Part shown: one piece after another, positions 1 through 64,000 of the stretch
Layout: every line of letters begins with the position of its first letter
Position numbering within the stretch: the stretch's first letter is position 1
Source: a virus
Length of the DNA: 64,000 bases
Direction: 5' to 3' (one strand)
Virus record (IMG/VR): IMGVR_UViG_3300037515_000251
Coordinates: 7,926-71,925 of that record
Program-made: the position numbers and the translations under genes
Notes under the pieces: generated by a model
Database searches by the model: none
Told to the model about the DNA's origin: nothing
Seen by the model: the letters and a program-made list of their open reading frames with translations, nothing else

Positions 1-22
1 CGCCCACGTCAACACGACAGCA

Positions 23-688
23 TTGAGCCAATCTGTTCTGCACCGCAGCATCGCCCAAAATGGAACCATGGGAAGCGAGCAGGTGATTGACGCAGACGGC
101 AATGCGCCCGTACTTGGCGACAGCTATGATGCCGGGGGAGGCGTTGTAAAATTGGCGGTACCCTATCTGAGCGATAGGATTACAGGAGACAGGCATTACT
201 TCCGGGTTGCATTGGCCGACTCCGCCGTGGACCCATCGTGGGCCACTGAAACGCCGACCACCGATCCAGTGGTTAGACCCTTTGGACCCACGGAAGATGG
301 CCTTACTGGCAGTGGAGGGGAACGAGGGCCGGTGGCATGGCGCAATGGAGAACTTCACATGGCGATGAGCGCCATATTAGCAGCAAATCTTCCTGGAGTC
401 TTCACCGACCTGGACCTCTATCATGTCAGCCGGTCTGCTGCTGGCGTGTGGGGCGCGCCGACATTTCTTTACAGCTTGGATGAAACCGCCCCGCCTCATT
501 CCGAGGGAGTTTCAGGAGTTCGTATCACTAACATCGACAATGGGGTAGGGATTTTCTTCATGGGCAATGGAGCCGTTCTGTCTGATGACAACCTCATTCC
601 GTGGTATACAGAAGTCGCTTTTAGTGATGCCTGCAATCCGTGCCCGCCAGCGGCCGGCGTCAACCGGGCGTTCTTTTTCGGGAGATAG
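23..688 (+). CDS. hypothetical protein (first gene of virion-type plus-strand block; may extend upstream of window)
   Basis: 221-aa ORF, G/C-rich third positions, co-oriented and tightly spaced with following genes (stop 688 / start 692). Confidence 0.4.
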   Translation: MSQSVLHRSIAQNGTMGSEQVIDADGNAPVLGDSYDAGGGVVKLAVPYLSDRITGDRHYFRVALADSAVDPSWATETPTTDPVVRPFGPTEDGLTGSGGERGPVAWRNGELHMAMSAILAANLPGVFTDLDLYHVSRSAAGVWGAPTFLYSLDETAPPHSEGVSGVRITNIDNGVGIFFMGNGAVLSDDNLIPWYTEVAFSDACNPCPPAAGVNRAFFFGR

Positions 689-691
689 AGA

Positions 692-2431
692 GTGGCTGAA
701 GTAGAAATACTGCCGATCCCAAAGCCTAAATTGACGGCCAACGTCTTCAACGAGACGCCAATCCGTATCCAGACGCAAACCACTCACAGTTTCATAGACG
801 GAGAGGCGGTCTACGGATGTGGCCATAGTGGGAATACTTGCGCCGACGGAGGACCAAATTACAATCACTTTGTTGACGCCGATGAATTCAACCTGACGAC
901 CATAGGAGGATCGCCCATCGTGGGAACCAACCCGCCCTGTGGCGTCTACACCAGTGGAGGGATATACTCGGTTCACCGCGAAATTCAGATGAATGCGGCT
1001 GCTGCGAGCGGGCCGTGGGAGCATAACAACGCGCTGTATTATCTGATCGAAGATCATGCCGGTCTCTCGCAGGGCAGCGCGGCAGACCTCAACGATCAGT
1101 TGTCGATGATGAAACGCCAGCCTGGCGGGACGTGGCTCGCTCTCGACAATGCCAACGCACCTAGCCGCAACACGGGACTACCAGCTACCGAGCGCTTGCT
1201 GCTACTGGCGCATGGGGCGTTCAAGCGCGGGAACACGATCTGGGTTGCCGGAGTCGTCGATAATCCAACGGCGTCGATTGATTTCCAGGTATTCATCCAG
1301 CCATTCGACCTGACTTCCGAAATGTGGGGGGCGAAGATCAACGGCGGAACCGACATAGAAGGTTACAGCGGCGTGGTCGCTGGCGGGAACAGGGCGCAAG
1401 GAATCCGTTGCTGTGTTTCCGCGGATGGAACGAAGATTCTCGTGTTCTCCGCCGGGATTCGAGAAACGATTGCTAGTCAAGGATATGACCGCCCCTACGT
1501 CAGAATCTACGATACCGGCACGGGAACATGGTCCGCTCAAATCATGGCGTTCGGCTCCGCCGATCCCCGCTACTTTGGCCCTGCCGGGTGCGTTATCGAT
1601 GATTCCGACGTGGTTCACCTGTTCGCCCTAGTTGGACGCAACGATGTAACCGTGTTTCCGAACGGATCGGACTGGATCGACGAAGGAGAACTACTGCATC
1701 GCACGATTAGTTTGGCGGGAACCTTGGGTGGCGTGACGACACTGGCCCTTGGGGTTGTTGGCAGCATCAACGAAATCCCGGTTGGGCAGCCGATCTACTA
1801 TCACAACGGGACAGAGGGAAGGCTGGCGATCCCTTACACGAAGGGTTCCCCTGGAGGAACCCCAGGAACGGCCGACACCGCCCCGGTAGCATCGATCAGA
1901 CTTCTCACGGCGGCATCGGCGGTTCTTTCCTGGACGGATGAAGTAGTGACGGCCGATGTAGCTGTTCTTCCGCCGAAGGGCAGCTTACAGGTCAACGCCG
2001 GGATTGGATCGGCGGCAATCAATCCCGTGTACGAACCGGCAACAGGTGAAGTGTGGCTATTCTGGAGTACCGACCAGAATCTCGTAACAGGAGACAACCC
2101 AGCGGAAATTTATTATGCCAGAAGAGCGCCGGTCGCTACGTGGGCCGCTCCGGTGCTATGGAAAAGCGGAAATGGACTCGATCCTTTGTGGGCCACATCG
2201 AGCACAGCTACGATCTTCGAGCCTGGACCGCTCTGGTTCGGAAATCCGCAGCCTGTAGTGTTCGGCGGATTGGTTCAGGTAGCGTACAGCAGGTTCTTTC
2301 AGAACCAAGTTCGTGATTGCCAGACTAGCGGGACGGGAATTCCACAGACAAGAATTTTCGAATTCCCACACTTCGATTTCGTGAATCTCTGCCCCACCAT
2401 CGGCGAAGGCAACTACTCCTACTTCGACTGA
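692..2431 (+). CDS. BNR/Asp-box-like repeat protein, possible tail/receptor-binding beta-propeller protein
   Basis: 579 aa; Asp-box-like motifs S/T-x-D-x-G-x-T-W (YDTGTGTWS, SADGTKI); no catalytic residues verifiable. Confidence 0.4.
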   Translation: MAEVEILPIPKPKLTANVFNETPIRIQTQTTHSFIDGEAVYGCGHSGNTCADGGPNYNHFVDADEFNLTTIGGSPIVGTNPPCGVYTSGGIYSVHREIQMNAAAASGPWEHNNALYYLIEDHAGLSQGSAADLNDQLSMMKRQPGGTWLALDNANAPSRNTGLPATERLLLLAHGAFKRGNTIWVAGVVDNPTASIDFQVFIQPFDLTSEMWGAKINGGTDIEGYSGVVAGGNRAQGIRCCVSADGTKILVFSAGIRETIASQGYDRPYVRIYDTGTGTWSAQIMAFGSADPRYFGPAGCVIDDSDVVHLFALVGRNDVTVFPNGSDWIDEGELLHRTISLAGTLGGVTTLALGVVGSINEIPVGQPIYYHNGTEGRLAIPYTKGSPGGTPGTADTAPVASIRLLTAASAVLSWTDEVVTADVAVLPPKGSLQVNAGIGSAAINPVYEPATGEVWLFWSTDQNLVTGDNPAEIYYARRAPVATWAAPVLWKSGNGLDPLWATSSTATIFEPGPLWFGNPQPVVFGGLVQVAYSRFFQNQVRDCQTSGTGIPQTRIFEFPHFDFVNLCPTIGEGNYSYFD

Positions 2432-3216
2432 ACCGGCTTGATCTCCCCCGACCCCGGCACCGGCTTGATGGTGCCCACGTAGCCGACCCTGTTGCCCGCC
2501 GGCCCAACCTGCGGCGCCGCATTCATCGACACCTTGGCCCTCTGGCCGTCCTCGTGAACGCAGTAGAAGTCCGCGGCGAACGGCTCCCCGGCCTTGACCG
2601 CCTTGATCCAATCGTTGAATACCCGCTCGCGGTCGTTGGATTCGATTCTGATTTTCCAGCCGTGGTTGTTGACCTTCGGCGGGTATGCCCCGATGATCTC
2701 GCACAGCGGCTCGCTCACGCTGGTCCAGCCGCCATCCGGCCCGGCAACGAACGTGGCGATCTCGCTGTAGTCCTCGATGGTCCGCAGGCGCGCGCCGATC
2801 AGCAGCAGGTCGCCGTGCATCTGAGACTGCATTTCGAGTGACTTCTTGAGCAGGACCGGCCCCTGGGCGCAGAGTTTGCCGAAGTCCCAGAGCACCTTGA
2901 TGAACGCAAGCCCGCGTTGCTTGATGAGGTAGATCGACCCCATGAACGCCGCAATCCAAGCGATCGTCTCGGCAAACCCGATGAAGGTCTGCTTCTGGCG
3001 CTCCTGTACGAGTTCGTTTCTCAAGCGGTCCAAATCCTGCGGAGTAACCGACTGCGGGGCGGCGGTGATTGCGGCGAACAGTGCCCAGACTGCCGCCGTC
3101 GCCAGGTGCCGCTGTAGTCCATCTCCGTATTCAAGCAGCCATTCTCTTGTAACTCGCCGTACTCTCAGGCTCCAAAGCCAGATTCTCGCCAGCAGCCTCC
3201 ACGCCACTTTCTGCAT
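2419..3216 (-). CDS. membrane-anchored PAS-domain protein (lone opposite-strand gene, moron-like)
   Basis: two hydrophobic helices near N-terminus, C-terminal PAS-like fold (…NDWIKAVKAGEPFAADFYCVHEDGQRAKVSMNAAPQV…GYVGTIKPV); exact start uncertain. Confidence 0.4.
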   Translation of the reverse strand: MQKVAWRLLARIWLWSLRVRRVTREWLLEYGDGLQRHLATAAVWALFAAITAAPQSVTPQDLDRLRNELVQERQKQTFIGFAETIAWIAAFMGSIYLIKQRGLAFIKVLWDFGKLCAQGPVLLKKSLEMQSQMHGDLLLIGARLRTIEDYSEIATFVAGPDGGWTSVSEPLCEIIGAYPPKVNNHGWKIRIESNDRERVFNDWIKAVKAGEPFAADFYCVHEDGQRAKVSMNAAPQVGPAGNRVGYVGTIKPVPGSGEIKPVQSK

Positions 3217-3332
3217 TGGCTCGTCCTGTTCCTCATGTTTTCGGGAGCGGCCCCTCCCGCGTTGACGCCTATGATACCATTACTGTGAAAACCGCCTAAC
3301 AGGGGTTCCTCGCGGGCGACGAGGACACAACG

Positions 3333-4985
3333 ATGGCATCGTTCGCAAGCCCCCTGCTTCCTCCCGATTACAACTACTACGATCCGCCCCAGCTTCCCGA
3401 CACCCCGCGCAATCCGATCCCCTACAACAACTTCTGGGGAATCCAGGATGCGACGGTCCACGGCCGCCAGCGAGCGGCCGGCGCGGAAGACATGTACGCG
3501 CAGCGCTGGCGCGATCTGGATTACCCCTACTACCAACAGGAGCAGCGTGCCCGTGATATCGGCTACCAAGCCTACGAGCCGATCTTCCGCGGCCAGGGCG
3601 GGTACTCGCCACAAGAGCAGGAATCGTTGCGGCTTTCGCCGGGCGAAGAGCAGGGCATGTACCTGCAAGACTGGGAGCGAGCCGGAATCGAGGGCAACCC
3701 GGAGGAAGCATTCCGCTACTATAACCCCGGCTTGCTGTGGGGCAACGTGGGCGAGACCGAGGCCCGGATGCGCGAGGGGCTGAACGAAGGCGGCATGGGG
3801 ATTCGCGGCGCCTACGGCTACGGCGAAGCGGGCGAGCAAGCGGAATTGGCCCGGTTGCGCGGCGGCCTGGACGTGGCGATCGACCCGGAACGGCTGCGGC
3901 TGTCGGAAGGATTCCAGCAGGACTACCCGCTCAGCGACCAGGAAATTCAGCAGATGGCCGAGTTGTCTGGCCGGGCAGCGGGAATGCGTTATCAGTCCAG
4001 CTACGACGACATCGCCCGGCGGGCGGCTGCTAGTGGGACGACATCGCCGCTGGCGCTTGGAGCGCTGTCGAGCCGGATGACTCGCGAGGGCGCGATCGAG
4101 GGTTCGGACGCGCTGACACGGGCGAAGCTGGGCGGATTGGCCTTGCAGCGCGATCAGATGGCCGAAGGCGAGCGAATGCGCCTGGGGGCCGAACAGGGAC
4201 TCACCGACAGGCAGATCGACGCCGCGATGGGCTACGGAGGTTATGCGCTGAACACCTTCGGGCGCGGGGCCGATCGTAGGATTGGCGGCGAGACAACCCT
4301 GCTTGGCTCGCGGATGGGAGCCGAGAGCGATATTGGCGGGCTGAAGTCGCGGACCGGGGAGTATCTGACGAATCAGGGCATGGACTACCAGCGCTACGCT
4401 GAAGCCGAGCGGGCACGGCGGGCGCAGGACATGGCGTACAACCGCCAAGAGACGAGCCGCTACATTCCGAACGAGCGCTACCGCCGGAACGTGGACATCT
4501 ACGGCCAGCGCCGCGGCGACGAGCAGGAAGCCCGCGAGTATGCCCGCTGGCAGCAGCAGCAGCAGGGCCAGCAGTACCAGCGCGGGGCGGATCGGGATTT
4601 GCAGGCGTGGGGCGAGACAACCGCACGGCAGGGCGGAAACCTTGGTTTGCAGATTCAGAACCGGGGAACGGCGGGGCCGATTGAGAGAATCGGAAGGCAA
4701 TTGATTGCTACGGGCGGAGAAGTAGCCAAGGGATTCGAATTTGCCGAAGGTGGCGTAGTCACCGAGCCGACCGAGGCACTGATCGGCGAAGGTGGCGAAC
4801 CGGAGCTGGTGCTGCCGATGTCGAAGGTTGGCCCCGACGAGTTCAGCCGTTTGGCTGGAATGGTTGGGCCACCCGAGCCTCTGATGGAGACTTCGATTTA
4901 CGAAGAGAAGATCGAATGTCCGCAAAAGCCGACCGTGATGTATTCCGATTACCGCAGCCGGGCAAGCCAGCGGCCAAGCCTGTAG
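3333..4985 (+). CDS. hypothetical Q/R/G/Y-rich protein, likely virion internal protein
   Basis: 550-aa ORF with low-complexity RRxxQQQQGQQYQ segments, operon-like packing with neighbours; antisense 617-aa ORF 3165-5018 judged spurious. Confidence 0.5.
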   Translation: MASFASPLLPPDYNYYDPPQLPDTPRNPIPYNNFWGIQDATVHGRQRAAGAEDMYAQRWRDLDYPYYQQEQRARDIGYQAYEPIFRGQGGYSPQEQESLRLSPGEEQGMYLQDWERAGIEGNPEEAFRYYNPGLLWGNVGETEARMREGLNEGGMGIRGAYGYGEAGEQAELARLRGGLDVAIDPERLRLSEGFQQDYPLSDQEIQQMAELSGRAAGMRYQSSYDDIARRAAASGTTSPLALGALSSRMTREGAIEGSDALTRAKLGGLALQRDQMAEGERMRLGAEQGLTDRQIDAAMGYGGYALNTFGRGADRRIGGETTLLGSRMGAESDIGGLKSRTGEYLTNQGMDYQRYAEAERARRAQDMAYNRQETSRYIPNERYRRNVDIYGQRRGDEQEAREYARWQQQQQGQQYQRGADRDLQAWGETTARQGGNLGLQIQNRGTAGPIERIGRQLIATGGEVAKGFEFAEGGVVTEPTEALIGEGGEPELVLPMSKVGPDEFSRLAGMVGPPEPLMETSIYEEKIECPQKPTVMYSDYRSRASQRPSL

Positions 4986-4992
4986 GAGAACC

Positions 4993-6447
4993 ATGAGTCC
5001 AATTCCACGCATTCGCAATTACACCATGGATCGGCCGCCGTTTTCCTACGATCCGCTCGACCCCTATGCCAATCAGGAGTTCGGGCGGCCAGCGGTGCCG
5101 CCATCGCCTCCGCCGCCCGTTCCGCCGTCGCCAGTGACGCCCGTGAACCCGATGATTCAAGCCATCGAGGAAGGGCGCTTCGAGGAATACGAGCCGCCCA
5201 TTCCGCCGTCCCCGACAGGTGGATTCCAGTACGAAGAGCCTGCCAGCGTGAAGGCGCTCCGCGAGCACTCCCAGGCCATGCCCGAATACGAGAAACCGCC
5301 CTGGTGGAAGACGGCCGCCGGGCTGGCGCTGAGCACGATCAACGTCGCGCCAGCACAGATCGGCGCGCGCAAATTGCTCTACGGCGACTATCCGCGCGAG
5401 ATGGCCGAATGGGAAGCCAAGCGGGGAGCGCTCGAAAAGTCGGCAGGCGAAGAGGCCGGGCTGACCAAGGGCCGCATGACGTTCGAGCAGCAGCGGATGC
5501 AGGATGAATCCGATCTTGCCGAGAAGGGGCTGGTGCAGGTCGATATCAACGACCCCGAGTTCAAGCGTTCCGACTACGAGACGCTGACGACCGTGGGGAG
5601 CAAGGTCTGGGGCAAGCCGAAAGAGCGGGTGACGGCGAAGGAAGTAGCGAAGGATACCCGCCTTGTGCCGCGTTCGGTATTCAAGGCGGCTGGATTGGAG
5701 CATTTGCTTGGCCCGGAAGAACAGAGCCGCCGGATGTCGAACAAGGAAGCGGAGGAACTGTTCGGGTCGTACCTGGAGCAGATCAAGCCGATATCGCTTT
5801 CTCCTGGACAGGTTAGGGTTGGCGGGCCGGAAGGCAAGGAAACTGGCCGTGGATTGCCGCGCCAACAAGTGCTCTATCCAGGAGCGCAGGTAGCCGAAGA
5901 GACCCCAGGCAAAGGCTTGCAATTAACTGGAGTCAAAGTAGCACCGCTGCCGCGAAGGGCTGCCGGGACTACGGACCCATATCAATCGACCAGGAACCAG
6001 ATCGAAGCCGAGTTCCGCCGGAACGTGGAGCGGGTATTGCAGAGCAAAGAGGGCGAAGTTATCACATGGAATGGCATTGAAATCAGCGACGGCAGGGGTA
6101 TGTCCGAGGAAGAGAAGCAAGCGGCTATCCAACGTGCCATCGCCGCTCGCGACGTAGCCTACGAAATGCAGCTTCCAGGCCAAGTCGCCAAGCCGCTCCC
6201 CCCGCAATACCTGGAGATGCTGGGCGTGGAAGCACAGCCGGGAGCGCCAGCCGCTCCGCCACCCCCAGGACCGGCGGTTGGACCGCCCCCGCCGGGAGCG
6301 CAGGCTGGCGCAGAGCGCGTCACCGCCGAACAGGTCCAGTACGGGTTGAAGAATGATCCCGACGCACGGGGCATGACACTCGAACAGTACAAGCAGAAAA
6401 TACGCCGGGATGCGGCGGCGCAAGGCGTGACGGTCGTTTTCGAGTGA
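4993..6447 (+). CDS. hypothetical proline-rich protein
   Basis: 484 aa, PPSPPPPVPPSP and PPPPGPAVGPPPPG tracts; start 8 nt after previous stop. Confidence 0.5.
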   Translation: MSPIPRIRNYTMDRPPFSYDPLDPYANQEFGRPAVPPSPPPPVPPSPVTPVNPMIQAIEEGRFEEYEPPIPPSPTGGFQYEEPASVKALREHSQAMPEYEKPPWWKTAAGLALSTINVAPAQIGARKLLYGDYPREMAEWEAKRGALEKSAGEEAGLTKGRMTFEQQRMQDESDLAEKGLVQVDINDPEFKRSDYETLTTVGSKVWGKPKERVTAKEVAKDTRLVPRSVFKAAGLEHLLGPEEQSRRMSNKEAEELFGSYLEQIKPISLSPGQVRVGGPEGKETGRGLPRQQVLYPGAQVAEETPGKGLQLTGVKVAPLPRRAAGTTDPYQSTRNQIEAEFRRNVERVLQSKEGEVITWNGIEISDGRGMSEEEKQAAIQRAIAARDVAYEMQLPGQVAKPLPPQYLEMLGVEAQPGAPAAPPPPGPAVGPPPPGAQAGAERVTAEQVQYGLKNDPDARGMTLEQYKQKIRRDAAAQGVTVVFE

Positions 6448-6450
6448 TAG

Positions 6451-9400
6451 ATGCCGAACTCGCTGGAATTTATCCGAAGGGCCAAGCCGGAGCAACTACC
6501 GGTCGGCGCCGGGAATTCGCTCGATTTTATTCGCCAGGCGAAGCCGGGCAATTCCCTGGATTTTATTAAGTCGGCCAAAGCATCCGATCCCGTGTCAGTT
6601 TGGCACGGACAGCCCACGCCCGCAACCGCCGTCTCGACCACGCCCTCGCGCCGGGAACTCGGAGCCGAGCCGGAGGGTTTCTCAATCGGCCGCTTTGCCC
6701 GTGGTTTCTTTCGCCCGCCGGGGGATACACAGGAAGCCGAAAACGAGCGCATCAAACGCGCCGTCGTGGGCACGCCGGAGAAGCCGACATGGTTCACGCC
6801 GGAGACCCCGGAGCGCCCCACGACCCCGGCTGGCTACATGCGCCAAGCCTACCAGGAAGGAGGCGCCCTGGGTGCGGCTGGCGAAGTCGCCAAGATGGGC
6901 GTGCTCGGCCCGCTCTACGGCGCATTCAAGCAGCGCGACACGCCGCCGGTCCAGGCGGGCGAGCTATTCGAGCCGGGCACCGAGGCCCGCGGAATCGCTG
7001 AAGCCGTCTCGCATTTCGCCACGCCGACGAATGCCGCGATCATTGCCGGGGCCTCGACACTGACTGGCATACCCGCGATAGCCCTGAGCGCGTACTTCGC
7101 TACCGACATGGGCGTTGGAGCCTACCAGACTGCCGGGGAGATCGCCAAGGCCAAATCCGAGGGCCGGGAAGACGATGCGCGGGAACTCACCGGGCAGTTG
7201 ATGGTGATGATTCCGGCGGCGCTTGGCGCGGCGGGACATGCGGGCAAGAAAACCGTGGGGATCATCGGCGACCGGAGTGGACGAATCAGAAGCGGAGAGC
7301 CGACGACGCAGCCGCCGGAAATCACGTCGGTTGATGCGCCAGCGGTGCCGCCTTCGCCCATCGCCGCGCGTGCCGAGCCGTTGGCTGGAGAGATGACTGC
7401 TTCCCTCCAGGGTGGCCAGCGCACGCTGCCATTTGTAAGTGAAGCGGACCTTCGCCCTCCGCCGCCGCCAGCACCACCAGGAGTACCGCCGCAAGGTCCA
7501 GGCGGTCCCGCGGTTCCGCCCACGCCGCCGGGAGCGGGCCGTCTACCAGAATCCGAATCCTGGGTTCAGAAGCGCATTGATCTTGAAGACCGGCTCTATC
7601 CCGTCAAGGCGATGGAGAAGATGGCCCGTGACCCGCTGAGCATCGAGGAATCCGCCTACCACCGAATGCGGATGTACCCGGCCGTGTTCGCGCGCGCGCA
7701 AAGCCATCTCGAAACGCTCCGCAAGGGACTCAAGCCGATCCGCCAGACGTTCCGCGAGGATATCAAATCGTTCATCACCGACAAGAAGCCAGCCGATCTG
7801 GTGAGCGAGTTCGAACGCTACGCCACGAACGCCCATGAACTCGACGTGCAGCAGGTCTATCCCGAACGCCAGTTCTCGGGCGGACGCACCCGCGAGCAAA
7901 TCATCCAGGAACAACGCGATATTCAGCAGCGCCTTGGCCCGGACAAGATGGCTCGCCTCAATCAGGCGCAGCGGGCATACTCGGAGTTCGGCCACAGAAT
8001 GCTCGACGAGCTTGTGGACGCTGGCGCATTCAGCCGCGACGTGGCCGCCAGGCTCAAGCAGGCGTATCCGCGCTATGTTCCACTGGAGCGCGTGCTGGCG
8101 GAAGCGGAGGGCGTATTGAAGCACCCCGGAACCGGCGGCGGGAGATCCATGTCGGTTTCGACTCAGAACGTCGTCCGCAAACTCACCGAGCAGGGCAGCG
8201 AACTCGAAATCCAGCGAGCACTTGAAACCATGAGCCGTAAGGCGTTCGACGCATTCTCGCTAGCCGAGCGCAACCGGGCCTCACGGGCCGTCTACGATCT
8301 TGCCGGGAAGGAAGAGTTCGCCGGAACGGTAATCCGCCTGCGGCCGGAAGCCGATCCACCGCCGGGCATGGTGCGTTCGTCGGTGCTGATCGACGGCGTG
8401 CGGCACGATTACGCTGTACCACGGCAAGTCGGCGAAGCGATCCAGGGATTGACCAAAACCCAAGCGGACGTGGTGACGGAAATGGCAGGCAAGAGCGCCC
8501 AAGCCCTCCGCGCCGGTGCAACGACCTGGAGCCTGCCGTTCCTGGGTACGAACATCGCCCGCGATTACTACACGGCCTCGATGCGCTCGCCGGTCGGGTT
8601 CACGCCGCTCGACATGATCGCCGGGTTCTACCACGGCCTCAAGAAAGACGCCCTGTACCACGACTACCTGCGCTCGGGCGCCGCCATGTCGGGGTTCTTT
8701 GAGCAATTCAAGACGCCGCAGCGCGAAGCCCGCCATCTGGTCGAAAGCCAAGCGACCAGGAACATGAAGAAAATCCTGAACCCGTTCGAACTTATGTCCG
8801 AGATCGGCCAGGCTGGCGAGAATGCGGCCCGCATCGGTCTCTACCGGCGCGGCAAGCAGGCTGGACTATCCGAGATGGAAGCCGGTTGGCTCGGGCGCGA
8901 TACGACCGTGGACTTCGCCAAGTCCGGGCGGGTGATTCGCGTCCTGAACATCCTGACGCCGTTCATCAACGCCCGCATTCAGGGCAGCGGCAACATGCTG
9001 CGTACCTTCCGCGATAATCCAGGCGAGGCGAGTTTGACTTGGTGGGCATTGATCGGCGGGCCGTTGACGGCGCTCTACCTCTACAACACGCGCAATCACC
9101 CGGAAGCGTACCGGGACATGCAGCCGTACACCGAGGAAGCCTATTACCCGCTCATTACCGGAGACGAAAAAGACGAAGATGGCAGCTATCCTGGCTTCAA
9201 GTTCCCGATGGAAGAGTTCGGGCAACTCGGGGCGCGCAGTCTGCTGGCGGCCTTGCAGCATCTCGATGAGAACGACCCGGTGGCGCTCAATAAGCTGGCG
9301 AGCCGCATGGGCCTCAGCGGGCGCGAGCTTCAGCCGGGGGAAGGCAAGAAAGCGCCGAGCGCGGCCAAAGTTGCTTTCGAGACGGCGACTGGCCTGCTCC

Positions 9401-10194
9401 CGGTCGATGTCACCCCAGGCGGGGACGTTGGCCTGATGCCAGCCTTGCGCGGGACCGCCAGCGGCCTGCTACCGCCGATTGCCCGCGGAGCGCTCGAAGC
9501 GGGGACCGGAACGAGTTTCTTCACCGGACGCCCGATCGGCAAACTTCAGTCCATGCGCGATTTGCCGGAGGCCGAGAAGTACATCCGGGGCGAGACGCCG
9601 GAATGGCTGGTCAGCGTCGGCAAGTGGACCGACACATCCCCAGAACGGCTGAAGCACATCATCGAATCTCAGTTCGCCACGGTGGGGCGGCTGGCAACGC
9701 GCGGAGAAACGCCCACTGGACAGGTAGCCAAGCGGTTCAGCGGAATCCCCGGCGGGGCCGTCGAGAGCAAAGGCTTCCAGCGCACATCGGAATTGCGGGG
9801 CCAAGCCGCGATGGAGCGCATGGAAACCACCGCGCCGGCCGAACAGGCATTCAAGGAACTCAAGGCGATTCCGAAAGACCAGATGGCGGCGGCGTTCCGC
9901 GAGAAGATCGGGCAACTGCCGCGTGAGTCGCGGTTCGTCCTGCTCGATTTGATCGCCAAGGATGCTGGCGGCCTGACACGCGAGGAACAGAGCCTCAAGG
10001 CGCAGTTGATCGGAGTTCGGGCGAAGCGCCTGCTGGAGAAGATGCAGGAACTACCACAGGATCAGATTCAGGGGAACATCAACCGCTGGGCCAAGGGCGG
10101 CCTGCTCACCAAGGACACGCTCAGAATGATGCGCCAGATTCAAGCAGCGGAGGCTCAGGGGGTCGAGCCGAAGTTGCGTCAGCCGCGCCGGTAG
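6451..10194 (+). CDS. large (1247 aa) virion internal/DNA-ejection-like protein
   Basis: longest ORF in window; N-terminal triple repeat NSL(E/D)FI(R/K)xAKP; proline-rich linker; size and position typical of podovirus/siphovirus internal core or tape-measure-like proteins; no enzymatic motif confirmed. Confidence 0.5.
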   Translation: MPNSLEFIRRAKPEQLPVGAGNSLDFIRQAKPGNSLDFIKSAKASDPVSVWHGQPTPATAVSTTPSRRELGAEPEGFSIGRFARGFFRPPGDTQEAENERIKRAVVGTPEKPTWFTPETPERPTTPAGYMRQAYQEGGALGAAGEVAKMGVLGPLYGAFKQRDTPPVQAGELFEPGTEARGIAEAVSHFATPTNAAIIAGASTLTGIPAIALSAYFATDMGVGAYQTAGEIAKAKSEGREDDARELTGQLMVMIPAALGAAGHAGKKTVGIIGDRSGRIRSGEPTTQPPEITSVDAPAVPPSPIAARAEPLAGEMTASLQGGQRTLPFVSEADLRPPPPPAPPGVPPQGPGGPAVPPTPPGAGRLPESESWVQKRIDLEDRLYPVKAMEKMARDPLSIEESAYHRMRMYPAVFARAQSHLETLRKGLKPIRQTFREDIKSFITDKKPADLVSEFERYATNAHELDVQQVYPERQFSGGRTREQIIQEQRDIQQRLGPDKMARLNQAQRAYSEFGHRMLDELVDAGAFSRDVAARLKQAYPRYVPLERVLAEAEGVLKHPGTGGGRSMSVSTQNVVRKLTEQGSELEIQRALETMSRKAFDAFSLAERNRASRAVYDLAGKEEFAGTVIRLRPEADPPPGMVRSSVLIDGVRHDYAVPRQVGEAIQGLTKTQADVVTEMAGKSAQALRAGATTWSLPFLGTNIARDYYTASMRSPVGFTPLDMIAGFYHGLKKDALYHDYLRSGAAMSGFFEQFKTPQREARHLVESQATRNMKKILNPFELMSEIGQAGENAARIGLYRRGKQAGLSEMEAGWLGRDTTVDFAKSGRVIRVLNILTPFINARIQGSGNMLRTFRDNPGEASLTWWALIGGPLTALYLYNTRNHPEAYRDMQPYTEEAYYPLITGDEKDEDGSYPGFKFPMEEFGQLGARSLLAALQHLDENDPVALNKLASRMGLSGRELQPGEGKKAPSAAKVAFETATGLLPVDVTPGGDVGLMPALRGTASGLLPPIARGALEAGTGTSFFTGRPIGKLQSMRDLPEAEKYIRGETPEWLVSVGKWTDTSPERLKHIIESQFATVGRLATRGETPTGQVAKRFSGIPGGAVESKGFQRTSELRGQAAMERMETTAPAEQAFKELKAIPKDQMAAAFREKIGQLPRESRFVLLDLIAKDAGGLTREEQSLKAQLIGVRAKRLLEKMQELPQDQIQGNINRWAKGGLLTKDTLRMMRQIQAAEAQGVEPKLRQPRR
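6592..6606. repeat. genome-wide palindrome copy inside CDS
   Basis: within 5' region of 1247-aa gene. Confidence 0.85.
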
Positions 10195-10198
10195 AATC

Positions 10199-10217
10199 GG
10201 TGCCAAACTGACACCGA
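10199..10217. repeat. genome-wide palindrome copy (cgGTGCCAAACTGACACcg)
   Basis: between convergent gene ends 10194/10218. Confidence 0.9.
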
Positions 10218-10838
10218 TTACTCGTCGTCTTCCTCGTTCGCCAACTGGCGGCACCAGGGATGCAGGTTCGCGTCGGGGATGTCGATCCCGAGTTGTCTGG
10301 TCAGATAAATCTGAAACGTCGAGATCGTGTTGTGCGGGTTGAGCACGAACTTGGCTCCGGGGCCTTCCCAGTAGGGCACAGGCTCCCGCGTGTCGTCGGG
10401 CACGTAGGCGTCGGGGAACTTCGAAATCCAGCGCAGCTCGCCGCGGCCCGACTTGCGGCTGACATGCTGCACGGCGGCAAACTGAGGCAGCCCGGTCGTC
10501 GCCCAGGGATAGTTGCTGCCGTAGACCCGCGCGACTTGCAGGTATTGAAATTCGGTCATGCCCGGAGGAAGGCCCGCTTCGACGAAGTGCGCGTAGGAGT
10601 CGTCCCACTCGCCCTGGATGACATCGCCCTGCCGGTTGGAATAGCCCTTCGCGCGCAATTCCTCGTTGGTGGGCCGCTTGCCCCACAGCTTCTCGAAGGT
10701 CGCCCGGCCGGTGCCGCTGATGATGCCTATCGCGCTGACATCGAAGGTGCCGACTACCTCGGGCGGCTTGGGAGCGCCGCCTGCTGGTTCATTCTCTTCC
10801 ACTTCCGGGCCGAATGGGGTCTTGCGCTTTTTCGCCAT
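10218..10838 (-). CDS. hypothetical protein
   Basis: ORF 10218-10898 with probable start MAKKRKTPF at ~10838; convergent with gene ending 10194, palindromic motif between them. Confidence 0.4.
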   Translation of the reverse strand: MAKKRKTPFGPEVEENEPAGGAPKPPEVVGTFDVSAIGIISGTGRATFEKLWGKRPTNEELRAKGYSNRQGDVIQGEWDDSYAHFVEAGLPPGMTEFQYLQVARVYGSNYPWATTGLPQFAAVQHVSRKSGRGELRWISKFPDAYVPDDTREPVPYWEGPGAKFVLNPHNTISTFQIYLTRQLGIDIPDANLHPWCRQLANEEDDE

Positions 10839-11335
10839 GTTGATTACCTCTGCCCGATTGTAGCAAAAACTTCTCCGCAATATCGATCCTGGCGGCAACC
10901 AGCCGGTCCTTGAACGTATCCGACGCGAACGGATGCTCGGCCTCGACCAGATAGCGGATGAACTTGCCGAGCGTGACGATCTCGCGGGCCAGCGCCATGT
11001 CGCGCAGCGCGATCGGTATGCCGGGCGTCGAACCGTCCACCGGATCGGTCATGGCGACGGCGATCACGGGCTTGATGGGGTCACTCATCGCAAACGTCCT
11101 TTTCATAGTCGAGCGGCAGTTGCTCGCCGCTCAAGGTTAGCCCCGGCAGCAGGTCGATCAACTTGCCCATCCGCTGACGCAGCCTGTTGGCCTGTAGAGT
11201 GCGGCGCTCCAACTCCTGATCGGCCTTGACCAGCAGTGCCTCGAACGCTTCCCGGTCGGGGAACTTCTGGGCGTCCAGCAGGTGCAGGACATCCCGCGTG
11301 AGTATTTGACTCATCAGATTCAGCATGGTTTTCTC

Positions 11336-11791
11336 CTATTCCAATTCATCCAAATCGAACACCGCGCCCCGGCAGAATTTCTGCCCATCATCGTAGATCA
11401 TGAATGGAGCGTGCGGTGCCGTGGTGCGTATCTCCCAACATGCTTCGCTGTCGGGATTGTCGTCATTCTGTTGAGCAAAGTGCAGATCAACCCGATAGGC
11501 ACCCTCGCAGAGCTGCATGGCGGCGTGCAGTAGGCCATAGCGCTTCAGCGAGATCACGTCGTCGGGCAAGACCCACGGTGGCATCACCCGGCCATTCAGA
11601 AGTTTGAATATTATGCCGCCCGGCCCAGTTTCCAGAACATCGTCGATTGCGCCGCGCAGGATGCACCTGTCTTCATCCTGCCCAAACACCGCAACGAGTC
11701 GCGACCGGCGTGCCATGGAGGCTTCTTCGCTGGTAATTTCATGGCCCGGCTCGCGGGCATTTATGAGTCTTGCTAGTTCTTCTTTCAGCAT
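11336..11791 (-). CDS. hypothetical protein
   Basis: 151-aa ORF in co-oriented minus-strand array. Confidence 0.35.
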   Translation of the reverse strand: MLKEELARLINAREPGHEITSEEASMARRSRLVAVFGQDEDRCILRGAIDDVLETGPGGIIFKLLNGRVMPPWVLPDDVISLKRYGLLHAAMQLCEGAYRVDLHFAQQNDDNPDSEACWEIRTTAPHAPFMIYDDGQKFCRGAVFDLDELE

Positions 11792-11800
11792 CGTTTTCTC

Positions 11801-12270
11801 CTATCGAAACAACTCCATCTTCGGCGGGATCGCCCGCCGTAAATCGCCCGCATTGTCCAGCTTCCAGAACAGCGCCCCGTCCCGCCGGCAACGCTCGGCG
11901 AAATCCTTCTGTTCCGGCCGCAACTTCTCGCCCGGCCTCTTCGTCTCGATCCAGCCGATCCGCGCATGGGAGCACGTCTCGATCTCGCCGGTCAAGAAAT
12001 TACGCACTGGCCGGTTGGCCGGAATCATCAGCAGCACGTCGGCGGTGCCCTTGGGGGCGCCCTGGCCCCAACGGGTGCGCTTCTTGTCGTCCCCGTCTTT
12101 CTCATCGTCCCCGCCGGGGAACTTAAACAGCCCACAGACGATGTTCGCCCGCCAGATTCCTTCCCATTCCAAGTAGTCGAGCACCGCTTTCTTGAAATCG
12201 CCCTCAAGAGCTTTCGGCGCCCGCCATGGACGGCTGCCCCAGCGGGGCTTGCGGTTGGGGTTAGCGGCCA
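11801..12270 (-). CDS. VRR-NUC domain nuclease (PD-(D/E)xK fold)
   Basis: GTADVLLMIPANRPV…ETKRPGEKLRPEQKDF…GALFWKLDNAGDL matches VRR-NUC pattern (G-x-PD…E-hyd-K…Q); start taken at MAANPNRKPRW just after HNH stop. Confidence 0.55.
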
Positions 12271-12629
12271 TGCTGCTTCCCATGGCAAGGCTGGCAGCGC
12301 CCCTCGATATTGGCAACCCGATCATCCCGCCCATGACTGCGGAACCTCTTGTGATGGGCCTGCAACGGCTTCATTTCACCGCACCGCGCGCAACGCCAGC
12401 CCTGCTGCTCGAACACGAGCTCGGCATTGCGCTTCAGGTTCCAGTCCACGAACTCCTGCGCCATATCTTTCATCTGCTGCGGCGAAGTGCGCTTCGTGCA
12501 GCGCTTCTTGGTGAGTTCCTTCACCACATCGCCAGCATCGTCCAGGGCAGTCAGCGTGAGGCTATCCGGCGGCTGGAAGATGATCGCTATCTCGTATCCG
12601 GTGATCTGGCTGGCGTGGGAGAGAGTCAT
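12261..12629 (-). CDS. HNH endonuclease
   Basis: CxxC…AHHKRFRSHGRDD…N…CQPCH zinc-finger/HNH motif; palindromic motif 8 nt upstream of ATG. Confidence 0.65.
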   Translation of the reverse strand: MTLSHASQITGYEIAIIFQPPDSLTLTALDDAGDVVKELTKKRCTKRTSPQQMKDMAQEFVDWNLKRNAELVFEQQGWRCARCGEMKPLQAHHKRFRSHGRDDRVANIEGRCQPCHGKQHGR

Positions 12630-12636
12630 GGATTCC

Positions 12637-12651
12637 GTGTCAGTTTGACAC
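12637..12651. repeat. genome-wide palindrome copy (GTGTCAGTTTGACAC)
   Basis: 8 nt upstream of HNH ATG (minus strand). Confidence 0.9.
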
Positions 12652-13844
12652 TAGGTTTCGACGGCCGGCGCGTATTCCTGTTCGGTCATCCCCCAACTCG
12701 CGGCCAATGCCGCGCGCGCCGTGCGGTGTTGTGGATTCGCCCATAGAACGGTCGTCTTTCCGGTAGTGTGGCAAGTGACCGATAACAGGCCCCATCCCAC
12801 GTTGCCGCCAAGATCAAGGGTGTAGAGTTCCGCGAGATGCGCGGCATTCTGGTCGATCAACTTTAGGCGCTTCGAAGACAACAGCTTTCCCTTGCCGTAA
12901 CGCTCGATCATCACCCGCCGCACTTCCGCGTTCGGTTCGGCGAAGATGGCATCCTCGGTGATTGTTTCCGGCCTCTCGATCACGTCTTGCGGCACGCGAA
13001 CTCCGTGCCACGCCCAGATATTCCAGCCGTCGTTGAATTTCATTGCTGGCCCGGTCTCGCAATGCAGGCGGTTGATGCTGCGGTCATCAACCTCCGTATG
13101 GACTTCCGGCCGGGCGGACACAAAACACATATTCTCGAAGAAATAAACCCAGCCGCAAGAACGGCAGAGATCGGCCATGATGCAGAGCCTTGTGGACATC
13201 TCGGGTTCATAGCGGACGCCCAAGTGTTCGCAAAATTTGTAAAAGCACACCCAAAAGGAATCGTGCTGGCCCAAAAAATACGTGTCCCGAAGGCTGGCCC
13301 CAAGGCTGTCCCGAAGGCTGTCCCCAAGGTTGTCCCGAAGGTTGTCCCCAAGGCTGTCCAGAAGGCTGGCCCCAAGGCTGTCCCAAAGGCTGTCCCGAAG
13401 GCTGGCCCCAAGGCTGGCCCCAAGGCTGTCCCGAAGGCTGTCCCCAAGGCTGTCCAGAAGGCTGGCCCCAAGGCTGTCCAGAAGGCTGTCCCCAAGGCTG
13501 GCCCGAAGGCTGTCCCCAAGGCTGTCCCCAAGGCTGGCCCCAAGGCTGTCCCCAAGGCTGGCCCGAAGGCTGGCCCCAAGGCTGTCCCAAAGGCTGTCCC
13601 GAAGGCTGGCCCCTCGGATCGCCGCAATGCCAATCTGGCACGTCAGCGGAGAATCGCACCATACGATTACCGGTGGACCCTTTCCGATGGCGCGATAGGC
13701 CCGATTGATCGCGTCCCTGGCGAGAATTTGATCGCACGGGCCAGCCGCCATCCCAATTCGCAGCCACTCGTCGCGCCATTTGGGAATACTTGCTTCCTGC
13801 TCTGGCGTGAGGGCTTCAATCCGCAACGCTTTTAATGACGGCAT
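12651..13844 (-). CDS. tetrapeptide-repeat protein ((S-L-[GRWL]-[DA])n, ~30 copies) with unique N- and C-terminal domains
   Basis: 397-aa ORF; central ~356 nt is a 12-nt tandem DNA repeat (ggctgtccccaa-type) encoding SLGD/SLRA/SLWD units; overlapping plus-strand and other-frame ORFs are frame artefacts of the repeat. Confidence 0.55.
   Translation of the reverse strand: MPSLKALRIEALTPEQEASIPKWRDEWLRIGMAAGPCDQILARDAINRAYRAIGKGPPVIVWCDSPLTCQIGIAAIRGASLRDSLWDSLGASLRASLGDSLGASLGDSLGDSLRASLGDSLLDSLGASLLDSLGDSLRDSLGASLGASLRDSLWDSLGASLLDSLGDNLRDNLGDSLRDSLGASLRDTYFLGQHDSFWVCFYKFCEHLGVRYEPEMSTRLCIMADLCRSCGWVYFFENMCFVSARPEVHTEVDDRSINRLHCETGPAMKFNDGWNIWAWHGVRVPQDVIERPETITEDAIFAEPNAEVRRVMIERYGKGKLLSSKRLKLIDQNAAHLAELYTLDLGGNVGWGLLSVTCHTTGKTTVLWANPQHRTARAALAASWGMTEQEYAPAVET
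13265..13620. repeat. 12-nt tandem repeat array (~30 units) inside CDS 12651-13844
   Basis: ggctg(g/t)cccc(a/g)aa units repeated head-to-tail; period 12 = 4 codons. Confidence 0.8.
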
Positions 13845-14208
13845 CGGGGGTTTCCTCTGTCTGAATCCGTGCTTCCCAGATACCGTTGAAGCCGGGCACA
13901 GGGATGAGCAGCACGTCGCCCTGCCGCTGTATTGTTGGCCGCGCAGGATCTAGCAGTAACGGCCCATGCCGATCCTCTCCCGGCTCGACGGGAGCCAGAT
14001 TCGACGGGTCTTTGCCGTGGATGATCCGCACCGTCACGTCGTCGCCAACGACGCGGATCAGGGCGCGGGAATCGAGTTCGTACATCTCGACGAGATGTTC
14101 GTCTTGCGTAGCCACGGCGTGCATGTGGCCGGTGACTTCACCGAGGGCCAGCGGGCGCAAGGGAATGCGCTTGGCTCCAGGTGGTACGTGCGCTGAAGTG
14201 TTCTTCAT
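13816..14208 (-). CDS. hypothetical protein
   Basis: 130-aa ORF; palindromic motif and GGAGA-like SD ~20 nt upstream. Confidence 0.4.
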   Translation of the reverse strand: MKNTSAHVPPGAKRIPLRPLALGEVTGHMHAVATQDEHLVEMYELDSRALIRVVGDDVTVRIIHGKDPSNLAPVEPGEDRHGPLLLDPARPTIQRQGDVLLIPVPGFNGIWEARIQTEETPDAVIKSVAD

Positions 14209-14235
14209 GGTGTTCTCCTTTGTCTCAGATTAACG

Positions 14236-14250
14236 GTGTCAAACTGACAC
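14236..14250. repeat. genome-wide palindrome copy (GTGTCAAACTGACAC)
   Basis: ~27 nt upstream of minus-strand start at 14208. Confidence 0.9.
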
Positions 14251-14253
14251 CGG

Positions 14254-14502
14254 CTAACGGCGGTCCCCTGAAATGATCCTGGATACAAGACTCTGGCTGA
14301 CCCCATACGCTTCGGCGATGTCCGACTGGTTGTAGGATTCCGCCAGAATGCAGATTGCCTTTCGTTGGACGGCTGACAACATGCGTGGAGGCCCTGCCTG
14401 ATTGCGGCGTTGCCCCGAACGGTAACGTCCCCACAGCGCCCTCAACTCCTCATCACTGAGGGTTGTAGAGCAGTGGGGGCAGCGAGTGACCAGCAGCGGC
14501 AT
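14254..14502 (-). CDS. small Zn-ribbon/HTH DNA-binding protein
   Basis: CPHCS N-terminus, C-terminal HTH-like ICILAESYNQSDIAEAYGVSQSLVSRII (sigma-r4/LuxR-like). Confidence 0.4.
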   Translation of the reverse strand: MPLLVTRCPHCSTTLSDEELRALWGRYRSGQRRNQAGPPRMLSAVQRKAICILAESYNQSDIAEAYGVSQSLVSRIISGDRR

Positions 14503-14801
14503 TAACTAGCGAGTTGGGCTTCGATGGCCTCGATCTCTTTTCGCAGCGCAGTCTTCTTCTCGGTCGGCGTCTTGAGCAGTTCGAGTTGCTGCCGGGCCTG
14601 CCGCTGGTGCCGGATGAGATCGGCCCGAATGCGGGATTTGATTTCGACGTTCAGCGTCTCGACCGAATGCCCCACCCATTCGGGGGGATCGATCTTGAGG
14701 CGCTTATACTCGTCGGTAAGGCTCTTCGCAAACGCACTCAGGGACACCAAGCCGTCGAGTTCAAGGCGGTCAACATTGACCTGCCGGAGTTGTTCAAGCA
14801 T
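14502..14801 (-). CDS. hypothetical coiled-coil protein
   Basis: 99-aa ORF, start overlaps stop of upstream gene. Confidence 0.35.
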   Translation of the reverse strand: MLEQLRQVNVDRLELDGLVSLSAFAKSLTDEYKRLKIDPPEWVGHSVETLNVEIKSRIRADLIRHQRQARQQLELLKTPTEKKTALRKEIEAIEAQLAS

Positions 14802-16254
14802 ATGCCATCTCCTTTTTCGGTTGTTTCAACACGACTTCGAGCCGCAACAGCGGCGCGGCCATCACTTCGTCGATCAGGCTGTAGCGGTTGGTCCGCATGG
14901 TCTGAACGAGGTTCGGAATCGAATACTGATCGACTCGCTGGTTCGTCAGATCGAACATCTGAAGGTCCAATCCGGCGTGCTGCATGGCCGCTCCGAGATA
15001 GTTCGGGTCGCCCGCCAGCCGGTAGAGATATACCGGAACATCTTTGCCGGTTTTCTGCGAATACTTCTGGAACTCGACAGGGAACGCGGGGACGTTGTTC
15101 TCGCCGCCATCCGAAACGATGGCGATTCCGTCAATCTCTATCCCGCGCTCCATGATGTACTTCAACCCGCAGCCGATCGAGGTTCCGCCTTGCGCCGTGA
15201 CGAATCGCGTGAGGGTGTTGATCTCGTCGAGCGTCTTGCCGGTCACGTCGAGGTAGGTCGGCATCGTGTTGAAGAACACGAGATGGACCTTGCCGGCCGC
15301 CAGCCGTGCCAATACCCCGGCGATCTCGCGGGCGGCGGTAATCGCCGTGTGCATGGACGCGCTTTGATCGGCCAGTACAAGCCAGTCGCCCTCGACACTG
15401 GCTTTCGACAACTTCGCTTCCTGGACGGCCTTCACCTTCTCGCGCAATCCTTCGTCGTCGAGGGATTCGACCGCCTTGGTCAGCTTCAACGCCGACGATT
15501 TGCCGTCCCGCGCCTTCGACAGCGCAGCCTCAAGGGCGGAGCGCAGGGCCGGATTACTCTTGACGCCAAGCCGTTCCAGCATCTTCATGTTGTTGCCGAG
15601 CTCCGCCGGAGTCATCCGGTCGATCAGCGCAAGCAGAACATCGGTATCCTTCAGCCGCGGCCCGATCGCGCCGGCCGCGATCAGAAACGGGATACGGTGC
15701 TCGATAACGGTTGCCGCAGCTTCCGCCGGCGGAAGGTTCTTCAGGTTCGCAATGACGGCGAACACCGAGTTGGGCGGATACGAGCGCTCAAATAGAATCT
15801 TGGCCGCGAACGCCGCTGGCTTGACGTGCAGCATCGCGTAAAGCGACTTCAGGGCGGCCCGGTGCTGGACCGCTGTACGGTTCCATTGCTTGCGATCAGC
15901 TTCAAGAGAACGCAGGATTGATTCCCCGAGGCGCCGTAGCCGCCGGGACCATCGCGCTTTCGTGCCATCGCAACGCAGTGCCCGAATGAATTCGCGCGGC
16001 GGAAGCAACGCCAGATGCGCGGCGGCATTATCGGTGAATTCCGGCGCACTGGGAGATTCCAGCGCAACCAGCGGCAACGCCACCTTGCTGTCCCGCACGG
16101 TGCCCTTGATGCGGTTCCACGAGATCAGGTGAGCGTAGAACTCGGGATCGCTGGCGTGTGCTTCGCGGGCGATCGGGAAGTAGGATGCCAGATCGCGGTG
16201 AGACGACTTGGCGAGATTCGCAATGATTTGCTGCTTGGTGATGCCGGTTTCCAC
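14794..16254 (-). CDS. rsr: Ro60/Rsr-like protein (helical TROVE-like N-terminal region + C-terminal vWA domain with MIDAS motif)
   Basis: C-terminus LADQSASM…GGTSIGCGL…IVSDGGENN…YSQKTGKDVPVYLY parallels Ro60 vWA (ALDVSASM…GGTDCSLPM…FTDNETFAG…YRKKMDIPAKLIV); ~300-aa alpha-helical N-terminal domain; 486 aa. Confidence 0.55.
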   Translation of the reverse strand: METGITKQQIIANLAKSSHRDLASYFPIAREAHASDPEFYAHLISWNRIKGTVRDSKVALPLVALESPSAPEFTDNAAAHLALLPPREFIRALRCDGTKARWSRRLRRLGESILRSLEADRKQWNRTAVQHRAALKSLYAMLHVKPAAFAAKILFERSYPPNSVFAVIANLKNLPPAEAAATVIEHRIPFLIAAGAIGPRLKDTDVLLALIDRMTPAELGNNMKMLERLGVKSNPALRSALEAALSKARDGKSSALKLTKAVESLDDEGLREKVKAVQEAKLSKASVEGDWLVLADQSASMHTAITAAREIAGVLARLAAGKVHLVFFNTMPTYLDVTGKTLDEINTLTRFVTAQGGTSIGCGLKYIMERGIEIDGIAIVSDGGENNVPAFPVEFQKYSQKTGKDVPVYLYRLAGDPNYLGAAMQHAGLDLQMFDLTNQRVDQYSIPNLVQTMRTNRYSLIDEVMAAPLLRLEVVLKQPKKEMAYA

Positions 16255-16400
16255 GGGAACCCCCTTGGAGTTACGGAGAGTCGGGTCAGCGTTTTAGGCT
16301 TTGCAGGCGTGTAGGCTGTCCAGTATCCGTAAAATTAATTCGCGGAATGCCAGTAACCGCCAAACTTGATGCCGGGATGTCGATGAGCAGTTCCGCCTTG

Positions 16401-16472
16401 CGGCGTCGGCTGGATTTGAACCAGCTACCTAAAGTTTTCAAAACTTTCGCTCTACCAATGAGCTACGTGTAT
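16401..16472 (-). ncRNA. tRNA-like RNA (D-arm, anticodon-like arm with loop UUUGAAA, T-arm GCUGGUUCAAAUCCAGC) lacking a pairing acceptor stem; candidate Y RNA (YrlA-like tRNA mimic) or partial tRNA
   Basis: minus-strand sequence …ACACG-UA-GCUC-AUUGGUA-GAGC-G-AAAGU-UUUGAAA-ACUUU-AGGUA-GCUGG-UUCAAAU-CCAGC-CGACGCC-G; 5' heptamer AUACACG cannot pair with 3' CGACGCC; 3' tail forms CGCC-GCAA-GGCG GNRA hairpin; T-arm identical to tRNA at 46386. Confidence 0.5.
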
Positions 16473-16556
16473 GCTCAGCAGTGCCCGGCAAACCATTAAG
16501 TTACCACAACTGCATGATGCTGTCAAGCGCCGATGCAAAAATAATTTGGGGTCTTC

Positions 16557-16571
16557 GTGCCAAACTGACAC
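16557..16571. repeat. genome-wide palindrome copy (GTGCCAAACTGACAC)
   Basis: between gene end 16575 and tRNA-like RNA. Confidence 0.9.
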
Positions 16572-16574
16572 CGG

Positions 16575-17288
16575 CTAATTCCCGATTAAGTGCTGCCGCC
16601 GCGCCTCATCGACTTCGTTGAGGATCGCGCCTTTCATGCAGTCCACCTTGTTGTCGTGGCCGTCGCCGGAGAGTAGCGCGAGTTCGTCCGATTCCAGCAG
16701 GTCGGCGAACGCCTCCGCCGCGTCGGCACTCAGTTTCTTGGCGAACTCCGCGATCCTCTGGACGTGCGGGGCGGCTCCATTCTCGAGAACCCACACCCGC
16801 ACGCAAACCGGGATGTTCGCCCCGGCCGCTACGGCTAGTTGGTGGGTCGGCATGGTCTTCGCCTTCTCGATCAGGTCGGGCTTGATGTGGCCGTTGATCT
16901 GCTCGTGCCGGGCGAGAAAATTCCCATTCGAGACGCTGATCTCGCCGCGATCTTCGGGCGAGAGTTGCTGAAGCGCCTTGCTCGACGCCAGGAACATCGC
17001 CCGCCCGGCGGTGCCCTCGCTGATCCCGAAGTGAGCCAGCCCGGACTTGCGGAACTCGGTCCAGGTCTTGCAGCCGAGTCCCTCGTAGAGTCCGCGGTCC
17101 TGAATCAGCAGCAGCAGGTTGCCGAGCGCGACCCGCATGTTGATCTCGGCGGCCTGAAGGAACTTGTCGGCCTGGCCGAACGCAGTCAGGTAGTCGCGCG
17201 TGGCGGCGGCGTCGAGTTCGGGGATGTTCGCCGCATCCTGCCAGTGGCGGATGACATCGAGCGGTTGGGATTCGGTGAGTTCGGTCAT
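16575..17288 (-). CDS. hypothetical protein
   Basis: ORF 16575-17363, likely start MTELTESQ at ~17288. Confidence 0.4.
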   Translation of the reverse strand: MTELTESQPLDVIRHWQDAANIPELDAAATRDYLTAFGQADKFLQAAEINMRVALGNLLLLIQDRGLYEGLGCKTWTEFRKSGLAHFGISEGTAGRAMFLASSKALQQLSPEDRGEISVSNGNFLARHEQINGHIKPDLIEKAKTMPTHQLAVAAGANIPVCVRVWVLENGAAPHVQRIAEFAKKLSADAAEAFADLLESDELALLSGDGHDNKVDCMKGAILNEVDEARRQHLIGN

Positions 17289-18400
17289 TGGGGTAGTTGG
17301 TTGTGCTCCACGCCGTCGAGCAGGCGGCCGGCGGCGTGCTTGCCGACGCGCTCCATGAACCACGAATGGTCGTCTGGACGATAGATGTCTCCGCTATCTA
17401 CTTGTCCTGTTGGCGAGACACGCACCGTGCGATCCGGTTGAGCCTCAAAGAGAACTGATGGCGTAATGTTGTCCGTGAAAGAATCGGCGCAACCTACTGG
17501 CTGAAACTCGCCCCACTGTTTGAAAAAATGGGCCGTGCCAGCCACCTTGCACTGATCCCTGATACTTCTAAACCAGTCGGGATGCGCGGGCCGTGCGCCG
17601 GGGCCTGACTCGCCGCCGGAGATGATCCAGTCGAGGCGCGGCGGTAGAGCTTCGACGCAGAGATGATGATCCCCATGAGTTGCCGCATCCCTGGTGCCGT
17701 AGCCACACTTGGGGCAATAAAGGAATGCGCTGAAGTCCACCGGCCCCAAAGCTGGCTCGTAGCTCACGAACCGCACGGCAGCCGAGGTCTTCAGCAGCCA
17801 CGGGATACGCTCATCGGCGTACTTCTGGTTCTCGGCGGAAACGCCGAGCCAGACGTTCGGAAGGGGCCAGCCACCGGGAACCATGCCGTCCCGTTGCGTA
17901 GGAAGGATGGCCCCATAATGTGGTGATCCCAATAGCTGTTGTGCGGCTACGTTCAGATCGTGAAAGCGCTCTGCACCGTTTACCCCAGACGCCCATTTGT
18001 ACATCCGCTCCGCCCGCTTGGTCAGCACCATGTGGCGATGCTGCGGGGTGAGCGCCATCACGGCGAAACACTGGTCGATCCACTCGTCGGGCACGAGCGA
18101 CCAGAACATGTCCGTCATCGAGCACCAGAAGTACGCCGTGGGCTTGCGGCGGCGAAGCACCTGCTGAAGCACGGCTTGGTCAAGGTAAATCTCGATTTCC
18201 CCGTTCGTGTACTTCTCCGGGGCTTCGTCGAAACTGGGTAGCCCAAAGCGGTGCTGTTCGCGAGAGCTATAGCAGAACACGCAGCCCGGAGAAACCTTCG
18301 CGCAGGCATGGCCGGAGCGTTTGCCGTGCCTGCGGTCGGCCCATCGCGCCCGGATTGGGTTGATCGTGAACTGGGTCCACTCGATGCTTGATTTAGCCAT
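17285..18400 (-). CDS. DUF5131 / phage Gp37-Gp68 family protein
   Basis: N-terminus MAKSSIEWTQFTINP…SPGCVFCY resembles the conserved IEWT…NP…C..C start of the Gp37/Gp68 family. Confidence 0.5.
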   Translation of the reverse strand: MAKSSIEWTQFTINPIRARWADRRHGKRSGHACAKVSPGCVFCYSSREQHRFGLPSFDEAPEKYTNGEIEIYLDQAVLQQVLRRRKPTAYFWCSMTDMFWSLVPDEWIDQCFAVMALTPQHRHMVLTKRAERMYKWASGVNGAERFHDLNVAAQQLLGSPHYGAILPTQRDGMVPGGWPLPNVWLGVSAENQKYADERIPWLLKTSAAVRFVSYEPALGPVDFSAFLYCPKCGYGTRDAATHGDHHLCVEALPPRLDWIISGGESGPGARPAHPDWFRSIRDQCKVAGTAHFFKQWGEFQPVGCADSFTDNITPSVLFEAQPDRTVRVSPTGQVDSGDIYRPDDHSWFMERVGKHAAGRLLDGVEHNQLPQ

Positions 18401-18603
18401 TTGCCTTCCCCCTCAGCCGTCCGTCCATCGCCTGCCAGCCAGCCACCCAAGCATCGCGCAGGAACCTACTGGCGTACTCGTCCGGGGCCTTTGATTCGCT
18501 ATTCAGCCGTTCCTCGCAGCCGCACGTCCACCACACCCGCTCGATCCCGCCGGGAACGCCAGTGAACACTTCGCCGTTCGATGCCTTGTAGGGCGTGTTC
18601 TCG

Positions 18604-19026
18604 TCACGCGCCATGGGGTTCCCCCTTCAGCTTGCGGAGGGCGTCGCGGGCAGCCTCGAACGCAGAAAGCCCATCAGGTCCGACCAGGGGCCATCCTTCC
18701 AATTCGTTCCGAAAGAACTCTAGCTTCAGCGCCGCCTCCACCACGCGCTTCTCGGCGGCACCAACTTCCCTGTCCTTGGCTGCTCTGGCGTCTTGGGCGG
18801 CCCACTTTTCGCGCTTGGCGGCGTCCCGTTTGTCCCGCTTGGCCTTCACGGTCGGGGGATGGTGGAGTCCGCAGTACCACTTGCCCTTGTGCTGGAGGCT
18901 GGCATTATAGGCGCAGCGTTGATTGCCGAATCTGGAACTCCAGGCTTTGTGCTCGCACGTATGCTTCTCGCTCATGCCCCCTGCCCCTCCACCTTCGCCC
19001 GCAACTGCCCGTAGGGACAGCGGCAA
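18604..19026 (-). CDS. hypothetical Cys/His-rich protein
   Basis: 140-aa ORF; start uncertain. Confidence 0.3.
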   Translation of the reverse strand: MPLSLRAVAGEGGGAGGMSEKHTCEHKAWSSRFGNQRCAYNASLQHKGKWYCGLHHPPTVKAKRDKRDAAKREKWAAQDARAAKDREVGAAEKRVVEAALKLEFFRNELEGWPLVGPDGLSAFEAARDALRKLKGEPHGA

Positions 19027-19508
19027 TGGACAAGAGCCATGTACTCACGCACCCTGCCAGTCTCCACGTTGCGCTGGTGGAACTTCTTCGGCTCGCGCCC
19101 CAGTCCGTCGCAGAACTCGCAGTTCTCGGCCTCCCGGCGTAGCACGGCGAGCCGCGTCATGTCGCTTGCCGACCAAGCCTTTTCATCGGCAGCGGTGCGG
19201 ATGTCGAACTCGGTTGGGGTCCACTCCCCGGACGTGGCGAAGTGCTCGACGCAGGCTGCGATTGCCTCGGCATTGGTGCAGTAGCGTAGCACGGCATCGA
19301 TCAGCGTCTTGCGGATGGCGGGATCAGTGGGCCAGTTCTTGAGAGTAGCCCAACGGGTAATCCCATTGATCGCTTCCTGTTCGGCGGGACTGAGTTTGCG
19401 CTTCTCAGGCGCCGAGGCTTTGGATGTACTCGGCGATCCCGTCCGTCTTGCTTGGTTTGGCTTGGCGGCGCTGCTGTTCAGTAGTGAAGAAACACTCGAT
19501 AATGGCAT
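18972..19508 (-). CDS. hypothetical protein
   Basis: 178-aa ORF with CxxC…CxC cluster. Confidence 0.3.
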   Translation of the reverse strand: MPLSSVSSLLNSSAAKPNQARRTGSPSTSKASAPEKRKLSPAEQEAINGITRWATLKNWPTDPAIRKTLIDAVLRYCTNAEAIAACVEHFATSGEWTPTEFDIRTAADEKAWSASDMTRLAVLRREAENCEFCDGLGREPKKFHQRNVETGRVREYMALVHCRCPYGQLRAKVEGQGA

Positions 19509-20510
19509 CGGCTGAAACTCCTTTCATGTGATCGGCGGCATGTTTTTCGAACGTCCCAATCAACCTCGTCTCGAAACCTGGCTTGTCTTGCAGGTACATC
19601 GCTTCGAGCAGCGCGATCTTCCAGGCTGGCAGGTGAAGATCAACCCACTGCACAACACCGTTTCCGGGCGGCAATGCGCGTAAACGGCAGGCATTCACCA
19701 CCGAGATGATGACCCCGGCTTGCGGGCGCGGATCCAGCTTCGTGTCAGTTTGGCACCGATTGGGCCGGGAGAACGCCTCGGATGGCTGGCGCGATCTGGT
19801 AACCCCGCCATTCGGCCGACGCGGACGCCCTGGGACCCCGACCAGGGCCAGCACGTCGTCGGTCACATTCCCGCCGTCCCCGGAGCGCTCGTCGAGTAGC
19901 GCCGCGATCCGCTCCCGCAACTCCGGCGAATCAGCCTCGGTGAGCAGCCGCCGCTTCGACCCCGTGGTGATCCGTAGCGACAGCCCCAGGCTCCGCGCTT
20001 CGTCCGCCGCCCACTTGTCGATGGGGCGCTCCATTTCCGCGGAGTTCTGTTTTGGTAAGGGGGTAGGGGGATTATCTCTTTCTTTAGTATTTTCTTTAAG
20101 AGAAGAATCTATAAGGACGGGATCGGGGTTGACCGTCGCATGGGTGCGACTGTCACCGTCGCATGGGTGCGACTGTCGAGCGGAATCGACCGTCGCATGG
20201 GTGCGACTGTCGAACAGGATCGAGTAGCTGACTGGGAAGCCTCCGCCGTTCGGACTTTTGGCGATCAAGCCGCGCTCAATGAGTGAGTTTACTGCTCGGT
20301 GAAAGGTGGCGACGTTGATCTGCGACCACCCACAAATCGTGTCCCTGTCAACCGTGACGACTTGACGCTGGAACCCGATCGTGAGCCGGTAGATCGACAG
20401 GTAGACCTTCATCTCCGAGGACGATAAATCGCCCATGATCTGCTCGATGAAGTCGTGATTGAGTTGGCTGAAGTTGCCTGAAGGCGGCCGGTTCGGCCTG
20501 GATTTCATGG
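19405..20510 (-). CDS. replication-initiator-like protein (winged-helix N-terminus) with origin-like iterons inside its coding sequence
   Basis: probable start MKSRPNRPP at ~20510 (GAGG upstream); N-terminal MKVYLSIYRLTIGFQ…INVATFHRAVNSLIERGLI helix-turn-helix-like; ORF reads through palindromic motif at 19742 without a stop, so 3' boundary uncertain. Confidence 0.4.
19742..19756. repeat. genome-wide palindrome copy (GTGTCAGTTTGGCAC)
   Basis: inside/at 3' end of initiator-like ORF. Confidence 0.9.
20132..20211. repeat. three 23-bp direct repeats (accgtcgcatgggtgcgactgtc; iteron-like) next to an AT-rich patch (20075-20115): candidate origin of replication
   Basis: copies at 20132-20154, 20155-20177, 20189-20211; flanking ttatctctttctttagtattttctttaagagaagaatctataagg is strongly AT-rich for this genome. 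Confidence 0.6.
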
Positions 20511-20745
20511 CGTGCCTCGCTTTACGGAAGTGTTCTGTCGCCGGTACCCGCGGCAGACAGAGAACAGTGTACGCCAAGACGAGCGAGAACCGCAAGCCTA
20601 AAAGGGTGCGGCCCGGACTTGTGGGTACGCCGGGCCGCTGCGAACTTCCAGTAAAGGAGGTTGTTTTTGTCGGTTTGTGTCCTGAGTATAGCACGGCAGT
20701 CAAGGAAAAGTCCCGGCCCGGAGGAGAGACGGGCCGGGCACCGCA

Positions 20746-22629
20746 TCAGGCGGCGGGAGATACCGCTTTCACCGCCCCATCGGACAAAAAGAAAACCTTG
20801 GCCCCGTGGTTCAGCCAGCCATCGGGAACGTCAGCGACCACGCACTCGATCACCTGATGCCCGCTGGCCTGCAATTGGCACGAGATGTCGTAACGGAACG
20901 CATCCGTCATCGGCGCCAGATCGTCCACGGCCACGATGCCCACGCCGGTCACGGTCGCCACGGCAACCTTGAACGCGGCCTCGAACATCATTGCCTTCTG
21001 GCCGTCAGAGAGCAAGTCGGCTCCCCGGCCCGTGCAGACGAATCCGCCATCGAAGGTATACTCGACACCCTCAATCCCGAACGGCTCCAGGAACCCAGCC
21101 ATGATGCCCAGGAATTGCTCCAGCCGCCCGCCGACCATGGACTTGCGGAGTGCGAGCAGGTCGTCTACGATCTTGCGTTCCCGGTCGATTGCGGCGGCTT
21201 TGGCGGCCACGTTGTCGCGCCACTTGCGAACCGCTTCCGCCTTGGCTTGCCACTCCCGGTATCCCTCGACGGCCGTGGTGTGGGTGTCGCGCAACTGCTG
21301 GCACTTCTCGATGTCGGAGCTGATCTTGTCGCGCCGCGCGCGGGCTTCGTCCAGCGAGTTGCGGGCAGTGTCGGCTTCGGTGTGGATCGCGGCCAGCCGG
21401 TTGGCTTCGGTGTTCAGTTCACGCAGCTCACCGGACTTCAGTTCGAGGGTTTGCCGGGCCTTGATGGCAACCGCAAGGGATTCTTGGTGCTTGGCCGTCT
21501 TGAGGGCGAGGCTGTTTCGGTCAGTGGTGATCTCATCGCACTCGGATGTGAGTTGCGCCTGCTGTGATTCCAAGCCCAATATCTCGGTATCGGCCTGCTC
21601 AACGAGACGTTCGATGAGCGGACAAGCATCGGCTGGACACTTAATCTTCGGCCGCTCGGAGAGCTCGGCCATGCGCTGACAGATGGAGCGCAAGAGAGCC
21701 TGCTTGGCTTCGTATTTACCGCCAGATTCGCCGAGTAGGTTCATCCCGGTTTGGATTGCCCCGGAAATCTTTGCCTCCGTCTCCCGCGCAGCCTTCAGGT
21801 TCTCGGCGTTCTCGATGATCGCCTTCGTCAACGCCTCGGATTGTTCCGCCGTGGGCCGCGGCCCCGCCTGCTCCGCGCGCCGAATCCGTTCCTCGAACAT
21901 GCCGATGGCGGACGATACGGTTTGCAGTTCCTTGGTCAACGCGACGAACTTGGCATTTAGGCCGTCGAGCAGCTTCAGCCTCGCGTCAAGGTTCACGCCC
22001 TCCGGCTCTTCGCCAGGCTCTTCGGGCGGATGATCGTCGAGAGACTTGGCCTCGCGGTTGAGATCGCGCAGCGTGACCTCTTTGTGGTCCTTCAGCAGCG
22101 ATTCGATGTGCTCGATACCGGAGATCGTCGGAATTCCGGCGTCCAGCAGCGATTGCGGCACGGTGATCTTCGCCGGCCGCAGCACCCGCAGCAGCGCCGC
22201 CCGCTGGTCCTCGATGGGGCGCTCCAGCACGGGGATCGGGTCGAACATCGCCCAGATCGTTTCCGCTGGCAGTTGCAGAGCGTCGAGCAGGCGGGTCTCG
22301 TTGTCGCTCACCTTGTCGCCATCGGCCCATGAGAGCGTGAGCTTGTGCTTCTTGGCGCTCCGCGTGCGCTGGACGGTGCCGTGGGGGTCGAGCGTGAGGC
22401 TGATGGACGATTCGGCGGCGCCGGTGCGGATCAGGCGCTCGAATCCGCGGCCCCGCTTGTCGGTGAGATGGCAGGTTCCGGTGAGGGCGAGCGAGATGGC
22501 CCGCAGTACCGTGGACTTGCCGGAGCCGTTCGTCCCGACGATCAGATTGTGGCCGGGCGAGAACGCGAAGGTGACATCGGCGTGAGGGCCGATGTTCTGA
22601 ATGGTTAGGCGGGTGATTCTGAGTGGCAT
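20746..22629 (-). CDS. SbcC/Rad50-like SMC ATPase
   Basis: Walker A GTNGSGKST, long coiled-coil, CPADACP zinc-hook-like, signature LSDGQKAMM, Walker B IVAVDDL. Confidence 0.7.
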   Translation of the reverse strand: MPLRITRLTIQNIGPHADVTFAFSPGHNLIVGTNGSGKSTVLRAISLALTGTCHLTDKRGRGFERLIRTGAAESSISLTLDPHGTVQRTRSAKKHKLTLSWADGDKVSDNETRLLDALQLPAETIWAMFDPIPVLERPIEDQRAALLRVLRPAKITVPQSLLDAGIPTISGIEHIESLLKDHKEVTLRDLNREAKSLDDHPPEEPGEEPEGVNLDARLKLLDGLNAKFVALTKELQTVSSAIGMFEERIRRAEQAGPRPTAEQSEALTKAIIENAENLKAARETEAKISGAIQTGMNLLGESGGKYEAKQALLRSICQRMAELSERPKIKCPADACPLIERLVEQADTEILGLESQQAQLTSECDEITTDRNSLALKTAKHQESLAVAIKARQTLELKSGELRELNTEANRLAAIHTEADTARNSLDEARARRDKISSDIEKCQQLRDTHTTAVEGYREWQAKAEAVRKWRDNVAAKAAAIDRERKIVDDLLALRKSMVGGRLEQFLGIMAGFLEPFGIEGVEYTFDGGFVCTGRGADLLSDGQKAMMFEAAFKVAVATVTGVGIVAVDDLAPMTDAFRYDISCQLQASGHQVIECVVADVPDGWLNHGAKVFFLSDGAVKAVSPAA

Positions 22630-22952
22630 GAGGTCTCCTGCGGTTCGTAGTAGAGTTCGTTCGGCACCTTGATTTCGCAGCGCGTGGGCTTGTAGGCGTC
22701 CACCACGAGGGTCTTGCCGCGAAGTTTCATGGCGTAGTTCTGGATTGCTTCGTTGGGCGTGTGGCCATCGCCATACGCGCCACTCAGGAATGGACCTTCC
22801 TTTATCTCAGTGCCAGCGAACGAGGCGTGGTATCGCGAGGCTGGCGAGCACGGCATGGACCGCTCATCGACCACCAACTCCAAGCCGTGCTTGTCGGCGA
22901 ATTCCTGCAAGGAATCCGGCCCATCGCCGAAACGGTTGATGGTGACTTTCAT
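22605..22952 (-). CDS. hypothetical protein
   Basis: 115-aa ORF. Confidence 0.35.
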   Translation of the reverse strand: MKVTINRFGDGPDSLQEFADKHGLELVVDERSMPCSPASRYHASFAGTEIKEGPFLSGAYGDGHTPNEAIQNYAMKLRGKTLVVDAYKPTRCEIKVPNELYYEPQETSCHSESPA

Positions 22953-23182
22953 TTCCCGCCTCCCTCTTCCGGCTCCACCGCCTCGTAGCGGTAGCTGCCC
23001 TTGATCGACTGATTGAACTGACGGCCCGTGCTTGGGGCCAGGATGAGCTCCGCGTAAACGTCGGCGGGAACCTCGAAATACTGGTAGACCTTGCCGGTCT
23101 TGAACTCGATCTCCAGGATTCTCTTATCGGGGTCGTAGCCGACCGATGCGATCTGCGACGATTTCACTTCTGCTCGTTCCAT
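22949..23182 (-). CDS. KTSC-domain protein
   Basis: IASVGYDPDKRILEIEFKTGKVYQYFEVPADVYAELILAPSTGRQFNQSIKGSYRY fits KTSC domain pattern. Confidence 0.5.
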   Translation of the reverse strand: MERAEVKSSQIASVGYDPDKRILEIEFKTGKVYQYFEVPADVYAELILAPSTGRQFNQSIKGSYRYEAVEPEEGGGK

Positions 23183-23191
23183 GGGTTACTC

Positions 23192-23479
23192 CTATTGGAT
23201 AACACTTCGTTCTGAGTGATGCTGGCTGCTTAGCCGCAGACCTATTTCGTATCCGACATGAAGCGCCGTCAGAACCAACGCCTCAACTTCGCCCATCTTG
23301 CCTTTATATGGACGGGACACAGTAATACCCATCATTCGCCTGTCCCATTCACGTCCAAACGCTGATCGGGCTACGGCTTCAATAACATCCCCGGCATGCT
23401 TGGGAATGGCATCGCCAACTTCTTTGAGTGTTAGGTCAGCGTAGGTCTCGGAAACAATTTTGTCGAGATTATCTTTCAT
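23192..23479 (-). CDS. hypothetical protein
   Basis: 95-aa ORF. Confidence 0.35.
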   Translation of the reverse strand: MKDNLDKIVSETYADLTLKEVGDAIPKHAGDVIEAVARSAFGREWDRRMMGITVSRPYKGKMGEVEALVLTALHVGYEIGLRLSSQHHSERSVIQ

Positions 23480-23982
23480 TATGTCCCCTCAATGCCAAGG
23501 CCAGGCGTATAGACTAGCAGCGTGGTCCGGCCTGGATACCACCATGACGGGAAGCACAGATCATTCCCAAGCTGGTAGCCAATTCGGTATCGGAAACAGA
23601 GTTCCTCGGCGAGGTCGGTGACATGCGGCCAGTCGTATAAATGCACTGCAATAGCTGCTGGATGATACGGGCGCTGCCGCTCGCGGAAGTAAAATGGATG
23701 ATCCAAGACACTTGCGTGGCTGCCAAAAACTTCAAAGGTTTCGGTGTTGCGTTGTTGATTAGAACGCCGCCCAAGCTGTCCTGGATGAATCCATGTTCTT
23801 GTCAACTTCCAGTTATAGCGACTACCGAATTCAGTCGCCAAGAGTTTCTGTAGTATTGCGACTTCATGCTGTAGAATCTTGATGCGGGAGTGATGTCCTT
23901 TAGTGTTTGCCATCAATTCCGCGATCACCCTATCCGAGTCCATCATCTTCTCCACGATTTCGTGAACTTGATTGTCGGTCAT
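23479..23982 (-). CDS. hypothetical protein
   Basis: 167-aa ORF; motif + GGAGG SD upstream. Confidence 0.4.
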   Translation of the reverse strand: MTDNQVHEIVEKMMDSDRVIAELMANTKGHHSRIKILQHEVAILQKLLATEFGSRYNWKLTRTWIHPGQLGRRSNQQRNTETFEVFGSHASVLDHPFYFRERQRPYHPAAIAVHLYDWPHVTDLAEELCFRYRIGYQLGNDLCFPSWWYPGRTTLLVYTPGLGIEGT

Positions 23983-24000
23983 TTCTCGGCCTCCGGCTCC

Positions 24001-24015
24001 GTGTCAAACTGACAC
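24001..24015. repeat. genome-wide palindrome copy
   Basis: 19 nt upstream of minus-strand ATG at 23982. Confidence 0.9.
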
Positions 24016-25050
24016 GGGAAAACGTTTCATCGCGATGAGGTCCATTAGCAGTTCCTCGGCTACCTCGCGGCTCGGCTCCAGCGGCAGCATAGAACGGTCC
24101 CGAGCGGCCTTCGCCTCCGCGAACAATTCCTCGGCGCATTCTTTCACTGTCTCGATGGACCACTCCCCGCGCTTGATGGCGAGAAGTTCATCGGCATCCC
24201 GCTCGCGGTAGACGTTGAGCGTGCCCGAGTCGAGAAACTCCCGGCACATCCTCAGCAGCCGAATGCAATGAGCGGCGTGCTTGGTGTCGTATCCGCGCTC
24301 CAGGATCAGGCGCTTGCGCTTCTCACCCAGGTAGCCGAGATTCGAGTTCTTGGAATGAAACGCCTTCAACTTATCGCGGAGATGCTGATCTTCGTGGAAC
24401 GCGAAAATGGTGGTTTCCTCAACCGGGAACTTCTCGCCGCGATGCTGCGGATGAATCCCGCGTTGCTTCATCTCGGCAACGAGTTCAAGGTAGTCCTGCA
24501 ATGTCGCCCGGTCGAGGCATTCCATCCGTTCCAACTGCCCCGCCGCGTATCCGGCGAACGGCTTGTAGACATGGCGACCGATGAACAGCGCGCGATTCGC
24601 TATGAGCAAATTGCTGAGTGGGGAAGCGACAATCCGGTGTTCGGGCCTTGTCCACAGTGAGCTCATGATGTTGGGATTCCCGGCCAGCAGCAGCGAGAAA
24701 GCCTTGCGGAGTTCGTAGAACAACAGGTCGAACTTGCCCTGCTTGGTTTCCTTGGTGCCGCGAGAACCCCATTCGGTGAGGCCGATGTAGTGCGCTTTCG
24801 GGGCCACGGCAAACCCGATCACGTCCACGTCGTCCACCGAATGCGGATCGCTCTCGGGCAGATACATGCCGTGCGCCACTGAGCCTCGAAAGGCCGCGAA
24901 GATCACATCGTCCGGCAGGATTGCGCTGAACCCGTCCATGTGTGGGATAAACGCTCGGGTGCTGGCCCCGAGTCCAGGACTCGAACCTGGATTCTCCGGT
25001 CCACAGCCGGGTGTCTTAACCTGTTGAGACGAACTCGGGATTTCATTCAT
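24004..25050 (-). CDS. pol-beta superfamily nucleotidyltransferase (GS-x9-DxD) with helical C-terminal domain
   Basis: FRGSVAHGMYLPESDPHSVDDVDVIGF minimal NTase motif; palindromic motif + GGAGA SD 11 nt upstream of ATG at 25050. Confidence 0.55.
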   Translation of the reverse strand: MNEIPSSSQQVKTPGCGPENPGSSPGLGASTRAFIPHMDGFSAILPDDVIFAAFRGSVAHGMYLPESDPHSVDDVDVIGFAVAPKAHYIGLTEWGSRGTKETKQGKFDLLFYELRKAFSLLLAGNPNIMSSLWTRPEHRIVASPLSNLLIANRALFIGRHVYKPFAGYAAGQLERMECLDRATLQDYLELVAEMKQRGIHPQHRGEKFPVEETTIFAFHEDQHLRDKLKAFHSKNSNLGYLGEKRKRLILERGYDTKHAAHCIRLLRMCREFLDSGTLNVYRERDADELLAIKRGEWSIETVKECAEELFAEAKAARDRSMLPLEPSREVAEELLMDLIAMKRFPVSV

Positions 25051-25061
25051 GGTTTATCTCC

Positions 25062-25076
25062 GTGTCAAACTGACAC
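25062..25076. repeat. genome-wide palindrome copy
   Basis: 11 nt upstream of NTase ATG (25050), SD GGAGA between. Confidence 0.9.
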
Positions 25077-25078
25077 TG

Positions 25079-26305
25079 CTAAAACGGCGGTTCCTCTTCA
25101 AACTCTTCCGGCGGCTCGTCCCCCGGCTCCCGGCCCAGGAACCGCTCCGTCTCGGCTACCGGGTCCATGGCGTCCACGAACTCATCGGCGCTCTCGGCTT
25201 TCCCGCCCTGCGTGGCGACCGCCTTGCTCGCCGCGCCGTAGTCGTCGGGGTTGACGCCTTGGACGACATCGACCCAAGGATTAGCGGCCCGGACATGATC
25301 GGGGATTGGGGCGGAGTTGGCCTGCGGCGCCGGCGCGGGAGCCTGCGGCTTCGTGGCGGGCTGAGCGGGTGGCTCTGGTTCTGGTTCCGGCTTTGGAGCG
25401 CCCGCCATCTTGCGGGCCGTGGACTTCGCCTTGGCCGCGTCCCGGTTTTTCTTGTAGACTTCCAGCCACGGGTCCAGAATCTCGTTCACGGCTTTCTTTC
25501 GGCCCGCTTCGTCGAGTGAATCCCACTTGGCCGACAACTCGGCGATGTGTTTATTGGCGACCGCCTGCTCCACGTTGACCTTGTGGGAGGCGTCCCGAAT
25601 AGACTGCATGATCTCGGCGGGCACATTCGATTCCGGGGCGGTGAGCACCGCCGTCGCCATGCGCTGCTGGAGGACTTCGGGCGGCGCATCGTTGTCCATC
25701 TGGTGCAACTCTTCGGCGATGTAGAGGCCGCGCAGGTTGCGCGGGAATGCGCGGCGCAATCCGCCTGCTTCAGCGCATTTGGCGATCTGTCCCTCCGGCA
25801 TTGTGTTCCAGAGACCGGCAGGTTCGCGCCGGTTCGTCTGCCTATTGAAATACGATTGGCAATAACTCGAAAATTTAACGGTATGAACCAGTGGTTCGGT
25901 GAACCCGTGACGCAGGATTTCAATTTTGGCGGCGGCGGGAGCCTCGTCTTGAAGCCACACGTCTTTCCAGACGCCATCTTTGCCGCACCAGAACGGCCCG
26001 CGCTGGCCCGCGTACTGGCCCGTGCTTTCGGCCTGTGTGCGTAGGCCGTCAATGCCAACTTGGATTGTCGGAACATCCCGCTGCTCCTTGGCGCTGAACC
26101 GTTTGACAAGATGGATTTCCCGCCGGAAGGGATCGAACCCAGTGGCCTTGCAGACCGCCAGGAAATAGTCCAGTTCTTCATCGGTCGCACCCTTGGCGAT
26201 GGTGTCCTTGATGACCTGAACCTGCTTCGGGGTAAAGCTGAGTTCGACTGGCTTGGATACGGCTTGCGGCTGGATCACCGCGACTGCTTTCGTTTCTTTG
26301 CTCAT
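25079..26305 (-). CDS. recT: RecT-family single-strand annealing recombinase
   Basis: FLAVCKATGFDPFRREIHLV…IQVGIDGLRTQAESTGQYAG core typical of RecT/Bet; acidic proline-rich C-terminal tail. Confidence 0.65.
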   Translation of the reverse strand: MSKETKAVAVIQPQAVSKPVELSFTPKQVQVIKDTIAKGATDEELDYFLAVCKATGFDPFRREIHLVKRFSAKEQRDVPTIQVGIDGLRTQAESTGQYAGQRGPFWCGKDGVWKDVWLQDEAPAAAKIEILRHGFTEPLVHTVKFSSYCQSYFNRQTNRREPAGLWNTMPEGQIAKCAEAGGLRRAFPRNLRGLYIAEELHQMDNDAPPEVLQQRMATAVLTAPESNVPAEIMQSIRDASHKVNVEQAVANKHIAELSAKWDSLDEAGRKKAVNEILDPWLEVYKKNRDAAKAKSTARKMAGAPKPEPEPEPPAQPATKPQAPAPAPQANSAPIPDHVRAANPWVDVVQGVNPDDYGAASKAVATQGGKAESADEFVDAMDPVAETERFLGREPGDEPPEEFEEEPPF

Positions 26306-26315
26306 AAATGGTCCG

Positions 26316-26735
26316 TCAAACCTCGTCTTCGATGCTTTCTTTCGGTGACTCTGGCAAGGTTTCCAGATAGGCTATTGTTTGGTTAATATAATCACGCAAG
26401 TCTCGCAGATGCCTAACAACATGTCCCGACACATTTGCTGATGATGGATGTCTTCCGTAGGGGCTATCATCGCTTGGTTCCCCGCCGAGTTCATCCCATA
26501 TCACCTGCTCAATCCCCCCTCGGAACGTGCAGCATTCGTACAACTCAACATCCTCATCCTGCCACGGATCATCCAGCCAATCGTTGTTCAGTCTGGTATA
26601 GAAGTGGATTCCTTGCGTCGGAGAACAGAGAACAGAGAGTTGAGAGTGCTTTATCCATGAAGGCCGCTCTACTTTATTCCCGTTTCCATCGTCTAGCCAG
26701 TGGGTGTCATCGAAGAGGTCTGCGTTGTCGGCCAT
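26316..26735 (-). CDS. hypothetical protein
   Basis: 139-aa ORF. Confidence 0.35.
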   Translation of the reverse strand: MADNADLFDDTHWLDDGNGNKVERPSWIKHSQLSVLCSPTQGIHFYTRLNNDWLDDPWQDEDVELYECCTFRGGIEQVIWDELGGEPSDDSPYGRHPSSANVSGHVVRHLRDLRDYINQTIAYLETLPESPKESIEDEV

Positions 26736-26747
26736 ATTGTTTTTCCC

Positions 26748-27584
26748 CTAAACCTCGATCAATCTGGTAGCGACATCCTGGCTCGACACGATCACCGCGT
26801 CGAGCCGCTTGCGGCGCCGGGCGTTCGCCTCGGCCATGATGCGCCGCACGAGCTCGGGGTCGTTGTTCTCGCCCGACAGGTGCAGGGCCACGACCGTATG
26901 CGCCGTTTCCGGCAAACTCTGGATCGCCAGCGCCGCTTGGTCGTTGTTGACATGCGTTGACCACGTCCGCTGATTCACCGTCTCGGGCCTGTCTGGGTTC
27001 TCCAAGCACGCCGTCTGATCGTGGTTCATCTCGATTCCGTACACCTGCGCCCCGAGGCCCGCCTTCCACATTTCGGCCGTGATCTTGCCAGTCTCGTTCC
27101 AGATCGCTATCTTGCGGCCGGAGTAATTCTTCAGGCAGAACGTCATCGCGCCTTCGGAGTTGTGCTCGCAGGCCAGCCCGATGCCCGTGAACAGCTTGGC
27201 ATGGTCCCGGCTGAGTGCAAATGGCTTACCGAACTCGACGGCGCGCGCATCGCCGGGGAACGGTTTCTTCTCGCCGAGCTTGTCGCGCATTGTCTTGAGC
27301 GTGGCCGCGTGGGCGTAGACGATTGCGCTGGGACAGTGTTTCCAGAACGGCAGCAGCGATTGCCAGTGATCGCCGTGGGCGTGCGAGATGAGGATCGCCT
27401 TCACATCGGCCGGGGCCATCTTGAACTGTTTGAGGTCGGCGGCGATGTTTGCCGCGGCGAGGCCGCAGTCGATCAGCACGGCCCAGGGCAGCGGCCAAGG
27501 CTGGTTGTTGGCGGCGAGCGGAGCAGGCTCCCAGATCAGGATGGCGTTGCCCTTGGAGCCGGAGCCGAGTACGCAGAGGTTCAT
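26748..27584 (-). CDS. metallo-beta-lactamase-fold hydrolase
   Basis: VLGSGSKGNA…ILISHAHGDHWQSL (HxHxDH motif). Confidence 0.6.
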   Translation of the reverse strand: MNLCVLGSGSKGNAILIWEPAPLAANNQPWPLPWAVLIDCGLAAANIAADLKQFKMAPADVKAILISHAHGDHWQSLLPFWKHCPSAIVYAHAATLKTMRDKLGEKKPFPGDARAVEFGKPFALSRDHAKLFTGIGLACEHNSEGAMTFCLKNYSGRKIAIWNETGKITAEMWKAGLGAQVYGIEMNHDQTACLENPDRPETVNQRTWSTHVNNDQAALAIQSLPETAHTVVALHLSGENNDPELVRRIMAEANARRRKRLDAVIVSSQDVATRLIEV

Positions 27585-27789
27585 TAGATGTAATCCCTGT
27601 CAACCTGCACGATGGAACGTCTGTCGCAGTGCTCAATTAAGCCGTTGGCGCGTGTATAGGCTGGTTCCCCGGCTGCAAGCCAGTCAACATCGGTGATTTC
27701 GAAAGCCGTTGTGTCGCCGAAGCCGACGGCCATGCAGGCTGTCGCGTCCAGCGGGAACGCTTGGAGTTTGTCAATCAACTGTTCAACCG

Positions 27790-28077
27790 TCATAGCTGCT
27801 CCCCAAACACAGACTTGACGAAAGCCAGCAAGCGCCCCGGCTTGACCTTGCCTTTCCTGCCGGTCATAGAATGGTGGTAATTCCGCCAAGATGGGTAGAA
27901 GTTCAGCACGCCGTTGATCTGGTAATGATACTCGGTACACTTCTTCACCGTGAAACCAGCGTCCTCCACGGCCTTGATCTCCGCCCCGACTTTGGCCAGA
28001 CGCGCATCGCGGCGCACGGCGGCTTCTTGTTTCCGCATTCGGGAGATGGCGATTACATCGTCGAGCGATTCACCCAT
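27790..28077 (-). CDS. hypothetical protein
   Basis: 95-aa ORF, ATGA overlap with downstream small ORF 27584-27793. Confidence 0.3.
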   Translation of the reverse strand: MGESLDDVIAISRMRKQEAAVRRDARLAKVGAEIKAVEDAGFTVKKCTEYHYQINGVLNFYPSWRNYHHSMTGRKGKVKPGRLLAFVKSVFGEQL

Positions 28078-28092
28078 TTGGTTGCTCCTTCG

Positions 28093-28371
28093 TCATCTCC
28101 CCAATCCCTCCAGTTCCTCGACTTCCCGAATCGCCTTGCCGAGGTGAATGCCGACGAACAAACCCCGGCAGAGCGAACGGCTAGCGAGCGCCAGCATGGG
28201 TGGAGTTTCAGGAAGCGCGGAAAATTCCGTCGTGATTTCATCGAACATTCTCGTTTTCCTCAACGCTTCCAGGAAATGCGGTATGCCAGCGAAATCGGCG
28301 GATCGCCCCGCCGGTTGATCTATCTCATCCCACACCTTGTCGATGATGGCGGCGAGTTCGGGGGCGGTCAT
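28093..28371 (-). CDS. hypothetical protein
   Basis: 92-aa ORF. Confidence 0.3.
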   Translation of the reverse strand: MTAPELAAIIDKVWDEIDQPAGRSADFAGIPHFLEALRKTRMFDEITTEFSALPETPPMLALASRSLCRGLFVGIHLGKAIREVEELEGLGR

Positions 28372-28553
28372 TCGGGATCTACCTTTGGCGCAGGTTGTGT
28401 GCTGGATGGGGAATCCACGAGTTGCCAGACACCGACTGAAATTACGACTCCGGCGTTAAACGAAACGTCCCCGCTCACGATGGTCGCGATGATAGAGCCG
28501 ACCAGCAAGGTTAGGCGGCATTTTCCTGCGATGGTCACTGGCAAATTCTCTCC

Positions 28554-28568
28554 GTGTCAAACTGACAC
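28554..28568. repeat. genome-wide palindrome copy
   Basis: upstream of small minus-strand membrane ORF. Confidence 0.9.
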
Positions 28569-29168
28569 TGAAATTTCAGATTCCGTTTGGGTCATCGCCA
28601 CATCCGGATAACCCCGATAACCCAGGAGCCGAAGATGCACCCAAGGGCGAACGCAAGCCACCAGCGAAGTCTATCGCAGCGCCGGTGCAACGCCTTGATT
28701 TCCTTCATCGCCGGGTAGAGGATATCCCACTTGTCGAGCCGAATACCGTCGCCCTGATCGGGCATGTTGGGCATTCCACGGGCCATCTCGTATCTGAACT
28801 GCTCACGTTCCTTGTCGGTCATCGTTTCACCTTCGGCCATTCCTTCTCGATCCAGGCGCCCATGTCGGGGTGCTGGCTGCACGACCAATCCCTATCGCAG
28901 CTTTCATTCAAATTCACGCGACTTGGTACCGGCACAAACTGGCAACTCCCGGTCTGAGGCGGCGTGTCTTCGCCCTCCGGCAACTCTACCCAGTGCGGGC
29001 ACGTCCCGCACGTTGGGCGCGGGGCAGGGGGATCGTGCCTGCACTCAATCTCTAGCGCTTCCTCCGCTGTGTACTGACGTAGGTAGTCCCAGTGCCAATA
29101 CAGGCCAGACGTGTGTTGCTTCCAGCCCTTCTCCCGTAGAATGTCTTCCGTTGTTCGCGCCGTCATCT

Positions 29169-29660
29169 TCATCGCTTCCCCCTGTCAAGGTTGCAGACGG
29201 CGCGGACCCGATCTGCCAACGTCTGAAGCATCAGGGCAAGCCTGATTATTTCGCAAGCGGGATCGACGGCGATTGCATTTGCCCCTTCCATCGCGTCCTC
29301 GCAGTGCTTCAGCAGCCGCGACTTCCGGTACTCCCATCCGTCCAGGTCGTAGGCTCTGGCAAGGCAGGCGGTGGAGCATACGCCCGCATTCTGGAGCGGT
29401 TCGAACCTGAGCGCCGATTGAGCGCAATCGACGAACGAAACCACGCCGGCCGCGGCCATCTCGACACAGCAATTCTCACAGAGCGCTTCTCCGCAGACCT
29501 TGCACACGAGCCAATTCTGAGCGACGGCGTTTTCCTCGAATAGTTCCGCCCGGCAGCCCTTGCAGGTCCAGAACGGGCGCTTCTCTTCCGCCGCCTCATG
29601 GGCACGGAGATCGGCGGCAACGCGGTCGGGAGTTTCGCTCATATCGTCCCCCTCTGCCAC
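29169..29660 (-). CDS. Cys-rich putative zinc-binding protein
   Basis: multiple CxxC pairs (CKGCRAELFEEN…CKVCGEALCENCC). Confidence 0.35.
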   Translation of the reverse strand: MAEGDDMSETPDRVAADLRAHEAAEEKRPFWTCKGCRAELFEENAVAQNWLVCKVCGEALCENCCVEMAAAGVVSFVDCAQSALRFEPLQNAGVCSTACLARAYDLDGWEYRKSRLLKHCEDAMEGANAIAVDPACEIIRLALMLQTLADRVRAVCNLDRGKR

Positions 29661-30037
29661 TTGGTCTGATTATTGTGGTTCCGCTCGTGGGTCAGAATGT
29701 GATTGACCCACTTCGGCTCCGTCTTGCCGCACATCCGGCAGCGGTACAGGCCGTCCGGGTCCAGCCGCCACATCGTGCGGTCGCTCTTGAGCATGGCGAT
29801 GTCCCGGTACTGCCCGGCGAACAGGCGCCGGTCGAACTCTTCCGGCTCCAAGCCGACCGCGTAGGCAAGGTCGGCCCGGAACCCCGGCGTGGCGTGCCGC
29901 TTCAGTTCGAGCACTTCGTAGATGCCCGGCTGGCCGTGTCCCGTGGCTTTTGCCAGGTCGTTCGAACCCCACGGCTCGCGGACCCTGGTAATCAGCCCTC
30001 CGTCTGGCCTGAATCGCACGATTTCAAGGTAGCACGC
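29639..30037 (-). CDS. hypothetical protein with C-terminal CxxC
   Basis: ORF 29639-30115, likely start MACYLEIV ~30037. Confidence 0.3.
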   Translation of the reverse strand, partial: ACYLEIVRFRPDGGLITRVREPWGSNDLAKATGHGQPGIYEVLELKRHATPGFRADLAYAVGLEPEEFDRRLFAGQYRDIAMLKSDRTMWRLDPDGLYRCRMCGKTEPKWVNHILTHERNHNNQTKWQRGTI

Positions 30038-30134
30038 CATAATCCGGCCTGTCAACACTAATGTTGCATTATTTTCGTTTGCTACACTGTGGACGATGCG
30101 AAGGTCGCTACCCAAGAGACGTTCGAAATGCGAG

Positions 30135-30797
30135 ATGCACCCGCAGGTGGAAGCCCTGTTTCAAGCTGTGACCGAGGGCGAGCCGATGAATTCGATCCTG
30201 CGCTGGCTCGATCCGCCGGTTTCCCGGCCGACGCTGACGAGATTCAGGGACGACGTATTGGGGAACCGGATCAAGACACAGGGGTTGGGGCGGGCGGAAC
30301 CGGCCAAGGCCGCGGAGATGGTGCCCGCGCGGCAACTGTCGATGAGCGCGCCGCGGAGCCGGGAAGCGATGGTTGGCCCGCCCGAACGCGCATTCGATGT
30401 GGAAGTCGAGCCGCAGCGGTTGGCGGCTGTGCGGCGCCGGGTCGAATTGGTCGAGCGTTTCTACGAGGACAGGGCGCTGACGGTCCATGAGGAGCAGCTC
30501 GGCGCGGTGCGGCAGTTGACCGGGATGGCGGCGGACCCGGCTTGCGATCCAGTCCAGCGCGTGAAGTTGCTCGAACAGGCCACGAAGCTGCTCAACGGTG
30601 GGGCGTTGGAGCGGTCGCTAGGGGAAGCGGCCAGCTATGCCAACGTGCAGCGCAGCCAGTCGAAGCAAGGCGGCGGGCGGTCGCTGATCGAGATGAATTA
30701 CATGGTGATGCCAGCCGCGCAGGTGCCGATCAACCACACGCTGCCGATGCCAAGACCAGCACCGGCCCTGATTGAGTCAGAGCCGGTGAAAAAGTAG
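30135..30797 (+). CDS. hypothetical protein (plus-strand moron inside minus-strand block)
   Basis: ORF 30096-30797, probable start MHPQ at 30135; AT-rich divergent spacer 30037-30135; palindromic motif at its 3' end. Confidence 0.4.
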   Translation: MHPQVEALFQAVTEGEPMNSILRWLDPPVSRPTLTRFRDDVLGNRIKTQGLGRAEPAKAAEMVPARQLSMSAPRSREAMVGPPERAFDVEVEPQRLAAVRRRVELVERFYEDRALTVHEEQLGAVRQLTGMAADPACDPVQRVKLLEQATKLLNGGALERSLGEAASYANVQRSQSKQGGGRSLIEMNYMVMPAAQVPINHTLPMPRPAPALIESEPVKK

Positions 30798-30802
30798 CGG
30801 CG

Positions 30803-30817
30803 GTGTCAGTTTGGCAC
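30803..30817. repeat. genome-wide palindrome copy
   Basis: between convergent genes 30797/30822. Confidence 0.9.
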
Positions 30818-30821
30818 GGAA

Positions 30822-31488
30822 TCACGGTTCGCCGGGTTCCCCTTGTACCGCGACCATCGCATTGAAGTCGAGCACAAACGAGCACGGCCCTGGACGGTAG
30901 GGCCGGTAATCGTCCTCGTGGCCGTGCTCTTCGCGCCATTCGCGGATCGGGATGCCCCTGGACTCGGCCCACTCGTCCCAGGCCATCGCCCATTCGTCCA
31001 TCGGCTCGTTGTACATCCCGGCGTCAAGCCCGCTGATTACGATTTGCGGAAGAGAGCCAACCGGGATGCGTGCAATGTCGTCGTAGCTGTCGTCTCGCAG
31101 GACGATTCCAAGTTCTTCGGGTGATGTCCAACACCCGTATGGCTTCACGTCGAAGCTGTATTCGCTCTTCGGAAAGCCCATCCGTTCCTGGTTATGCCAC
31201 AGCGCTTGGGCGATGGCGCACTGGCTGCAACTGCGGGCCTCGCCGTCGCTGATGTGCTTGCGCGTGACCCGGATGGCGAACAGGCAATGCGATTCGAGTG
31301 CCTTGATCCGCTTCGCGGCTGCTGCCCTGGCGGCGCGGGCGAGAACCGTATCGCGGTCTGGCCCCAACTCGATTCCGGCCACTCGCCCGCCGTGGCGCAT
31401 GATGATCTGGTACTGGGCGAAAGATCGGCCGTCACCGTAACGGATACGGCCGATCTCGGTTTCGAATGTGATTCTGTCTGGCTTCATG
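30822..31488 (-). CDS. hypothetical protein
   Basis: ORF 30822-31574, likely start MKPDRITF. Confidence 0.4.
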
Positions 31489-31752
31489 CTCCCACCGCCT
31501 CTCTTCGGAACGCAACCCGGCGGCTGGCCCGGATGCGCGGGATATTCGCTTCGACCACTTGCGCGTGGAGCCATGACCCGGCCACGCTGACTTGCCTGCG
31601 CTGAGTCGGCAGGCCCTTGGGGTAGACGTAGGCCACGCCATCCCAGATTTCCAGGATGACAGGCCGGTTTTTACCGCTGGCGAACACGGTTTCGGCGAGT
31701 TCGCGGCGGGTACGTGATTTCGTGATTGGCATTGGTTTCGCTCCTGTGTTCG

Positions 31753-31767
31753 GTGTCAGTTTGGCAC
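31753..31767. repeat. genome-wide palindrome copy
   Basis: between 31732 start and 31775 end. Confidence 0.9.
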
Positions 31768-31774
31768 TGCCATA

Positions 31775-32026
31775 TCAGTTGGCAGGCAGGTTTCGCCCGT
31801 AGTATTCGAGAATGCTGCGGGCGGCGGTGATGGAGAACTCAGGGACGCGCGAACCAAGCCGGACCATCTGTTCGGCCCGGTTCACGATGTCCTCCGGTTT
31901 CCCCTTGTCGGCGATGATGACATTCCGGCTGACCGGGTAGCCCTCGTCGTCGGTTTTGACGGGGCCGCGCACGATGTGCCCGGCCCTGGTTGGGTGAGTC
32001 GCTGAGTAGACGTAGATAAAGTCCAT
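31775..32026 (-). CDS. hypothetical protein
   Basis: 83-aa ORF; palindromic motif just upstream (31753). Confidence 0.35.
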   Translation of the reverse strand: MDFIYVYSATHPTRAGHIVRGPVKTDDEGYPVSRNVIIADKGKPEDIVNRAEQMVRLGSRVPEFSITAARSILEYYGRNLPAN

Positions 32027-32098
32027 GGGTGCTCCTGGGGAAATCCCCGCCTGTGGCCGGAGCGGTGGTCTGCCCCGGCCCTGGGCGCGAATGTCCGG

Positions 32099-33154
32099 TT
32101 AGGCGACTGCCTCAACCTCGATCGGCGCCGGTTCCGCAGGCCCGGCGGTTGCCTGCTTTGCTTTCCGCAGCTCGTCAAGTACCCAGTTCCGCTCAGCCTG
32201 AAGGTTGCGGTATTCCCTGAGTTCCCCGGCCCAGTCCCGATGACGGTCGCTGACACCCCAGCCGTACAACTGGCCGTGGTACTCATCGAGTTTCGGCGGT
32301 CGGCTCTGCCCGCCCGCGAATCGCCAGAGTTGGCGGACGTACCCGGCCAAGCTCAGATAGCGGTCGTTATTGGAGCGTGAGCGGCCCTGCTTCGCTTCGC
32401 CCATGGTCGTCACGCTGAACCCGGCGGCCCGCAGCATATTGTACAGTTTCGCTTCGGACTTCCCGCCCGTCGAAAGCCAGGCCCGCCAGATTCGGCCCAA
32501 CTGCCGGCGCGCCGGTTTCCCCTTGCGCCAAGCGGACCATGATTGCCGGTCGCTGTCGTCGAATGTCCCGCGTTCGCGCCGCGGCCAAAGCCGTTCGGGA
32601 AACTTCAGCGGGTCGTAAGTCCGCTCCCATTGCTTCTCGATGCGCTTTAGGTGAGCGGTCCAGGTCTTTTCGGCCGGGGTCATCTTGGCGATGACTTTCA
32701 CCTTGCGGCGGCTCTCGCCCCACTTGGCATTACCTACCAGCACGCCGCCCATGTTGCGCTCGAAATGGCGGCGATTGCCCCATCCGGCCTTGTGGACGTT
32801 GCCCCAGTTATAGCCCGCCGCGGCTTGAGTGAAGCGGTAGACCGCGTAACCCGGCCAGCGAACGCCTTGCCGGTAGCCCTTGACGACCAGCCTGGTAGCG
32901 GCTTCATTCTGTGGCATTGTGCCGCGCCAATTGCCCGGCGGCCCGTCGTCAGCGGCTTCGAACCCGATACTCGTGATGGTTAGCCCTTCCAGCGCGATTG
33001 ACGCGCGCCCGGAATCGACTACCCAGGGATGCTCCCCCGGCCTTGGGATACCCAGGACCGGCGGACAGCCGCGCCCGTTGCGCTTGAGCGCTTGGACGAA
33101 ACCGCGAAAGCCCGTTGGGGCTTCGCCTTGAATTGCGAGGGGATCATTCAGCAT
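32099..33154 (-). CDS. hypothetical protein
   Basis: 351-aa ORF, W/R-rich, no recognisable motif. Confidence 0.4.
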   Translation of the reverse strand: MLNDPLAIQGEAPTGFRGFVQALKRNGRGCPPVLGIPRPGEHPWVVDSGRASIALEGLTITSIGFEAADDGPPGNWRGTMPQNEAATRLVVKGYRQGVRWPGYAVYRFTQAAAGYNWGNVHKAGWGNRRHFERNMGGVLVGNAKWGESRRKVKVIAKMTPAEKTWTAHLKRIEKQWERTYDPLKFPERLWPRRERGTFDDSDRQSWSAWRKGKPARRQLGRIWRAWLSTGGKSEAKLYNMLRAAGFSVTTMGEAKQGRSRSNNDRYLSLAGYVRQLWRFAGGQSRPPKLDEYHGQLYGWGVSDRHRDWAGELREYRNLQAERNWVLDELRKAKQATAGPAEPAPIEVEAVA

Positions 33155-33737
33155 GGCCGGTCCCTCCGCTGTTCAGCGTGCCAAGCAGTTCAATCGCCCG
33201 GTTCAGTGACGATCCGGGGTTGCTGTCGTCCAACTCATCGCTGAGTGCAAGCAGACCCGCCACGATATCGCCGATGTTGGCTGGTAGCGGATCAGGCCCG
33301 CAGTTCAGCCGTTCGCAGAGAACGTCGATCTGCTTGGTTGAGGGGCAAAGCACACTCTCCCCGATGAAATGATCCCAAGCGGTAGACATCGCGCCAGGGC
33401 CGTAGCGCTCAACGTCGCGCTGAAGCATTCGCAGGCCGACCAGCACGGCCGCGAATTCCTGCTTGGTGAGGTTGAGCGGTCCGTGGGCGAGGTCTTCGGG
33501 GTCGGCTGGCTCGGCTTCGATGAAATACCGCATATCGCTCACGCGGGCGTAAGCGTGGGTGCCTTCGCAGATGGCGCGGTCAGGGCCTTCACTCGTAATG
33601 GGGAATTGCTTGCTCCATGCCGGGTAATTGAGCCGGAGCGCGTCTGCGGCGTTCTCGGCTGTCACGGTGTCGCGGGCGAGCTCGGTATGCTCGGCTCCGG
33701 GGCCTTCGGTGTACTCGATGACGTTGTAGGCTTTCAT
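33144..33737 (-). CDS. hypothetical protein
   Basis: 197-aa ORF overlapping next gene start. Confidence 0.4.
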   Translation of the reverse strand: MKAYNVIEYTEGPGAEHTELARDTVTAENAADALRLNYPAWSKQFPITSEGPDRAICEGTHAYARVSDMRYFIEAEPADPEDLAHGPLNLTKQEFAAVLVGLRMLQRDVERYGPGAMSTAWDHFIGESVLCPSTKQIDVLCERLNCGPDPLPANIGDIVAGLLALSDELDDSNPGSSLNRAIELLGTLNSGGTGHAE

Positions 33738-33834
33738 GGTCTGGTATCTCCCTTGCCGCGCTCAGCGTTACCCATCCTCACCACTTGGCGGTGGCGGCTT
33801 TGAGGACTGGCCCGGATTGTCCGGGCCGATTCAA

Positions 33835-34278
33835 CTACAACCACTCATGCCGGAAAGCGTATCCGCCGTCGGAATGCCAATGGGGATTGCTCTTGCTGTG
33901 CTGCACGCGGCTAAGGTCGCCGTTTGTGTGGTCGTTTGATTGGTAGTTTTCGCCAGAGCACCCAACACCTTTGGGATACAGCGTGCGGCCAAGATTGTAA
34001 ACGATTTTGAAGCCCATATCCATACCGCAATCGCCGATTTTGATCCCCTCGGGGCGGCCCGTGCTGAAGGTGAATCCGCAGGCTTTCGCAATCCAGTACG
34101 AGAGCCAGGACCGCTCAACCTTGCCGCGTTTCGCCCGGAAGTGGTAAACGTCAATCACGCGGCTCATGCCGGTACGTGAAACTTGCCGGAGCACGGTGTG
34201 GAGCGTGTCGCCAGGTTTCAGCGTCGCGCGAAGTTTCGAGATGTACTCGTCCCGTTCGGACTGCTGTTTTTTGTTCAT
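33835..34278 (-). CDS. hypothetical protein
   Basis: 147-aa ORF. Confidence 0.4.
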   Translation of the reverse strand: MNKKQQSERDEYISKLRATLKPGDTLHTVLRQVSRTGMSRVIDVYHFRAKRGKVERSWLSYWIAKACGFTFSTGRPEGIKIGDCGMDMGFKIVYNLGRTLYPKGVGCSGENYQSNDHTNGDLSRVQHSKSNPHWHSDGGYAFRHEWL

Positions 34279-34722
34279 GGTTCCCTCACTTGCCGGGTTG
34301 ACCGGCCTGCGTCCCCGTGGACCGCTTGCGCGGTGGCCGCCTACGCCTTCGCACGGCCTTATCTGGGGTTTCGGCCCAGCGTATCGCCCTGGGCCTGCCC
34401 GGCGCGCATCGCCGGGAGCGCTCCACCGCGAGATGGAGTGCGGGGGAGGTCACAGGATTTTTGTCGCCACGCCTTGCTCGTCTTGGTAATAGAGTGGCAG
34501 TCCCTCGATTTTGGCGAGCTTCCTGCCCGACGCTTCGGCATCTTTCCGGTGCTCGAAAATTGCGATAGTGTCGCTCGATTCATCGTCGCGGCTGACGATC
34601 CAAGCGGGTCCCGCGAAAGCATCACCAGGCATTGTGTCATCCGGCCATACCGTGATTCTTTTTTCTGTTTTCATCTCCATCTCCTGCCGGGGGCTGCCCG
34701 GCTAAAACAAGTACTCCGTCGT

Positions 34723-34737
34723 TTGTTCCGCCGTGTC
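34723..34737. repeat. genome-wide palindrome copy
   Basis: intergenic 34680-34751. Confidence 0.9.
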
Positions 34738-34750
34738 AAACTGACACGGG

Positions 34751-35026
34751 TTAAAAGTGGATGTCCTGCTTCGGATAGGTGAATCCGATTGCCTTGCGGA
34801 CCTTGGCGGCCTGCTTGTTCTGATGCTTCACGGCCGCCGCGTGTCCATCATCTCCGCAGCCGTCGCCGGAACGCCTCATCAGATAGGCGGCCATGCGGAC
34901 GGCCCGCACTGCGATTGCGTCAAGCTCTTGCGCCGTCTCGTCCAATTCAGACGCCTTGCGGCGTTTGCAATAGGCGTCAAGGTCGGCAAGCGCCTTTGTG
35001 TTCAGCAGGGTAAAAGCCTTTTTCAT
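34751..35026 (-). CDS. hypothetical protein
   Basis: 91-aa ORF, motif at 34723 immediately downstream. Confidence 0.35.
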   Translation of the reverse strand: MKKAFTLLNTKALADLDAYCKRRKASELDETAQELDAIAVRAVRMAAYLMRRSGDGCGDDGHAAAVKHQNKQAAKVRKAIGFTYPKQDIHF

Positions 35027-35854
35027 GCTGCAACCTCCATGTCCGCCGGTTCCCCGGTCAGTCCGTCGATGATCCGCGTCGCGGCCCGATAGATCGCGCT
35101 CAGCGAGTCGCTGAGGGCTTTCGGGTCGCCAGCCATGTGGATGTAATCGGCGCTATTCGCCCCGCACTCCACGCCGGCCGCCGCGCAAACCGCCGCAGCC
35201 ACAGCCTGAGCCTCAGTTTCCTTTAGCGCCGCGGTCATCTCCCGGCGCCGCTCCAGCGGGTGTAATAGCTCATGGCCGAGCTCATGCGCCAGCACGTCAA
35301 ACTCGTAAGCAGGCTCAAGGCCCGGTTTGATGGTGATGCGCCCGCCGGCGGACGTTCCGAGTGTGCCCGAGACGTGCTGATAAACGATCTCGATTCCCTG
35401 AGCCACGGTCCACGCCTTGAGCCGTTCCAGCAGTTCGCCGGGTTCCCCTTGGGGCTTGGCGATCTGGGGTAGTGGTTCGCCTTCGGTTTGGGTCACGTCG
35501 AACACGTAGACGCCGCGAAAGAACGTCACCCGCTCCGGTTCGCCTTGCTCGGGTTCGCCCGTTTCCCCGTCCGATTCGCCCTTGACCTTGCAGAGCATCG
35601 GGGCGAGAATGAGAATACCGTGCTCGCCCTTGCGGACGTGGCGGCCAAGCTGCAACCAGGTCCGAAAACCCGCCACGTTCGTAGCGCCCGGACATTGCAT
35701 GGCAATCATCATGCAATTGCGCCACGAGTAGCGCCTGAAACGGCGCATCGTTTCGAGATAGGCCGTGAGCCGTTCAGACTTGCCGGCCGCAAGGTCCGCG
35801 CTCAGCTCCCGGAGAGCTTGCGCGGCACGTTCTTTGGCATCGGCGGGGGTCATC
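35023..35854 (-). CDS. ArdC-like antirestriction protein (N-terminal ssDNA-binding domain + C-terminal HExxH zinc metallopeptidase)
   Basis: N-terminal ERLTAYLETMRRFRRYSWRN…AGFRTW pattern; C-terminal LAHELGHELLH; start taken at MTPADAKERAAQ. Confidence 0.55.
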
Positions 35855-36367
35855 GGGTCACCTTCCGGCTTCCGGTGACGGCGCACGAACCGAGGCGGTT
35901 CCCGTTGATATCGTGGATACTCCAATTGTCGGAAGGCGTCAGATGATTCAAACGATCTTCGTCCAGAGTTGCGAGTTGCGTTGCAACGTTGCGCAATACT
36001 CTGGCGATATCCTCGCCGGTTCGCATCGCATCGATTTCGATCTCAAGTGTGAATTTCATGGTCGGTATCTCCAGGGGAAACGTCCCCGCAAGGGGAACGG
36101 ACGGCGCCCGCCCGCTCCCTATGCGCGAAGGTCTCAGTTTTGGGCGCCAGCCAAAGCCACAACCGCCCGTGCCAATCGGCGAACCTCCGCCGCGCGATCG
36201 TCCACCACGGCAACCAGTGGCTTCAGGTCTGTTTCGCCCGCGTGCCAAGCATCGCGCCAACGCATGACGGCAGAGCACAACGCGGATTGTGCGCGATCAA
36301 GATCAAACCGCGAACAGGCTAACTCGAATTTTGTATCTGATTGATTCAGCATGGTTTACTCAGTTTC

Positions 36368-36382
36368 GTGTCAGTTTGACAC
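36368..36382. repeat. genome-wide palindrome copy
   Basis: edge of control region. Confidence 0.9.
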
Positions 36383-36879
36383 GGGGTTAAATCAGCTTGT
36401 CAGTGGAACGATGCGGCCTAACTCTCCGCTCCGTCCCTACCATTGCCAGCGAGAACGCCAGCACGATAACTGCGGTCAGCGGGTCATCCGTATTCAGGAT
36501 CGCCACCACCGCCGCCACGATTGAGAGGGGGATTAGGGTCGTCATCTGGAAACCTCGTCGCTGGTCCAGAGGTCTGTCCCAGCCTCGTAGAGCCGTACCC
36601 TGATTCGCTCCAGTAAATTCCATGCTCTGTGCTTGGCCCCACGTTGCAGGCGGTCCACGATGTAGAGCGCCTGAGCCGTAGCCGATTCACGATTGATGAA
36701 TTGTGGTTGAGCTTTCATGGCATCTCCTTTGGTTTCAACGGCTTTGGTAGCATAGAGCCTCGGCTCATCGGATCGTCTCGGCGAAACGGCCGGCCCAGCG
36801 TTCGTCCCGCCTGCCAGCCTCTTACCACCGATTGATCCGCCACCCATACCGCTACATCCCGGCGAGCCATTCGAACCGC

Positions 36880-37700
36880 TATGCTCGCCAGTCATAATGC
36901 AATACTAGCATTGCATTTCGGGGCTAGTCAAGCGGATTATGATAATTATTGGCGATTCGGCGAAGATTTTACAATTAGTACACTCGTGTTGACAGTAGAG
37001 TGTCAGAAAAATCTGACAGGTGTCAGAAAAATCTGACAGTTTGGGGATTACGACTGTAAGGATTTATGACAGTCGGAGGTCTTTCCCTTGGGGTGTGAGA
37101 CACTCGTTAGACACTTTATGGCGCAAAGTGTCTCATGTGAGACAGTCTATTGCTCGGCCCTCCGAATCAGCACTATCGGCGCCGCCGGCAGCAGTGATGG
37201 CAGGCCCGCCGCAGCGTCAGGACCGCACCAGGTCGAATCGCTGGCAGGGTTGATAATGTCGTATAACATGTATTGTGTAAACTTCTGAAATCGAAACTAA
37301 CTACTGTGCTGTCATACAGATACAGCGATATGCCGGAATTATGGAACACCCAGGAAAATAGGCAACCACAACATGTTGTGGTCAGTGCTACTGGTGGAGT
37401 GCTGCTGGTCGAGCGGTCGAGCGCGTGGCCGGAGCTGGTGGAAGTGGACGAGTCGCGGCCCGTGCGGTGGGTGTGGTGGCCAGGCTCGGTCGGTGGCGCG
37501 GCTGGCAGTGGTGGACCTCGTGCGCGACCCCCATGCCCCCTTTTCACAGGAATGGGTTCCCATCTGCCCGTGGTATCACGATTCTCCGTCCACATACATC
37601 CCGATTCCTGCGACCATGGTACACGAGTTGTATTTTCAACGACTTACGGGAGGCAAAAACATGGTGCGATTATGGTACGGGTTTATGCGATAATGGTAGA
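36880..37700. promoter_or_regulatory. low-GC divergent control region between minus-strand early block and plus-strand regulator block; contains TTGACA box and several operator-like palindromes
   Basis: AATGCAAT-N6-ATTGCATT (36886-36907); TTGACA (36999-37004); tandem TGTCAGA-AAAA-TCTGACA at 37011-37028 and 37031-37048; GTGAGACAC … GTGTCTCA … TGAGACAG inverted set (37095-37145); no convincing ORF across 36900-37690. Confidence 0.6.
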
Positions 37701-38113
37701 AGTATGGATGAATTTAGCCAAGAATCGTTGACGCCGTTCCAGGAGATCGCGATGTGGAGACATAAGGGGAAGGATGGGCGGCTAATGAGCCGGGAGAGGC
37801 GGTCGGCGGTGATGCGGGAGTTGGGGAAGCTGAGGCGGGGGCGTGGAGGGCGGGAGGCGACGGTGTTGCACGCGCCTGGGCCGAGAGGGGGGTGTCGGTG
37901 TGCGGAGTGCCGGCGGGGAGGTGGGTCGGCGGACAGGGGGAAGGGGAAAGAGCATGCCCCTGGGAGCGCCGGGCAGGCGCAGAAGCCGGTTTCGGTGGAG
38001 TTCGAGCGGGCGGCGGAGGGGGAATGGGAGTGAAGCCGCTGGCGCGGTACATCGCGAGGGCGTTTCGGCCGGGTTGACAGGGACGGGCCGGTTATGCAAC
38101 ACTGCTGTTGACA

Positions 38114-38784
38114 TGGCGGATGGTGCCAGACTGACACGGCGGGACGGGCGGATCGTGGAGATGCGGGCCGGGGGGATGACCTTGGCGGCGATTGGGCTTG
38201 AGTTTGGGGTAACGCGGCAGCGGGTGCGGCAGATAATCGAGAAGGCGTGCAGGGGCCGGCTGTGCGTGCGGTGCCGGCTGCCGGATGGGCGGCTGGACGG
38301 GGACGGGCTGTGCGGGAAGTGCGTGCGGCTGCTGGAGATCGTGGCGGACGATTCGCTGGCTTGCGAGGAAGCAGGCCAGAAGGCGGGTGTTTCTGGTGCG
38401 GTTGTTCAGCAGACTCGCCGGAAGTTCGGGATTCGGCATCAGTACCGGAAGCATTTCAGGGACGGTGTGCCGGAGGATGTATTCGATCCGCGGGCGAGCG
38501 CGTTGGCGCTGACACGCAAATACGGAGTTGGCAAGGGCGTTATTCAACACTTGCGAAAGAAGGCTGGGCTGGCTGGCCTACAGCGGAAGAAGCTGTTCCC
38601 ACAAAAAAGCTGGACGACTGACGAAGATCGTGTGCTTGTGGAGATGCGCCGGGCTGGCAAGACCTGGGCGGAGATTGGGGAGAGCCTGGGGCGGTCGCCT
38701 CAGGCGTGCCGGACAAGGCAGATCAACCAGCGGCGGAAGGGGATCGAAATGGGCGCGTGGCCGGAGGTCGCGGCGCCGTGCTGA
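38114..38784 (+). CDS. multi-HTH transcriptional regulator (sigma-r4-like HTH + SANT/Myb-like C-terminal repeat)
   Basis: LAAIGLEFGVTRQRVRQI HTH; C-terminal WTTDEDRVLVEMRRAGKTWAEIGESLGRSPQACRTRQ Myb-like; variant of the genome-wide palindrome (GTGCCAGACTGACAC) overlaps codons 4-8. Confidence 0.45.
38123..38137. repeat. variant palindrome copy (GTGCCAGACTGACAC)
   Basis: overlaps start of regulator gene 38114. Confidence 0.7.
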
Positions 38785-38848
38785 TCGAGGCGAACCCGGA
38801 GTACGTCAGGCTGATCCGCAAGCGCCTGGCGCAGGAGGTTTTGTTCGG

Positions 38849-39613
38849 ATGAAAGAGCACCCCATGATTTGTGCCGACGCCGAAATGCGGGCCTTCCTGG
38901 ATGGCCGAAAGACTCAGCACCGGCAGATCATCTCCGCCAAGAACTCCACGGTGAACGGGGAAATCCCGAATACCAGCCGCTCGGCGAAGGAGTTCACGGA
39001 CGGCTGGCGCGATCTCGATTTTGAGGGAACCGGCGGACTACGCCCTTACGCCGATGGACACCAGAGCGAATGCCCGTGCGGATCGTACTTGCATGTGCCG
39101 TTGGCCGGTTACGGCGTGGATGGCGATCATCGAGTCTTCAGGGTACGCTCGCGGGTTGAACCCGGCGACTTGATCTGGTGCCGGGAGAACGGATGGGAAC
39201 GCCCATTTAGGACCGCCACGGACATGCGGGAAGGTGCCGACACATGGGAGAAATTCTACTACGATGCGGACGGTTTAACTGAATCTGATCGGGACGATTT
39301 CAAGCGCTGGCGATTCAAGCGACGCCACTCCACCCAGATGCCCAAGTGGGCTTCGCGCTGCCGTCTCCGCGTGCTCAGCGTGCGCCCAGAACGCGTCCAG
39401 GACATCAGCGAAGAGGATGCACGGGCGGAAGGTATCAGGATGTTCGACAACTCCGGCATGTATGCCGGTAGAAGGGGGCCGGGACGCAAGGTAACGCCCT
39501 GGTGGACGGCCCGCGAAGCATTCACCGATCTATGGGACACCCGCCACGGCAGTGGCGCATGGCTGCGTAACGACTGGGTTTGGCTCTACGAGTTCGAGAA
39601 GGTGGAACCATGA
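38849..39613 (+). CDS. hypothetical protein (possible ASCH/PUA-like N-terminus)
   Basis: start MKEHPMICADAEMRAFLDGRKTQ; weak resemblance only. Confidence 0.3.
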   Translation: MKEHPMICADAEMRAFLDGRKTQHRQIISAKNSTVNGEIPNTSRSAKEFTDGWRDLDFEGTGGLRPYADGHQSECPCGSYLHVPLAGYGVDGDHRVFRVRSRVEPGDLIWCRENGWERPFRTATDMREGADTWEKFYYDADGLTESDRDDFKRWRFKRRHSTQMPKWASRCRLRVLSVRPERVQDISEEDARAEGIRMFDNSGMYAGRRGPGRKVTPWWTAREAFTDLWDTRHGSGAWLRNDWVWLYEFEKVEP

Positions 39614-41475
39614 AAAAACGACAGACCAAAACCGAGAAGATTGAAGCCGAGAAGTCGGCGTTGCGGCTGAGGCTGTACGATCTGGCTTGCGGGGCGTTCG
39701 GGCAGGGATTCACTGAAGACAGCCTGGATGACCTTGGCGGAGAGCTGATTCACATCACCGACATCGAAGGCTTCGGTCGCTGGCTGTGCGCCATCAGGGA
39801 AGTTTTCGAGCTAAACGACAGCGTCGAAGGCCAGCACAAGGCGTACATGACGCATCCGCAGTGCCTTCACAAGTTCGCCACGCTCGACTCGGCAACGGAA
39901 TTCCTGTACGAGCGTGGCATCCGGGCAACGGACTGAAAGGGTGAAATGACTGACCTTCGGAAGATGACGCTGCGGGAGTTGATCTCCAGGATTCCGTCCC
40001 ATGCTGGTGCGTTGCCAGAGTTACAGCGCCGTGCCCCGATGCTTGAGGCGGCGGTGGAGCTGGCGGAAGAAGTCTCCAAAAAGGATGGGGCCGGTTACAA
40101 CTTTGACGACCATACCTGGATAGACCATATCTGTACTTTGGGTGATGCCTTCCGCAACGCCAAGGAGCAATCCGATGACGCAAAGTGAGATCGACTCGGC
40201 TAACGAGGCCGTATTGTATTGGGTGAGTCTGGCTGGCGCGTCAATTCCACCTACGCAAAGTGGGATGGATGAAGCGGAAGAAGCTGGACGGGAAGCCCTC
40301 GAACGCCTCTGCGAAGCCGCCAAGCCCGCCGAGGATTTGGTGGGGCGGATTGGCCGATGGGAAAATGGTGATCGATCCAAGTTTGAGATCATCGCCGGAG
40401 ATGGGACATGGTTTGTCGTGCGACCCTTTGGGACAGATATGCGTGAGGTCGCATCGCGTGGCGACTTCGACCTTCTCCCCGACGCCCCGGAAGACGAACG
40501 GAGGGAGCCATGTGGACCATAAGGGTTAGTCGCAATTTCGGCGGTAGGCGGCCCCATTGGGAGGTGCTGCCTGGCCGGGGAGCGAACGGGCCGTGGGTGA
40601 TCCAGAAGGCTTGGCCGGATGAGCACGGCTATCGGTACGATCCGCCGATTCACAAGAACATCAAAACAAAGCGGGAAGCCATGGAGATCAAGAGGACGTT
40701 GCCATGAGAGATCCGGACAAGATTGACGAAGGCGGATTCGCCACTTTCGGCGATTTCATAATCAGCAACGGGTACGTGCTGCTGTCGTTTGCGGTTCCCC
40801 GCATCATGCGAATCGATAAAGCCCGCAAGCTCCACGCCGATCTCGGAGCAGCGCTTGAGCGGGCCGACGCGTTGGCGAAGGAAGGTAAGGAATGAACGCT
40901 CTTGAGATCGTGCGCGAACACTTGAAGGCCAACGGCTACGACGGCCTGTTCAACTGTAGGGGCGATTGCGGCTGCGAACTGAGCGGCCTGTCTCCTGGCA
41001 ACTGCCTGACTGAGTATTGCGCTCCGGGCTACAAGGTGCCTTGTGACCCGGAAGATTGCCCCGCAGAGGGGCAGTGTGAATGGCACATTGCCCCTCAGAA
41101 GGTGAGGAATGACCCCCGCTGAAACCACCACCGACCGCACCCCCGAGCAGTGGGCCGAGTTCTGCGCCCGCGAGGTCATGGGGTGGGAGCAACGAGACGG
41201 ACAGTGGTGGGCGAAAGGGTCACTAGATTTTTCGGTTCATGTGCGGTATGTCTGCGACTGGTCCCCAATCGACAACCTCGCCGACGCGCGGGTAGTACTG
41301 GAGAAGCTGGCGCAAAGGAAATGCATCGGCGAATGGTACATCTACCACCAATCCGAGGGCTTTTTCGGGGTAGTTCTGGGGCCGATGGAGGCGGATTCGC
41401 CCTGGGCTGAGGCTACCGGCCCCCACGAAGGCCCGGCGATTTGCGAGCTAGCCGAGAAGATTCTAGGAGCAAACC

Positions 41476-41850
41476 ATGCACAAAACCAAGGAAGTATCTA
41501 AACTGACCGGCCTCAGCGTCCGGCAACTCCAATACTGGGATGAGCACGGCTACGTCGTCCCCAAAATCGAGCGGCACCGCAGGCTCTACGACGACCGGCA
41601 GTTGCGCGGGCTGATGGTCATCGCCGCCCTGAAGCGCCGGGGAGTCAGTCGCAACGACGTGCTCGCCCAGGTCAACGAGGGGTTCTGGAGATTCATTGGG
41701 TACATTCAACTGGAAGCAGGTGGCTGGCTGCTGTGGGACCACTATGGCGGCGCTGAGCCGCTACGGTGGTGCCCCACCGAGAAGTTGCTGGCCGATGTCG
41801 CGGCAAAAGCCGAAGGCCCCGTGACCATCGTGGAGTTCAAGGCCGCATGA
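41476..41850 (+). CDS. MerR-family HTH regulator
   Basis: MHKTKEVSKLTGLSVRQLQYWDEHGYVVP N-terminal MerR-type HTH. Confidence 0.55.
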   Translation: MHKTKEVSKLTGLSVRQLQYWDEHGYVVPKIERHRRLYDDRQLRGLMVIAALKRRGVSRNDVLAQVNEGFWRFIGYIQLEAGGWLLWDHYGGAEPLRWCPTEKLLADVAAKAEGPVTIVEFKAA

Positions 41851-42117
41851 TCGACACGTCGAAACTCAATTCCGGCTGCATCGGCCGCAAGGTGGCGGTG
41901 AAAATTGTCACCCGCGAACCGGCTACCGGCGCCGCTGTCGGTGTCTCGACGACGGTTTACCGGCTGGCGGATTGGGATGAACGGGAAGTGTGCGTGCTCG
42001 ACGACTCGGTTCCCGGCGGCGAACGCTGGATCGACAAGGAATCCGTCGAGCCGTTCGAGCCGTTCCCGAAGACGCTCCCGCCGGAGCCGCGGAAGAAGAG
42101 GTTTTGGACGTAGAGCG

Positions 42118-42132
42118 GTGTCAGTTTGACAC
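42118..42132. repeat. genome-wide palindrome copy
   Basis: upstream of XRE-like gene. Confidence 0.9.
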
Positions 42133-42205
42133 GGGGCCACAACACGGACGTTGACAGGATGAATCGCCATGAGCAATACTGGTGTTGCATGACCAAGGAC
42201 TGCCG

Positions 42206-42436
42206 ATGAACATTACCGAAGCGCTTCGCCAGGCCCGCCGGTCGGTTCCCCGGAGTCTCGCGGGCGTGGCCGAAAAGATGGGCGCGACCACCCAGGCCGC
42301 CAGCCGCATCGAGCGGGACGCCGGGCGGGCGAACTTGCTGACGCTGGCGAAGTACGTCAAGGCGCTCGGCGGGAAGCTGATTGTCGAGATCAGGATGCTG
42401 GGCAAGGACGAGCGGACGTTCCGGGGGGATGTATGA
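42206..42436 (+). CDS. XRE-family HTH regulator
   Basis: MNITEALRQARRSVPRSLAGVAEKMGATTQAASRIERDAG HTH_3-like; motif ~75 nt upstream. Confidence 0.45.
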   Translation: MNITEALRQARRSVPRSLAGVAEKMGATTQAASRIERDAGRANLLTLAKYVKALGGKLIVEIRMLGKDERTFRGDV

Positions 42437-42619
42437 CTATTTTCCTGCGGGTTGCGGCGACGGTAATTCTGGTTCTGGTCAGCCTGCGGCTTGCATCCGT
42501 AGCGGCCGAATTGATGACGATGGCCGAGGACATGGCCGTTCTCGCAGGCGTGGCGATTCTTCTCGGAATAGTCGCGGCATGGGTGTTCACAGTCAGAGTC
42601 TTTACAAGGAGACAGAAGG

Positions 42620-43477
42620 ATGCTGAAGACAATTTGTATCGCCGTTGGGGTGCTGTTCGGCCTCATCGTGTTGACCCAAAGCTGTACTCGCGTGGACGTT
42701 GGACATGTGGGGATCAAGGTCAACTACGCTGGTAGCGACAGGGGCGTTGACGACTATCCCCCGACAACCGGGTGGGTGTTTTTCAACCCATTCACATCAA
42801 CCGTGCTGGAGTACCCGACGTTCATGCAAACAGCACAGTGGACCGCTGGAGAGGACGAAGGCTCCACGGCCAACGAGGAACTATGCTTCAACTCGAAAGA
42901 GGGCTTAGTGGTTTGCGGCGACATCTCGCTGAGTTACCAACTCAGGGACGATAAAGTGCCGGCTTTTTACGTGAAATTCCGCAACGATGACCTGCGCGTG
43001 TTCACGCATGGGTTTCTGCGGAATATCGCCAGGGATTCGTTCAACGAAGTCGCGTCCACCTTCCCCGTGGATGAGCTCTACGGACAGCGCAAGGAAGAGT
43101 TTTTGAACGCAGTGAGGTCCAGAGTAAACGCCGAAGTGGCCGCGATTGGAGTACAGGTCGAGCAATTTGGTTTCATTGGGGCAATGCGGTTGCCGCAGGG
43201 TGTGGTGGATGCTCTCAATTCGAAGATCGCCGCAACGCAGAGGGCGATCCAAGCCGAGAATGAATTACGGCAAGCTGAAGCTGAAGCGCAGAAAGCGATT
43301 GCCAAGGCCAGGGGCGAGGCCCAATCGAACGAAATTTTGACGAAATCGCTGACATCCTCGCTGTTGGAATGGCGCCAACTGGAAATCCTAGACAAGAAAT
43401 GGAACGGCGCATACCCGCTCTACGTGGGCGGTGGTGGATCGCCAGTGCCGATGATTCAACTTCAGAGTGGACGATAG
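42620..43477 (+). CDS. SPFH/band-7 (stomatin/prohibitin-like) membrane protein
   Basis: N-terminal TM helix then VDVGHVGIKVNYAGS…GDISLSYQL…coiled-coil AENELRQAEAEAQKAIAKARGEAQS typical of SPFH domain proteins. Confidence 0.55.
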   Translation: MLKTICIAVGVLFGLIVLTQSCTRVDVGHVGIKVNYAGSDRGVDDYPPTTGWVFFNPFTSTVLEYPTFMQTAQWTAGEDEGSTANEELCFNSKEGLVVCGDISLSYQLRDDKVPAFYVKFRNDDLRVFTHGFLRNIARDSFNEVASTFPVDELYGQRKEEFLNAVRSRVNAEVAAIGVQVEQFGFIGAMRLPQGVVDALNSKIAATQRAIQAENELRQAEAEAQKAIAKARGEAQSNEILTKSLTSSLLEWRQLEILDKKWNGAYPLYVGGGGSPVPMIQLQSGR

Positions 43478-44223
43478 CATGAAATCCGAAGCCGCCATCC
43501 GCAAGCTGCACGACCGGCTGGACAAATTCATGGTATCCGGTGACGTCAAGGGACTCAGTGCGAACGACCCGGAGTTGTGGAGCAAGATGCTCGGTGTCTG
43601 GGTGACGCTTAAATGGGTGCTCGACATCCGTACATCCTGGTATCAGTACTGGGGCATCAGCGCGTTGCGCCGGATCGCGCGGAGGAAGAAATGAGCGGAT
43701 CGCGGACCAAACTACTCCGAAAGGCGTTCAGGCTGGCCCACGGCCAAGCGCCGACCAAGCGCGAGTGGCTGCTGTGGAAGCGCGAGGCGAACAGGCGGCG
43801 CGTCACGGCCCTGGAGCCGTCGAAGGTGCGTTCCATCGCCACGGCTGGCCGCAAGCGGGCCGAGCGCATCAAGCTCAGGATGGTGGAGCGCAAGCGGCTG
43901 GAGGCTGGCAAGAAATGAGCATTCGCAACAGTTTAGAGGACTGGCAAGTCGGCGAACGGGCCGACTACAAGGAAGGTGCGGACATCTTCCGTGTCGAGAT
44001 TCTGGAGAAGAAGATTGGGCCGCTGAAGGAAATCATGCCGCGCTACACGAAGGACGAGAGAAGGTTTATCAAGTTTCGATTGCGGAATCTCAGGATGGGT
44101 AGCGAGTTCGATGTGTACTCATCGCTTGAACCGCTGGACCAAAGCTGCATTATCTGGCGCTTGTTTCAAGAAGGCGATTACACGCTGATGGATGAGAGTT
44201 ACCCGGAAATCGGAGGCAAGGCG

Positions 44224-44238
44224 GTGTCAAACTGACAC
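44224..44238. repeat. genome-wide palindrome copy
   Basis: overlaps stop of 43917-44235 ORF, upstream of ligase-like gene. Confidence 0.9.
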
Positions 44239-44379
44239 GGACATCGAAGCAGGCGGACCGTGGGCATGAATCGCACGGTGGTTCGACGACTAACCGGCGT
44301 CCGCGGCCCGTCTGCTTGGGCGTCCAGCCCGGACCCCTGAATCCGGGCGCGGCTGGCAGAGCACGGGCGCCCAACTGAA

Positions 44380-45102
44380 ATGAACGAATCGGTCAAACCG
44401 CTCGGCAAAAAGGCTTACGGCAGCATCCCGCACCTGCCGGGTAGCCGCCGTGGGCCTGGCGACCATCACTGCCATGAGGGCCAGGCGCTCATCTGCACCG
44501 AGAAGACGCGCGACAAGCACGATATCGTCAGCGTGACCGTCAAACTCGATGGCTCATGCGTGGCTGTGGCCAAAATCAATGGCCAGATCGTGGCGCTCGG
44601 CCGCGCTGGCTGGCCGGCGCAATCGTCACCCTACGAGCAGCACCAGTTGTTCGCCCACTGGGTCAGGCAGCATCACGATCGATTCAGCGGCCTGCTTGCC
44701 GAGGGGATGCGCGTCTGCGGCGAGTGGCTGGCTCAGGCCCATGGGACGCGGTATGAGTTGAATGGGCGTCAGCCGTTCGTTGCGTTTGACGTGTTCAGCC
44801 GGGATAACGAGCGGTTGCCAACGGAACATGCGCTCGACTTGATTCTGTCGTCCGGGTTGGCCGTTCCCAAGCGGCTTCAACTCTCGAATGATCCCTTGTC
44901 GATCGATGCCGCGATGGCTCTGATCGCAAACGAGTACCGCCGTGGCTATGGAGAACTCGACGAAGTAGAGGGCGCGGTCTGGCGCGTGGAGCGCCGCGGG
45001 AAGTTCGATTTTCTCGCCAAGTACGTTCGCCCAGACAAGATTGACGGGTTGTACCTGCCTGAGATTTCCGGCCAGGAACCGATTTGGAATTGGCGTCCAT
45101 GA
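44380..45102 (+). CDS. ATP-dependent RNA/DNA ligase-like nucleotidyltransferase (KxDG motif I)
   Basis: VTVKLDGSCVAV motif I; downstream EGAVWRVERRGKFDFLAKYVRPD motif V-like lysines; 240 aa fits minimal RNA-ligase size. Confidence 0.5.
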   Translation: MNESVKPLGKKAYGSIPHLPGSRRGPGDHHCHEGQALICTEKTRDKHDIVSVTVKLDGSCVAVAKINGQIVALGRAGWPAQSSPYEQHQLFAHWVRQHHDRFSGLLAEGMRVCGEWLAQAHGTRYELNGRQPFVAFDVFSRDNERLPTEHALDLILSSGLAVPKRLQLSNDPLSIDAAMALIANEYRRGYGELDEVEGAVWRVERRGKFDFLAKYVRPDKIDGLYLPEISGQEPIWNWRP

Positions 45103-45793
45103 AACTGACCGAGCACACCCCGGAAGTTCCGAATTCCCCATGGCGGACGGCGCTCTGCTACCTTTTCGGGCCGCTCTACGGCCTGATCGGCGCGATGGAC
45201 GACATCGGCGGCATCGTGGGCTTCGTGCTCGGAGCGCTGGCGATGGCGGTATTTGCAATGTGGATGCTCGGATGAGCCAGTGCCCGAAATGCGCTGGATT
45301 CGACGGGTTCCACTGGCTCGGCTGCCCGAAACTGTTCGAACAGCCTGCGCCGCATCCCGATGGAGCCGTGCTCGACGGCCCGGCTGGGCTGGTGCGGTTC
45401 CGGCAAGGAGTGAAACCGGATGAAACTCGAATGGCCGATCCTATTAGCGATTGTCGGTGCCATGTTAATCGGCTTGGCGCTGGGCGTGGTCACGGGGAGA
45501 CGTTTCCCAAAGCAGAACAAGTCGGCTCAATCAGACTGCAAAATCGAGGCCATGAACCGATTGGGAACGATCGTCGTCCGGCTCGACCAACCAGCCCCCT
45601 GCGACCCGGCCGCGATGGCAATCGAGGCTGGCACCGCCGTTAAGGCGGCGACGGAGGAATCCCAGTGAAAGCCTACAACGGATTCTATTTCGACATTCTC
45701 TGTGCTGTGGCCGCCATCGGAGGGCTTTGGCTGGCGGTGTTCGGGTGGTTGGTTGGCCTCAAGGTAGCGATGTAATTTTTCAAAAGGAGCAAC

Positions 45794-46378
45794 ATGTCAC
45801 GTAAAACACCTATCACCACAACAGTGACCGACCCCACGGGCCGCGTCCTCGCCGAAGACAAGGGCGACGGGCAGGGACTCCAGGAAGTCGGCGACAACCT
45901 CAAACAGAGCATGGCCGAGATGGTTGGCTTGCCCACCAGGTGGGTACTCTACGACGAGCACGGTGGAGAAATACTCGTACCCACCGGCCAGGACGGGAAG
46001 ATCGTCTTCAACCGCACCGGCACCGAGATGCTGAAGCACGATTTCAGCGACAAGGAACGCGCCGAGTTGTCGGCGCGCGCCGGTCAGATCGACAAGAACG
46101 CTTCCGAGTTGGAGGCGCGGCTGTCGTCACTCAAAAAGCAGATGCAGGGAGAGATCGACTCCGACCGTGCCGAAGTCTCGAATATCCTCCAGAAGTGCCG
46201 CGACGGCTACGAGTTCCGTGATTTCAGGACCGGCACGATCCTGCACTGCCCGACGAAGGGCAAGAAGATCATCGTTCGGCTGGATAACGAGCAGGTCGTC
46301 AAGGTGCTCGACATGGCTCCGCACGAGTTCCAGACGGAGATGTTCGCCGAGACGCCCGCTGAGGGTGTGGGAGAATAA
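45794..46378 (+). CDS. hypothetical protein
   Basis: 194-aa ORF immediately upstream of tRNA pair. Confidence 0.4.
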   Translation: MSRKTPITTTVTDPTGRVLAEDKGDGQGLQEVGDNLKQSMAEMVGLPTRWVLYDEHGGEILVPTGQDGKIVFNRTGTEMLKHDFSDKERAELSARAGQIDKNASELEARLSSLKKQMQGEIDSDRAEVSNILQKCRDGYEFRDFRTGTILHCPTKGKKIIVRLDNEQVVKVLDMAPHEFQTEMFAETPAEGVGE

Positions 46379-46385
46379 AGGTCTT

Positions 46386-46466
46386 CGGGGCGTAGCTCAG
46401 TCAGGCCGAAGGAGCGCTCGGTTTGGGACCGAGAGGCCGCTGGTTCAAATCCAGCCGCCCCGACCA
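46386..46466 (+). tRNA. tRNA, anticodon UGG (Pro) predicted, genomically encoded CCA, unusually long D-loop
   Basis: CGGGGCG-UA-GCUC-(13-nt loop)-GAGC-G-CUCGG-UUUGGGA-CCGAG-AGGCC-GCUGG-UUCAAAU-CCAGC-CGCCCCG-A-CCA; 7/7 acceptor pairs. Confidence 0.65.
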
Positions 46467-46476
46467 TTCGATGTAC

Positions 46477-46547
46477 TGCGGGGGCGGTGGTCGCAGCCGA
46501 GACCCATAATCTCAGCATCGCCGGTTCGATTCCGGCCCCCGCTACCA
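46477..46547 (+). tRNA. tRNA-like gene with CAU anticodon loop (Met/Ile2-like), non-canonical 5' half, encoded CCA
   Basis: T-arm GCCGG-UUCGAUU-CCGGC, 3' CCCCGCU-A-CCA, anticodon arm CGAGA-CCCAUAA-UCUCA; I could not fit a canonical D-arm/acceptor by eye. Confidence 0.4.
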
Positions 46548-46774
46548 ATCCCGTGGTAGGATATAACTTCGGCATGAAATTTGATGCCAATGATCGCGGC
46601 GAAAGCCCGGCAGCCTGAGAAGAGCGAGCGCGCCCACTACGAGAAATCGTAGCGCCACACGGCGACCCGTGGCCGGGGCGTGGAAAAGTCACAGCCAGCA
46701 ATGGTCGGCCATGTCGCCTAACCGGGTAACTGTGGGGGCTGCCGCCAAACTTTCCGGCCTACGAGACCAACCCC

Positions 46775-46789
46775 GTGTCAAACTGACAC
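46775..46789. repeat. genome-wide palindrome copy
   Basis: between tRNAs and structural block. Confidence 0.9.
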
Positions 46790-46999
46790 CGGATGTGCTA
46801 GGCTGGACTCAAGAATCGGCATTCACATGCTGGTTTCCTCCCAACGAATCAGAGTACATCGCCAAATGGCCCGGCCCACCAGCCGGGCCTATTTTTTGGT
46901 AGGATTGGAATGCACGTAAAGTCTCCTCGATAAAAACGGGACTCTGGGCCGTGGTTGTAGACGAGATCGCGATCGGCCGCGGCCCAGAACCAACAGACC

Positions 47000-47401
47000 A
47001 TGACCGGCGACCAGATCACCGACCAGGCGGCATTGGCGGTATTCTTCACCTGGGCTTTCCAGCACATCAAGGCCGCGCCGTGGGCCTCGTTCGTCGGCGA
47101 TCACGCCCCAGGCATGAGCCGTGCGCTCTCGACGGCGTTCGCCGCGCTGGTCGGTGCGGGCTTCACCTACGAGTGGACCGGCAGCGCGGAGGCGGGCTGG
47201 ACAGGATCGATCTACATCCCGCCGCTGGCCGTGCTGACGCAGTTCGGGACAACTTTCGCGATCCAGTGGTTCGGCCAGAAGGGCGCCTACAAGATCATGT
47301 ACGGGATTCCGGGCAAGCCGGAGCTGCCGAAACCCCCCGAACAGCCCAAGCAGCCGATGATTATCACCACGACGGGAGCGGCCATTCCATCGCAGCCTTG
47401 A
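47000..47401 (+). CDS. hypothetical hydrophobic protein (possible membrane/holin-like)
   Basis: 133 aa with hydrophobic segments; overlapping longer ORF 46951-47457 in other frame. Confidence 0.3.
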   Translation: MTGDQITDQAALAVFFTWAFQHIKAAPWASFVGDHAPGMSRALSTAFAALVGAGFTYEWTGSAEAGWTGSIYIPPLAVLTQFGTTFAIQWFGQKGAYKIMYGIPGKPELPKPPEQPKQPMIITTTGAAIPSQP

Positions 47402-47554
47402 CACCGCCGCCCGGCGGTGTTACCTTCATCGATAAGGACTCCCAACCGGCGGGATAGTTCGGGGCGGAACCCTCCAAGTAACACGCCTGCCGGGTCCGGT
47501 AAGCGCTTAGCACGAATTCCTGTAGCCCTTCGGGGCACGTAGGAGGCAAGCGCC

Positions 47555-47917
47555 TTGGGAGCAAACAACACGGGCCGTCACACGGTCGATGTCACGATCC
47601 CGATCAACACCGCCCTCTCGAACGCCATCCAAATCACCTTCACCGACATCGTTGGCTTCTACATGCCCGCCGCTTGGACGGCCGCCGACATCGGATTCGA
47701 GGTTTCGCACGATGGCGTAACCTACTACATCGTCAGCGATTCGGCTGGCGCCCTCGTCACGATTCCCGTTGCCGCCGACGACTTTATCACCCTGCCGGAC
47801 GGCTTCGTTCAGGGCAATAAATGGTGCCGCGTGCGGTCTCAGAACGGCGGGACTGGAGCGGCAGTCAATCAACTCGCCGCACGCACAATCAAACTCGTGA
47901 AGCGCGATCTGCGGTAG
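47555..47917 (+). CDS. hypothetical protein
   Basis: 120-aa ORF preceding large fibre-like gene. Confidence 0.35.
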   Translation: MGANNTGRHTVDVTIPINTALSNAIQITFTDIVGFYMPAAWTAADIGFEVSHDGVTYYIVSDSAGALVTIPVAADDFITLPDGFVQGNKWCRVRSQNGGTGAAVNQLAARTIKLVKRDLR

Positions 47918-47926
47918 GAGAACGCC

Positions 47927-50668
47927 TTGAAACGACTGCTTGCCGCTGTTCTCCTGATCGCCGGTAGCCTGTTCGGGCAGAACCCGAACGACGCCCAATA
48001 CCCCGACTCGGTGCTCACCGAGCTTCAGGCCACGATTCAGTCGAACGAGGTCGTCACCGGCCAGATGGCGCTTTCGGCCGGCCACAACTCGACCGCGCTG
48101 ACGATTTCGCTGGTGGACGCCACGAACCTGATCGTGCCGTCGTCTATCCAGGTTGGCAACGAGATCATCCTGATTCAGTCGAAGGCGGCGAACGATCTGA
48201 CCGTGTTTTCGTCGTCGCTGACGGCGAACGACTGCACCAACGCAACGCCGATCGTGGTCACTACGACCACGGCGCACGCGCTGACCGGGCGGGAGCGGGT
48301 GACGATTACCGGCGTTACCGGCAACACGAACTGCAACGTGACGGCCAACGCCATCGCTGTGCTTTCGACGACCACCTTCTCGCTGACCGGCGTGAACGGC
48401 AATGGAGCCTACCTCGCGGGCGGCGCCGTGACGGCCACGGGGCGCGGCTTCGACGGCTCAACCCCGGCCTCGCACGTCACCGGGGCGCTGGTCGAGCCGA
48501 ATATCGTGGCTCATCATGTCAACCAGCACACCGCAGAGATTCGGGCGATGCAGTCCGAACTCGGTGTCAGTTTGGCCAACGTGGCCGTGCTGAATCGGTC
48601 GAATGTGTTTACCGGGGTGCAGCAGACCTTTACATCGTCGGCCACGCGCGCGGCGGCGAGAATCCTGTGCGCGGCGCTGCCATCGGCCCCGGAAACCGGC
48701 GACGTGGCCTGCGATTCGGGGGATTCGAACATCTTCAAGGTGTGGAACGGGTCTGCATGGGTTTCCCTTGGCGGAGCATCGACCCACGATTTGCTCAGCG
48801 CTACCCACACCGATACAGCCGTGGGCACGGTGGTTCGCGGCGATCTGATTACCGGACAGACGGCCACACCGGCATGGACCAGGCTGGCGATCGGGGCGGC
48901 GAACCGTTATCTGTCTTCCGATGGAACGGATGTAGCTTGGGGACAGGTGGCTTTCTCGCAGCTTTCCGGGGCTGCAACCCTCTCGCAATTGCCGTTCGGG
49001 ACGGCGAACCAGGTTCTCGGCACCAACGCCGGGGCGACTGCTCAGGAGCACAAGACGCTCGGCGTGGGCACTACCGGGACCGACTTTGCCATCGCCCATG
49101 CCGCGAACTCGATTGTCTTCAACCTGCCGACCGCCAGCGCCTCGAATCGCGGGGCACTTTCCACGGCGGACTGGAGCACGTTCAACGCCAAGGCCGCTGG
49201 AACCCACGCCAGCCAGCACACGGCGGGCGGGGCCGATATCGTCACGGTCGATGGCACCGACGCCGGGGCTGGAACGACGCGGACGGCATGGAACCCGATC
49301 AAGATCTCGCGCCACGATACCGACTGCACATCCCTGACGGATGGAGCGGCTGGCGAGCCGTGCTACGAAGAGGACGCCGACACGCTTTATGTCTGCGAGC
49401 CTACGGCTGGCGGCTGTGACACGGCGGCGGAATGGCGGCTGGTAAGCGGGGCTGGATCGGCCATCGACGTTCAAAACAGCGACGTATCGATCTCGAACCC
49501 GGCCTCGGTGCTCGATTTCTCAGCCGAGTTCACCGTGACCGAATCGCCCGCCGGAGAGGCGAATATCGCGCTTGCTGGCGGCGGAATCGGAAACACCCGC
49601 AACTATACGACACTGTTCACTTCGACGACCAGCGTCACGGTCACCGGAACGGCCCATGGATTCAATCATGGGGCCATCATCGTCCAGTGCTACGACCAGG
49701 CGGTTCCGAAAGCGAAAGTAGAACCGAACACGGTTACCATCGCTCCGGCGACCTACAACGTCACGATCACGTTCTCGACGGCCCAGTCTGGCGAGTGCAT
49801 CCTGGCGGCCTCGGGGGGTGGCACGGCGGATTCAGCCTATGCCGGACTCTACATCTCGACCCCCGCCGCTACGGGACCGTTTGCCGCTGGAACTTACGTC
49901 AAACTCGCCGGAACGTACTCGAATCTGAGCGCCGGGCCGGATGACTTCGATGAACCCGTGGATGGGCGCCTGCGCTACATCGGGGCACGCACCCTGGTCT
50001 TCAACGCCTACGTGTCGGTCTCGTTGTCGATCGATGCGGCGGCCACAGTCAGCGTCCGCCTGGCCCGCAACGGAACCACGATCGCCGATTCCCAGCAAGA
50101 CGTGAACATGGCCACGGCCAGTGTGGCCTATCCGATTTCGCTGCATACCCAGGTGGGCTTGGCGACGAACGACTACCTCGAAGTATTTGTCGATCACGAC
50201 TCGGGTTCCGCCAAGACCGTAACCGCCGAACTGCTGACGATGACGGCGACCCCGGCCACCGGAGTCGCGAACAACGAAGGCAACCCCTGCTGGCAGAAAT
50301 ACACGATCGACGAGACGGCGCTGACCGACGCGGACACGAGCGAGGACGAGACGCTGTTCACCTGCTCGCAGTTCTGCAAGATTCGCGGCGCGGTCGTCAA
50401 GCACTCGGAGGCATTCACCGGCGGAACGCTTTCGGCTATGACGGTCAGCGTGGGAACCACTGGCACGCCAACGAGGTATACGAGCGCATTCGATATTTTC
50501 CAGGCGGCTGCCGACACGACCTTTCAGGACACCGACCTGATGAAATCGGAGACGATGGCGGCGGCGGGGCACAGCGTGATCGCTCAGTTCGTTTCGACCG
50601 GCGATAACGTGGTGAATGCGACGGCCGGGAGTGTCGATATCTGGGTTTGCTCGGAGACAATCCAGTGA
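47927..50668 (+). CDS. tail-fibre-like / receptor-binding protein (913 aa) with signal-peptide-like N-terminus
   Basis: MKRLLAAVLLIAGSLFGQ hydrophobic N-terminus; T/S/A/G-rich beta-rich composition typical of fibres; N-terminus paralogous to 51093 gene. Confidence 0.4.
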   Translation: MKRLLAAVLLIAGSLFGQNPNDAQYPDSVLTELQATIQSNEVVTGQMALSAGHNSTALTISLVDATNLIVPSSIQVGNEIILIQSKAANDLTVFSSSLTANDCTNATPIVVTTTTAHALTGRERVTITGVTGNTNCNVTANAIAVLSTTTFSLTGVNGNGAYLAGGAVTATGRGFDGSTPASHVTGALVEPNIVAHHVNQHTAEIRAMQSELGVSLANVAVLNRSNVFTGVQQTFTSSATRAAARILCAALPSAPETGDVACDSGDSNIFKVWNGSAWVSLGGASTHDLLSATHTDTAVGTVVRGDLITGQTATPAWTRLAIGAANRYLSSDGTDVAWGQVAFSQLSGAATLSQLPFGTANQVLGTNAGATAQEHKTLGVGTTGTDFAIAHAANSIVFNLPTASASNRGALSTADWSTFNAKAAGTHASQHTAGGADIVTVDGTDAGAGTTRTAWNPIKISRHDTDCTSLTDGAAGEPCYEEDADTLYVCEPTAGGCDTAAEWRLVSGAGSAIDVQNSDVSISNPASVLDFSAEFTVTESPAGEANIALAGGGIGNTRNYTTLFTSTTSVTVTGTAHGFNHGAIIVQCYDQAVPKAKVEPNTVTIAPATYNVTITFSTAQSGECILAASGGGTADSAYAGLYISTPAATGPFAAGTYVKLAGTYSNLSAGPDDFDEPVDGRLRYIGARTLVFNAYVSVSLSIDAAATVSVRLARNGTTIADSQQDVNMATASVAYPISLHTQVGLATNDYLEVFVDHDSGSAKTVTAELLTMTATPATGVANNEGNPCWQKYTIDETALTDADTSEDETLFTCSQFCKIRGAVVKHSEAFTGGTLSAMTVSVGTTGTPTRYTSAFDIFQAAADTTFQDTDLMKSETMAAAGHSVIAQFVSTGDNVVNATAGSVDIWVCSETIQ

Positions 50669-51092
50669 GAGACACAAGAACCACCTTTCAAGAAAAACGA
50701 CGGCCGCGACTTTTCTGGAAAGTCGTGCTTGTGATTATCGGCACGGCGGCTGCCCTGGCGCTGCTTGACGCGATTCTGCCGAAGGCTCCCGGCCAGCGCT
50801 CGGAAATCAGCAACCTGGATAACGCCTTGCGCGGGGGCATGGGAGCCGAGTTGGCGAGCGCAACGACGATCATTCCGACGAATCAAGTCCACGCGGTTAG
50901 CGGGATCGCGGCGATCAGCACAATCACCGCTCCATCCGGCATAAGGCCCGGAGATGTTCTGATCCTTATCCCCAAGGGCTTAATCACCTTTACTGCGACT
51001 GGCAACATCGCAATTGGAGTTACGGCCGTCGTCAATAGGGCTTTGATTCTGGTGTGGGATGGTACGGACTGGATTCCGAGTTATTTGCTATG

Positions 51093-51908
51093 AGATACGC
51101 ACGGTTCATCGCTCTTTTGTTGTTCGGTGTCAGTTTGGCACCAGGTCAGGCGGTCATCAACGGAGCGCGGGTGATGCCGGAGATCAGCTCTCCGTCCAGC
51201 CCGGCGGCGAACAGCTTGGCGGTTTACGTCTGCGACGACGCGGGAACCACGAAACTCTGCTCGAAGGATTCGGCGGGGACCGTGTCGATTGGCATCGGCA
51301 CTGGCGGAAATGGCGTGGCGCAGGGAGGCACCGGCCAGACCAGTTATACCAAGGGCGACCTGCTGTGCGCCACGGGGGCGACGACGCTCGCTAAACTTGC
51401 CGTTGGCACGGACGACCAGGTGCTTACCGCCGACAGCGCCGAAGCCTGCGGGGTGAAATGGGCGGCGGCGGCGGGCGGTGGCGCACAAACAGCCCAGCGG
51501 GCGACCATGTGGGCCGATGAGTTCACTCCGGGGGCTAGCTGTGCATCCATTACTACAACAATAGACGCGGCGCAGAATTATGCCTTTTATTCAAACTGTG
51601 CCGACAATGCCGATGGAGACGATTTCACAACATCATTTTCATTGGCTGCTGGCACCTACACAGTTTATGTGCTCGGCGTGACTTTCAATAATCGGGCGAT
51701 ACTCGACTGGGAAGTGGACGACGTATCGGTAGAGACGGGACAGGATTGGTATTCTGCTGGAGTTGTAGCTGGTGCCGTCAAAACATTCCCGATCACCGTA
51801 ACTGACGGATATCACAAACTCGAAGGAATCGTGAACGGCAAGAACGCATCGTCCTCGGCATTCATTGTCACACTTACAAAGATTTGGATCAAACCAGCAG
51901 CGGATTAG
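51093..51908 (+). CDS. tail-fibre-like protein with signal-peptide-like N-terminus
   Basis: MRYARFIALLLFGVSLAPGQA; G/T/A-rich; C-terminal ~90 aa has a frameless paralogue immediately downstream. Confidence 0.4.
   Translation, partial: RYARFIALLLFGVSLAPGQAVINGARVMPEISSPSSPAANSLAVYVCDDAGTTKLCSKDSAGTVSIGIGTGGNGVAQGGTGQTSYTKGDLLCATGATTLAKLAVGTDDQVLTADSAEACGVKWAAAAGGGAQTAQRATMWADEFTPGASCASITTTIDAAQNYAFYSNCADNADGDDFTTSFSLAAGTYTVYVLGVTFNNRAILDWEVDDVSVETGQDWYSAGVVAGAVKTFPITVTDGYHKLEGIVNGKNASSSAFIVTLTKIWIKPAAD
51127..51141. repeat. genome-wide palindrome copy inside CDS
   Basis: within signal-peptide-like coding region of 51093 gene. Confidence 0.9.
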
Positions 51909-51935
51909 GATTACATTATTATGCTCAAACCTGAA

Positions 51936-52212
51936 GACTTAGCACCAGTACAGCGCCGGGAACCTACGAGTTTTCGGCTCTCGGGCCACAGTTCACCAAT
52001 CGCGGAATCATCGATTGGTACATCGACGACGTACTGATCGGAACACAGGATTGGAATGGGGGCTTGGCATACAACGTCGTCAAGACCATCGGAGGCGTTG
52101 CACTCGAAGGTGGACGGCACACGCTCAAGGGAGTCATTAACGGCAAAAACGAAGCGTCGTCTGGGTTCGCGATGACGCTCACGAAATACTGGCTTCTTCG
52201 GACTGGTGATTG
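51936..52212 (+). pseudogene. start-less paralogous copy of the C-terminal domain of gene 51093-51908 (alternative fibre-tip cassette or gene remnant)
   Basis: translation GTYEFSALGPQFTNRGIIDWYIDDVLIGTQDWNGG…GVINGKNEASSGFAMTLTKYWLLRTGD aligns with …GTYTVYVLGVTFNNRAILDWEVDDVSVETGQDWYSAG…GIVNGKNASSSAFIVTLTKIWIKPAAD; in-frame stop at 51933-51935 and no ATG. Confidence 0.5.
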
Positions 52213-52275
52213 ATCGGTGAATGCCCTACCAGCACACGACCTGGCCCACCCTGAAGATAGCGCTGCCCGATAGCA

Positions 52276-53103
52276 ATGCACTATGACACCGACCGCCTGC
52301 GTGAGCAGATCGCCGCCCGCCGCGAGGCGAAGCAGAGGTTGTTCGTGCGGCGCGTCGTTTTCGTGGGCTTGATGACCTTGTTTGCATTGGCGTTGCTCTA
52401 CTTCTGGCCGCCGCGAGCGCTTGGGGCCGACCTCACATTCTCGTTCCACCGCCAGCCCGACGAGGAAAAGCACACGCCCTGGTATCTCTGCGTCGAGAAC
52501 CTGTCTCCCGAACCGGCCCGCGTGCGGCTGGCGGACATCTACCGGGCGGCTGGCGGAAACGTGGCGCTCTACGACCCCGGCAAGCTGTCGAACGTTATGC
52601 GCCACAAGCCGCGGGCGAAGTGGCTCAGGGCGCTTGGGATCGCCGGGGCCGCGGCCTCGATTGTGATTCCGCTGGCCGGGGTGAAGGAAATCGGCGTCAA
52701 CCTGATTGGGCCGGCCCTGAGCGGCGGAACCGCCATCGCCGTCCCGGCCATTGAGGCAAACCAGCGCTTTGAAGTCGGGATTGAGGGCTACTGGACGACC
52801 GATCACCTGCTCGACGCCCGCGAGGCCCGCTGCTCTCGCGTAATGTCGGCACGGTCGAAGGATACTCTGGCGACGTTCACATTCGAGAGCCGGGATGTGC
52901 GGGCGGAAATGTTCCACGAAGCACAACACGAGCAGGATGAATTGATTCCATTCAGCAGCCTGAAGGTGGAGCACGGCGGGGCCTACACATTGCCCGGCGA
53001 TTGTGTTTCGTGCCAAACTGACACTGCCATGTTACAGCCGCCGTGCAGGCCGTCCGCCGTGGTTGAAGAGGATGGAGTCGAGCCGTGCGCTTGGGTAGAC
53101 TAG
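52276..53103 (+). CDS. hypothetical membrane-anchored protein
   Basis: 275 aa, TM helix near N-terminus, strong GC3 bias (antisense 350-aa ORF rejected); palindromic motif lies inside its 3' end. Confidence 0.4.
   Translation: MHYDTDRLREQIAARREAKQRLFVRRVVFVGLMTLFALALLYFWPPRALGADLTFSFHRQPDEEKHTPWYLCVENLSPEPARVRLADIYRAAGGNVALYDPGKLSNVMRHKPRAKWLRALGIAGAAASIVIPLAGVKEIGVNLIGPALSGGTAIAVPAIEANQRFEVGIEGYWTTDHLLDAREARCSRVMSARSKDTLATFTFESRDVRAEMFHEAQHEQDELIPFSSLKVEHGGAYTLPGDCVSCQTDTAMLQPPCRPSAVVEEDGVEPCAWVD
53010..53024. repeat. genome-wide palindrome copy inside CDS 3' end
   Basis: within 52276-53103. Confidence 0.9.
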
Positions 53104-53107
53104 CGGT

Positions 53108-53614
53108 ATGCCCCAGAACCCAGCCACGTTTTCCGGCACGCCCTACGGCCCGCTGGCGGAAATCGGGAACACGATCCCGCAAGGCAGGCTGGCCCTAGCC
53201 CCGAACGCGATCATTCCCTACGGTGTACTCGCCATGCCAGATTCCGGCAACTACCTCCACATGACCAGGGGAGACGGCTTCCCGATCCCGATCGACGTTT
53301 GGATCGGCGTGGACTCCTATGATCTCACTGCGCACGATATCTGGGCGACGTTCAAGAGCGATCTGCTGCTGACCGACGCCCAGGCCGAGATTCAGAAGAC
53401 GCTTGGCGCCGGGATCGCGGTCTCGACCAACGTGGATACGCAGGTCGATCAGCGGCTCACGATCACGCTGGTCGAGGCCGACACGAACCAGTTGCCGAAC
53501 GTGGACACCTACCTGCACATGGACGTACAGATCAAGCAGCCGGGCAGCGACGATCCCTGGACGATCTATCGGGGCATTCTGGAAATCCGCTCGGAAGTGA
53601 CGCTGAGTTCGTAG
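53108..53614 (+). CDS. hypothetical protein
   Basis: 168-aa ORF. Confidence 0.4.
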   Translation: MPQNPATFSGTPYGPLAEIGNTIPQGRLALAPNAIIPYGVLAMPDSGNYLHMTRGDGFPIPIDVWIGVDSYDLTAHDIWATFKSDLLLTDAQAEIQKTLGAGIAVSTNVDTQVDQRLTITLVEADTNQLPNVDTYLHMDVQIKQPGSDDPWTIYRGILEIRSEVTLSS

Positions 53615-54091
53615 ATGAACAAGCCGATCGACACCATTGAAGCCCGTGGTAGTTTAGGGGGGCAACCTTTTCACGGCAATGAATCTGGGCTTTGCTGGCT
53701 GATTGAAGACGCCACGGGAGAGTGCCGGATCGCCCACAAGCCGTGCCGGTTTCACCGTGGCGGTGGATATCACGGTGGGGTACTGCCTGAATTCTGCCCG
53801 CTCCGCGAGGGGCCGGTAACAATTTCTCTTCATTCCTGGCACTACGATGAGACTGTCCAGCGGGACAACCCAACCGTGGAGCAACGCATCGCGGCGATCC
53901 CAATCGAAGCGCAAATCGACGAGGCTACGGAGGCTGAGTTGCGTAAGGCCGGAAATCCGTTTTGGCGGCTGGACGACGAGTTGGAGAGGGAAGGCAAGTA
54001 CGCGCAATTCGCCGCCGAAACCAGACACAAGGTTGCCTGCGGCCTCCATGACCGCAACCTGGAGCAGTTGATCTCAAAGAGTGCCGTCTAA
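53615..54091 (+). CDS. hypothetical protein
   Basis: 158-aa ORF abutting terminase gene. Confidence 0.4.
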   Translation: MNKPIDTIEARGSLGGQPFHGNESGLCWLIEDATGECRIAHKPCRFHRGGGYHGGVLPEFCPLREGPVTISLHSWHYDETVQRDNPTVEQRIAAIPIEAQIDEATEAELRKAGNPFWRLDDELEREGKYAQFAAETRHKVACGLHDRNLEQLISKSAV

Positions 54092-56366
54092 GCCTAAATA
54101 CCGCGCCGAGAAGCTGTCCGCCGATGGGGTCCGTAAGCGGCAGGCGTGGACGCGCCCGCCAGAGGCGATCGTTCTCGACTCGCTCACCTACGACTCGCTC
54201 AAGCACGAACTCCACAACAAGCCAGTCTGGGAAGCGAACGCCTGCTACCTCTGCACAGGCCATCAGGTTCTTTCCCGCTACACGGCGCTGCTCCATTTCC
54301 AGTGGATGCACATCGACATCCTCAACGGCGGCCCGGCCACGCCCGAGGACGAAGCCGGTATCCGCAAGCTGGTAGGGGCGATCCGGCAGGAGTATGGGGT
54401 CGATGCGCCCTGGCCGAAGGGCGATCCGGTGATCTGTCCGGCCTGCGGAGGGACCGGGAAGGGGCCGCAGCATTTGGCGCTGACGACGTTGGCGGATGAA
54501 ATCTTCTTCGGCGGCGAAAAGGGCGGCGGCAAGACGTCCGCCATGACCTTTTGGATGGTCCACGGCAACCCGGATCAGCCGCAGTATGACGACCAGGGAC
54601 GGGCGATCTGGCACAACCAGGCGTATTATCATCACCCGGCGTACCGCGGCTTGGTGGTCCGCAAAAACCAGGAGGATTTGAGCGGCTGGCTGAAATACGC
54701 CATCCCGTTCTACCAGAAACTCGGGGCGGAATACCTGAAAGCCGAGGGCACATTTGAATGGGCTTCGGGCGCCGTGATCTGGACCGGACACCTGGCGGAC
54801 GCCAAATCGTATCAGAAGTACATGGGCAAGCCCGAGCTTCACCGGCTGGCTATCGAGGAAATCACGCAGTTGCCAGAGGAAGAGTTGTACGAGCAGATGC
54901 GCTCGAACGTGCGGACGACGCACCCGGAGTTGCACCCGCAGATTTTCAACTCGGCGAACCCGATCGGACCAGGTAAGCAGTGGGTCGCCGACCGTTTCGT
55001 GCGGATGAAAGACGAAAACGGCAATCGCATTCCGCGCAAGACGCTGGCGACATTCTTCGTGCCTAACCCGTTCACCGGCAAGAAAATGCCCCGCACGCGC
55101 ATCTTCATCCCGGCCGGCCTGCGCGACAACCCGCACATCGACAAGGGCTATCTGGGCGTGCTGGCCGGCCTGTCGCCGCGGCTGCAAAAAGCGTACCTCC
55201 AGGGCGATTGGGAGTCGATGGAAGGGCAATACTTCCACACGTTCCGCGATCCAGATGCACAGAACTTGGCTGCATACAACGAACCCGAGAATGCCTGCCA
55301 TGTGATTAAGCGCCGCAAGGAACCGCCGTTCTACCCGAAACTGGACCACTGGTGGGCGCGGCAAATGGGCGGCGACTGGGGTAGCGAGCATGAAGCATCG
55401 TACCACTGGGGCTGCCGCGATCCGTACACGTCCCGGCTGCACGTCTACCGGGAGTTTGTGTGCTCGAAGACGACAGCGGTATCGCAGGGCGTCCGCATTG
55501 CCGAGTTGAGCCGCGACGACCTGGAGCGGCTACCGGATCACTCGATGACGCTGTGGTACTCGCGAGATGCCTTCATTCAGCGTTCGAACGACGAAGGAAT
55601 GACCAGTCTGGTCGAATTGCTTGCTCGTGGAATCGCCATGGTGCTCGGCCCGGACGCGATCTCGGTTCCGGGATTACAGCAGCTTGCGGCCAGCACCCAA
55701 GATTATTCCTGGGACGACCGGCCCCGGTTCCGCCAGGAATTCAATGAGTTTCAGCAGTCGTTGGCAATCCAGAAGAGTTCGGGCATCACAATCCGCATGT
55801 GCAATTCCAACCGCGTACTCGGCTGGAACTACATTCGGGAAGGTTTCGAGTGGCTGGACCCCGTGGCGGCCGATGGCGAGTACAGCCAGGAGCTTGAGCT
55901 GAAGATCAGCCGCGAGTTCGGCATGGTCGAGGCCGAGCGCTACCGCAACCGCTTCAACCGCCAGAAGGTAGTTCGCCCGTGGCTTCAGATTTGGGATACC
56001 TGCCCGCGGCTGCGGGCGGCCATTCCGCGTGCGCAAGCTGACGACCGCAACCCCGAGGATGTGAGCAAGAAGCACTTCACGGGGGCCGACGTCATCGATA
56101 GTTTTCGCTACCTTGTAGTTGGCTTCCGCGACGACCCTTCGCCGATTCCGCCGGAAGTCCAGAAGATGCACGCGATCGATGCGTTCAAGGCGACTAATCC
56201 GAACCACACCTTCGATGACCTGGTGCGGTTCAACGAAGCATTGGAGCGGGCCGAAAAAGCGACTGGCGGGCCGTTGCATTATGCTACATTAGGACGCAGG
56301 GCGACCATGGCGGGCCGGATTCTGAAGCAGGCATGGGGCCGCCGGCCGCAAGGGAGTTTGCAGTGA
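54081..56366 (+). CDS. terL: terminase large subunit (ATPase + nuclease) with N-terminal Zn-ribbon extension
   Basis: Walker A-like GGEKGGGKTSAM, Walker B LAIEEITQL, RNaseH-like C-terminal half (…DVIDSFRY…); CPACGGTG upstream of ATPase. Confidence 0.65.
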   Translation: MPSKPKYRAEKLSADGVRKRQAWTRPPEAIVLDSLTYDSLKHELHNKPVWEANACYLCTGHQVLSRYTALLHFQWMHIDILNGGPATPEDEAGIRKLVGAIRQEYGVDAPWPKGDPVICPACGGTGKGPQHLALTTLADEIFFGGEKGGGKTSAMTFWMVHGNPDQPQYDDQGRAIWHNQAYYHHPAYRGLVVRKNQEDLSGWLKYAIPFYQKLGAEYLKAEGTFEWASGAVIWTGHLADAKSYQKYMGKPELHRLAIEEITQLPEEELYEQMRSNVRTTHPELHPQIFNSANPIGPGKQWVADRFVRMKDENGNRIPRKTLATFFVPNPFTGKKMPRTRIFIPAGLRDNPHIDKGYLGVLAGLSPRLQKAYLQGDWESMEGQYFHTFRDPDAQNLAAYNEPENACHVIKRRKEPPFYPKLDHWWARQMGGDWGSEHEASYHWGCRDPYTSRLHVYREFVCSKTTAVSQGVRIAELSRDDLERLPDHSMTLWYSRDAFIQRSNDEGMTSLVELLARGIAMVLGPDAISVPGLQQLAASTQDYSWDDRPRFRQEFNEFQQSLAIQKSSGITIRMCNSNRVLGWNYIREGFEWLDPVAADGEYSQELELKISREFGMVEAERYRNRFNRQKVVRPWLQIWDTCPRLRAAIPRAQADDRNPEDVSKKHFTGADVIDSFRYLVVGFRDDPSPIPPEVQKMHAIDAFKATNPNHTFDDLVRFNEALERAEKATGGPLHYATLGRRATMAGRILKQAWGRRPQGSLQ

Positions 56367-56670
56367 GCGAAGTCTGGAAGACGACGATTCCCGATCTGAT
56401 TCTTTGGCAGGTGGTCAAGCCAGGAGAGGTCGCCGAAGTATCGGTGTCGGTGCATCGCGACGCGCTGACAGGGAAGCGCTCGATCTCGGTACAAATCAAC
56501 GAACGTGATATGGCGTTCGATCTTGATGATGGCAAACCCCTTGGTTCTGGGATTGCCGTGTACTGGGGGCCATCGAAGGACTGGGCGCGTGAATTCGACA
56601 GAGTTAATCAGGGAGCTACTGGAATCGAACCGATTCGAAGCGGTACAAGATTGTCAGGGGGCCTCCGATA

Positions 56671-57072
56671 ATGTGGTTCCAGCGCGACGACACGGTTTAC
56701 CGGGAACGGGAAGAATTGCGGGCACGCAACGCCGAACTGCACGCCGCGAACGGGCAACTGCGCGAAACCATCGAAGGCTTGCGCCAGCAGGTTGCCGAGT
56801 TGCAAGGGCGGATTATTGAGGATAACCACCGCATCATCGATCACTTCGCCATGCGGGCCACGAACAGCCCGGTATTCGCCAACCCGCCGGAGCAGCCGGC
56901 GCCGGTCATGCAGGCCGACCCCAGGCCGCGGCTTGAAGATATCGCCGAGCGGGAAACGCGCAAGTTTTACCAGAACCACCGGATTGCCGGGCTTGGCCTT
57001 CCGCTGACCCCCCAGGTAGCGCCGGCCGATATGAACGCCAGAATGGCCGACCCCATAGCACAGGAGCAATAG
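56671..57072 (+). CDS. hypothetical coiled-coil protein
   Basis: 133-aa ORF. Confidence 0.35.
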   Translation: MWFQRDDTVYREREELRARNAELHAANGQLRETIEGLRQQVAELQGRIIEDNHRIIDHFAMRATNSPVFANPPEQPAPVMQADPRPRLEDIAERETRKFYQNHRIAGLGLPLTPQVAPADMNARMADPIAQEQ

Positions 57073-57076
57073 AAGA

Positions 57077-57490
57077 ATGCGTACCAGGCGTGAAATGTTC
57101 ACAATTCCAGCACTCTCGATCGCTGCGGGAACGATGGTGATCGCTCAAAATACGGTAAAATCACCAGAGACAGCCCATCTTTACGAGTCATTCGACGCAC
57201 AAGATTGGGCCAAGGCGTTCGTCTCGATCGCAAAGGCCAATCCGTCCGTGCCGTTCGATGAAGAAACTATGGTGACATGGTTCGCCAGCGCGCTGATGCG
57301 AGGCTACGATGAGCACGCTAGCGAGGTGGAAGCGCAGGCCAGGATCGCCGGAAAGAGCGTTCACGAACACCTATCTCAGATCGAGCTTCGCGGCCGCGTT
57401 GCTCAGGGATGGTGCTCGGAGAAGAATTCCCACAAGGTGATGGACGGCGACTTGGCTGAGGCAATCGTTGAGCGTTTGATGGATGCCTGA
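57077..57490 (+). CDS. hypothetical protein
   Basis: 137-aa ORF. Confidence 0.35.
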   Translation: MRTRREMFTIPALSIAAGTMVIAQNTVKSPETAHLYESFDAQDWAKAFVSIAKANPSVPFDEETMVTWFASALMRGYDEHASEVEAQARIAGKSVHEHLSQIELRGRVAQGWCSEKNSHKVMDGDLAEAIVERLMDA

Positions 57491-59937
57491 TGACCCCGCA
57501 ATCTCCGCTCAGTCCGCTACTCAACGCCCTGACGCCGAACAGGTTCGGGGCCGATAACGCCACGGGACTCGATGGCGATCTCACCGATCTTTCCCCCGAA
57601 CAATTCCTGGAACGGGCCGAGCCTGAACTGAAGCGGCTGATCCAGGAACACATCAACGAGCAAGTCGAGCCGGAAAAGCTGGAGCAGTACGCCAACATCA
57701 GGCGCAATGACGCCTACTGGCGTAACCGCAAACTCCAGATTCCGATGCTCACCGAGCAGGGGTTCCTCGATTTCATCCCCGTGAACGGTGGGATGCTGCC
57801 GCGCTCGAACGAGGGCGCGGAGGGCGATACCGGCTTCGACGACTACGACACGGCCATCTTCAAGGGCGAGCTCCGCAAGCTGATCGCGGTAATCGGACAA
57901 CGCTCGCCGGGAGTGACGGCCGCCGCATTGCGACCCTCCGATGAAGAGCAGATCGCGCGCGCGAACAAGGCCGATGAGATCGCTGGCCTGCTGCGGGCGG
58001 TGTGGATCGCCGACAAGCGCAACCGCCAGATCACGCTGAAGCTCGGAAAGAACGGCGTGGTCTTCGTGCGGACCCGCTTTGTCACCGATTCGAGCACCTA
58101 TGGGCTACATGAAGAGCCGATTCTGCGCGAGGTCGAGCGTGAGATACCTGGAACCGGAGTGGGCACCTGCCCCGGCTGCGGGAAGCAATCCGCGGAAGAG
58201 TTCGGGACGGACGAGCTTGGATCGCTGATCTGCGAAGAGTGCGGCATGACGATCCCGCCCGAGATGGTCAAGCGGGAGAAGTATACCGATGTCGAGCAGG
58301 ACGGCTCGCGGTTCTACGCCCGAGGCAATGTCGAGATCAAGATCAAATCCGCCCTGGAAGTCACCACGCCAGGAGGGATCGAAGACCTTTCGGAAGCCGA
58401 TTGGCTGCGGGATGAATACGAGGTCAGCAAGGGCAAGGCGCTGGCGGCCTATCCGATCCTTCGGGAGAAGAACCCGGACAGCGGCTCGGGGACCTACCTG
58501 TCGAGCAGTGCCGAGTACGGCGCCGAAGTCCGCGAGCAGGTCAAGTCGTTCGCGCTCTATCAGTCGAACTACCGGCTGAATCGCTGGCGGGCGACCGATA
58601 TCTGGATTCGCCCCTGGATGTTCGAGTTGATCGAGTGGGAGAAGCCGCAAAGCCCGCTGCGGGATGCGTTCAAGGACCGCTTCCCGATGGGCGTCAAGAT
58701 CACCGCCATCGGCAACGTGCTGTGCCAGGTGGAGCATGAATGTCTTGACGAGGTTTGGACCGCGATCTCGCCCGAGGAAGGCGAGTCGATGTACACCGAC
58801 CCGTACCTCGACACGATGATCGAGGGCGACGACAAGACGAACATGCTGATGAACATCGCCTCCGAGAGCGCGGAGAAGTCGGTGCCCATCACGATCGCCG
58901 ACCCGCAGATTATCGACCCGCGCTCGGTGAAGCGAATCGGCCGCAATATCGCCGAGATGCTGTTTTCGAACCCCGGCAAGGGAGCGCAATTCGCCCATGG
59001 GTTCTACAAGTTGCAGCACACCGAGCCGCGCCCGGACCTGATGCAGTTGGCCCGCGAGGAATTGGACATCCAGCGCTCGATTTCCGGGCTGACGGACCCC
59101 GTGGTGGGATTGGGTGGGCCGTATCAGACCTTGGGCGAGGCCGAGATGGCCCGCAATCAGGCGCTGCTCGTGCTCGGGCCGCTGTGGTCGCGGATCGGCG
59201 AAGGATGGGAAGGCGTCTACTACCGGGCGGTGATGCAGTTCTGCAAGCACTCGCCCGATGGACGTTTCGTGATTCCGCTGCCGACCCGCACCGGCCAGCA
59301 GATTATCGAGATGGGCGATGTTTCGGAATTGCTTCTGGGGGGCTGGTATTTCAAGGCCGAGGAAGCTATGCCGATGGCCCCGAACCAGATACGGGCATAC
59401 CTGAACGAATTGCTCACCCAGTCGAACCCAGAAGTGCAGAGCGTGCTTGGCATTCTCGATCCGGCGAACGGCGAGCGGTTCTCGAAGGCGCTTGGCATTC
59501 CGGGCTGGAAGATTCCCGGCAACGACCAGCGCAAGGCGATCCAGGGATTGATTCGCGAACTAACGAAGGGCCAGCCGATGCAGCAACTCGACCCCTTCGG
59601 AATGCCCTTCATGGCCCCATCGATTCCGCCCGATCCGTTCTTGCATGACCCGATGCTGGCAGCGAATACTGTCAAGGATTGGGCGAACTCCGAGGAAGGA
59701 ATGCAGTTGCAGGGCACGCCGGGCTACGAGAACGTGTACCTGTGGGGCAAGGCGAACTTCGACATCGCGCAGGCGCAAATGGCCGGAGGCCCGCCGCCGC
59801 CGGAGGGCGGAGGGGAAGAGCCGCTACCGCCGGGACCGCCGCCCACGGGTGAGGGGATTCCGGGCGAAGGCGGGCCGCCGCCGCTGCCGGGATCTCCGCC
59901 GGAGGGCTTGCCGGAAGGCGCGGGGATGATTCAGTGA
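57490..59937 (+). CDS. portal-like protein (815 aa) with internal Zn-ribbon and C-terminal G/P-rich tail
   Basis: position after terL, size; CPGCGKQ…CEECG; C-terminal GGPPPPEGGGEEPLPPGPPPTGEG; portal assignment by synteny only. Confidence 0.4.
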   Translation: MTPQSPLSPLLNALTPNRFGADNATGLDGDLTDLSPEQFLERAEPELKRLIQEHINEQVEPEKLEQYANIRRNDAYWRNRKLQIPMLTEQGFLDFIPVNGGMLPRSNEGAEGDTGFDDYDTAIFKGELRKLIAVIGQRSPGVTAAALRPSDEEQIARANKADEIAGLLRAVWIADKRNRQITLKLGKNGVVFVRTRFVTDSSTYGLHEEPILREVEREIPGTGVGTCPGCGKQSAEEFGTDELGSLICEECGMTIPPEMVKREKYTDVEQDGSRFYARGNVEIKIKSALEVTTPGGIEDLSEADWLRDEYEVSKGKALAAYPILREKNPDSGSGTYLSSSAEYGAEVREQVKSFALYQSNYRLNRWRATDIWIRPWMFELIEWEKPQSPLRDAFKDRFPMGVKITAIGNVLCQVEHECLDEVWTAISPEEGESMYTDPYLDTMIEGDDKTNMLMNIASESAEKSVPITIADPQIIDPRSVKRIGRNIAEMLFSNPGKGAQFAHGFYKLQHTEPRPDLMQLAREELDIQRSISGLTDPVVGLGGPYQTLGEAEMARNQALLVLGPLWSRIGEGWEGVYYRAVMQFCKHSPDGRFVIPLPTRTGQQIIEMGDVSELLLGGWYFKAEEAMPMAPNQIRAYLNELLTQSNPEVQSVLGILDPANGERFSKALGIPGWKIPGNDQRKAIQGLIRELTKGQPMQQLDPFGMPFMAPSIPPDPFLHDPMLAANTVKDWANSEEGMQLQGTPGYENVYLWGKANFDIAQAQMAGGPPPPEGGGEEPLPPGPPPTGEGIPGEGGPPPLPGSPPEGLPEGAGMIQ

Positions 59938-59946
59938 TGTAAACTC

Positions 59947-59961
59947 CGTGTCAAACTGACA
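59947..59961. repeat. genome-wide palindrome copy
   Basis: between portal-like and scaffold-like genes. Confidence 0.9.
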
Positions 59962-60080
59962 CCGACTTGCCTTTACATGTAAAAAAAGCGTACAGTATCA
60001 GTGAGCCGGATATCCCGTATTCCGTACCCCGTAGGGCCGACAGGCCCATGTAGGCTCCCGATGAGATACCGAGAGAACAC

Positions 60081-61622
60081 ATGGGCGCTTCGCCATCCGC
60101 AATTCCAGCCGGGGCACCGGCTACCCCCCCGTCGCCGGTAATTCCCCCAGACTCCACTCAGGGAGCCGCACCGGCCGACGTTCTGAGCACCCTGGAATCG
60201 CTACTCCAGGAAGACGATCATCCCTCTCCAGGAACTCCCGAACCGGAACCGCCGGCCGCCGAGCCACCAGCGGAAACCAAGCCAGCGGCGGACGCCGGCC
60301 CGGAGTTCCCGCCCGACGACGAGAAGAAAGCAGCGCCGGAACTGCCCGACGAGATCACCTTCCCCGGCGAGGAGCCCGAAGGCGAAGCCGATGGCAACAA
60401 GGCCGAGCCGGAAGACAAGCATCTCGACGGACTCACAAAGCAGCGCGACGAGCTTGCCGCCAAGGGTCAGACCGACAAAGACCTGGACGACAAAATCCGC
60501 GGCGCGTTCCTGAGCAAACCGCGCGGCCAGCGCATGATGGAGCGGGACAAATACGCCCGCGAACTGCAATCCGAGTTTGGCCAACTCCCTGAAATCAAAG
60601 ACCTCAAGGAAATCCGCCAGAAGGCCGATGCCGTCGAACGGATGCTCGACGACTTCCATGAGGCCGACGAATCGCCCGGCAACGCGCAGACGTTTCTCGA
60701 ATACTGGTTGACGCCGGTAGTTGAGGAAGGCCGCCAGCCGGAATTGCGGCCCGGCGCGGTGAGCGTCATTCGGACGCTGCCGGGATTTCTGGCGGCGAAT
60801 CCAGCCACGCAGCAATTGTGGTATCGCGAGATTGTGCCTTCGGTGGCGATGAGCCTTTCCGATGCGTTCTACGCCATGTCGCGTAAGGCTACCAGCGACC
60901 GCGAGAAGGCCGGGATGCACGCCACGGCGCAATGGCTCGACCAGCATTTTCTCGGCAAGGTCCGCAGCCAGGCGCTCGATGAGCCGCCGAAGTCGCGCGT
61001 GAACGGATCGGACGGCAAGCCCGACCCGGAAATGCAGCGCATCGTGGCCGAGCGCGATCAACTCAAGCAGCGCTTGGGATGGCAGGAAACTAATCGCTTC
61101 AACAGCTTTGTCGGCACGGTGATGAATGCCGCCGACCGGCACATCGAAGCCGATATCGAGCATGTGTTCAAAGAGATTCGGGGACAGGTTGCTCCCCGCT
61201 TGTTCAAGAGCTTCACCAAGGATTTACAGGCCGAGATCGCCAGCGCCCTGGCCGGGGACGACGATTTCTACCGCAATTTCGAGCGCGGGGTTCGTGGCGC
61301 TCACAAAGCACCACCAGGGGATCAAGGGGCTGCCATTGATCGACTGAGCAAGTCCTACCGCGACAAGGCGCGCGCGTATGTTCGGAAGAACTACCAAACG
61401 CTGAGAGCGGACCTCGTGGGCGGCACTTCCGCCAACGGGATTTCGGCGGCTTCCCAAAAGGTCGCCGATTCGGAAAAGCGGCACGCGGCGCACGCCAAGG
61501 CGCAAGAGCGGAAGGGGCCGGAGGGCGGAACCGCCACGCCCGGTATCCGCATGGCGCCCGTAAGCGACCGCCGCCCAGGGGAATCCAAAGAGGACTACCT
61601 GCTGCGTGAAATGAGCAGTTAA
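60081..61622 (+). CDS. scaffold-like acidic protein
   Basis: 513 aa, acidic/proline-rich N-terminus, helical; position between portal-like and capsid-like genes. Confidence 0.3.
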   Translation: MGASPSAIPAGAPATPPSPVIPPDSTQGAAPADVLSTLESLLQEDDHPSPGTPEPEPPAAEPPAETKPAADAGPEFPPDDEKKAAPELPDEITFPGEEPEGEADGNKAEPEDKHLDGLTKQRDELAAKGQTDKDLDDKIRGAFLSKPRGQRMMERDKYARELQSEFGQLPEIKDLKEIRQKADAVERMLDDFHEADESPGNAQTFLEYWLTPVVEEGRQPELRPGAVSVIRTLPGFLAANPATQQLWYREIVPSVAMSLSDAFYAMSRKATSDREKAGMHATAQWLDQHFLGKVRSQALDEPPKSRVNGSDGKPDPEMQRIVAERDQLKQRLGWQETNRFNSFVGTVMNAADRHIEADIEHVFKEIRGQVAPRLFKSFTKDLQAEIASALAGDDDFYRNFERGVRGAHKAPPGDQGAAIDRLSKSYRDKARAYVRKNYQTLRADLVGGTSANGISAASQKVADSEKRHAAHAKAQERKGPEGGTATPGIRMAPVSDRRPGESKEDYLLREMSS

Positions 61623-61652
61623 CGCTTTTCCGGCTGACAGGAGATCGCCACA

Positions 61653-62999
61653 ATGGCCGTGACCGCAGTAATCTCCACCCATCTCGAAAAGGTGGAGCCG
61701 AAACTTCAGGTTCTCTACGACAAAACCGACATGACGCTGGCCTCTCGGATCAAGCCGAGCAAAAAGGTCCAGCCGGTCAATCGGTATCTGTACCGCATTC
61801 CGCTGGAGTTGTTCCCGGCGGGCGCGTTCCACAAGTACAGCGCCAACGGTTCGAGCCTCGGGCGCGGATCGACGCTTTCGACGACCCACATGACCGCCGG
61901 TTACATCTACGCCACGCTGGCATACGAGATGACCGACGAGGAACTGGATACCACCAAGGGCGGCGCCGGCGCGGTGATCGACGTGCTCAACAAGGCCCTG
62001 GCGGAAGCCATCCCGGTCTACCAGGAGCACGACAACATCACCCTGCACACGGACGGGACGGGCACGCTGACGGCCGATTCGACCGCGAGCGCGGCCAACT
62101 CGCTGACTTTCACCGACACCGCCCTGGGCGTGAACCGCTTGCGCGAGGGCATGGAAGTTGACGTTTGGGCCTCGGGCGGCGCGACGAAGCGCGCCTTGGC
62201 GGTTGGCGCTCCGCTGCTGATTACGCGAATCAACTACGCAACCGGGCTGGTGACGTTCAACCAGAACGTGACCGCCATCGCCACGACCGATTTCCTGGCA
62301 TTCGCCGGACTGGACGCCTATGGTCCTGCCGCGCTGACCTCGTTCAGCGCAACGTGGCCGCCGTCGCCGGAGACATCGGTTGCGGCCGGGCTGGGCGGAG
62401 ACTCGTTCCGGCACGGGCTGTACTACGCGAACGACTTCACGGCCGCCAATTACCATCTTGGCGTCCAGAAGTCCACGGTGCCGCAACTGCTGGCCGAGCA
62501 GGTGGATGCCTCCGATGCGCTGAATTTCGCGCACGGGCTGAAACTGGCGGAGCAGCTTCTTCAGCGTATGCCCGAGGAAAGCATCAAGGGGATGCGCTGG
62601 GTCTTCCATATGAAGCAGATCCGGCAGGTGTTCAACATCGGCATGGGTTCGGTGAACATCGACGTGAACGGCGGCTCGTTCGGGCGGATGCCCGACCTGG
62701 CTCCCGACCGCGTGGACCGTAGCGGAACGCTGACCTTCGCCGGGTTCCCGGTGGACGTTTCCAAGCGCCAGTACAACAACCGCGTCGATGCCTGGATTCC
62801 CGAGAATTGGGGCCGGGCCGTGGCTCGCGATCTGAGTTTCTACGACGACGGCAATGGCGGCAAAATCTTCAAGGGCCGCAGCATCACCGATGGCACCGTG
62901 ACCAGCGTGAACAACTTCTATGTTCGCGCCGCCATGGACTTTTTCTGCAAAAACCCCGGCATGGGCGGGGCAATCACCAACCTGGACATCCCGGCCTAA
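61653..62999 (+). CDS. major capsid-like protein
   Basis: 448 aa, position after scaffold-like gene; by synteny/size only. Confidence 0.4.
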   Translation: MAVTAVISTHLEKVEPKLQVLYDKTDMTLASRIKPSKKVQPVNRYLYRIPLELFPAGAFHKYSANGSSLGRGSTLSTTHMTAGYIYATLAYEMTDEELDTTKGGAGAVIDVLNKALAEAIPVYQEHDNITLHTDGTGTLTADSTASAANSLTFTDTALGVNRLREGMEVDVWASGGATKRALAVGAPLLITRINYATGLVTFNQNVTAIATTDFLAFAGLDAYGPAALTSFSATWPPSPETSVAAGLGGDSFRHGLYYANDFTAANYHLGVQKSTVPQLLAEQVDASDALNFAHGLKLAEQLLQRMPEESIKGMRWVFHMKQIRQVFNIGMGSVNIDVNGGSFGRMPDLAPDRVDRSGTLTFAGFPVDVSKRQYNNRVDAWIPENWGRAVARDLSFYDDGNGGKIFKGRSITDGTVTSVNNFYVRAAMDFFCKNPGMGGAITNLDIPA

Positions 63000-63074
63000 G
63001 CGGGTGTCTGAAACAGCGGACGGGGCCGGAGGGACGCGGGAGTTCAACCGGCCCCGCCGTCAAGGAGAAACGAG

Positions 63075-63803
63075 ATGGCCTATGGATCGTTCCAGTCCGA
63101 CAGCGCGGGCATGAAGCCGCGAACCGAGATGGTGAAGCCTCCCAACCCATTCGAGCAGCGCTTGCTCCAGCCGGAACCGGCCCCGGCACAGCATCCCGGC
63201 CTCAATCCGGCGTCGTTCCGCTCGAATCCATTCGCCAGGATGGGCGGCATGGGAGCGCGTGCCGCGATGGGCGGAGGGCAGCCGCAGCCACCGCCGCAGG
63301 CTCCGGCGTATGGGCTGCGGGAACGTTTATCAGGGGGGATGCGCGGGCTGCCGCCGATGATGGATCGCGGCGGCGGTGGTTACAACCCGAACGCGCCAAG
63401 CCCGGATATGCAGCGGCGAATGCGAATGCCGGAGGATTATCGACGCGGGGCGGACGAAGCGTTTTCCCGTGCCAGTTTGGCACCGCCGCCGACTGGAATG
63501 CCCGGCGGAATCATGGGCGAGCGTAGCGGCATGGACCGGCTGCGAGCCGCTGGCGGACAAATGCAGGGAATGCCCACCGACCCGATCCGGCAACGCCTGA
63601 TGGCACAACGCGGCGGTGGAATGCCGCCGCCACAGCCAGCGCCGCCAGCTTGGGCTGGCGGCGATCCGAGATTTCCGCCGCAAGGACGGCCTGGATCGGC
63701 CAATCCATTCTTCGATCGCCTGTACGCCCAGGATCAGCCGTCGCTTCAGCGGCCAGCGCCAATGCAACAAAACTGGAACCTGCCTCCGGAGATGTACCAG
63801 TAG
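63075..63803 (+). CDS. low-complexity P/G/M/Q-rich protein
   Basis: 242-aa ORF, repeats of MGG/PPP/QRP; contains a palindromic motif copy at 63469. Confidence 0.3.
   Translation: MAYGSFQSDSAGMKPRTEMVKPPNPFEQRLLQPEPAPAQHPGLNPASFRSNPFARMGGMGARAAMGGGQPQPPPQAPAYGLRERLSGGMRGLPPMMDRGGGGYNPNAPSPDMQRRMRMPEDYRRGADEAFSRASLAPPPTGMPGGIMGERSGMDRLRAAGGQMQGMPTDPIRQRLMAQRGGGMPPPQPAPPAWAGGDPRFPPQGRPGSANPFFDRLYAQDQPSLQRPAPMQQNWNLPPEMYQ
63469..63483. repeat. genome-wide palindrome copy
   Basis: inside 63075-63803 ORF. Confidence 0.85.
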
Positions 63804-64000
63804 CCCATGCGAACCATCGGAGAGTTGAATAATCTGCTGCGCCGGGAACTCGGCGAACGCGATCATTGTCATGCCTGGATGCGCATGGACGATGAGCGCC
63901 TGCTGATCCCCATGCAGCAGTTTCAGTTCGTGGACGGCAGGAGCATCCCGGTCTACGACTATTTCTGCGTCTGTGGGAAAAATGTGCAAATCCACCGGCC

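Follow-up and report, generated by a model that had tools for sequence, protein, structure and literature searches.

A central question at this locus is whether a phage protein with multiple helix-turn-helix domains (the multi-HTH protein, or regulator) controls its own gene through a variant copy of a dispersed palindrome that lies within the first codons of that gene. The window analyzed here is the whole stretch of 64,000 nucleotides. The open reading frame of the 223-aa protein occupies 38113..38784 on the plus strand, stop codon included, and an identical protein (P0001) is encoded on the public contig L043. The original prediction had given its limits as 38114-38784; the end stands, with the stop codon at 38784, whereas the start must be moved by one nucleotide, since the string quoted there, ATGGCGGATGGTGCCAGACTGACACGG, is found at 38113-38139, which places the ATG at 38113. 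This ATG is also chosen by the public gene call on the identical contig and by a codon-usage gene caller, and it is supported by an alignment of homologs, which shows conservation of T8-R9 and, starting at residue 5, of the region-4 domain. The gene is the first of the rightward arm, and its product is, judging from its sequence, a rare phage DNA-binding protein.

The variant site, GTGCCAGACTGACAC, is located at 38123..38137 and is one mismatch from the oriented 15-mer GTGYCAAACTGACAC (hereafter motif A): it combines an A7G change in the centre with a tolerated C at position 4. A site over codons 4-8 had been predicted, and such a site is present, but it begins at base 2 of codon 4 and ends at base 1 of codon 9, a span encoding the residues G-A-R-L-T-R. 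It is indeed the only copy with a GAC centre, all other copies in the window having AAC or GTT. Fourteen of the 15 motif positions are kept, while the protein constrains only T8-R9 there, and, with the A-to-G change, position 7 becomes the complement of position 9, which gives the variant a more symmetric centre. Because only 0.19 matches to the 15-mer at ≤2 mismatches are expected by chance in the window, the variant is a genuine, though imperfect, member of the dispersed 15-mer family.

Perfect GTGTCA-N3-TGACAC copies number 11 in the window against 0 expected, and the family as a whole comprises 19 exact copies of GTGYCAAACTGACAC and two one-mismatch copies (38123 and 63469) in 64 kb. These occur as a T type, GTGTCAAACTGACAC, and a C type. 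Intergenic positions account for 14/20 copies, as compared with 9% non-coding DNA (P = 8e-11), and the median gap from the upstream stop codon to a copy is 3-4 nt. One copy abuts the upstream stop codon (12637..12651, minus strand), one overlaps the stop of an RlaP-family gene (24001..24015, plus), and in another the internal TGA is itself the stop codon of the upstream gene (44224..44238, plus). Copies also follow stop codons at 2 nt (past RecT, with a positional counterpart in contig L177; 25062..25076, plus), at 3 nt (past a 42-aa HTH ORF, 14236..14250, plus; and a C-type copy at 16557..16571, plus, upstream of a TTGACA-17-TAACTT promoter and a tRNA-like gene), at 4 nt (42118..42132, minus, 18 nt upstream of the -35 of the promoter P_xre), and at 10 nt (59948..59962, plus). 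Two C-type copies fill convergent stop-stop gaps (10200..10214, plus; 30803..30817, minus). Other intergenic copies are found at 28554..28568 (plus), 34733..34747 (plus), 36368..36382 (minus, in the leftward early operon), and 46775..46789 (plus, downstream of tRNA-Pro), along with C-type copies at 31753..31767 and 51127..51141 (both minus). The intragenic copies are of the C type at 6592..6606 (minus), at 19742..19756 (minus, within the RepO-like initiator gene, and kept in L177 in another frame), and at 53010..53024 (plus, near a 3′ end), and include the second one-mismatch copy, GTGCCAAACTGGCAC, at 63469..63483 (minus). Two tandem 20-mers, GTGTCAGAAAAATCTGACAG, at 37000..37039 share the outer half-site of motif A with a longer spacer, while isolated GTGTCA half-sites outside full copies are not enriched (13 vs. 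∼22 expected). Relative to local gene direction, the copies show no preferred orientation (10 GTT vs. 9 AAC). Two motif A copies flank a tRNA-His and RlaP module of the window that L177 lacks, an arrangement suggesting that recombination joints are marked by copies.

The two strands of motif A contain TTGACA and CTGACA, respectively. A role as a sigma-70 -35 element was considered and rejected: when a -10-like hexamer was sought 16-18 nt downstream of either hexamer, the summed -10 match was 45 and 42 in the two orientations, compared to 42 at random positions. Likewise, promoter-like matches beside motif A are not meaningfully enriched once the motif's own TTGACA is discounted. An intrinsic terminator was also rejected, given that the copies have no T-run or U-tract and the core hairpin reaches only -5.1 kcal/mol.

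We compared the window with related phages on contigs L040/L177 and L181 (samples ERZ27257111 and SRR34438308). Motif A is identical in all of them and is conserved across phages whose proteins are only 34-60% identical. In 10.5 kb of a relative with proteins 37-84% identical, 4/4 motif A copies are at syntenic places, and retention of the initiator-gene copy in a different reading frame indicates that selection acts on the DNA. A member of the multi-HTH family is encoded in all three motif-bearing lineages. The L040 ortholog is 58% identical, with one copy 19 nt ahead of its ATG and another 5 nt past its stop, and in the 59% identical ortholog the region-4 helix is changed to TRECIRKI. The L181 ortholog, at 34% identity, has a changed sequence in each of the four recognition helices; this phage has the identical 15-mer without a copy at the 5′ end of the regulator gene, and the association between gene and motif is thus not universal. 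No motif A was seen in L042, L178, and L179, short contigs on which family members are encoded.

The surroundings of the regulator gene have been rearranged between these phages. Directly past the regulator lies a remnant of a DNA methyltransferase C-terminus (38766..38846, plus; 27 codons), detected by tblastn with the L181 methyltransferase fragment as query (78% identity over 27 aa); in L181, the methyltransferase end is intact and lies before the regulator. Part of the regulator 5′ region (37 nt) is duplicated at 37791-37827, and the gene order around the regulator differs in L040 and L181.

Beyond these relatives, an exact motif A scan of IMG/VR gave only single, unrelated matches, as did a scan of JGI metagenomes among the matches listed. 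A genome scan with a 19-mer gave 12 matches, about the number expected by chance, one of which (L166/L176) is a real triple array. No similar isolated phage was found in INPHARED, and a literature search on the motif string returned nothing relevant.

The RepO-like gene of the window contains tandem palindromic iterons (GTCGCA-CCCA-TGCGAC) followed by an AT-rich block of 74 bp that is 100% identical between the window and L177. Motif A occurs there as a single copy ∼300 bp downstream of the iterons, with ∼20 copies elsewhere, and is therefore not the origin iteron in the window. The iterons of L177 (AGCTCA-AAA-TGAGCT) are different, while motif A is the same and again present once. The RepO-like initiator was rejected as the reader of motif A on these grounds, as both the iterons and the initiator N-termini differ between the window and L177 and motif A does not. 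In two prophages, L176 and L027, GTGTCA-N3-TGACAC itself forms the origin iterons within the initiator gene; L176 has the identical 15-mer three times in tandem, and no multi-HTH homolog is present in its 20.8 kb. No homolog of the L176 initiator DNA-binding domain was detected in the window, even at E = 50.

The regulator protein was originally described as combining a sigma-r4-like HTH with a Myb/SANT-like repeat, and both domains score above their Pfam cut-offs. Sigma70_r4 (PF04545) matches aa 5-47 (38125..38253, plus) with an E-value of 2.9e-10 and 40 bits (cut-off 24.1), and the AF2 model places helices at residues 3-19, 24-31, and 35-46. The best PDB sequence matches for this segment are to region 4 of primary sigma factors (sigma A/RpoD; 1ku3/1ku7, 2p7v). 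Its recognition helix, FGVTRQRVRQIIEKA, differs little from the helix of primary sigma region 4.2 (fgvtrqrvrqiiekacr vs. FGVTRERIRQIENKALR in the alignment with primary sigma factors). The region 4.2 helix of primary sigma factors reads TTGACA. Downstream of this domain, a Cys4 zinc-ribbon-like segment (38263..38322, plus; C51, C54, C67, and C70, invariant in 8/8 aligned family members) has an inferred metal-binding role. Two further three-helix bundles are modeled at aa 68-105 (38314..38427, plus; helices 68-78, 84-91, and 95-105, with pLDDT ∼80) and aa 121-150 (38473..38562, plus; helices 121-124, 130-137, and 141-150). The Myb/SANT-like domain spans aa 165-217 (38605..38763, plus; helices 169-180, 185-192, and 196-208), with 27.8 bits for PF13921 (Myb_DNA-bind_6; aa 167-217; cut-off 22.9) and 23.1 bits for PF00249, slightly under its cut-off of 24.4; W167 is invariant in 8 homologs.

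The protein is accordingly predicted to be a chain of four three-helix HTH-type domains (one sigma-r4-like, two unclassified, and one Myb/SANT-like) and a Cys4 zinc ribbon. In the AF2 model (pTM 0.33), the four domains are strung out like beads, and no dimer interface is evident; a fold search with this model gave no significant global match. Assignment as a sigma-70 factor was considered and rejected: Pfam detected neither Sigma70_r2 nor Sigma70_r3, without which the protein is not a sigma factor, and the remainder consists of the zinc ribbon and three more HTH bundles. Searches of IMG/VR and GTDB genomes returned no homologs. A PHROGs and Pfam survey of ∼80 proteins of the window yielded as DNA-binding candidates, beyond the regulator, only a MerR protein, an XRE protein, the 42-aa HTH ORF, and RepO; neither an integrase nor an immunity repressor was identified there. 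Candidate readers of motif A are the multi-HTH protein, the Cro-like XRE protein (76 aa), and the MerR-like protein (124 aa).

The promoter of the regulator gene (P_reg) is composed of a -35 TTGACA at 38074..38079 (plus), which aligns without a gap to the P_xre -35 elements of the window, L040, and L181, and a -10 AACACT at 38098..38103 (plus), 18 nt past the -35 and ending 9 nt before the ATG. In a relaxed promoter scan, this TTGACA-18-AACACT is one of 25 promoter-like matches in the window; a stricter scan reported no plus-strand promoter at this location, and the -10 fits the consensus at only 3/6 positions. The -35, the spacing, and a palindrome (described below) are all held in common, without gaps, by P_reg and the P_xre promoters of the three phages. 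No Shine-Dalgarno-like motif occurs in the 20 nt before the regulator ATG, although one is present in 67/88 genes. Given this and the position of the -10 only 9 nt from the ATG, the regulator mRNA is probably leaderless, and, counted from the transcription start deduced in this way, the variant 15-mer would probably lie at about +11..+25 of the transcript.

The palindrome at P_reg (palindrome B; 16 bp) includes the -10 and is common to three other promoter regions. The copy at P_reg is B-like, GCAACACTGCTGTTGA (38096..38111), and from its alignment with the other B copies is a probable operator. In P_xre (TTGACA-18-AATACT; 42151..42188, plus), palindrome B is GCAATACTGGTGTTGC (42173-42188), again over the -10, and a third copy, GCAATACTAGCATTGC (36899..36914), covers the -10 of a leftward promoter, TTGACT-18-TAGTAT. 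A related B-like palindrome, TCAACACTAATGTTGC, is located in a divergent intergenic region (30052..30067). P_xre precedes an XRE/Cro-like HTH_3 gene (42206..42436, plus) whose recognition helix is identical in three phage lineages; a search for the XRE protein in IMG/VR returned no matches. Palindrome B appears to define classical early promoters and is a putative second operator family beside motif A; the conserved Cro-like XRE protein is the most likely reader of palindrome B.

The explanation that best accommodates these observations, and which we hold with moderate confidence, is that the regulator is a B-controlled early gene with a motif A roadblock site. As the -10 of P_reg lies inside palindrome B, primary control of the gene would be exerted through the B operator, probably read by the Cro-like XRE protein. 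Motif A would act as a double-stranded DNA site for a sequence-specific protein, and a protein bound to GTGCCAGACTGACAC would form a roadblock just past the transcription start that throttles both the regulator and the rightward operon. The reader could be the regulator itself, though this is the less probable case; otherwise, the gene would be a target of cross-regulation. Counted against this explanation are the -10 of P_reg, with its 3/6 consensus positions and its absence from the stricter scan, the lack of a copy at the 5′ end of the L181 ortholog, the attachment of motif A to stop codons, which a roadblock does not obviously need, and the status of the variant as one of only two imperfect copies, both intragenic, such that it may be non-functional. 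An RNA-level role is very improbable by comparison. In such a role, a palindrome hairpin in the mRNA 5′ end would control translation or stability, in keeping with the 6-bp hairpin of T-type copies (-5.1 kcal/mol for the core, approximately -10.8 kcal/mol with CC/GG flanks) and with the way the family hugs gene 3′ ends. However, the variant, when read in sense, contains a C-A mismatch and does not fold stably (0 kcal/mol); C-type copies, which are found in either orientation with respect to transcription, likewise give 0 kcal/mol in the sense reading. Moreover, there is no U-tract, and the stem is not consistently extended by flanking bases. The absence of an orientation preference, together with C-type sense copies that lack a hairpin, places the putative function at the level of DNA rather than RNA.

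Direct negative autoregulation, in which the multi-HTH protein, probably as a dimer via its sigma-r4-like HTH, binds motif A genome-wide and, through the lower-affinity GAC variant in its own 5′ end, shuts off its own transcription only at high abundance, is a tentative reading. The site at approximately +11..+25 of P_reg is where a bound protein could block RNA polymerase, and autoregulation through the 15-mer is geometrically plausible; the near-identity of the region-4 helix to that of primary sigma factors, which reads TTGACA, matches the TTGACA within motif A. The comparison with relatives is divided and, on balance, leans against it, leaving this possible but doubtful. The L040 ortholog is bracketed by two copies, a family member occurs in all three motif-bearing lineages (a co-occurrence confounded by shared ancestry), and, if the XRE protein reads palindrome B, the regulator is the only other DNA-binding protein seen in common among them. 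Nevertheless, motif A is unchanged although none of the four recognition helices is the same in the L181 protein, and even the 59% identical ortholog has an altered region-4 helix. L181 also has no copy at the gene start, contigs L042, L178, and L179 carry family members and show no motif A, and the L176 prophage has the 15-mer in tandem without a regulator homolog in 20.8 kb. In addition, the motif family clusters at stop codons throughout the genome, the AF2 model lacks an evident dimer interface, P_reg has a different and more obvious operator in palindrome B, and the two imperfect copies, both intragenic, could be decaying. That last point leads to a further reading, rather unlikely in our estimation, in which a once-intergenic or recombination-joint copy was captured in the open reading frame during a rearrangement and now has no function. 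The methyltransferase remnant, the 37-nt duplicate, and the differing gene order in L040 and L181 agree with such a capture, as do the overlap of the right arm of the site with the conserved Thr-Arg codons ACA CGG, the restriction of imperfect copies to intragenic positions, and the joints suggested by the copies flanking the tRNA-His and RlaP module. On the other hand, 14/15 positions are kept where only T8-R9 is constrained, the A-to-G change yields a more symmetric, not a random, centre, and the copy in the initiator gene is clearly selected, so an intragenic position does not imply decay. The roadblock site in a B-controlled early gene is the reading we prefer.

Several known systems offer points of comparison. 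The lambda cI mRNA from P_RM is leaderless, and the regulator gene resembles it in seemingly being translated from a leaderless mRNA; palindrome B over the -10 of several early promoters, the one of the Cro-sized XRE gene among them, is reminiscent of the lambda cI/Cro early operators. In contrast to lambda, where operators are in tripartite arrays, the B sites are single, the multi-HTH protein architecture is unrelated to that of cI, and there is no evidence for an immunity-repressor role. In lambda, the iterons of ori-lambda lie within the initiator gene O, and the RepO-like gene of the window is similar in having tandem iterons inside it with an AT-rich block next to them. The similarity to sigma region 4.2 on the -35 (PDB 1KU7) consists of a nearly identical helix in aa 5-47 and of the TTGACA in motif A. 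It ends there, as sigma regions 2 and 3 are missing and no -10 follows motif A at promoter spacing. Reb1 and TTF-I are eukaryotic multi-Myb/HTH proteins that halt polymerases by binding immediately 3′ of a gene. The manner in which motif A hugs stop codons recalls them (PDB 5EYB), by analogy only. Unlike the phage protein, they are eukaryotic, and the Foldseek match is not significant (E 0.54).

Dispersed short palindromes are found in a few phage groups, and, to our knowledge, a function is known only for the Cluster A stoperators. The Cluster O mycobacteriophages (Corndog) have 17-bp dyad repeats with a 7-3-7 layout in tens of copies, mostly intergenic, with a strongly biased centre and an orientation unrelated to transcription; a dimeric binder was predicted, and the function is unknown (PMC4351075). 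Motif A is similar in its 6-3-6 layout with a 3-bp centre, its dispersal, its lack of an orientation rule, and predicted dimer binding. It differs in that its centre is nearly invariant (AAC) and one arm tolerates T/C, which makes it truly asymmetric, and in its median placement 3-4 nt past stop codons and its conservation at 34-60% protein identity. The Cluster A stoperators (L5 gp71 and the TipsytheTRex repressor) occur in >20 copies in promoters and short intergenic gaps and are proposed to stop initiation and elongation; they are 13-bp asymmetric sites, oriented with transcription and inactive when reversed, and are bound by a two-domain monomeric repressor (PMC9283540). The many motif A copies in short intergenic gaps (14/20) are comparable, whereas their orientation (10:9) is not tied to transcription. 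By this analogy, we favor a stoperator-type action as the functional model for motif A.

This phage group is an unusually clean case of dispersed palindromes, with a strict 15-mer in ∼20 copies at stop codons and few, separable candidate readers. If the multi-HTH protein is not the reader, its gene is simply an early gene of the usual kind in which one repeat copy happens to lie. If the protein does read motif A, it would represent a novel type of silencer or terminator that acts genome-wide and has a sigma region-4 mimic at its core. In its fullest and rather speculative form, which we consider unlikely, the four-HTH protein would be an orientation-independent roadblock protein at gene ends, a sigma-r4 mimic reading a -35-like core and limiting its own expression via the GAC copy. 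With similarly low confidence, such a protein could be viewed as a palindromic counterpart of the stoperator repressors and a functional analogue of the eukaryotic Myb-type terminators.

The multi-HTH regulator is a 223-aa protein whose ORF ends, stop codon included, at 38784, as in the original prediction, but begins one base before the predicted 38114: the string quoted for its 5′ end maps to 38113–38139, which sets the start at 38113. The same start codon is used in the public gene call on an identical 12.7-kb contig (L043) and was chosen by a codon-usage gene caller trained on the window; T8-R9 are conserved among homologs, and the region-4 domain starts at residue 5. The gene's 5′ end does carry a variant (GTGCCAGACTGACAC, 38123–38137) of motif A, the dispersed 15-mer GTGYCAAACTGACAC with the core GTGTCA-N3-TGACAC, although it begins at the second base of codon 4 and ends with the first base of codon 9 (codons 4–9, encoding G-A-R-L-T-R) and not over codons 4–8. 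Its GAC centre is, as claimed, unique, with AAC in all other copies in the window, and the variant is a genuine, non-random member of the motif A family.

With copies oriented as the asymmetric 15-mer, motif A occurs in the window as 19 exact and 2 one-mismatch copies (38123 and 63469), where 0.19 matches would be expected by chance at two or fewer mismatches; perfect GTGTCA-N3-TGACAC is found 11 times, vs. 0 in shuffles. The T/C variation falls in the same arm in 9 of 9 single-variant copies (P about 0.004), and isolated half-sites are not enriched in the window. Although 91% of the genome is coding, 14 of 20 copies are intergenic (P = 8e-11), and another two overlap stop codons. The median distance to the upstream stop codon is 3–4 nt, the distance to the next start is variable (7 to 210 nt), and each of the two convergent gene junctions is filled by one copy. 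Orientation relative to transcription is 10:9. No −10 at promoter spacing downstream of the copies and no U-tract after them was found in the window, and C-type copies, which occur in both orientations, do not fold into the hairpin when read in sense (0 vs. −5.1 kcal/mol). The intergenic bias and the lack of an orientation rule, −10, U-tract or, in C-type copies read in sense, hairpin indicate that motif A is putatively read by a sequence-specific factor as double-stranded DNA; a role as a roadblock or in silencing is favoured with low certainty. One copy accompanies a good promoter (TTGACA-17-TAACTT) upstream of a third tRNA-like gene, 16407–16467 (−), scored by Rfam at 52.6 bits (partial model 6–65) and without an ARAGORN call.

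Related sequences comprise a few short contigs only. Three of these (L040, L041, and L177), from one ENA sample and with proteins 37–84% identical to those of the window, hold four motif A copies in 10.5 kb, 4 of 4 at places corresponding to the window: 19 nt upstream of the regulator ATG and 5 nt past the regulator stop, followed by a palindrome B promoter (L040), and 4 nt past the RecT stop and within the RepO-like gene (L177). Because the RepO copy is read in different frames in the window and L177 (RCQTDTK vs. FGAKLTRG, in an otherwise unalignable linker), selection on motif A within this gene acts at the DNA level. In another relative, L181, the regulator is 34% and the Cro-like XRE protein 78% identical to those of the window; the identical 15-mer is present twice, one copy providing a gene's stop codon, and none lies at the regulator start. 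In either orientation, one reading frame of motif A includes TGA, and this is the actual stop codon of two unrelated genes (window 44224–44238; L181 2555–2569) whose proteins both end ...VSN. The contig of a distant family member, P0009, lacks motif A and has its own intergenic repeat, CTGATRYATCAG ... TCGTATAAGTAC (L179, 1036–1065, 1310–1350, and 1840–1900), preceding several genes including the regulator homolog. Two unrelated AT-rich IMG/VR phages (42–44% GC; L017 at 798 and 2828, L029 at 48, 1198, and 3146) carry a dispersed extended palindrome, GACAGA-GTGTCA-NNN-TGACAC-TCTGTC, just upstream of the ribosome-binding sites of genes, and would represent another phage group in which the motif A half-site is used genome-wide.

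The window derives from a tailed phage, with a large terminase, tape-measure-like proteins, RecT, an SbcC-like ATPase, a RepO-like initiator, ArdC-N, an RNA ligase, and tRNAs annotated. Its genes form a leftward arm from about 36 kb and a rightward arm from 38.1 kb, of which the regulator is the first gene. The ∼1.4 kb between these divergent arms (36719–38112), strongly purine/G-rich in its right part, contains no gene that codon usage makes convincing, and the public call on L043 has two ORFs in it (37373–37693 and 37752–38033). This gene-poor control region also holds, just past a TTGACA, two perfect tandem 20-mers (GTGTCAGAAAAATCTGACAG, 37000–37039) with GTGTCAG/CTGACA arms like those of motif A and a longer spacer, near three GTGAGACACT-like repeats (37095–37146). 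The predicted regulator promoter (TTGACA at 38074–79, an 18-nt spacer, and AACACT at 38098–103) aligns gap-free with that of the XRE gene (42151–42188; gene at 42206–42436) and with the XRE promoter of L040 and L181, all of these matching in −35, in spacing, and in a 16-bp palindrome, B, over the −10 (GCAAYACT-NN-NRTTGC). Palindrome B occupies 38096–38111 at the regulator, 42173–42188 at the XRE promoter (conserved in L040 and L181), and 36899–36914 over the −10 of a leftward promoter, with a related copy in a divergent gap (30052–30067). Its position over the −10s of several early promoters marks it as a predicted operator of the classical early-promoter type, with the regulator gene in its regulon. 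The XRE protein (76 aa, 74–78% identical, and unchanged in its recognition helix, across three lineages) is encoded directly behind a B-controlled promoter and, by analogy with Cro, is the natural candidate and probably the reader of B. Divergent from the B-like operator is a lone rightward gene within the leftward arm (30135–30797 (+), 220 aa, without a family match), whose 3′ end lies at a convergent junction holding a motif A copy and whose position resembles that of a repressor or moron gene. Since there are 9 nt from the end of the regulator −10 to the ATG, which has no Shine-Dalgarno ahead of it (one is present in 67 of 88 window genes), we infer a leaderless mRNA, which would put the motif A variant at about +11 to +25. 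Palindrome B is the more evident control element of the regulator gene.

The predicted domains of the regulator are borne out by Pfam: Sigma70_r4 at residues 5–47 (40 bits, cut-off 24.1) and a Myb-like domain at residues 167–217 (27.8 bits, cut-off 22.9). A PDB sequence search with the first 77 residues matched region 4 of primary sigma factors only, with nearly identical recognition helices (fgvtrqrvrqiiekacr vs. FGVTRERIRQIENKALR of 1ku3/1ku7); the regulator is not itself a sigma factor, because sigma region 2 is absent. The AlphaFold2 model (mean pLDDT 74, pTM 0.33) has low-confidence linkers between four separate three-helix bundles, and a fold search with it returned no significant global match. 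Between bundles 1 and 2, C51, C54, C67, and C70 are invariant in 8 of 8 aligned family members, which suggests a zinc ribbon. The full-length architecture is rare, with 3 proteins among 5.8 billion in a word-indexed search and ∼6 clusters at 50% identity among 1.84 billion representatives.

That this protein reads motif A, as originally proposed, is possible but rather unlikely. In its favour, its sigma-4.2-like helix would suit the TTGACA/CTGACA core of motif A, the L040 ortholog is bracketed by two copies, a family member is present in all three lineages, and, if XRE reads B, elimination leaves it as the sole further shared DNA-binding protein seen. However, the window and L181 have an identical 15-mer but not one of the four recognition helices in common, the region-4 helix is changed even in a 59% ortholog, three short contigs with family members lack motif A, the association with the gene 5′ end in 2 of 3 lineages is about a 10% chance result as estimated from copy density, and the modeled bead-on-a-string monomer would be an odd partner for a near-palindrome. 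The remaining probability is split among XRE, another phage protein, and a host factor. The RepO-like initiator was excluded: within its gene (19405–20508) lies a lambda-like origin (20053–20200 (−)) in which a 74-bp AT-rich block (20053–20126) comes after two to three 23-bp iterons (AGTCGCACCCATGCGACGGTSAC); the block is 100% identical in DNA to L177 although the RepO proteins are only 37% identical. The L177 iterons (three copies of AGCTCAAAATGAGCTACCCCCY) differ, the cores upstream of the block being GTCGCA-CCCA-TGCGAC in the window vs. AGCTCA-AAA-TGAGCT in L177. The N-termini of the initiators are different too, whereas motif A is the same in both phages. The motif A palindrome does form 3–4 tandem iterons, with 22–23-bp spacing and G-run spacers, in wHTH initiator genes of two unrelated lambdoid-type prophages: L176 (9268–9327; in Phycisphaerae MAG OY776568.1), with the exact window 15-mer including CC/GG flanks, and L027 (6815–6895; from IMG/VR). 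Neither L176 (20.8 kb) nor L027 (8.3 kb) has homologs of the regulator, XRE, or MerR, so the half-site is used by other protein families.

The copy at 38123 may instead be a passenger at a rearranged locus. Both imperfect motif A copies of the window are intragenic, and the regulator gene is directly followed by what remains of a DNA methyltransferase, its last 27 codons (38766–38846, with 78% identity to the end of the L181 gene). The intact end of the methyltransferase lies upstream of the regulator in L181, evidence of cassette-like shuffling. A 37-nt, 70%-identical partial duplicate (37791–37827) of the regulator 5′ coding region (38140–38176) sits 349 nt upstream. Elsewhere, a module of tRNA-His and an RlaP-family RNA-repair nucleotidyltransferase (24001–25076) has same-orientation motif A copies on both flanks; at the syntenic site L177 lacks the module and has one copy following RecT, a hint that recombination joints may lie at motif A copies. 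Against a passenger, 14 of 15 positions are kept though only two codons are constrained, and the A-to-G change increases the symmetry of the centre. Autoregulation through the variant is a hypothesis with a sensible geometry that comparison with the relatives somewhat disfavours.

The closest parallels to motif A are both from mycobacteriophages. Cluster O phages carry 34 copies of 17-bp dyad repeats of unknown function, whose 3-bp centre is biased and whose orientation follows no rule (PMC4351075). In Cluster A phages, stoperators are sites for a repressor in the gaps between genes and halt elongation in an orientation-dependent manner (PMC9283540), whereas motif A shows no orientation preference (10:9). 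We classify the system with the already known dispersed phage dyad repeats, combined here with an early gene that has a promoter-proximal copy.

Follow-up and report, generated by a model that had tools for sequence, protein, structure and literature searches.

A 64,000-nucleotide stretch of viral DNA, referred to below as the window, encodes a stand-alone nucleotidyltransferase (NTase) of the RNA-ligase type, an RlaP-family nucleotidyltransferase beside a tRNA-His gene, a KTSC-domain protein, and a Ro60-like protein with a Y-RNA-like transcript upstream of its gene (Table 1). The window has a G+C content of 61%, and its source is a phage-like contig of ~72 kb that has been recovered from several metagenomes. 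One 71.8-kb JGI contig carries the ligase, RlaP, KTSC and Ro60-like genes together, and no near-identical relative (a match of 40-50 kb) occurs among 50,697 deposited phage genomes. In one locus the sequence continues for ~9.5 kb from the right end of the window and then returns to the gene for a 579-aa protein at window position 692. The genome is therefore circularly permuted, and the window covers ~88% of it.

Table 1. Features of the window discussed in the text, with the evidence for each.
Feature	Position	Strand	Basis or remark
Palindrome copies flanking Y-like RNA and Ro-like gene	16557-16570, 14236-14249		
Ro60-like protein, 486 aa; alpha-helical ring followed by vWA domain	14794-16254	-	Predicted fold
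Y-RNA-like non-coding RNA	16370-16490	-	Partial Rfam tRNA match, sequence, fold
KTSC-domain protein, 77 aa	22949-23182	-	PF13619
Palindrome copies flanking tRNA-His and RlaP	25062-25075, 24001-24014		
RlaP-family Pol-beta-type nucleotidyltransferase, 311 aa (corrected start)	24004-24939	-	PF10127, phrog_388, gene call P0121, alignment
tRNA-His(GTG), CCA encoded	24963-25039	-	ARAGORN; Rfam tRNA 48 bits; sequence
Promoter-like site TTGACA-18-AATACT at head of ligase unit	42151-42180	+	Consensus scan; only a 10/12 consensus match
Palindromic motif GTGTCA-GTT-TG(A/G)CAC, one of 22 copies	44224-44237	-	142 nt upstream of ligase ATG
RNA-ligase-type nucleotidyltransferase, stand-alone, predicted ATP-dependent, 240 aa	44380-45102	+	Pfam PF09414, motifs
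tRNA-Pro(TGG), last gene of ligase unit	46386-46466	+	ARAGORN, Rfam 62.6 bits
Further palindrome copy	46775-46788		
Terminator-like hairpin, 8 G-C pairs then T-run; ends ligase/tRNA-Pro unit	46868-46889	+	Scan

Between 10.2 and 36 kb nearly all genes lie on the minus strand, in a block that includes RecT, a metallo-beta-lactamase hydrolase, an SMC/SbcC-like ATPase, a replication-O-like protein, DUF5131 and ArdC-N. Read leftward, the part around RlaP consists of RecT, tRNA-His, RlaP, ORFs of 167 and 95 aa, KTSC, an ORF of 115 aa and the SMC-like ATPase, all close-packed or overlapping. Promoter and terminator scans of this leftward block performed no better than on shuffled sequence. From 37.8 kb on, genes are on the plus strand. 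Here the ligase belongs to a rightward unit composed of an HTH gene, a Band_7/SPFH lipoprotein, small ORFs, the ligase itself, small membrane ORFs, a 194-aa ORF and tRNA-Pro. The three ORFs that the original prediction had brought together as an RNA repair toolkit, those of the ligase, RlaP and KTSC, are all present, and profile searches match RNA_ligase, RlaP and KTSC above the respective cut-offs; NCBIfam yielded no match for any of them or for the Ro-like protein.

The ligase matches the Pfam family RNA_ligase (PF09414) with E=1.5e-19 and 71.3 bits (curated cut-off 27) over positions 3-171 of the 171-residue model, and RNA_lig_T4_1 remains below its cut-off (E=0.087). Its own family is phrog_38169, listed as 'unknown function'. 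Motif I, anticipated at VKLDGS, is present as K55-L-D57-G and is followed by motifs III (G114-E115-W), IIIa (F136-D137), IV (E197-G) and V (K214). In an alignment of 30 homologues K55, D57, E115, F136/D137, E197 and K214 are invariant. The description of a 'K-rich motif V' was overstated: the segment is FLAK214YVR217PDK220, in which K214 and K220 are invariant. The same 30 homologues also share an invariant N-terminal segment spanning residues 6-48 (K6, P7, L8, Y13, G14, H18, S22, R23, G25, P26, D28, H29, R44, D45, H47 and D48) and an invariant C-terminal tail at 220-240 (K220, D222, G223, W236 and W238).

A single-sequence search of the PDB was marginal (E=0.45); by structure and by profile, the protein comes closest to the Rnl5 enzyme NgrRnl. 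The catalytic residues K170, D172, E227, E312 and K326 of NgrRnl, whose roles have been described (PMC7261155), correspond to the invariant K55, D57, E115, E197 and K214 of the phage protein; four of these pairs follow from the alignment to NgrRnl, and the pairing of K214 with K326 is assigned by position. The fold is nearer to RNA ligases than to DNA ligases or capping enzymes, and matches to DNA ligases are lower and confined to the NTase. Because Pfam, PHROG and fold evidence all point this way, we read the 240-aa protein as an RNA-ligase NTase, a member of that family by profile and by fold with its catalytic residues intact. Ligase activity, with RNA as the substrate, is predicted.

Only ~183 residues, equivalent to the NTase core, can be aligned with any known ligase. 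The N-terminal segment of 50 residues is mostly non-regular and specific to the clade, and an OB domain C-terminal to the NTase is absent, with no room for one. Such a domain is common to all DNA ligases, and in each of the six characterised RNA ligase families the NTase is paired with a flanking domain of the family's own (Shuman laboratory, PMC7261155). The phage protein is an NTase-only enzyme that has none of the flanking domains of these six families, its core being accompanied by the N-terminal wrap and a tail of 24 residues. The isolated NTase domain of T4 Rnl2 is not known to complete nick sealing, so an enzyme built from the NTase only may need a partner or be restricted in its activity. 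The clade is large, with >5000 homologous proteins in the database; the best 120 of these are mostly ~230-275 aa long and ~55-64% identical, with PF09414 as their sole domain. Cultured representatives include the Flavobacterium psychrophilum phages 6H/2A, which encode a homologue at 41% identity that is a 'hypothetical protein' in the records examined.

For the genomic surroundings we compared 160 viral loci, 80 with a member of the ligase clade and 80 with RlaP, each covering 10 kb on either side. Clustering of the 80 viral ligase loci and a further 80 from genomes returned no conserved neighbour of the ligase, lineage-restricted synteny apart; Calothrix-type cyanobacteria keep the order PARG-like macro domain, ligase, EF-Tu paralogue. 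Band_7 was considered as a ligase partner and set aside, since it recurs in just two other loci (L003 and L076). Homologues of the ligase are often found amid genes for Pol III alpha, gp32, 5'-3' exonuclease, RecA, DnaB, UDG and primase. Transfer RNA genes are not enriched around the clade (17 in the 1.33 Mb of the 80 viral loci).

These surroundings bear on the best-placed alternative, which we consider somewhat unlikely: that the ligase serves DNA replication, recombination or repair, apart from RlaP and Ro60, by Rnl5-like sealing of duplex nicks with a ribonucleotide 3'-OH, such as those at primer remnants or nicks that contain ribonucleotides. Its closest relative in structure and profile, NgrRnl, belongs to a group of template-directed nick sealers, one of which, DraRnl, shields Deinococcus from radiation (PMC7261155, PMC5397189). 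The replication and recombination genes around its homologues and the lack of tRNA enrichment agree with such a role, as does the finding that no DNA ligase was detected among the phage proteins scanned. However, the ligase of the window lies outside the replication/recombination block, in a unit with the Band_7 lipoprotein, small membrane ORFs and tRNA-Pro; the OB domain of DNA ligases and the N-terminal OB domain of Rnl5 are both missing from it, and no replication gene is a conserved neighbour across the 80 loci.

The second nucleotidyltransferase belongs to the RlaP family and not to the aminoglycoside type. The ORF 24004-25050 on the minus strand matches PF10127 with E=1.9e-17 and 64.2 bits (cut-off 23) and phrog_388 with 1.2e-43; a search of its profile against PDB sequences found nothing. 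The 'GS-x9-DxD' signature from which it had been recognised needs correction, the actual spacing being GS-x16-DxD (G19-S20-x16-D37-x-D39 in the numbering of the 311-aa form). G19, S20, D37, D39 and D71 are invariant in an alignment of 21 RlaP sequences, and D71 is probably the third carboxylate. The ORF itself exists as predicted, but its start probably lies at 24939 rather than 25050. The tRNA-His gene fills codons 4-29 of the 348-aa ORF and is located 23 nt upstream of ATG 24939; the 37 additional upstream residues are not conserved in RlaP homologues, and gene calling in JGI contigs gives exactly the 311-aa product from ATG 24939 (P0121, 100% identical). As the longer ORF crosses the tRNA, we take ATG 24939 as the likely start. 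A longer form from ATG 25050, which is preceded by an SD-like GGAG, is unlikely. The tRNA-His has several oddities, namely U at -1, a C1:G72 pair and G73.

RlaP owes its name to its frequent place in RNA-ligase operons. Two Pseudomonas RlaP proteins extend RNA 3'-OH ends by one or two NMPs in vitro, prefer the 3' end of the 5' half of a broken tRNA and are inactive on DNA (PMC12776372), and the family has been put forward as an antidote to nucleotide-removing nucleases such as RloC (PMC12776372; PMC7824862). The 80 viral RlaP loci contain 128 tRNA genes in 1.44 Mb, compared with 17 in 1.33 Mb for the ligase loci. Seven of the 80 have a tRNA no more than 150 nt from RlaP, where random positions inside these loci would give 0.97 (P ~0.0005). 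Since this adjacency recurs in viral loci, the tRNA-His/RlaP pair of the window is part of a recurrent pattern, and the pattern fits a tRNA-directed role of RlaP.

The KTSC call is secure, with a PF13619 match over the full model (positions 1-58 of 58, E=2.2e-24, 85.4 bits, cut-off 25). Its value as an RNA factor is doubtful. The KTSC stop and the start of the 115-aa ORF (22605-22952) overlap, as do that ORF and the SMC/SbcC-like ATPase gene (20746-22629), so that KTSC is translationally packed with an ATPase of the DNA type. The literature is split as well: one survey (PMC7824862) terms KTSC RNA-binding, whereas a second survey by the same authors couples it to a HerA-like ATPase and terms it DNA-binding.

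The pairing of a Ro60-like protein with a tRNA mimic, which the original prediction had the toolkit accompany, was confirmed at the level of predicted fold for the protein and by an Rfam tRNA match plus closing stem for the RNA. In the fold comparison the Ro-like protein matches Rsr, Ro60 and phage Ro60, the last of which has been studied structurally (PMC12135203), over its full length, and the ring and vWA architecture is present. At the sequence level neither the protein, for which Pfam reports VWA_CoxE only, nor its 120 best homologues has a Pfam match to TROVE, and phrog_850 ('RNA-binding protein') is matched at 1.3e-7 over the vWA part. The Y-like RNA lies ~150 nt upstream of the gene, in a YrlA-type layout, and is preceded by a promoter-like TTGACA-17-TAACTT. 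It contains a tRNA-like core at 16407-16467 (Rfam tRNA 52.6 bits, model positions 6-65), and the 5' and 3' flanks of this core form a long closing stem (fold -44.2 kcal/mol, z -2.2); its binding by the Ro-like protein is putative. Ro-like genes occur only sporadically near the ligase or RlaP (L001, L135 and L247).

Whether these genes work together can be judged from their linkage and from the repair steps that they cover. The original prediction had proposed a coordinated system to counter host anticodon nucleases, and its fullest form, in which ligase, RlaP, KTSC, Ro60/Y RNA and the phage tRNAs are one co-regulated system that reverses damage by PrrC- or RloC-type nucleases, now seems unlikely. 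Every component is found in one genome, RlaP has been proposed to act against RloC-like nucleases (PMC12776372, PMC7824862), and a MAG contig (L001) carries the ligase with a Ro-like homologue, RlaP being on another contig of the same assembly. However, 19.4 kb separate the ligase gene from that of RlaP, the two lie on opposite strands and belong to different transcription blocks, and no linkage was found in relatives. By tblastn and phmmer, none of the 80 viral ligase loci has RlaP or KTSC within 10 kb, none of the 80 viral RlaP loci has a member of the ligase clade or KTSC within that distance, and for the three closest RlaP homologues on long contigs no RNA-ligase Pfam family lies within 10 kb of RlaP. 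KTSC, as noted, is packed with a DNA-type ATPase.

The enzymology points in the same direction. Pfam and motif scans of the window and the extra ~9.5 kb, the Pfam scan covering most predicted window genes with the exception of several small late-region ORFs, detected no polynucleotide kinase, phosphatase, 2H, RtcA/RtcB, Hen1 or CCA-adding enzyme, and the motif scan gave no small P-loop, HAD or 2H candidates. The ORFs of 167, 95 and 115 aa between RlaP and the ATPase were considered as the missing healing enzymes; they have no Pfam or PHROG match and no homologue in the 160 viral loci, and are not assignable to that role. As no end-healing enzyme was detected for the 2',3'-cyclic-phosphate/5'-OH ends that PrrC/RloC leave, the T4-type answer to these nucleases is not encoded.

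A shared regulatory signal was also considered. The palindrome listed in Table 1 matches the window 22 times against 0.45 expected, about once per 2.9 kb; when tested for co-variation its outer base pairs were inconsistent. It flanks all three RNA modules, which would suit common control, yet it also flanks many unrelated genes, and we rejected it as a mark of co-regulation. Of the three outcomes named beforehand as speaking against the proposal, the two that concern classification, a ligase grouping with DNA ligases or capping enzymes and a nucleotidyltransferase grouping with aminoglycoside enzymes, were not observed, and the idea of a single coordinated system finds no support in strand, unit or linkage. 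Nor is the combination unusual, as had been suggested, because RNA ligases, RlaP, ROT/TROVE and KTSC have already been catalogued as part of the repertoire of jumbo phages (PMC7824862).

The reading that we prefer, with a probability of roughly one half, is that the 240-aa protein works as a polynucleotide ligase that uses ATP, belongs to the RNA-ligase branch and provides one of four separate RNA-maintenance functions, not part of a cassette. ATP would adenylylate K55, the AMP would then move to a 5'-phosphate end, and attack by a 3'-OH would seal the break. RlaP, encoded beside tRNA-His, could refill one or two lost nucleotides at RNA 3'-OH ends. The four functions (ligase, RlaP, Ro60-like/Y RNA and KTSC) would be thematically related accessory genes, each independently acquired; any cooperation between ligase and RlaP is inferred. 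Because both need 3'-OH ends and no end-healing enzyme was detected, the likeliest substrates are RNA breaks, for instance in tRNAs, that already have 3'-OH/5'-phosphate ends or have been healed by the host. What weighs against this explanation is that the ligase is unlinked to RlaP, that its clade has no tRNA association and that its homologues often lie amid DNA-replication genes.

A bolder version of the preferred reading, which we hold to be improbable, would make the ligase a seventh architecture of ATP-dependent RNA ligase, a bare NTase whose N-terminal wrap replaces the flanking domains of Rnl1-6. Present in thousands of phages, it would here rebuild cut tRNAs together with the tRNA-linked RlaP. 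The cuts would come from metal-dependent defence nucleases of the PIN/VapC or Toprim type, which would leave 3'-OH/5'-phosphate ends. If this were true, the phage would have a tRNA repair route that needs no end-healing step.

A non-repair role, in which fold and adenylylation are kept for circularising or joining small RNAs such as the Y-like RNA or for adenylylating RNA 5' ends, appears least probable. In its favour, circularisation of single-stranded RNA is known from Rnl3-type relatives (PMC4797309), the name 'RNA circularization protein' is attached to one JGI homologue, the NTase-only build is without the substrate-binding domains of nick sealers, and the Calothrix-type synteny hints at a translation- or ADP-ribose-linked role. 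Against it, that synteny is confined to a single related lineage and may simply reflect vertical descent, and Ro-like genes are near the ligase in just 2 of ~160 ligase loci.

RNA repair by phages is already well known as a counter-defence, and the gene set itself therefore leaves the general picture unchanged. The ligase represents a known enzyme class in a minimal architecture, with a predicted activity and a size below that of any characterised RNA ligase family. Biochemical work on this clade might reveal the way in which a bare NTase recognises its substrate, and a compact ligase for use with RNA might come out of it. The association of RlaP with tRNA genes in viral contigs adds genomic support to the tRNA-repair role proposed from in vitro work, and the fact that no end-healing enzymes were detected leads to a prediction about which class of host nuclease the phage can answer.

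Comparison with characterised ligases underlines how reduced the phage enzyme is. In the Rnl5 enzymes NgrRnl of Naegleria gruberi and DraRnl of Deinococcus, which are 340 aa long as opposed to 240 aa here, an N-terminal OB domain contacts the gamma-phosphate of ATP; the phage ligase has its non-regular 50-residue segment in that place. T4 Rnl2 and the kinetoplastid RNA-editing ligases (REL1) share PF09414 with it at ~14-16% identity, but the C-terminal domain of Rnl2 is absent and the phage protein ends 26 residues past K214. Rnl3 enzymes (Pab1020, MthRnl and that of Palaeococcus pacificus) are ~380-aa homodimers with extra N- and C-terminal domains, unlike the phage ligase, and the TM-score between the two is ~0.3 when normalised to the target.

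Similar relationships are found at the level of systems. T4 Pnkp and Rnl1, which act against PrrC, embody the same idea, a phage ligase that joins broken tRNA again; there a kinase-phosphatase heals the ends, whereas none was detected here and the ligase is not of the Rnl1 type. The Ro60/Y RNA RNPs of Deinococcus (Rsr), Salmonella (rsr-yrlBA-rtcBA) and Thermus phage phiLo (Ro60) have in common with the phage pair the protein fold and a tRNA-like module with closing stem. The phage Ro-like gene, whose product is without a TROVE Pfam match, does not adjoin a ligase gene but lies 28 kb from it. The RlaP of the window is of the same family as those of Pseudomonas rtcB-rlaP-rtcA and T4 NrdC.11. In RlaP operons the RNA ligase adjoins RlaP, whereas here 19.4 kb and a change of strand separate the two, and the partner in Pseudomonas is RtcB, whereas the ligase here is of the 5'-P/3'-OH type and no RtcA, PNK, 2H or KptA was found. 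Closest in overall composition are the RNA-repair sets of jumbo phages, which likewise combine RlaP, an RNA ligase, a Ro/TROVE-like protein and KTSC; here the set is carried by a genome of ~72 kb, which is not of jumbo size.

The Ro-like protein of the phage, Ro60-like by its predicted fold, has 754 database homologues and belongs to a sizeable family whose members, of about 490 amino acids, have a Ro60-like fold. The TROVE Pfam model does not recognise this family, and VWA_CoxE is the only domain detected, in a minority of members. Since the model is blind to this family, Ro60-like proteins may be under-annotated in phage metagenomes. Related genes also come together in the metagenome-assembled genome GCA_040384345.1, where a 100-kb contig (JAWVGX010000334.1) carries a homologue of the RNA-ligase-type protein (61% identity) with a Ro-like homologue 5 kb away. 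A second contig of the same assembly (JAWVGX010002124.1) encodes a homologue of the nucleotidyltransferase RlaP (52% identity), so that a related phage may have the trio of ligase, Ro-like protein and RlaP as well.

Outside viruses, Calothrix, Dulcicalothrix and Scytonematopsis carry the ligase homologue on the chromosome (loci L211, L218, L220, L236, L242, L246 and L247), where the gene upstream encodes a macro-domain protein of the microbial PARG type (PF10021, 1.3e-51) and the gene downstream a full-length EF-Tu paralogue. This synteny is conserved and confined to one lineage. In the phage and in two unrelated ligase loci (Table), the ligase has a Band_7/SPFH lipoprotein gene (phrog_200) no more than about 1 kb away; these are too few instances to claim an association.

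The analysis of RlaP loci points to a link with tRNA genes. Among 80 viral loci (L086-L165), RlaP genes are found inside or abutting tRNA gene arrays, for example in L093, L160 and L161, and a tRNA-Met lies 53-103 nt upstream in L098, L110, L148 and L153. Overall, seven of the 80 loci have a tRNA at most 150 nt from RlaP, against 0.97 expected (P about 0.0005). The tRNA-His next to RlaP in our phage is atypical, with U at position -1 in place of the usual G-1. It has a C1:G72 pair, a G73 discriminator, an encoded CCA end and an anticodon stem topped by a C-A mismatch. The reading frame from ATG 25050, preceded by an SD-like GGAG, crosses this tRNA. On the other side of RlaP, towards the KTSC gene, two ORFs were missed by codon-usage scoring, have no match in Pfam or PHROG and have no homologues across 160 viral loci; their neighbourhood with RlaP is kept only in copies of the same phage (L004, L005).

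Further genes of the phage include one for an Rv2179c-like protein of a 3'-5' exo(ribo)nuclease family (PF16473), possibly another of its RNA-end enzymes. In a DUF6745 protein, degenerate 'GASLRDSL' repeats occupy a long stretch of the N-terminal half.

Features and their coordinates
Feature	Sequence	Position	Strand
1247-aa protein, LPD38 (large polyvalent-protein-associated) domain	window	6451-10194	+
Palindrome copy within LPD38 gene	window	6593-6606	
397-aa DUF6745 protein	window	12651-13844	-
Ro-like protein	window	14794-16254	-
167- and 95-aa ORFs between RlaP and KTSC	window	23192-23982	-
tRNA-His	window	24963-25039	-
Band_7/SPFH lipoprotein (phrog_200)	window	42620-43477	+
Band_7/SPFH lipoprotein	L003	6776-7549	
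Band_7/SPFH lipoprotein	L076	11073-12002	
189-aa Rv2179c-like protein, in ~9.5 kb of genome beyond window	L166	16011-16580	
Palindrome, example sites	window	10200-10213, 16557-16570, 24001-24014, 25062-25075, 42119-42132, 44224-44237, 46775-46788, 59948-59961	

Across the window, a 15-bp palindrome, GTGTCA-GTT-TG(A/G)CAC, is present in both orientations in 22 copies, 19 of which match the 14-nt core exactly (expected, 0.45). Recurrent 'CQTDT' peptides in spurious ORFs are encoded by these copies. Short intergenic gaps hold 15 of the 22. The element may be an RNA hairpin, a module-boundary sequence or a repressor operator resembling a 'stoperator'.

What the first reader, a model, noticed from the sequence alone, without database searches (positions are those of the whole stretch)
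46386..46547. Tandem phage tRNA-like genes with encoded CCA, one with UGG anticodon and one CAU-loop gene with a non-canonical 5' half
The gene at 46386-46466 folds with a perfect 7-bp acceptor, anticodon loop UUUGGGA (UGG, Pro) and an encoded CCA, but a 13-nt D-loop. The second gene (46477-46547) has a clean T-arm (GCCGG-UUCGAUU-CCGGC), a CCCAUAA anticodon loop (CAU, initiator/elongator Met or lysidine-Ile) and a 3' CCCCGCU-A-CCA. I could not place a canonical D-arm and acceptor by eye, possibly a 1-72 mismatch as in initiator tRNA or a structural oddity. Phage tRNAs next to an RNA ligase and Ro60-like gene suggest a translation-supply or tRNA-repair theme.
Basis: seen in the sequence. Interest (0 to 1): 0.5.

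Follow-up and report, generated by a model that had tools for sequence, protein, structure and literature searches.

The report
Compact initiator-type phage tRNA-Met gene
Next to an ordinary phage tRNA-Pro gene sits a shortened methionine tRNA gene that standard finders miss; it belongs to a widespread but apparently undescribed class of compact, initiator-like tRNAs carried by phages.

Summary
Both genes are real. Gene 1 (46386-46466) is a tRNA-Pro(UGG) with an enlarged D-loop and encoded CCA, called by ARAGORN and Rfam. Gene 2 (46477-47547 region: 46477-46547) is missed by ARAGORN at default settings and by Rfam. It still parses cleanly:
- acceptor with a U1·U72 mismatch plus six G-C pairs, A73 and CCA
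- no 8-9 connector
- 4-bp mini D-stem with a 3-nt loop
- 6-bp anticodon stem, loop CCCAUAA (CAU anticodon, C33)
- 4-nt variable loop and a perfect T-arm

This is not a one-off defect. Half lie beside other tRNAs, and cultured Bacillus phages carry them annotated as tRNA-Met. The compact cloverleaf covaries strongly. A model built without the window's sequence scores gene 2 at 66 bits; the neighbouring tRNA-Pro scores 17.

The class has initiator hallmarks: 1-72 unpaired or weak, A73, G2-C71/C3-G70/G4-C69, and a conserved G30-C40.

The tRNA pair is a lineage-specific cassette, and a nearby RNA ligase gene is another lineage-specific gain. The Ro60-like gene lies 30 kb away, with its own Y-RNA-like element.

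Function in initiation is inferred, not shown.

The parts
46386..46466 (+). tRNA-Pro(UGG), 81 nt including encoded CCA (46464-46466), with a 13-nt D-loop
   Evidence: ARAGORN; Rfam RF00005 62.6 bits; cloverleaf MFE; ARAGORN drawing
46467..46476 (+). 10-nt spacer between the two tRNA genes (UUCGAUGUAC); no promoter-like site was found nearby, which fits co-transcription
   Evidence: sequence; no promoter-like site in 45500-47500
46477..46547 (+). Compact initiator-type tRNA-Met(CAU) gene, 68 nt plus CCA
   Evidence: R2 66.2 bits, full length; R1 48.8 bits; ARAGORN -ps90 and -mt modes; no call by ARAGORN default or Rfam
46477..46483 (+). Acceptor 5' strand UGCGGGG. It pairs with 46537-46543 (CCCCGCU): U1.U72 mismatch plus six G-C pairs.
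   Evidence: sequence; table; alignment
46484..46494 (+). Mini D-arm GCGG-UGG-UCGC (or GCG-GUGGU-CGC), following the acceptor with no 8-9 connector
   Evidence: constrained fold; class hairpin statistics; covariation of the class D-stem; R2 alignment
46497..46515 (+). Anticodon arm: 6-bp stem CCGAGA/UCUCAG with one C.A mismatch, loop CCCAUAA (C33), anticodon CAU at 46505-46507. Pairs 29-41/30-40/31-39 are A-U/G-C/A-U.
   Evidence: sequence; R2 alignment
46520..46536 (+). T-arm GCCGG-UUCGAUU-CCGGC
   Evidence: sequence; identical in L002
46544..46547 (+). Discriminator A73 and encoded CCA
   Evidence: sequence
46347..46772 (+). Lineage-specific cassette: new C-terminus of the upstream ORF, tRNA-Pro, compact tRNA-Met and a ~225-nt tail with no detected ORF or structure. 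Absent from relatives at ~77% protein identity.
   Evidence: blastn breakpoints 46346 and 46773; relatives have no tRNAs; tail fold z=-0.8 and no convincing ORF
46775..46789 (+). Copy of the repeated 15-nt near-palindrome GTGTCAAACTGACAC, marking the right junction of the cassette
   Evidence: 19 copies with <=1 mismatch, 0 expected by chance
46868..46889 (+). Intrinsic-terminator-like hairpin with a T-run, downstream of the cassette and conserved in relatives
   Evidence: homologous region in L061 and L062
44380..45102 (+). RNA ligase (PF09414), 1.3 kb upstream and also absent from relative L059. Associated only by context.
   Evidence: Pfam 1.5e-19; PHROG hits; the L059 alignment jumps from 44372 to 45137

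Best explanation
Gene 2 is a functional tRNA gene of a compact-core, initiator-type tRNA-Met(CAU) class that is common in phages. It is probably co-transcribed with the upstream tRNA-Pro and released by the host's RNase P and 3' processing; its CCA is encoded. Shown here: it has the class architecture, namely acceptor, 0-1 connector nucleotide, 3-4 bp D-stem with a 3-5 nt GG loop, 6-bp anticodon stem, short variable loop and normal T-arm. That architecture is kept in place by compensatory changes across many unrelated phages. Inferred: MetRS charges it through the CAU anticodon. The unpaired 1-72 together with A73, G2-C71, C3-G70 and G4-C69 makes it a substrate for methionyl-tRNA formyltransferase and a poor one for EF-Tu. 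The retained G30-C40 in a purine:pyrimidine context lets it enter the ribosomal P site. On this reading it supplies initiator tRNA during infection. More speculative: its altered core and anticodon arm (C33, A31-U39) make it insensitive to host toxins that attack the cellular initiator tRNA. That idea fits the RNA ligase gained by the same lineage.
For: Class membership: R2, built without the window's sequence, gives 66.2 bits end to end, against 74.5 for the annotated tRNA-Met of Bacillus phage Goe3 and 16.9/21.3 for the window's tRNA-Pro and tRNA-His. Of these, 37 lie within 300 nt of another tRNA, 41 are called tRNA-Met by default ARAGORN and 68 at the 90% threshold. Structure: on a MAFFT alignment 89.6% of cells pair versus 65.1% in shuffles (0/500), the covariation score is 0.625 versus 0.162 shuffled and 0.08-0.13 in slid registers, and all four mini-D-stem pairs change on both sides. 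The unfiltered set of 74 behaves the same way. A D-stem of >=4 bp occurs in 59% of members versus 25% of shuffles. Initiator marks: 1-72 is unpaired in 65% and G-C in only 2 of 75, A73 occurs in 63 of 75, and G30-C40 is G-C in 69 of 74. Published rules: formylation determinants (PMC9976931) and the sufficiency of G30-C40 (PMC5389676). Viability of a compact core: tRNAPyl, including forms that lack U8 and have a bulged anticodon stem, works in E. coli (PMC11467909). Closest homologues L002 and L041 keep all helices, with compensatory changes at 7-66 and 51-63 and three different 1-72 mismatches.
Against: There are no expression, charging or formylation data. Default ARAGORN and Rfam do not call gene 2. 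All copies of this phage are identical and the next relatives lack the cassette, so this particular copy cannot be shown to be under selection. It lacks the full three G-C pairs of cellular initiators. It has C33, which is rare in the class (10 of 75), and a C.A mismatch in the outer anticodon stem. The unconstrained MFE fold (-32.7 kcal/mol) is not the cloverleaf (-30.2 kcal/mol). Part of the model scores comes from the motifs used to collect the class. The 42 sequences used to build R2 were pre-selected for having a hairpin.
Confidence: 0.65

Rival explanations
1. It is a functional compact tRNA with a different identity: an elongator tRNA-Met, or a tRNA-Ile2 whose C34 is converted to lysidine so that it reads AUA.
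For: The CAU anticodon alone cannot separate the three identities. 26 of 75 class members do have a pair at 1-72, mostly U-A or A-U. GenBank labels relatives simply as tRNA-Met.
Against: U1.U72 is unpaired here, and 1-72 shows no pairing constraint across the class (35% paired versus 31% in shuffles); elongators need that pair for EF-Tu. The acceptor xGCGGGG/CCCCGCx-A matches that of initiators. AUA accounts for only 13 of 538 Ile codons in the window's genes. From memory, the E. coli lysidine-synthetase determinants C4-G69 and C5-G68 are absent here (G4-C69, G5-C68).
Confidence: 0.12
2. It is a decaying pseudogene: a once-normal phage tRNA-Met that lost nucleotides 8-11 and no longer functions.
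For: Against the canonical C33 model R1 it aligns with a 4-nt deletion at positions 8-11. Its closest sequence relative, L002, is 76 nt long. Standard finders reject it. No diverged copy of this cassette exists to show conservation.
Against: The same shortened architecture recurs in at least 75 distinct phage sequences with covarying stems. Gene 2 fits the compact model 17 bits better than the canonical one. All of its helices, A73 and CCA are intact, whereas decay should hit every arm. A connector of zero nucleotides is common in the class (28 of 61 parsed members).
Confidence: 0.12
3. It is a tRNA mimic that does not act in translation. It could be a decoy or inhibitor for a host tRNA-targeting nuclease or toxin, or a processing handle for neighbouring RNA.
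For: The same phage carries a clear tRNA mimic elsewhere, the Y-RNA-like element at 16406-16467. The lineage gained an RNA ligase nearby. Phage tRNAs that neutralise defence systems are documented (PMC10264068; papers listed).
Against: It keeps a complete set of identity elements that a decoy would not need together: a CAU anticodon in a 7-nt loop, A73, CCA and a conserved G30-C40. Class members sit as ordinary units inside tRNA arrays. The downstream 225 nt shows no structure or ORF to process.
Confidence: 0.08
4. It is an attP-type fragment: the 3' part of a host tRNA gene carried by a temperate phage as its integration site.
For: The 3' half is clean while the 5' half looks odd, which is the usual signature of an attP core.
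Against: The 5' acceptor strand is present and complementary. No integrase or recombinase was found among the window's sizeable ORFs. No bacterial genome carries a matching tRNA. The element is part of a cassette alongside an intact tRNA-Pro.
Confidence: 0.01

Closest known systems
Bacterial initiator tRNA(fMet)
   Same: CAU anticodon, unpaired 1-72, A73, G2-C71, C3-G70, G4-C69 and G30-C40. The acceptor xGCGGGG/CCCCGCx differs from my recollection of the E. coli initiator acceptor only at positions 1 and 72.
   Different: U.U instead of C.A at 1-72. Only the middle of the three anticodon-stem G-C pairs is kept (A-U/G-C/A-U). C33 instead of U33. The D-arm is compact, with no U8/N9 connector and a 3-nt loop. 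Formylation and P-site use are untested.
tRNA-Met genes annotated in cultured phages (e.g. Bacillus phage vB_BsuM-Goe3, KY368640 32240-32307; crAss-like cr85_1)
   Same: Same compact architecture (Goe3: 68 nt, A connector, GAAU-UGGU-AUUC D-arm, 6-bp anticodon stem). Goe3 scores 74.5 bits on R2, against 66.2 for gene 2.
   Different: Goe3 has U33 and a U1-A72 pair, and no encoded CCA. Gene 2 has C33, U.U at 1-72 and an encoded CCA. The records say only 'tRNA-Met' (one says tRNA-OTHER, some have no annotation). I found no description of the architecture or its initiator features.
tRNAPyl, including the deltaN class that lacks U8; from memory also mitochondrial tRNASer(UCN)
   Same: The same set of core reductions: short D-loop, 0-1 connector nucleotide, lengthened or bulged anticodon stem, short variable loop. 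These tRNAs are nevertheless L-shaped and active on bacterial ribosomes (PMC11467909).
   Different: Unrelated in sequence and identity (CUA or UGA-type anticodons, dedicated synthetase or mitochondrial factors). The resemblance concerns how a compact core can work. It is not membership.
Closest sequence relatives L002 (IMGVR_UViG_3300014822_000022) and L041 (IMGVR_UViG_3300030616_000016)
   Same: L002 has an identical anticodon arm and T-arm. All three share the GGUGGUC D-loop motif, C33, a 1-72 mismatch, A73 and encoded CCA.
   Different: Both relatives are 76 nt long with a longer, weakly paired D region. L002 has its own sigma-70-like promoter placing the transcription start at +1 (seen by eye). 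L041 sits inside a jumbo-phage tRNA array.

Membership tests
Canonical tRNA (Rfam RF00005 / ARAGORN default) | Score at or above the family or program threshold | tested here: not met
   No ARAGORN call. No RF00005 hit at gathering or at E<=10. Called only at ARAGORN -ps90 or in -mt mode.
Canonical tRNA (Rfam RF00005 / ARAGORN default) | 7-bp acceptor stem, discriminator base, T-arm with a 5-bp stem and UUCRANY loop | tested here: met
   Six G-C pairs plus U.U, A73, CCA; GCCGG-UUCGAUU-CCGGC.
Canonical tRNA (Rfam RF00005 / ARAGORN default) | U8/N9 connector and a D-arm with a D-loop of 7 nt or more | tested here: not met
   Only 14 nt lie between the acceptor stem and position 27. There is no connector, and the hairpin is 4 bp with a 3-nt loop.
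Canonical tRNA (Rfam RF00005 / ARAGORN default) | U33 in a 7-nt anticodon loop | tested here: not met
   The loop is CCCAUAA, so position 33 is C. C33 occurs in 10 of 75 class members and in a few cellular initiators.
Bacterial initiator tRNA(fMet) | CAU anticodon | tested here: met
   46505-46507.
Bacterial initiator tRNA(fMet) | Unpaired 1-72, the major formylation determinant (PMC9976931) | tested here: met
   U77.U43. The class shows no pairing constraint at 1-72, and G-C occurs in only 2 of 75.
Bacterial initiator tRNA(fMet) | A73, G2-C71, C3-G70, G4-C69, the minor formylation determinants | tested here: met
   All are present; the rule is taken.
Bacterial initiator tRNA(fMet) | Three consecutive G-C pairs at 29-41, 30-40 and 31-39 | tested here: not met
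   The pairs are A-U/G-C/A-U. Only G30-C40 is kept, and that pair alone can suffice in E. coli (PMC5389676). It is G-C in 69 of 74 class members.
Bacterial initiator tRNA(fMet) | R11:Y24 pair in the D-stem | tested here: inconclusive
   The D-stem is re-registered (GCGG/UCGC), so positions 11 and 24 cannot be assigned with confidence.
Bacterial initiator tRNA(fMet) | Formylation by Fmt, IF2/P-site binding, rejection by EF-Tu | not testable with these tools
   These are biochemical properties.
Compact phage CAU tRNA class (defined here, model R2) | Full-length match to R2, well above the scores of other tRNAs | tested here: met
   66.2 bits, model positions 1-69. tRNA-Pro scores 16.9 and tRNA-His 21.3.
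Compact phage CAU tRNA class (defined here, model R2) | Offset of 27-30 nt from position 1 to C34; 0-2 nt connector; 3-5 bp D-stem with a short GG loop; 5-7 bp anticodon stem | tested here: met
   Offset 28, connector 0, GCGG-UGG-UCGC, and a 6-bp stem with one mismatch.
tRNA-Ile2 (lysidine) | Need for AUA decoding; acceptor determinants for TilS (E. coli C4-G69 and C5-G68, from memory) | tested here: not met
   AUA is 2.4% of Ile codons. The acceptor has G4-C69 and G5-C68.
attP tRNA fragment | Only the 3' part of a host tRNA is present, with an integrase nearby and a matching host tRNA | tested here: not met
   The 5' acceptor strand is present. No integrase was found. No matching genome tRNA was found.
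Bacterial/phage Y RNA (YrlA-type tRNA mimic) | Acceptor replaced by a long Ro-binding stem; located next to an rsr/Ro60 gene | tested here: not met
   Gene 2 has a normal acceptor with CCA and lies 30 kb from the Ro-type ORF. A separate element at 16406-16467 fits that description.
tmRNA (one-piece or permuted) | tRNA-Ala-like domain plus a tag reading frame | tested here: not met
   ARAGORN finds no tmRNA. Only the T-arm matches tmRNA models, at 12-15 bits.

The most novel reading that the evidence does not exclude
Phages widely encode their own structurally compact initiator tRNA, built differently from the host's (mini D-arm, altered anticodon stem, sometimes C33). This would keep translation initiation running when host toxins or defence nucleases destroy or block the cellular tRNA(fMet), or would relax start-site selection in the phage's favour. 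In this window it would have been acquired together with a tRNA-Pro and, separately, an RNA ligase, forming a counter-defence module.
Probability: 0.3. Interest if true: 0.75.

Novelty: new variant of a known kind. Interest (0 to 1): 0.55.

Why it matters
Reduced D-arms in working tRNAs are textbook oddities of animal mitochondria and of tRNAPyl. Finding the same solution repeatedly in phage initiator-like tRNAs, about half of which default gene finders miss, would have three consequences. Phage tRNA censuses undercount a whole class. Phages may commonly bring their own initiator tRNA, a step of translation not usually thought to be supplied by phages. And there is a natural, testable set of compact tRNAs that bacterial MetRS, formyltransferase, IF2 and ribosomes presumably accept. 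Cultured Bacillus phages that carry the class make the experiments straightforward.

Tried and rejected
1. **Recent deletion pseudogene.** I first read gene 2 as a tRNA-Met that had lost positions 8-11. I dropped this once the same short architecture turned up in many unrelated phages with covarying stems.
2. **attP fragment.** Rejected: no integrase, no host match, and the 5' acceptor strand is present.
3. **Y RNA linked to the Ro60-like gene.** Rejected for gene 2. That gene is 30 kb away and has its own tRNA-like element.
4. **tmRNA or permuted tmRNA.** Rejected.
5. **Searches for the exact sub-family** (GGUGGUC motif plus C33) found only L002 and L041. Metagenome and genome scans were empty.
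6. **Search for the cassette donor** through the tRNA-Pro D-loop found nothing. The blastn search of deposited phages matched only generic tRNA-Pro.
7. **Short hits in bacterial genomes.** L071 and L075 were a chance match and a degenerate remnant.
8. **The 225-nt cassette tail** shows no significant fold and no convincing ORF.
9. **RNA ligase and Ro-type ORF.** PDB and NCBIfam searches gave no closer assignment.
10. **Host codon-usage comparison** could not be done because the host is unknown. Only the phage's own usage was computed.
11. **Same-phage copies** from seven samples were identical across the genes, so they gave no evolutionary signal.

Full report
**Observation**

ARAGORN calls a tRNA-Pro(UGG) at 46386-46466, and Rfam's tRNA model scores it at 62.6 bits. 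It has a perfect 7-bp acceptor, the loop UUUGGGA, a 13-nt D-loop and an encoded CCA.

The second element, 46477-46547, is not called by ARAGORN at default settings. It gets no Rfam tRNA hit at gathering score or at E<=10; only its T-arm matches tmRNA models, at 12-15 bits.

**Anatomy of gene 2**

- The 3' strand CCCCGCU (46537-46543) pairs with UGCGGGG (46477-46483): six G-C pairs and a U1·U72 mismatch, followed by A73 and CCA.
- The T-arm GCCGG-UUCGAUU-CCGGC is perfect.
- The anticodon loop is CCCAUAA, so the anticodon is CAU and position 33 is C rather than the near-universal U.
- Only 14 nt separate the acceptor stem from position 27, where a normal tRNA has about 19.
- With acceptor and T-arm forced, the best fold is a reduced cloverleaf with a mini D-hairpin directly after the acceptor and a lengthened anticodon stem. 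Its energy is -30.2 kcal/mol, against an unconstrained MFE of -32.7.
- Local ARAGORN runs agree. At the 90% threshold it reports tRNA-Met(CAU) with a strained acceptor register. In its D-armless mode it reports a 'D-loop tRNA-Met(cat)' with a perfect acceptor.

**Relatives of the element**

Exact-pattern scans found one viral contig, L002, with an identical anticodon arm and T-arm. ARAGORN calls that 76-nt copy tRNA-Met, but Rfam does not reach threshold on it either. A third member, L041, sits uncalled inside a jumbo-phage tRNA array.

The three share C33, A73, CCA and the motif GGUGGUC. They show compensatory changes at 7-66 and 51-63, and each has a different mismatch at 1-72: U·U, G·A and C·U. 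This narrow sub-family is absent from the metagenome and genome collections.

More broadly, 57 viral contigs carry a CCCAUAA loop followed by a T-arm. About half of the distinct sequences combine an xGCGGG acceptor with a 1-72 mismatch, A73 and G30-C40. Only about three bacterial MAGs carry such genes, and two of those are clear cellular initiators with C1·A72 and GC/GC/gu.

A model of the canonical C33 genes (R1) aligns gene 2 end to end at 48.8 bits, with positions 8-11 deleted. At that stage a recently damaged copy looked as likely as a functional variant.

**The turning point**

A scan for the commoner U33 initiator-like genes returned at least 120 contigs. A minority had spans too short for any canonical tRNA. 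By eye these had the same layout as gene 2, with different sequences in the mini D-stem:

| Element | Mini D-hairpin |
|---|---|
| window gene 2 | GCG-GUGGU-CGC |
| L153 | GGC-GUGGU-GCC |
| L188 | GGGC-GUGGU-GCUC |
| L102 | GCC-UGGGAA-GGC |
| L077 | GAU-UGGU-AUC |

It gave 75 distinct sequences with intact acceptor stems:

- The offset from position 1 to C34 is 27-30 nt. The window's is 28; canonical genes have 32-35.
- A73 occurs in 63 of 75, and CCA is encoded in 49 of 75.
- C33 occurs in 10 of 75.
- 1-72 is unpaired in 65% and is a G-C pair in only 2.

A hairpin of at least 4 bp starting within 2 nt of the acceptor occurs in 59% of members, against 25% of shuffled controls, with 53 distinct stem sequences. 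A zero-nucleotide connector is as common as a one-nucleotide connector.

Default ARAGORN of the 75 as tRNA-Met, and 68 at the 90% threshold. Thirty-seven lie within 300 nt of another tRNA, often in large arrays.

Cultured phages carry the type. Several SPO1-like Bacillus phages and a crAss-like phage have it annotated tRNA-Met, once as tRNA-OTHER, and sometimes it is unannotated. Goe3's 68-nt gene has exactly this layout.

**Structure test**

The test used a MAFFT alignment of 42 members, which was not fitted to any structure.

| Measure | Observed | Shuffled | Slid registers |
|---|---|---|---|
| Cells forming a standard pair | 89.6% | 65.1% (0 of 500 shuffles reach the observed value) | 39-51% |
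| Covariation score | 0.625 | 0.162 | 0.08-0.13 |

All four D-stem pairs and all six anticodon-stem pairs change on both sides.

Those 42 had been pre-selected for having a hairpin, so I repeated the count on all 74 unfiltered sequences:

- D-stem pairs: 75, 81, 59 and 57% paired, versus 53, 43, 35 and 36% in shuffles.
- T-stem pairs: 95-100% paired.
- 1-72: 35% paired versus 31% in shuffles, so there is no pairing constraint.
- G30-C40: G-C in 69 of 74, while the flanking pairs vary.

A covariance model of the class (R2), built without the window's sequence, scores as follows:

| Sequence | R2 score (bits) |
|---|---|
| Goe3 annotated tRNA-Met | 74.5 |
| window gene 2 | 66.2 |
| L002 | 56.2 |
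| L041 | 46.9 |
| window tRNA-His | 21.3 |
| window tRNA-Pro | 16.9 |

Gene 2 aligns over the full length of the model. It differs only by the missing connector nucleotide and by two non-standard pairs, 1-72 and one C·A. It is therefore a good member of a real, structured class, not a broken one-off.

**Identity**

The published formylation determinants are an unpaired 1-72 (major), A73, G2-C71, C3-G70 and G4-C69 (minor), plus R11:Y24 (PMC9976931). Gene 2 has all the acceptor-stem elements. R11:Y24 cannot be assigned in the re-registered D-stem.

Cellular initiators have three G-C pairs in the anticodon stem. Gene 2 has A-U/G-C/A-U. Experiments show that the middle pair G30-C40, or G30 in a purine:pyrimidine context, is enough to sustain E. 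coli (PMC5389676). That is the one anticodon-stem pair the class conserves.

A lysidine tRNA-Ile2 is unlikely. AUA is only 13 of 538 Ile codons in the window's genes, and the acceptor resembles that of initiators. Elongator use is disfavoured by the unpaired 1-72.

The compact core has a functional precedent. tRNAPyl has a 5-nt D-loop and a 3-nt variable loop. Its ΔN-class relatives also lack U8 and carry a bulge in the anticodon stem, yet they work in E. coli translation (PMC11467909).

Charging, formylation and P-site use remain inferences.

**Genomic context**

The window is a 61% G+C phage genome with no close deposited relative. At least seven metagenome contigs carry the same phage. They are identical across 45794-47600 except for one SNP at 46693, outside the genes.

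Relatives whose upstream 194-aa protein is about 77% identical have no tRNAs at this position. Homology stops at 46346 and resumes at 46773. So 46347-46772 is a lineage-specific cassette containing tRNA-Pro, the compact tRNA-Met and a 225-nt tail with no ORF or significant fold.

The right junction is a copy of GTGTCAAACTGACAC. This motif has 19 copies in the window (with at most one mismatch; none expected by chance) and also marks module junctions in the relatives.

The RNA ligase 1.3 kb upstream (PF09414) is likewise missing from relative L059. This lineage therefore gained both the ligase and the tRNAs. That fits a tRNA supply/repair or counter-defence theme (PMC10264068), but it does not prove one.

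No integrase was found and no host tRNA matches the element, which rules out an attP fragment. It is unrelated to gene 2.

**Verdict**

Gene 2 is most likely a working, compact, initiator-type tRNA-Met (confidence 0.65). Smaller possibilities are that it has another CAU identity, is decaying, or acts as a mimic.

Relatives are already labelled tRNA-Met in databases, so the kind is known. I found no description of the compact architecture, its initiator marks or its breadth in phages. Subscription literature was not searchable. I rate it a new variant of a known kind, of moderate interest.

Noticed in passing
window 16370-16490 (- strand), with ORF 14794-16254 (-): A tRNA-like core at 16467-16407 (Rfam tRNA 52.6 bits, but only model positions 6-65; not called by ARAGORN) has a D-arm, an anticodon-like arm (loop UUUGAAA) and a T-arm, but no acceptor stem. 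Flanking sequences instead form a long stem (GCCGGG...UGAGCA / UGCUCA...CCCGGC). It lies behind a TTGACA promoter-like site and directly upstream of a vWA protein that hits PHROG 850, 'RNA-binding protein'. This looks like a phage Y RNA (YrlA type) paired with a Ro60/Rsr-like gene. No Rfam Y-RNA family matched, and neither a Pfam TROVE domain nor a PDB sequence hit was found for the protein.
   Followed up: partly
window, 19 sites (e.g. 12637, 14236, 24001, 25062, 28554, 34733, 36368, 42118, 44224, 46775, 59948): The 15-nt near-palindrome GTG[T/C]CAAACTGACAC occurs 19 times with at most one mismatch (0 expected by chance). It is mostly intergenic and also sits at module junctions in relatives L059, L061 and L062. 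It brackets the RlaP + tRNA-His unit (24001/25062) and the RNA-ligase-to-tRNA module (44224/46775). It is probably a phage operator or promoter element and a hotspot for mosaic exchange. A sigma-70 region-4/Myb-like protein at 37843-38784 is a candidate reader.
   Followed up: partly
window 24963-25039 (-) and ORF 24004-24960 (-): The tRNA-His(GUG) has C1-G72, a G at position 73 and a U at -1, so it lacks the encoded G-1:C73 that bacterial HisRS normally needs. It lies immediately upstream of an RlaP-family (PF10127, 'RNA repair pathway') nucleotidyltransferase gene.
   Followed up: no
window 44380-45102 (+): A small (240 aa) PF09414 RNA ligase is a lineage-specific insertion, absent from relative L059. 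It has no PDB or NCBIfam match.
   Followed up: partly
L015, L018, L024, L025, L027, L029, L035, L038-L040, L042, L043, L047-L049, L056 (IMG/VR contigs of 27-166 kb): A nearly identical CAU/C33 tRNA-like gene (…GCAGGCGAGUGGAACGGAUUACUACGUCAGACCCAUAAUCUGA…CUGGGUUCGACUCCCAGGCUCUGCA) recurs in about 16 contigs. In most of them it lies about 310 nt from a tRNA-Gln. ARAGORN calls none of them. The acceptor has two or three mismatches near the T-stem end.
   Followed up: no
L002 7999-8033: The homologous tRNA in L002 has its own near-consensus sigma-70 promoter (TTGACC, 16 nt, TATAAT). This would place the transcription start at about position +1 of the tRNA, so the 5' end might need no RNase P cleavage.
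   Followed up: no
L072 (Luteolibacter MAG) and L073 (Parcubacteria MAG): These are cellular initiator tRNAs (C1.A72, GC/GC/gu anticodon stem) with C33 in the loop CCCAUAA. That is a rare departure from U33 in bacteria: only 6 pattern hits in 185,579 species genomes.
   Followed up: no
window 46548-46772: The 225-nt tail of the tRNA cassette has no convincing ORF, no significant fold (z=-0.8) and no homologue. The hairpin AUCC-CGUGGUA-GGAU right after the CCA looks like a D-arm. The region's origin is unexplained.
   Followed up: partly
L041 12239-12313 (-): The jumbo phage that carries the L041 element also has a second initiator-like CAU gene with U33 and an A1.C72 mismatch, plus an elongator-type tRNA-Met. 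One phage can therefore carry three CAU tRNAs.
   Followed up: no
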